Made by a program: the position numbers and the translations under genes. From a virus (taxonomy: Duplodnaviria > Heunggongvirae > Uroviricota > Caudoviricetes): a stretch of DNA of 15,459 nucleotides. Positions 1-15,459 of this stretch are shown piece after piece; position 1 is the stretch's first letter; every line of letters begins with the position of its first letter. The stretch lies in IMG/VR virus record IMGVR_UViG_3300033148_007488, positions 64,001-79,459 of that record; one strand, 5' to 3'. Under the pieces are notes generated by a model. It was not told the DNA's origin. It searched no databases and saw nothing but the letters and a program-made list of their open reading frames with translations.

Positions 1-558
1 GGTCTTCCACTCAGGGCTATTATTGCTATGAAGCCTTTTGGTCATGAGGAAGCTTTGAGAATTCAAGATGGGTATGCTCCTTTTGATATGAAACCCGGTT
101 TTTTAGCGGCTGCAAGAAAAAAAGGAAAGAAACATTTTATTATGTCTTTTAGGCATACAACACCGGGCAGCACTAAAACGCTTGGCAAAATAATGTCTGC
201 AAGTATTCATAAAGCAGCCAAGCAGGGTATAACTTTTCCAGAGCAAAAAGGAACTCCTGAAGATCCAAGTGATTACGGATTGATTAATTCCAGAGGTTAC
301 GAATGGCAAAATGGGCCTCATGCTGGAATGACTAATGTCAATAAAGGAACTCCACAATCCAGCTACAGGACTTTTAGAGTAATTTCAGAAAAATCAGCAC
401 CATCTTCGTGGTGGCATCCTGGGGTTGAGTCTAATGATGTGATCGGAGCAACCGTAAACTACGTGGAGCCATATATCAAAGAGGGGTTGAAAAGGTCAGC
501 TAAAGCTGAAGCAATTGAGCAAATAAAACAAATTTTTTCTCATCCAATGGGTGTTTGA
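1..558 (+). CDS. Phage virion neck-region/structural protein, 5'-truncated
   Basis: Frame is open from base 1 (GLPLRAIIA before the ATG at 28), so the true start is upstream. Motifs FDMKPGFL, IMSFRH and SSYRTFRVISEKSAPSSWWHPG recall a conserved head-tail-region protein of SPO1/Twort-like myoviruses (from memory, not searched). Confidence 0.5.
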   Translation, partial: GLPLRAIIAMKPFGHEEALRIQDGYAPFDMKPGFLAAARKKGKKHFIMSFRHTTPGSTKTLGKIMSASIHKAAKQGITFPEQKGTPEDPSDYGLINSRGYEWQNGPHAGMTNVNKGTPQSSYRTFRVISEKSAPSSWWHPGVESNDVIGATVNYVEPYIKEGLKRSAKAEAIEQIKQIFSHPMGV

Positions 559-603
559 CGATTAGATGGAGCAAAAGAATAATAAAAAATAAAAAGGTAA
601 AAC

Positions 604-1614
604 ATGGCTTTATCAGATCTCACAACACATCCTCAATTAATTTTAAGAATCTTAGAAAAAAAGGAGTTTGGAAGAGAGGCCGATCCTAATCTTGATGAAG
701 GCTCTATCCCAAAATTATCTGATAGATTTGATACTCAAAGAGAAAATATTTCCCAAAAAACACCCATTGCTGAGTTTAAATTCCCCATAAATCATGAAGG
801 GAAAACTTTTTATTATCAACAATATTCAAATACCCTTGGAGCAAGACAATCTACGGTTACAGGCATAGCGGGGATAGCCTCTGAAGCCTATGGAGTAGGG
901 CTTGAAGATATAACCATGAATGGTATTTTCCCAACGGCTGCGGATAGAAATGTAATTGTTTCAACTGGGTTTTCATTCGAAGCTGCTCTTACTCAGTTCA
1001 CTCCTAAAGATTGGGCCGATAATTTAAAAAGATTTATAAAATTTTATCTTGATTTGAATGATCCATATTCAAAAATATGGACAGTTGACAATTATTATAC
1101 ACGTGATTTTAGGTTTGCGTTCTCTATATATGAGAGAAGTGGGATCTCTGTAGAATTTGGGGGAGACTCAGGTATAAAGGCTGGAGGAAAACCAAATAAA
1201 AAAGGATATGAACTCGTAATTGTCGATGAATACGCTAAAACAATCCAAACGATCCAACCTAAATCTGATGGGCTGCAAATATTTACAAGTAAAGAAACGC
1301 CTTTCACTTATGGATGGAGGCTAAACGCTACGGTAATTGAAGATAAGCTTGATGCATCCTTCAAAGAAATTCCTGATGATATTTTGCAATTAATGGCTTC
1401 GTACAGACTCCCAGCGATATCAGAAATACCCGTTATTGGCCCGTTGTCGGAGACACTAAATAAATTGATAGCGATCAGTAATTCAATCTCTCAAATGATG
1501 GACACAATTTTAACTTATAAATCTTTTCCAAATAATATCGTCCAGCAATACAATGATTTCTTATACTCGAACCAAAATATAGCTCATAAAATTGAAAATA
1601 TAGCGGAACTCTAA
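604..1614 (+). CDS. Putative tail tube initiator/baseplate-associated protein
   Basis: 336 aa, AAGG RBS at 595-598. The segment RQSTVTGIAGIASEAYGVGLEDITMNG resembles the 'TxGGxxxExxGxGxxxIxxxG' region of tube-initiator-type proteins; lies upstream of the LysM-like and wedge genes. Function inferred largely from context. Confidence 0.4.
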   Translation: MALSDLTTHPQLILRILEKKEFGREADPNLDEGSIPKLSDRFDTQRENISQKTPIAEFKFPINHEGKTFYYQQYSNTLGARQSTVTGIAGIASEAYGVGLEDITMNGIFPTAADRNVIVSTGFSFEAALTQFTPKDWADNLKRFIKFYLDLNDPYSKIWTVDNYYTRDFRFAFSIYERSGISVEFGGDSGIKAGGKPNKKGYELVIVDEYAKTIQTIQPKSDGLQIFTSKETPFTYGWRLNATVIEDKLDASFKEIPDDILQLMASYRLPAISEIPVIGPLSETLNKLIAISNSISQMMDTILTYKSFPNNIVQQYNDFLYSNQNIAHKIENIAEL

Positions 1615-2507
1615 TGGCAGACGAAATTGAAGCATTAGGAAGTGATTACACGGAAGCATCTAATCAGCTTTCACAACACACAACGCAAATTGGGGGTGGT
1701 TTTTATCAATTGATCAAAGACTCTGACTATAGAGAACGCTATCCAAACGCAATCAATGATTTTGTAGAGACTGAAGGGTTTAGAAAAATAGCTGCGAAAG
1801 CTGAAGTGACAACAGATGAGCTAAAACCTCCGCTGTCTATTTCAGATGATGTGATTAATAATATTCAGGAAATTTTTGATTCAGCAGATCCCCTTAATAT
1901 GAGTGAGGACGAATTAACTGCGCTCAGAGCTGATGTTGACACAATAATCAATGGTCTTTCCATCCCTACTATCGAACAAATCAATGAGTTCACCAACGCC
2001 TATACTAAATTTGTAGCGGCGGCATTAACTGAGAACGCCCCTTTCCCTACAAATTTCAGAGAGATTCAGCTAGTCTCTACGGACACGAGTATTGATTCTT
2101 TTTTAGCCAGGACAGGAATCAGAAAATTGGTAGCTATAAAATCAAACAACCTTGTTTATCCTTTTATCACTGAAAGATTAAGAGTACCTTCGCAACTTCA
2201 GGCAACTGTAACAGGATCAGAAGGGGTGAAAGACGAGATTACCGTATCCTACCTTTCTCTCAGTAAAGAAATTGGAATTACGAGTATTAAGGCTGGAAGT
2301 ATACTTCTTATTTCAAATAATTCTAAAGAGTTTAAAAACATTATCCAGCAGAAAATATCAATAGATTATATCTCAGAAACCGACCAAATAATCCGTTTAA
2401 ATTCTGGCTTGCTGTTTGATCTGGATTCGACATTCGTGGTAGAAATCTATCAGTATACAAAAAACCAAGTTTTATCTCCGGGCGATTTAATCAAGATCCC
2501 GCAATAG
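1614..2507 (+). CDS. Baseplate-region protein with degenerate, interrupted LysM-like motif
   Basis: TAATG stop/start overlap with the upstream gene. REIQLVSTDTSIDSFLA...AIKSNNLVYPFI and C-terminal VLSPGDLIKIP match the two halves of phage LysM-type baseplate motifs (NxLxYPxI...GDxIxIP). Confidence 0.45.
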   Translation: MADEIEALGSDYTEASNQLSQHTTQIGGGFYQLIKDSDYRERYPNAINDFVETEGFRKIAAKAEVTTDELKPPLSISDDVINNIQEIFDSADPLNMSEDELTALRADVDTIINGLSIPTIEQINEFTNAYTKFVAAALTENAPFPTNFREIQLVSTDTSIDSFLARTGIRKLVAIKSNNLVYPFITERLRVPSQLQATVTGSEGVKDEITVSYLSLSKEIGITSIKAGSILLISNNSKEFKNIIQQKISIDYISETDQIIRLNSGLLFDLDSTFVVEIYQYTKNQVLSPGDLIKIPQ

Positions 2508-2514
2508 GAAAAAA

Positions 2515-2697
2515 ATGAAAAATTTATCTTATTTAGTGCTTATTTTCCTTGTTTCCTGTTCAACTAATGTGCTTTTTGATAATGATTTAACATCTGATCA
2601 AAAAGTATATGTGATGAGTATCCTTGATTGCGATTCAAAGCAAAATGCAGGAAACTTAAAACTGAGCCTAAATATTTCTAATGCCTACAGGTGCTAA
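2515..2697 (+). CDS. Small predicted lipoprotein
   Basis: 60 aa, AGGA RBS at 2506-2509, MK start, hydrophobic stretch and lipobox LVSC (Cys15). Fills the gap between two structural genes and overlaps the next by 17 nt. Confidence 0.6.
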   Translation: MKNLSYLVLIFLVSCSTNVLFDNDLTSDQKVYVMSILDCDSKQNAGNLKLSLNISNAYRC

Positions 2698-3052
2698 TTT
2701 TAAAGAAACAGATGGGCGAGTTCTTTGGTACAAACCGCTAATTTTCGGTGATGAACTTCTAACTCAGGACCATGAAGCACGTTTTCACGCCAGACAAGGG
2801 AGTTACCTGCTTGTCCCCGAATATGGAAATCCATTTATCGAAACATTAACTTCTGAAATAAGTAAAACAGAAAGGGAAATGCTACTAATATCTGAAACAA
2901 AAGAATGTGCAGTTCAAGACCCAAGAATTGTTGATGCTGCAGTTGATCCAGAATCTATTGTTGATGATGGGATTTCATTCAGTTTCAGTTACGAGCTAAC
3001 AAAAGCTGATGGTGGCATTTTAGAGGAAGAGTTTTCAAATGACTTTACTTAA
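2681..3052 (+). CDS. Baseplate wedge protein, gp25/GpW-like
   Basis: 123 aa; GSYLLVPEYG and QDPRIVD motifs typical of gp25-like proteins; directly upstream of the J-like gene. Confidence 0.8.
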   Translation: MPTGANFKETDGRVLWYKPLIFGDELLTQDHEARFHARQGSYLLVPEYGNPFIETLTSEISKTEREMLLISETKECAVQDPRIVDAAVDPESIVDDGISFSFSYELTKADGGILEEEFSNDFT

Positions 3053-4169
3053 AGCCAAAGATGATTATGTCCAAAAAGGTGTTGAAGCGGTCATTGCTAG
3101 AACTCCTTCTAATATTATCAATGAACAGGGATTCGATTTTACTCCGGGCTCACCATTAAGAGCCTTCATTGAAGGTCATGCAACCATTTCAGCTATTTCT
3201 CAGGACACGACAGAATCAGAATGTAAAAAACAGGCCAGAGAGACAATGTTTATCCTCTCAGGTGTAGTCACGTTCCCAGCCAGCAAAGCGAATGGAATTT
3301 TAAGCATAACATCAACTCAATCTTTGACAATCCCAGCTAATGAACCAGTTTATTCAACCGCAACTGGAAACAAAGTTGGAGTAGTAACGGCAGAGGTTAG
3401 TTTCGTTAATTCAGAAACTAAAAATGTTACCATGATTGCTGATGAAGCTGGAAAAGACATTACTTTTGGAGCAGGGACTTTGTTTTTAACAGCAAGTTTT
3501 CAGTCGGGGACAAACGCTCTGTTAATTGACAACGGAACCGATGAAGAAACGGATTATGAACGAAGCCAACGGGTTTCTGACTCACTCAAAGCAAAAGCAC
3601 ATGCAACCGCACCAGCACTGATTACGACAGCCGAAGCGGTAAATATCAAAGATGGATTTGGAATAGTAATAGAGAGTGTGAAAAATGTTCTTTTATCATT
3701 CCCTTGGAAACACACAGACCCAAATCTTCTTGATCCTGATCAATATGGTGAAATCATAATGTCAATTCAGTCAAGTATTGGAGTTCCTTCACAAGATTTA
3801 CTTGATGAAATTCAATTACAACTTACAGGGAATGATGAATTGGATGGCAAACAAGGTGCGGGTCAGAATGTAGTTCTTACACCTGTCAGTACAGAAGATG
3901 TCGCTTTTGTGGTTCCATATAAGAAAGAGGTTGGCGGTGATCACTCAACGAATGAAACGCTCATACAGTCACAAATTGCAACTTATGTAGACAGTTTAGA
4001 TCAAGGAGAATCTGTCAATCCTACAGACTGGCAAGCATCAATATCTGGTGTGAATAAGCCTATTGGTGTTGATTATTATGATGAAGATAATCTTGTTCCA
4101 AATACAATACAAACAATCGATGAGTTTAAAATTTGGAATATTACGACAATAACGGTGAGTGAAATATGA
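3039..4169 (+). CDS. Baseplate J-like protein
   Basis: 376 aa; DFTPGSPLRAFIEG near the N-terminus, KANGILSIT and GTDEETDYERSQR (GxDxEtD motif); canonical position after the gp25-like gene. Confidence 0.85.
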   Translation: MTLLKAKDDYVQKGVEAVIARTPSNIINEQGFDFTPGSPLRAFIEGHATISAISQDTTESECKKQARETMFILSGVVTFPASKANGILSITSTQSLTIPANEPVYSTATGNKVGVVTAEVSFVNSETKNVTMIADEAGKDITFGAGTLFLTASFQSGTNALLIDNGTDEETDYERSQRVSDSLKAKAHATAPALITTAEAVNIKDGFGIVIESVKNVLLSFPWKHTDPNLLDPDQYGEIIMSIQSSIGVPSQDLLDEIQLQLTGNDELDGKQGAGQNVVLTPVSTEDVAFVVPYKKEVGGDHSTNETLIQSQIATYVDSLDQGESVNPTDWQASISGVNKPIGVDYYDEDNLVPNTIQTIDEFKIWNITTITVSEI

Positions 4170-5077
4170 CCATAGGAATCAGTCTTTCTATTCGGGAATA
4201 TAGGGATCTTCTAAAAAATAGGATGCCATCGTGGATGGAACTTGAAGATTTAGACCTTTTTAATTATTTTTCTTTATCTGGCCATACTTACACTGAAAAG
4301 ATCAATTCTATCATTATCGATGATTTTGAATATAAAAGAGATGAATGGACATTAGGAGAATTAAAAACTGATTTAGGAATCGCAGGTACAGGGAATTACG
4401 ATGATGTTATTATTGATATTATCGAAAAGATTGATTCAAATGATGATGTTTTTATTTATACTAATCCAAATATCATTATTTTGGACATGTTGGCGGTTCT
4501 TGAAAAAAAATGTGATGACAGGAGAAACCAGCTTCTCACAGAGATGGACCCTAATTTAGCAACTGTTGATGGTCTTTTACCATTCTGGGAAGCTATTTTT
4601 CAGAGTAAAAGGCAAACAATAGCAGGAGTGGTAGAGTCTGATAATGCGTATATGATTAGGGCCATAACTGAATTATTTGGCCAGAGTTCATCTTTGAGAG
4701 TTATCAGAAGATTGTTTGAGAAATACGGGCTCACAGATTTTACTCTTTTGAATTCAAGGGATGATCCATTTTCGTGGAATTTAAAATCAGCCTCGGATTC
4801 AGTTAATTTACATCTTGATCCGGTTGATTTCAGTAAAATACCTTCTTTGAACCAAACATTTTTAGATTCAGCACCAGCAGGGAAACGATTATTTGTTTTA
4901 TGCCCTGACGAAACAAGAGATGTTTATGGTCTTCATCACGCTACTGATGCGGATGATTATGTTCAGCCACCAAGTTTCACACCAGGAATCCCAACTGTAG
5001 GCCCTTATATTTTAACAACTGAAGGTGGTTTTGCCCTCATGACTGAAGACGGATATCTTTTAACTACAAACTCATAA
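4166..5077 (+). CDS. Baseplate wedge/tail protein, P2 gpI-like, with C-terminal extension
   Basis: ATGA overlap with the J-like gene; LATVDGLLPFWEAIF...ESDNAYMIRAI matches the 'A...L..W......ES...YR.RI' pattern of gpI-like proteins. Confidence 0.65.
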   Translation: MTIGISLSIREYRDLLKNRMPSWMELEDLDLFNYFSLSGHTYTEKINSIIIDDFEYKRDEWTLGELKTDLGIAGTGNYDDVIIDIIEKIDSNDDVFIYTNPNIIILDMLAVLEKKCDDRRNQLLTEMDPNLATVDGLLPFWEAIFQSKRQTIAGVVESDNAYMIRAITELFGQSSSLRVIRRLFEKYGLTDFTLLNSRDDPFSWNLKSASDSVNLHLDPVDFSKIPSLNQTFLDSAPAGKRLFVLCPDETRDVYGLHHATDADDYVQPPSFTPGIPTVGPYILTTEGGFALMTEDGYLLTTNS

Positions 5078-7071
5078 TGTCACAACCGACTAAAAAAATA
5101 AGTGATCTTGCCGATGCTATATCAATGGTATTGGGTGATAAAATAATAGGGACCATTGGAGGCGAAGTCAAAGAAGTCCCAAATAGTGTTCTTCTTTCCT
5201 TTCTTTACGATTCATTAGTATCTTTAAATGAGTTAACAGTAGCGGGTCATCTCACAGCCGCAACACTAGAGGGTAATGGGGCCTTATTAACTAATCTTGT
5301 CTTTACCGGATCAGGCGGAACTGAATCAACAGGAAGCCTTTCACTTGTTTGTAACTCAGATAGTTCAACCCCACTTGCAAAGCATGTTTTTTATAAAGAT
5401 GAGCTTATTGTTGCTAATCTTGACGAAAACAGTTTCCGCCCAACAACAGGAATTCCCTATTCCCATGATGATGATGCTATTCCTTTTGCAAAGGATATAA
5501 ATCTCGATAGTAATCATATACTTAATACGCCTACTATTGCAGAAATGCAGAGAGGGAAAGGGTTGCATTTTAATGGGAGTCAGAAAGTTACAATAGCAGA
5601 CGATCCAAACATTGATTTTGGCGAGGGTAGTGGAATGCTCGTTGGGTCAATACGTATACCATCAACAGCCTTAGGAACAGAATTACGCATTTTAACAAAG
5701 GGGCAGGGTACACAAATATATTTTTGCGGTATCGAAACTGACGGGCGGCTATCGTTCGGTCTTAGAGATAGTGGTTCGGCAGTAGTTGTATATTCTGACG
5801 ATCCAATTGCAGATGGCACAATACGTACCTACGCCTTGAGATTTGAAAGAGGTGGATTGATGACAATCATGATAAATGGTGTCTTGCAATCTGATACAGC
5901 CAGTACCCCGCCCGGTACAATTTCGGGACCGGAACCCTTATATTTTGGTAGAAATAATTTAGCGTCAGTGTGGTTCAAAGGTGAGCAATACCGACACGTA
6001 TTTTTTAATTATCATCCATCAGAAAGTGAAGCCAAAAGCTGGTCCTCAAATCCTCTAAAACAACTTGAGTGGAAAGATCAGGGGGGAAGTCAGGTAGACC
6101 TGAATACAGATGCTAACGCTACAGCAGATAGGGCAGGGACTGAGACAAACTCCATAGGCAATTGGGTTGCTGTAATATCAGGATCTTCGGTATTTCAATC
6201 CCAGAGTTCAGTAGTGCATAACGGGGCGTATGCTCTTGAAATAAATATAAATCCAACACCGGGAAGCGCACACAGGTGTGTGTTCGACATGGGGACATAT
6301 TTCGGGTGTGAGGTTGGAAAATTTTATAGATTAACTTTTTGGTGGAGGCACGTCGGGACCGGTGGAAATTGGATTGCTGCAATGGGTGAAGGCGATGGTT
6401 CAAGCATTGCCACAACAATTGCAGAAATAGAAGAAACTGACACTACATTTGAAAAAGTAACAATTGACTTTGAGTTTTTCGATGATTGGCATCTTAAATT
6501 CCGAGAGTTTAACACCTCAAATAATGGGGGGATTTATTTTGATGATCTTTCAATAAATCAACTAGGCTGCATAGCAGAATACCGACCAGACGGAATATCA
6601 ACAGACATATGGTTTGAAGCTCAGATTGGAAATGATGGAGTTATTGATGCAGATGTGATTAATGATTTTAGTTCACGTGATGGAACATGGGTTCCTGTTG
6701 TTTCGGATGCTAGTAGTGGCGGAAATTTAGGTGTGCCATCAAGTGTGTCTGGTCTTTATTCACGAAATGGTAAAACTGTTACAGTGAGCGGTCATATTCT
6801 TAACATTGATACTAGTGGAATGACTGCTGGAAATTATATATATATCCAAGGGCTACCCCGCTCTGCATACGGAACACCACCGTCAGTTGGTCAAATAAGT
6901 TTATCGTCTACTACATTCAATGGTTATTGTTACCTGTACATTAACGGTGGTTCAAATATTATACGAATCGGAAATTCGGTAAGTGGTAGTGGTTTAAGTT
7001 TTTTACTAATCTCTCAGTTAACATCTGGTTCTGCCGATTTACGATTTTCAATAACTTATCAGATAGGATAA
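5077..7071 (+). CDS. Tail fibre/receptor-binding protein with LamG/ConA-like and carbohydrate-binding-like domains
   Basis: TAATG overlap; N-terminal KKISDL; LamG-like GKGLHFNG...IDFG...MTIMINGV...PLYFG...FKG; CBM-like VHNGAYALEI...YRLTFWWR...IYFDDLSI; C-terminal fibre head GTWVP...GLYSRNGKTVTV...GLP...LRFSITY. Confidence 0.75.
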   Translation: MSQPTKKISDLADAISMVLGDKIIGTIGGEVKEVPNSVLLSFLYDSLVSLNELTVAGHLTAATLEGNGALLTNLVFTGSGGTESTGSLSLVCNSDSSTPLAKHVFYKDELIVANLDENSFRPTTGIPYSHDDDAIPFAKDINLDSNHILNTPTIAEMQRGKGLHFNGSQKVTIADDPNIDFGEGSGMLVGSIRIPSTALGTELRILTKGQGTQIYFCGIETDGRLSFGLRDSGSAVVVYSDDPIADGTIRTYALRFERGGLMTIMINGVLQSDTASTPPGTISGPEPLYFGRNNLASVWFKGEQYRHVFFNYHPSESEAKSWSSNPLKQLEWKDQGGSQVDLNTDANATADRAGTETNSIGNWVAVISGSSVFQSQSSVVHNGAYALEININPTPGSAHRCVFDMGTYFGCEVGKFYRLTFWWRHVGTGGNWIAAMGEGDGSSIATTIAEIEETDTTFEKVTIDFEFFDDWHLKFREFNTSNNGGIYFDDLSINQLGCIAEYRPDGISTDIWFEAQIGNDGVIDADVINDFSSRDGTWVPVVSDASSGGNLGVPSSVSGLYSRNGKTVTVSGHILNIDTSGMTAGNYIYIQGLPRSAYGTPPSVGQISLSSTTFNGYCYLYINGGSNIIRIGNSVSGSGLSFLLISQLTSGSADLRFSITYQIG

Positions 7072-7076
7072 TAACT

Positions 7077-7349
7077 ATGGCACTAGAAAAAGCAACACAT
7101 TACAAATCATTCTCTGTCCCAAAAGCTTATTACAAAATAAACGATGTAAGTAGTACAGATTCAGGGACAAACAGGAATGGGGACAAAACTTACATTGTAA
7201 TCATAATGGTTGGGATTTATAAAGACGAGTCAAAAACTCAACTTTTAGGAACTGACAGGCATGTTTTCACAATGATTGAATCAGATATTACCAGAGCAAA
7301 TATTTATGAAAAATTAAAATTAAAATACACTGACTCAACGGACATTTAA
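7077..7349 (+). CDS. Small protein downstream of fibre 1, putative fibre assembly chaperone
   Basis: 90 aa, AGGA RBS 9-12 nt upstream; size and position typical of fibre assembly proteins; AYYKI and C-terminal YEKLK pattern. Function by context only. Confidence 0.4.
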   Translation: MALEKATHYKSFSVPKAYYKINDVSSTDSGTNRNGDKTYIVIIMVGIYKDESKTQLLGTDRHVFTMIESDITRANIYEKLKLKYTDSTDI

Positions 7350-7351
7350 AA

Positions 7352-9103
7352 ATGACTACATTTTCTGATTATAATCCAGCAGGAACATCAAGAACAACTA
7401 AAAAAGGCATTGCTAGGCATGTGCCTTTACTCCCTGATCATTTCAATCATAAGTGGTTTGAAGCGTATGTTGAAGATTTTTTGTCCAAAAATGAGTTGGA
7501 AAAAGATGGAGTCAACTCAGGATGCGTGATATCTCAAGATGGAGGGGATGATTCTATCAATATGACGGCAGGAGAAGTCTATATTAATGGGGTCAAACAT
7601 GCTGTTGCTGATCCTGGGACTTTCCCTTGTCCTGATGATGGCTGGTATGCTGTATATATCGATAATACTGAAACAGTATTTTATGGATTTCTTAATAATG
7701 AAACGGTTCAAGGTGCTCAGACTCCTGATGATTCAGTGATAGTTGGCTTTGCAGTCAGAGGAAACGGTGTTTTTTATATCACAAGTTTTTTCAATGAATC
7801 GAATGAAGAACAGCATATTCGTCCGACAGTTATAGCAGGACCATCACTTTCAAACACTAGGGTAACCGATCTTGAAACAACTTTTGTTTCTTCTTTGTCA
7901 GAAGGTGATAAATTATTATTTCTTGGTTCCACTATTTTAACTGCGAATAGGATATTAACAACAGAGGTTGAAGCTTGGATGGATGGTCCAGATGAAAAGC
8001 TTGATCTTGATACATTTGATCTTACTTTTGTTGAAGTCTCAGGTAAAATTTCTGTTACTACGGATACTGGAAAGATTATTCTGAACGGGAAAACTCATGG
8101 TTTAGTTATTATTGGGGATGTCATTGTTGAACAAGGAGAGAATTTTTCAGGGTCTTATGTCCTAAATGGTGTTGCATACTCAAATGGTGTATACAGTGAT
8201 TTTGCAACTAAAAATCTCATTATTAATGTTCAATCAAATACAACGGTTGATGTAGATTCAGATAATATAATCTTCGTTGACAACCAAGGAGGCGGTAAAA
8301 GAATAGACGATATTGATACCACGTTCACTATGCCTACAGATTTAGAGTCAGGGACTAGCGAAAAATTAAGTACATGGTACGGAATATGGTTGGATTCTGA
8401 CCTTAATCAAAGACTGGTCCCAGACTTAGAAAGTGCGGCAGATGGGACAACAGCGGGAAAACTGATTGATTCAGGGGCTACATTTTTGACAGACCTTGTG
8501 AAAACTGGCGATATTATATATAATCTCACTGACAGAACACAGACAACTGCTTCATCAGACGCAACGCTGGAAGGCGAAGTGTCCTTAATTGATGATATCT
8601 TTGTATCTGGGGAAGACTATAAGATTGTAAAGATGTCACCAGAAGGGCTTGGAACAAATCGTAATAGGATCGGGGCAGCGTTTAACAATTCAAGTAGTAA
8701 TTTTGACGATTCAACTTACGCACAAGGTAAAGCAGCAAAATTATATACAACTGGCCTTGGTGACTATACCGTTTCAAACATAACATCTGGGGGAAATGAA
8801 TCGAGCATGGTTGTTGCTCAAGATGGAATTGGATGGTTTGCTGATGTAGAGATAGGTGGGTCAGTCACACTCACAGCATCAGACACTATTTTATTCAGTT
8901 TTAGTGGTGTTACATGGGGAAGTACAGCGTTGGCAGTCTCAACACTTGCACAGTCTGCCCTACTGGCCGGGGAATTTTATTCAGCACAGACTGTTGCAAC
9001 GAGTGATGTATCGTTTGAATTTCAACAGGCTGTTACTTTATCTCATGCTTTTTCATTTGACGGTAGAGTTCGATTTTCAAAAAAACCAACATTTGTACTA
9101 TAA
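7352..9103 (+). CDS. Second tail fibre/structural receptor-binding protein
   Basis: 583 aa, beta-rich and G/S/T/D-rich; N-terminal SGCVI...INMTAGEVYING resembles baseplate-anchoring regions of myovirus fibres; followed by a small chaperone-like gene. Confidence 0.6.
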   Translation: MTTFSDYNPAGTSRTTKKGIARHVPLLPDHFNHKWFEAYVEDFLSKNELEKDGVNSGCVISQDGGDDSINMTAGEVYINGVKHAVADPGTFPCPDDGWYAVYIDNTETVFYGFLNNETVQGAQTPDDSVIVGFAVRGNGVFYITSFFNESNEEQHIRPTVIAGPSLSNTRVTDLETTFVSSLSEGDKLLFLGSTILTANRILTTEVEAWMDGPDEKLDLDTFDLTFVEVSGKISVTTDTGKIILNGKTHGLVIIGDVIVEQGENFSGSYVLNGVAYSNGVYSDFATKNLIINVQSNTTVDVDSDNIIFVDNQGGGKRIDDIDTTFTMPTDLESGTSEKLSTWYGIWLDSDLNQRLVPDLESAADGTTAGKLIDSGATFLTDLVKTGDIIYNLTDRTQTTASSDATLEGEVSLIDDIFVSGEDYKIVKMSPEGLGTNRNRIGAAFNNSSSNFDDSTYAQGKAAKLYTTGLGDYTVSNITSGGNESSMVVAQDGIGWFADVEIGGSVTLTASDTILFSFSGVTWGSTALAVSTLAQSALLAGEFYSAQTVATSDVSFEFQQAVTLSHAFSFDGRVRFSKKPTFVL

Positions 9104-9111
9104 AAGGAATT

Positions 9112-9486
9112 ATGAGTATTAAGTTTAAGGATACTGGTGACGGGTATTTCACAAAGATTTTTCTTGATGAAGATGGGGGCGAACTGTCAAGAACAGGGTC
9201 ATTTAGTGGCACATGTAAACCAAAAACGATGGGTGCAGGGCTTTCTCTGGAAATGCAAGATTGGATTGGGGCAGGAAACACAGTTGAACCTCAATATACT
9301 GTTGAAGAGTCAGTAGAGAAAGAAGCTATCGAAACAGAGGGGGCAAAAACAACATATATCGGTCTTCGTGTTTCTGAATACCCGCCGATCGGAGAACAGC
9401 TAGATTATATCTATCACAACGGAGTCGATGCATGGAAAACGGATATTATCTTGCAGATAAAAGGCAAATTTCCAAAGCCTTTTTAA
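9112..9486 (+). CDS. Tail-fibre-associated small protein (YPxIGEQLD motif)
   Basis: 124 aa, AAGGA RBS; C-terminal EYPPIGEQLDYIYHNGVDAWKTDIILQIKGKFPKP matches the 'YPxIGDQLDxxYH...W...I..xKxKyPK' motif common next to fibre genes in aquatic phages (from memory). Confidence 0.65.
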   Translation: MSIKFKDTGDGYFTKIFLDEDGGELSRTGSFSGTCKPKTMGAGLSLEMQDWIGAGNTVEPQYTVEESVEKEAIETEGAKTTYIGLRVSEYPPIGEQLDYIYHNGVDAWKTDIILQIKGKFPKPF

Positions 9487-9509
9487 TTTTTCATTTAACT
9501 GAGGCTAAA

Positions 9510-11006
9510 ATGAAGTACTTAAAATTATTATTAATCATTGCAGTACTATTTACCATTTCTTGCACTGAGACAAAAGATACTGATGATTTAACGGCTGAAT
9601 CAGATTCCACGACTGATACTGAATCAGATTCCACGACTGATATTGAATCAGATTCCACGACTGATATTGAATCAGATTCCACGACTGATATTGAATCAGA
9701 TTCCACGACTGATATTGAATCAGATTCCACGACTGATATTGAATCAGATTCCACGACTGATACTGAATTAGAAGCGAATATGTGGGCATTAAACTATAAA
9801 AACCTGACAGGAAAATTTCAAGATGGGCCTTGTCTTGCCGGAGCTATAGTAACAGTAAAACCTCTCAATGATAGTTTGAACCAAGTACTAGGGTATTATA
9901 TCAGCGAAACTGAAAACGATTTTGGCTACTATGATTTACCTGTTGAGCTGACAGAAAATTATGCTGAAGTATTTGCCGATGCCATATGCCATAATGAGAT
10001 CACAGGTGGGATAATGGTTCAAAAAAGGTTAAGCGCAATTATAGACTTAAATGCTGGTGAATCAAACAATATAACACCGCTAACTACTATCAGGACATCG
10101 GTTGCTAGGAATTTATTTGATTCAGGACATGGAACGGCAGGAGATTCATTATTAGAAGCTGAAATTCTGATTCTTGAATATATGGGAATGCCTTCTTTAA
10201 ATACAAGATTTACTGATATGACGCTTGAAGATGGAAATCAAGCTGATTCCGTTCTCTTAGCTGTTAATTCTGCGTTACTTCTTAACCGGACTGAGGCTGA
10301 ACAGATTGATTTCATGCAAAAAATAGCTTCTGATATTAATTCAGGAACAGATATTTACAGATCCGAGTTTTTGCAAAATATTATTGATATTCCACTTTTG
10401 CAGGTCAAGTCAAACCGTGAGGCCAGATATGAAAGTTTAGGACACAACATGAATGTCCCACCATTTTGGGAGGTTACTGGGGCTCCTAATTATTTCTCAG
10501 ACCTTCTTGAGCGTGATCCAGTTGTTCAAAGTTCTTTTAACTTGGATGACACAGGGTCTTGTTCATTTGATCAGCCAACATTCAACGTTTTTGCAATTCC
10601 GTACGTTTTTACTTCAGGGATTGAGTCCAGTAAATATATTGCTTTAAATCTACAAGGTGGTGATATCTCGATCTGGACACGAGACTCAAGCAATGATGTT
10701 CCTGAAACTAAACTTGTTGATATCGAACAACTAAACGAACTGCTTTTGACAAGCCCTGTAACGCTACCTTACAACGGAATGTTACCAGATAACCATGGAT
10801 TAGAATCCGATACAGACTATTATATCGTGATTAGCAGTGATACAGATTTTACATTATCCACATCTTGCGGTACGGTTGAGCCATTCTTTTTACCATTCGG
10901 CAGAAAATTGGCAAAAGATGAGAGTGGGACTAATGCTTGGGAAGGGAACCTGAATAATACGTCATGGTGGAGAAAATCAGGCGTTAAGGTGTTCACTACA
11001 GATTAA
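9510..11006 (+). CDS. Large surface lipoprotein with acidic Ser/Thr repeat linker
   Basis: The ATG at 9510 has a GAGG RBS (9501-9504) and begins MKYLKLLLIIAVLFTISC (signal peptide II, lipobox TISC), giving 498 aa. After the repeat, GKFQDGPCLAGAIVTV...CHNEITG...NNITPLTTI resembles the 'QKGPF...NEVTG...NVNxLT' domain of Fibrobacter/Bacteroidota lipoproteins (from memory). Confidence 0.75.
   Translation: MKYLKLLLIIAVLFTISCTETKDTDDLTAESDSTTDTESDSTTDIESDSTTDIESDSTTDIESDSTTDIESDSTTDIESDSTTDTELEANMWALNYKNLTGKFQDGPCLAGAIVTVKPLNDSLNQVLGYYISETENDFGYYDLPVELTENYAEVFADAICHNEITGGIMVQKRLSAIIDLNAGESNNITPLTTIRTSVARNLFDSGHGTAGDSLLEAEILILEYMGMPSLNTRFTDMTLEDGNQADSVLLAVNSALLLNRTEAEQIDFMQKIASDINSGTDIYRSEFLQNIIDIPLLQVKSNREARYESLGHNMNVPPFWEVTGAPNYFSDLLERDPVVQSSFNLDDTGSCSFDQPTFNVFAIPYVFTSGIESSKYIALNLQGGDISIWTRDSSNDVPETKLVDIEQLNELLLTSPVTLPYNGMLPDNHGLESDTDYYIVISSDTDFTLSTSCGTVEPFFLPFGRKLAKDESGTNAWEGNLNNTSWWRKSGVKVFTTD
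9597..9764 (+). repeat. In-frame tandem repeat, 7 x 24 bp (GAATCAGATTCCACGACTGATAYT), encoding ESDSTTD[T/I]
   Basis: Read directly: units start at 9597, 9621, 9645, 9669, 9693, 9717 and 9741. Units 1 and 7 end ACT, units 2-6 end ATT; no spacers. Confidence 0.98.
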
Positions 11007-11010
11007 AGCA

Positions 11011-11039
11011 CCCAACCTTTTCTTTTTTTATAGGTTGGG
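11011..11039. terminator. Candidate terminator hairpin between convergent lipoprotein and antirepressor genes
   Basis: CCCAACCT (11011-11018) and AGGTTGGG (11032-11039) form an 8-bp perfect stem. The 13-nt loop is long and the flanking U-tracts are poor. Confidence 0.4.
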
Positions 11040-11077
11040 GAATAAATTATTTCAGGGTTATATTTTGGCTTATTTAA

Positions 11078-11737
11078 TTAAAATTGAAGCTGTCCTGCTG
11101 AAAACACGGCACTTATTATTTTGGTTAATCTGGTTTGACCTTTTCCTGTAACCATTATCTTATGAGCTGTTTTTTCTTCTCTCCTTCCATTAAGGTAAGG
11201 AACCTTTTTAACTTCAAATAATCCTTGATCCATCCACTTTTGATAAGGTTTATCGCTGTCCATCAAATATTTTTGGTCATAGAAATATTTAAACAGTCTG
11301 TTCTGTCCTATTTTCACGCCTTTTTTGTTGAGTAATCTGGAAAAATCAGCAACAGAGATTGAGTCTTTGCTTACTTCAATGTGGTTAACAAACTCAATCT
11401 TTGGTTGGGCTTCTTTTAGTTCCAATGCCTGATCTTCTACTTTTCGTTTTAATTCATCAATTTCTTCATTGAGGAATCCCATTGCTTGCTGAACAAGTAA
11501 TGTCTTTTCAAGCTTTGTTTTTGGTAGCTGGACAGAAGTGTCAAGGTGTTTATTTTTATCAAGATCCAGCTTGATCAAAGTTACTTCTTTCTCATCAAGA
11601 AGTGTCTGTTTCCCGTTTTTGATTTTATTAGGGAATAATTTGTTTACGTATCTCGTAATAGTCCTTGAATTAACTCCAAGAGAAAATGCTATTTCAGAAA
11701 CAGACATTAAGTCTTTCATGTTTTTAACTAAATCCAT
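11078..11737 (-). CDS. Phage antirepressor, N-terminal HTH plus C-terminal ANT/KilAC domain
   Basis: HTH-like MSVSEIAFSLGVNSRTITRY; coiled coil; AQPKIEFV...SISVADFSRLL...IGQNRLFKY...PYQKWMDQGLFEVK...VTGKGQ is the ANT/KilAC signature. AAGGA SD (11744-11748) 6 nt before the ATG. Confidence 0.9.
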   Translation of the reverse strand: MDLVKNMKDLMSVSEIAFSLGVNSRTITRYVNKLFPNKIKNGKQTLLDEKEVTLIKLDLDKNKHLDTSVQLPKTKLEKTLLVQQAMGFLNEEIDELKRKVEDQALELKEAQPKIEFVNHIEVSKDSISVADFSRLLNKKGVKIGQNRLFKYFYDQKYLMDSDKPYQKWMDQGLFEVKKVPYLNGRREEKTAHKIMVTGKGQTRLTKIISAVFSAGQLQF

Positions 11738-11759
11738 TTTTAATCCTTTTAAATTGAAA

Positions 11760-11849
11760 AATCCCAGCCATCAAGAGGTTGCAGAGTAAAAAAAACGATG
11801 TTTTTAATACACTCTCAATGGCTGGGATTAATCATCGTTTAACTCTGCA
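11760..11849 (-). promoter_or_regulatory. Structured 5' leader of the antirepressor with two overlapping long helices
   Basis: On the - strand RNA, 11842-11849 pairs with 11780-11787 (8 bp), 11833-11840 with 11793-11800 (8 bp), and 11812-11829 with 11760-11777 (18 bp including two G-U pairs). Confidence 0.65.
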
Positions 11850-11962
11850 TGATCAGATTGCCATGCCAACCCAATAAAAACAAGTTCCATTTTACCAAAC
11901 ACAAAAATAATTGATATATTCAAATCATCTTTTATTTAATCAAATAATCTATGGGGTTTATC

Positions 11963-12616
11963 ATGAAAAAAATATTGTTTTTGTCTCTTTTGATATCTAT
12001 GTTCTCTTTCAATGTTTTTGCCGGGATGGGGGATTCTTATAATAATTTAACCGAAAAATTGAGTGAAATGTCAAGCCCTAAAGGTGGGGAAGTTTGTTTG
12101 GATGATGGAACAGGTGTAGTCAGAAAAACGAACAGGAGAACATGGGAACTTGGATTCAGAGAGAATCTGTTTGACACTCCAAATGGGGGATCTCCTGCAT
12201 TCAGAACAGAGAATTTAGATCTTACTGTATACCATAATATGTCCAATTTTTTTCATGCTTACATTACATATGGACACAGAACAGTAGAAAAAAATAGCTA
12301 TGAAGGCCAAGAGTTTGCGGATGAATGGCAGAATAGACATTTCTATGGGGGATTCGGGATTTATCTTAAACCCAATATTTCAATTTATGGTGGCGTTGGA
12401 AAGATATGGGCTCAAGATACAGATGGGAATGAACCTGAAATTAGAACGGCTGTTGAAAAAGGTCTTGCTTTCGATCTGCCAATATGGGGGAATAAATTAA
12501 GACTTGAATACCGTATCGTAGATGCGCCAATGTCCGGTGAAAACATCTCTATTGAAGAATCCACTGCTGATGCCGGATTTTCTGCGTTATCAATTTCTTT
12601 TGTGGTCGGAATATGA
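11963..12616 (+). CDS. Probable 8-stranded outer-membrane beta-barrel protein
   Basis: The ATG at 11963 (GGGGT at 11953-11957) gives signal peptide MKKILFLSLLISMFSFNVFA. Eight alternating amphipathic segments follow (TWELGFR, LDLTVYH, FHAYITYG, HFYGGFGIYL, ISIYGGVG, VEKGLAFDL, LRLEYRI, LSISFVVGI) with short turns and long polar loops. The last residue is Ile rather than the usual Phe. Confidence 0.65.
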   Translation: MKKILFLSLLISMFSFNVFAGMGDSYNNLTEKLSEMSSPKGGEVCLDDGTGVVRKTNRRTWELGFRENLFDTPNGGSPAFRTENLDLTVYHNMSNFFHAYITYGHRTVEKNSYEGQEFADEWQNRHFYGGFGIYLKPNISIYGGVGKIWAQDTDGNEPEIRTAVEKGLAFDLPIWGNKLRLEYRIVDAPMSGENISIEESTADAGFSALSISFVVGI

Positions 12617-12963
12617 AAACCTTAATTTTGATTGTTGGTATTTTCATTTTTCCTTTAACGGCTAGTGCGCTTTGGGGATATGGAGAAAAAGAAGAAGTTA
12701 AAATTAAAGAGCCTGAAAAACCTTCAATTTGCCATTATTCCATAGATATTGGCAAAGGAGTTTTATTTATTTTTCAAGGTGGATGTGAAGAATTTAAACA
12801 TGTTGGGATCATAGATGTCAGGAAAAACAAGATCATTATTCTTGATGACTCTTTAGAAAAAGAGTTTGATTCTAATTTTACAACTCCTAACGCTAGAGCC
12901 GATTTTACTGAAAAGAAATGGAAAGGTCTGACTCCTGTAAAATATGGGGATATTAAGGATTAG
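12613..12963 (+). CDS. Small exported protein of unknown function
   Basis: ATGA overlap with the barrel gene; signal peptide MKTLILIVGIFIFPLTASA (AxA site); two Cys in the mature part. Confidence 0.65.
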   Translation: MKTLILIVGIFIFPLTASALWGYGEKEEVKIKEPEKPSICHYSIDIGKGVLFIFQGGCEEFKHVGIIDVRKNKIIILDDSLEKEFDSNFTTPNARADFTEKKWKGLTPVKYGDIKD

Positions 12964-13460
12964 ATATTTTTCCAGCTCTTCTTATCCCACGGGAATCGTT
13001 TATCCAAAAGACTGTGAACGATAAGTCCTAAAGAAAATCCTTGAATCAAGATGTAATTTCTGGTCACAAAATCTGAAATAATTAATCCCCATGGTGGCAG
13101 CACGAAAACCACAAAATGCATGATATTTGGCAGAAAGAAGAGAATAACAGCCAACCAATAGGAATGTGTCCAGCCACGGTGGGTTGATATCTTAGCAGCT
13201 AAAAAAGGTACTAGCGGGAACCAGATATATTCAGGAGTTCCAACATAATACCAATAACCAGATGCGATTAAAAGACCAATAGCGTAATATCTTGAAGGGA
13301 CGGATTCTGTATCTGTATCGGGGAAGTTCCCTCCTAAAACAACCCCTATCATAGCCGATAAAATATCACTGAAAGATGCCTGTATTTTAAGTAAATATGT
13401 TAAGATAGGGATGGTTGCTGATACTGCCGTTGCACCTATTAAGTGTCCTTTAAATAGCAT
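12960..13460 (-). CDS. YdjM-family membrane-bound metal-dependent hydrolase
   Basis: Family motifs in order: N-terminal GH, GxxFPDxD (GGNFPDTD), HRGWTHS and HSLLD, within several hydrophobic segments. Confidence 0.85.
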   Translation of the reverse strand: MLFKGHLIGATAVSATIPILTYLLKIQASFSDILSAMIGVVLGGNFPDTDTESVPSRYYAIGLLIASGYWYYVGTPEYIWFPLVPFLAAKISTHRGWTHSYWLAVILFFLPNIMHFVVFVLPPWGLIISDFVTRNYILIQGFSLGLIVHSLLDKRFPWDKKSWKNI

Positions 13461-13482
13461 AATTATTTTATGGTTGATACAT

Positions 13483-13488
13483 ATTATA
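13483..13488 (-). promoter_or_regulatory. Candidate sigma70-type -10 element for the YdjM-family gene
   Basis: Perfect TATAAT on the - strand 22 nt upstream of the ATG. No good -35 at 16-18 nt spacing, and the region is AT-rich. Confidence 0.3.
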
Positions 13489-13578
13489 GTGTCCTAACCT
13501 GTTTTTATAGATACAAATCACAATTTCCCATTTTAATTGTATTATGTCCATTGAACTAAATAGTTTATAAAAACAATA

Positions 13579-13595
13579 AATTTGTTAGACAAATT
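13579..13595. promoter_or_regulatory. Palindromic operator-like site AATTTGT-TAG-ACAAATT
   Basis: 7-bp perfect arms with a 3-nt spacer in the divergent intergenic region; similar to the GntR/FadR-subfamily PdhR box AATTGGT-N3-ACCAATT. Confidence 0.4.
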
Positions 13596-13661
13596 AAATA
13601 ATTACTGATACCTATCATCAAATTCAATAGTATATAAGTAAATTTCCTTATAGTGATTCAA

Positions 13662-14231
13662 ATGAAAATTCTCATTATTGATGATGATAAACATTTTAGA
13701 GTTTTATTAAGAAAAAAAATGATAGAGTTAGGCCATTCAGTTGAAGAGGCTGAAACAGGTGAAGACGGGCTAAAAATGATCCTTTCTGGTAATCATGAAC
13801 TCGCTTATCTCGATTGGCAGCTCCCAGGAATGTCAGGGCTAGATGTTTTAAATGAGCTTAAAACTACTAAGAGAAGAACTTTAATTGTATTGATGACAGC
13901 TTTTTCTAATCTAAAAGTATCTGTTGATGCATTCAAATTAGGTGTGATTGATTTCATCTTGAAACCGTACAGTGAAGAGGAGCTTAAATCCTCTTTAAAA
14001 ATAGCTGAGTCACTGTTTAATACAGAACATTTGAATAATTTAATGATTATCGGCAAAATGTCCAGTGGGGTTGCTCATGATTTTGCGAACATACTTTCAT
14101 CGTTTAATTTTTTCTCATTGATTAAAAAAGAAATTGTAAAAATAGACGAAATTATTAGTGATTTTAGCGGAAAAGAATGTTTGGGGGGGTATTTTAAAAA
14201 GGATTGCAGAAGACTGCGATTCAGGCCATAA
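13662..14231 (+). CDS. Response regulator receiver domain plus truncated DHp (frame 1 product)
   Basis: MKILIIDDD, phospho-acceptor in YLDWQLP, MTAF and ILKPY are all intact. ATG 13662 preferred over GTG 13653 because it starts at the canonical KILIIDD. Confidence 0.8.
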   Translation: MKILIIDDDKHFRVLLRKKMIELGHSVEEAETGEDGLKMILSGNHELAYLDWQLPGMSGLDVLNELKTTKRRTLIVLMTAFSNLKVSVDAFKLGVIDFILKPYSEEELKSSLKIAESLFNTEHLNNLMIIGKMSSGVAHDFANILSSFNFFSLIKKEIVKIDEIISDFSGKECLGGYFKKDCRRLRFRP

Positions 14232-14745
14232 AGGTCTCAATATTGGGATAAATCTTGTTAATGGATTAGTATCTTTTGCATCTGGATCGGTTGATAAAAG
14301 AACCAATGCTGATATCGATAAACTGATAATTACAATAGCTAATATTTTTTCAAGAAAAATCACAAATAATAGAATTTCTTTTATTTTTTCCCCGTCTGGT
14401 GAGGAAAAAATACTTTATTGCAATCATGGTGAGATTCAACAGGTTATGCTTAATTTGATATCTAATTCAATAGATGCGGTTTGCGGGAATAAGTTTAAAA
14501 AAATAACTGTTACAACGAATAAAGACAATGACCATATCATACTAAAAATCAAAGATAATGGATCAGGAATTAAAGATGAGGATATCAATCATATTTTCGA
14601 TGAATTTTTCACAACGAAGAAGAAAGGTCACGGAATAGGTCTTTCAACAACTAAACGTATTATTGAAAAGCATAATGGAGAAATAAAAGTTACTAGCCAA
14701 CCTGATATTGGGACGGAATTTATTATTTATCTTCCAGTGATTTAA
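14158..14745 (+). CDS. HATPase_c portion of the histidine kinase (+1 frame)
   Basis: All ATP-binding boxes present but no H-box in this frame; frame open only from 14146; independent initiation at GTG 14158 is unsupported. Confidence 0.55.
   Translation: MILAEKNVWGGILKRIAEDCDSGHKGLNIGINLVNGLVSFASGSVDKRTNADIDKLIITIANIFSRKITNNRISFIFSPSGEEKILYCNHGEIQQVMLNLISNSIDAVCGNKFKKITVTTNKDNDHIILKIKDNGSGIKDEDINHIFDEFFTTKKKGHGIGLSTTKRIIEKHNGEIKVTSQPDIGTEFIIYLPVI
14183..14189 (+). repeat. G7 homopolymer at the probable frameshift site
   Basis: TTGGGGGGGT at 14181-14190, inside the 14146-14231 interval where both frames are open. Confidence 0.9.
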
Positions 14746-15287
14746 TCCACATATAATTTCCTGTTGTGCTTTCTCCATTTGTTTTGACGTTTGAAAGCAA
14801 TATCCCTGAATATTTTATCTTTAGATTGTAGATAGCCAAATATTCTATTTGCCAGTGATTTTTTGAACCTCAAATCACAGTTTAATATCTTTGGCGGCCC
14901 CCCTAGATATGGAGAAAGTTTATTATCTGTTAAATGTCCCATTTCCACTACATCATATACTTCTCTCAACAAACCAAGCATTGTTTCTATCTCTTTGTCC
15001 GTATCAGCTTTGAAATTTACTGTTGTTCCTTTGATAGGTTCAATCTCAACTTTAGGCGATACCTTGTCATGGCTTAACCGGAGTAATTGCCTTTCGATGT
15101 ATGGCCCCCAATTTAGCTTTGAAGTTTCGATTTCTTCTCTTGTGACTGATATCTTTTTAATCTTATGATAAATATATGCACCATCTGGATATTCAGAAGA
15201 TGCCCCTATCCCATATTCAACCACACCTAATATTTCATATCCTATTGGTTTATGCACTTTAAAATTTGACTCATATGTTAATTCCAT
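14742..15287 (-). CDS. Hypothetical protein
   Basis: 181 aa with a GAGG RBS upstream, starting 1 nt after the stop of the upstream - strand gene; no recognised motif. Confidence 0.7.
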   Translation of the reverse strand: MELTYESNFKVHKPIGYEILGVVEYGIGASSEYPDGAYIYHKIKKISVTREEIETSKLNWGPYIERQLLRLSHDKVSPKVEIEPIKGTTVNFKADTDKEIETMLGLLREVYDVVEMGHLTDNKLSPYLGGPPKILNCDLRFKKSLANRIFGYLQSKDKIFRDIAFKRQNKWRKHNRKLYVD

Positions 15288-15288
15288 T

Positions 15289-15459
15289 TCATATCCTCAA
15301 ATAATCCTTAATTATTAAAATAGATTGATCAATAGACCGTGAAACTTCACATTTATACCCAGCGTCAGAAAGCCTTTTGAACCATGTTTCTTGGCCTTCT
15401 CGTATCCTTTTTATTGCACCTCGTTTGTTTTTGATTGGGGTGTCCTTAGTAAGCTTCCC
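15289..15459 (-). CDS. C-terminal fragment of a VRR-NUC-like nuclease (start beyond the window)
   Basis: Not in the ORF track. Translates GKLTKDTPIKNKRGAIKRIREGQETWFKRLSDAGYKCEVSRSIDQSILIIKDYLRI*; the 'Q..W...L...GY...V.RS......I..YL' ending is typical of phage VRR-NUC proteins. The catalytic PD-(D/E)xK part is not visible. Confidence 0.6.
   Translation of the reverse strand, partial: GKLTKDTPIKNKRGAIKRIREGQETWFKRLSDAGYKCEVSRSIDQSILIIKDYLRI

Follow-up and report, generated by a model that had tools for sequence, protein, structure and literature searches.

The antirepressor gene of this uncultured phage is preceded by a real, conserved, and uncatalogued structured leader with a built-in terminator. 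Two interleaved helices, P1 and P2, lie upstream of the gene in the ∼95-nt 5' leader of the antirepressor mRNA (11757-11849, - strand). Both are conserved, with compensatory change, in homologous leaders. The same design, in very different sequences, is found before related genes in other phages and thus looks like an uncatalogued RNA control element. Among the readings that we weighed, the one best supported is a two-state attenuator, in which the two helices would compete for control of antirepressor expression.

Anatomy of the Leader and Its Setting

The window, the whole stretch of 15,459 nt analyzed here, is the last 15.4 kb of a 79.5-kb virus record in IMG/VR. By domain match, the product of the gene directly downstream of the leader is a KilAC-type antirepressor: residues 106-208 of its 219 aa match KilAC (PF03374; E = 6e-21; 75.2 bits vs. 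a cutoff of 25.3), and the protein is assigned to PHROG 63/130/9438, anti-repressor Ant. Its ATG is at 11737-11735 (- strand). Features of the region are listed below in the direction of antirepressor transcription.

11878-11883, - strand: predicted -35 TTGTTT of the best sigma70-like site, separated from the -10 by 17 nt
11855-11860, - strand: predicted -10 CAATCT, TG-extended, with an implied transcript start near 11848
11833-11849, - strand: P1 5' strand (B, 11849-11842; 1-nt bulge; C, 11840-11833)
11830-11832, - strand: connector L1, 3 nt
11812-11829, - strand: P2 5' arm (A), which pairs with A' in the terminator stem
11801-11811, - strand: spacer L2, 11 nt, AU-rich
11780-11800, - strand: P1 3' strand, within the 3' half of the P2 loop (C', 11800-11793; 5-nt U bulge; B', 11787-11780)
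11778-11779, - strand: connector L3, 2 nt
11760-11777, - strand: P2 3' arm (A')
11757-11761, - strand: terminator U-run, with its two leading U paired at the base of P2
11744-11747, - strand: Shine-Dalgarno-like AGGA
11078-11737, - strand: antirepressor-type gene, 219 aa, HTH-like N-terminus and KilAC domain

P1 has 16 Watson-Crick bp in two 8-bp blocks (11849-11842/11787-11780 and 11840-11833/11800-11793), with bulges of 1 nt on one side and 5 nt on the other. P2 has 18 contiguous bp (11829-11812/11777-11760), two of which are G-U pairs that read as C-A mismatches on the + strand. The helices have no nucleotide in common; numbered 1-4 along the RNA, their strands pair 1:3 and 2:4. An initial annotation of this DNA had proposed these pairings, their interleaving, and the 3-nt and 2-nt connectors, all of which are correct to the base on the - strand. 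It had also described P2 as ending in a U-run about 20 nt before the start codon, in agreement with the T-run at 11761-11757 and the ATG at 11737.

The leader lies in a 213-bp intergenic space between the antirepressor gene and divergent signal-peptide genes. These two neighbors (11951-12963) encode a beta-barrel-like protein and an exported protein; we considered them as candidate regulators and rejected them, as both are exported envelope proteins. Across the loci compared, no constant regulator neighbor was seen beside antirepressor leaders. A blastn search with 11000-12700 returned no match among cultured phages, and the relatives found by tblastn with the antirepressor protein are all at most 36% identical.

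Conserved Geometry in Homologous Leaders

Protein searches yielded a small set of homologs, all from uncultured phages. Nine leaders were compared in total, that of the window and eight others, and the eight precede antirepressor genes whose products are 32-64% identical. The genes that follow are of the KilAC type and differ in N-terminal domains, which are HTH-like, pRha, or AntA; the gene of L018, for example, combines pRha and KilAC. One leader, L012b, is a second copy in the L012 contig that had not previously been noticed and was revealed by the covariance models described below. It precedes an AntA-type gene, in which Pfam matched the AntA domain only. In the eight relatives, the succession of elements is that of the window: a promoter, then the P1 5' strand where the transcript is predicted to start, the 5' arm of the terminator, a spacer of 10-15 nt, the P1 3' strand, the 3' arm of the terminator, a U-run, a Shine-Dalgarno (SD) sequence, and the AUG.

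Seven of the nine leaders are canonical (that of the window, hereafter WIN, and L004/L005, L019, L012a, L142, L018, and L012b) and two are variants (L141 and L015). Among canonical leaders, P1 has 16-18 bp and P2 has 17-21 bp, connectors L1 and L3 are 0-4 nt and 0-2 nt, respectively, and spacer L2, at 10-15 nt, is kept in length but not in sequence. In all nine, P2 is followed by a U-run (a stem of 14-21 bp with a G/C-rich base, then 4-9 U), and 17-22 nt separate the end of A' from the AUG.

Helix sequences differ almost wholly between lineages, and recurrence is confined to the helix ends: P1 has UGC...GCA at its outer end, and P2 has AAGAG/CUCUU at its apex. The UGCAnAGU box that opens P1 is also present in L012b, L018, and L012a, with covariation. 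The two copies in the L012 contig carry different P1 sequences, each matched within its own copy.

Searches by sequence added little to this set. No further copies were found among 167 genomes of the phylum of the one genome with a homolog. The exact 18-mer of P2 has two matches in IMG/VR, both chance matches in coding sequence. Three motif scans of IMG/VR (AAGAG..GCARCTCTT..T6; AAAAGCC..GCAA..GGGCTTTTT; and ATCCCAG..CTGGGATTTTT) recovered, among antirepressor leaders, the L019 contig alone, and a scan for the UGCAnAGU/ACUnUGCAA box was saturated by an unrelated conserved repeat.

Compensatory Change in Both Helices

Because MAFFT alignments of all leaders (A2 and A8) are out of structural register, we analyzed covariation in A3, an unbiased MAFFT alignment of three leaders (L004, L019, and L018), and in anchored helices; A2 and A8 served inspection only. 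In A3, 92% of cells pair, versus 40-49% when partners are slid by 1-3 columns. Changes on both sides of a pair are seen in 14 pairs, nine of them in P1, versus 0-3 in the slid controls. In anchored tables of seven to nine leaders, in which columns are aligned at helix ends and do not represent strict homology, P1 has compensatory change in 6/8 and 8/8 columns, and P2 has it in 7/8 and 9/9.

We built two covariance models, one for P2 and one for P1, from L004, L019, and L018 only. They match the window leader at exactly 11750-11852 on the - strand (E = 3e-4 for P2 and 0.04 for P1) and score the antisense strand far below the sense strand. The initial annotation had named covariation in homologous leaders among the checks on its proposal, and both helices are indeed kept with compensatory changes.

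Known families do not account for the leader. Scanning the whole window with cmscan against Rfam 15 at gathering thresholds gave no matches, and at E ≤ 10, with the filters relaxed, 11500-12100 matched nothing but miRNA and snoRNA hairpins, all spurious. The Rfam models of C4, c4-2, c4-a1b1, IsrK, and sRNA-Xcc1 do not match the window leader. The initial annotation had likewise proposed an element analogous, but unrelated in sequence, to the c4 and CI RNAs.

Folding and Departure from Chance

Relative to 200 dinucleotide shuffles, a 141-nt region around the leader folds with z = -4.8; its minimum free energy (MFE) is -43 kcal/mol, and its MFE structure contains P2. The + strand of this region folds 8.6 kcal/mol worse than the - strand, and the sense strand folds better than the antisense strand in eight of nine leaders. 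Across the seven canonical leaders there are 25 G-U pairs, all of which are A-C mismatches on the other strand and in DNA. From the two such pairs in P2, the initial annotation had argued for an RNA-level feature of the antirepressor transcript, a view that the larger count and the polarity toward the sense strand uphold.

The layout in the window is not due to chance. Its P1 duplex has an energy of -19.9 kcal/mol, versus -9.5 ± 2.5 kcal/mol in dinucleotide-shuffled loops, and two of 2,000 shuffles were as good. P1 outperforms shuffled loops in WIN, L004, L019, L012a, and L142 (each p ≤ 0.003); the helix is weak or missing, and not significant against shuffled loops, in the variants L141 and L015.

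We also scanned for the layout itself, defined as a long-loop terminator, an upstream strand that pairs with its loop, and short connectors, on both strands of 2.3 + 2.5 Mb (∼4.8 Mb) of retrieved phage DNA. All matches at the stricter of two cutoffs are antirepressor leaders. The looser cutoff added an unrelated group of six near-identical contigs (L257, L259, and others), in which a similar interleaving precedes a replication gene, as well as four further loci (L244, L178, L258, and L255). The interleaved layout is thus close to specific for antirepressor leaders in the ∼4.8 Mb scanned.

Predicted Promoter and Terminator

P2 has the features of an intrinsic terminator in all nine leaders, apart from its large loop. 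The loop, at 28-46 nt, is unusual in size for an intrinsic terminator, and a standard terminator scan (loops of 3-8 nt) omits P2 for this reason. As expected of an attenuator, P2 lies between the predicted promoter and the gene, a short distance (17-22 nt) from the AUG.

The promoter of the leader is predicted. Directly upstream of P1, five leaders (L012a, L012b, L018, L004, and L142) have a good predicted sigma70-like promoter, with TTGAC(T/A) at -35, a spacer of 17-19 nt (17 in four of five), and a -10 that is often TG-extended. Predicted promoters are weaker in L019 and in the window, where the match is 5/12 plus the TG extension; the -35 block of the window is conserved in its close relative L141 and the spacer is not. 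In 7/7 canonical leaders, 5 nt separate the end of the predicted -10 from the UGC at the start of P1, and in L004 and L142, the distance to the first paired base is 3 nt because of one extra outer pair. By this prediction, the RNA begins with the P1 5' strand. The initial annotation depended on transcription starting no further downstream than about 11810, and the start implied by promoter prediction, at ∼11848, is upstream of that position. Reading by eye revealed no credible promoter between P2 and the start codon; therefore, antirepressor expression should need read-through of P2.

A Probable Promoter-Proximal Attenuator

On balance, the leader is probably a promoter-proximal transcription attenuator, with P2 as the terminator and P1 as a competing helix. 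Transcription from a weak sigma70-type promoter would begin with the opening bases of P1. As an intrinsic terminator, P2 (18 bp plus the U-run, ∼20 nt before the AUG) would restrict antirepressor synthesis to transcripts that pass it. The 5'-terminal 17 nt would pair with 16 nt inside the large loop of the terminator to form P1, which can form first because its 3' strand is transcribed ahead of the terminator 3' arm. Once formed, P1 would trap the terminator 5' arm in a closed loop and would in this way serve as an antiterminator.

Since the helices have no bases in common, their exclusion of each other rests on a steric and topological argument. In H-type pseudoknots, stems longer than one helical turn with connectors of 0-4 nt require the 3' end to be threaded through a closed loop. 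Two helices of 1.5-2 turns with connectors of this length are not expected to form in full together, and P1 would therefore be expected to slow the formation of P2 or to block it. From topology and connector lengths, we infer that P1 and P2 are mutually exclusive, at least largely; partial coexistence, of P2 with up to 8 bp of P1, is possible.

Stepwise folding is consistent with P1 forming before P2, an order that the model presumes. Before A' is present, four of seven leaders (L004, L019, L012a, and L142) have P1 as their MFE structure, and that of the window is another local hairpin, of B' with the 3' end of A. When A' is present, the MFE structure is P2 in all leaders folded stepwise, by 4-22 kcal/mol, and read-through therefore needs kinetics or a factor. 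We suggest that P2 would be the ground state, winning at equilibrium, and that P1 would impose a kinetic delay. The balance between P1 and P2 would then be set by a putative factor, which may be an RNA, a protein, or the kinetics of elongation. A riboswitch is unlikely because the unpaired parts (L2 and the bulges) are not conserved: the leaders have no riboswitch-type ligand core with invariant unpaired nucleotides, and no Rfam riboswitch matches. Through antirepressor expression, the leader may take part in the lysis-lysogeny decision.

Alternative Explanations

The arrangement also recalls self-targeting immunity RNAs, and the leader could be a one-hairpin analog of P4 CI, N15 CA, and P1 c4, though we consider this unlikely. 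The terminated leader would be a stable small RNA, composed of the P2 hairpin and a U-tail, with a loop that shows C'-B' single-stranded. In trans, C'-B' would pair with B-C of a nascent transcript, block P1, and enforce termination at P2, resulting in feedback silencing of the antirepressor through pairing sequences that are phage specific (heteroimmune). By analogy and not homology, the layout is that of c4 and CI, as C'-B' in the P2 loop is complementary to the upstream, 5'-terminal B-C. Antisense and target would be on one transcript, as are seqB and seqA of P4 (PMC4825925) and a'b' and a1b1 of c4. The P2 loop is AU-rich and mostly unpaired in MFE folds. P1 sequences differ between phages and between the L012 copies and always match within a copy, as a specificity determinant would, and the best same-strand match of each P1 strand in the 79-kb record is its own cis partner.

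Several observations count against such an RNA. Ordinary drift of a cis helix would give an equal pattern of covariation, and the leader has no homology to the C4, c4-2, c4-a1b1, IsrK, or sRNA-Xcc1 models. There is also no second, downstream target near the ribosome-binding site (RBS): nowhere in the 79-kb record, including near the RBS, does a further partner of B-C or C'-B' rise above background. Lastly, unless removed by processing, the B-C tail of the terminated RNA would itself titrate the loop. The most economical form of this proposal, a minimal and self-contained immunity RNA, is slightly less likely again. Here, one transcript of ∼95 nt would be both effector, by its own terminator loop, and target, by its own 5' end; terminated copies would act in trans to force new transcripts to terminate, and the element would have evolved independently of c4, CI, and CA. 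If true, antirepressor expression would be under a bistable, phage-specific switch, and RNA immunity of the P4/N15 type would have been reinvented independently.

It is doubtful, and somewhat more so, that the leader is a compact fold and not a switch. P1, or part of it, would coexist with P2 as a side-by-side, pseudoknot-like bundle or would pre-organize the terminator arms. The role would be constitutive termination, protection of the 5' end, processing by RNase III, or action on RNA polymerase, with no antitermination. The similar lengths of the helices (16-18 and 17-21 bp), the near-zero connectors at their ends, and an L2 of 10-15 nt that can span one helix are consistent with a bundle, in which the conserved AAGAG/CUCUU apex of P2 would adjoin the base of P1. 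However, threading of the 3' end is improbable while RNA polymerase holds it, and a plain terminator with a short loop is a far simpler means of constitutive termination.

Readings that do not involve a sense-strand RNA structure are very improbable. These include a DNA-level element (an operator, cruciform, or recombination site), a chance repeat beside a terminator, and a countertranscript attenuator of the pT181/pIP501 kind. The space is intergenic between divergent genes with promoters on both strands, and inverted repeats are common operator motifs. But neither DNA nor the other strand could form the 25 G-U pairs, which would become A-C mismatches there, covariance models favor the sense strand by far, and variation is compensatory without conservation of sequence. 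A promoter-like site on the antisense strand (≥9/12) is absent from six of nine leaders and has no consistent position in the other three, leaving a countertranscript with no conserved antisense promoter-like site among the nine, and the performance of P1 against shuffles argues against a chance repeat. Least credible is translational control, in which UUAAUCC at the 5' end of A would sequester GGAUUAA of the SD region if P2 is absent, or a variant with a leader peptide: the 7-nt complementarity, raised in the initial annotation as a third pairing, is present in the window but has no counterpart in A of L004 and L012a (two leaders read by eye), and the 20-codon ORF at 11890-11828 (- strand), which ends where A begins, starts upstream of the predicted transcript start and is absent in L141 and L004.

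Relation to Known RNA Controls

Antirepressors decide whether a prophage stays silent, and the well-studied ones, of P22, P1/P7, and N15, are each restrained by a dedicated RNA. For N15, Ravin et al. reportedly described in 1999 the control of Pa-Ta by CA RNA, with a terminator, Ta, before the antirepressor operon. Antirepressor genes under RNA control include those governed by c4 in P1/P7, sar in P22, and CA in N15 (PMC12197685). Functionally, the leader groups with these controls and with terminator/antiterminator leaders, and it matches no catalogued family.

The c4 RNA of the P1/P7 immI region (RF01695) is an RNA element on an antirepressor transcript, with a 5' segment complementary to a downstream hairpin loop and pairing sequences that vary between phages with complementarity kept; the leader resembles it in each of these respects. 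Unlike c4, the window leader has no covariance-model match and no a2/b2-type target over the RBS. Its one long hairpin is an intrinsic terminator, whereas c4 is a processed 77-nt RNA, and its obvious output is termination, whereas c4 blocks translation (PMC12197685). In output, the leader would resemble P4 CI and N15 CA, in which an operon leader holds an antisense sequence and its complement and the result is premature termination; in P4, seqB of the CI RNA pairs with seqA and seqC (summarized in PMC4825925). In contrast to both, the antisense segment here is in the loop of the terminator hairpin itself, and there is no similarity in sequence or to their models.

Terminator/antiterminator attenuators and riboswitch platforms have the same succession of promoter, leader, intrinsic terminator, and gene, and here too a helix transcribed earlier would compete with the terminator. 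In classical attenuators, unlike here, the alternative helix takes up nucleotides of the terminator; the 5' end of this leader would instead pair with the terminator loop (1:3 / 2:4). Also unlike these and riboswitches, the leader has neither a conserved ligand pocket or leader peptide nor a known motif for protein binding. The immI region of P22 (arc-ant, sar) likewise has a dedicated control layer directly upstream of ant, but sar comes from the opposite strand and acts by blocking translation, and no antisense promoter is conserved here. Upstream of regulatory genes of the phage, Gifsy-1 IsrK has a promoter-proximal terminator, and its single promoter gives two isoforms (PMC4825925), of which the short, terminated one acts in trans on the read-through one. 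IsrK, however, activates translation of a downstream ORF, and no such ORF or target was seen here.

The leader adds an uncatalogued RNA solution to the control of antirepressors. Its design is unusual in that helices with no common bases would compete and the 5' end would pair with the loop of its own terminator, in a geometry that is strictly kept. The element is small (∼95 nt) and self-contained and, if it acts in trans, could also serve as a compact, orthogonal, and programmable terminator switch. A second class of homologs (L006-L011 and L021) has instead a small RHH (Arc-like) gene that overlaps the start of ant, in a layout like that of P22 arc-ant. Related antirepressor genes therefore bear either an RNA leader or an Arc-like protein gene at the same position, which provides a natural comparison of control by RNA and by protein.

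RNA leader or Arc-like gene upstream of the antirepressor

Close homologues of the antirepressor gene (ant) in the uncultured-phage contigs L006–L011 and L021 lack the RNA leader. In L006, a small gene at 2365-2526 encoding a ribbon-helix-helix protein (Arc-like, PF12651) overlaps the start of ant and has a promoter ahead of it; in L007–L011 and L021, an Arc-like PF12651 gene with its own promoter likewise lies upstream of ant and overlaps its start. This layout resembles that of arc-ant in P22. One ant gene family thus uses either RNA or protein at the same position.

Divergent genes and promoters

Features of the window near the leader, and the related hydrolase genes, are:

11951-12963 (+), two overlapping exported-protein genes, divergent from the antirepressor
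11891-11920 (+), promoter-like site of these genes (TTTACC-18-TATATT, TG-extended)
11828-11890 (-), 20-codon ORF
12960-13460 (-), YdjM-family hydrolase gene (also L004:127-585 and L006:5082-5570)

The exported proteins are a 221-aa, beta-barrel-like protein with a signal peptide and one of 116 aa. Their promoter-like site is back-to-back with the predicted leader promoter, and both sites share blocks conserved with contig L141. A copy of the barrel gene, 81% identical to that of the window and in the same position, is present in L141 (2-780), where its neighbour is a pRha-KilAC gene preceded by a related leader. The promoter region and flanking cassette thus move jointly, with exchange of the N-terminal domain of the antirepressor.

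The 20-codon ORF starts upstream of the predicted transcript start, and its UAA stop falls exactly where the 5' arm of the terminator begins; it has no counterpart in L141 or L004.

The YdjM-family genes, encoding an inner-membrane hydrolase, are near the antirepressor gene in three otherwise dissimilar contigs (those of the window, L004 and L006). In Escherichia coli, ydjM is LexA-regulated.

Other interleaved leaders

Further leaders are located at:

L012:1369-1470 and L012:2172-2266, leader copies, one before each antirepressor-type gene
L259:about 1580-1673, interleaved leader (also in L257, L261, L276, L279 and L280)

In metagenomic contig L012 a KilAC gene and an AntA gene, both of antirepressor type, are arranged in tandem. 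The P1 and P2 sequences differ between the two leader copies, and the second copy, before the AntA-type gene, was detected by the covariance models. The leader of L259 and the five other IMG/VR contigs, all near-identical, is GC-richer and has the same 1:3 / 2:4 interleaving: the loop of a terminator-like 13-bp stem followed by a U-run pairs with an upstream segment, and connector L1 is 16 nt. On one side of it is a T5orf172/MUG113 gene, and on the other a gene of 292 aa, after which comes a DnaB helicase.

Matches of one leader-motif pattern scan of IMG/VR were dominated by a highly conserved intergenic stretch of ~90 nt, unrelated to the leader, that occurs at L281:5109-5198 and at least about 28 other IMG/VR loci and contains a 9-10 bp inverted repeat (TGCATAGTT ... 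AACTATGCA).
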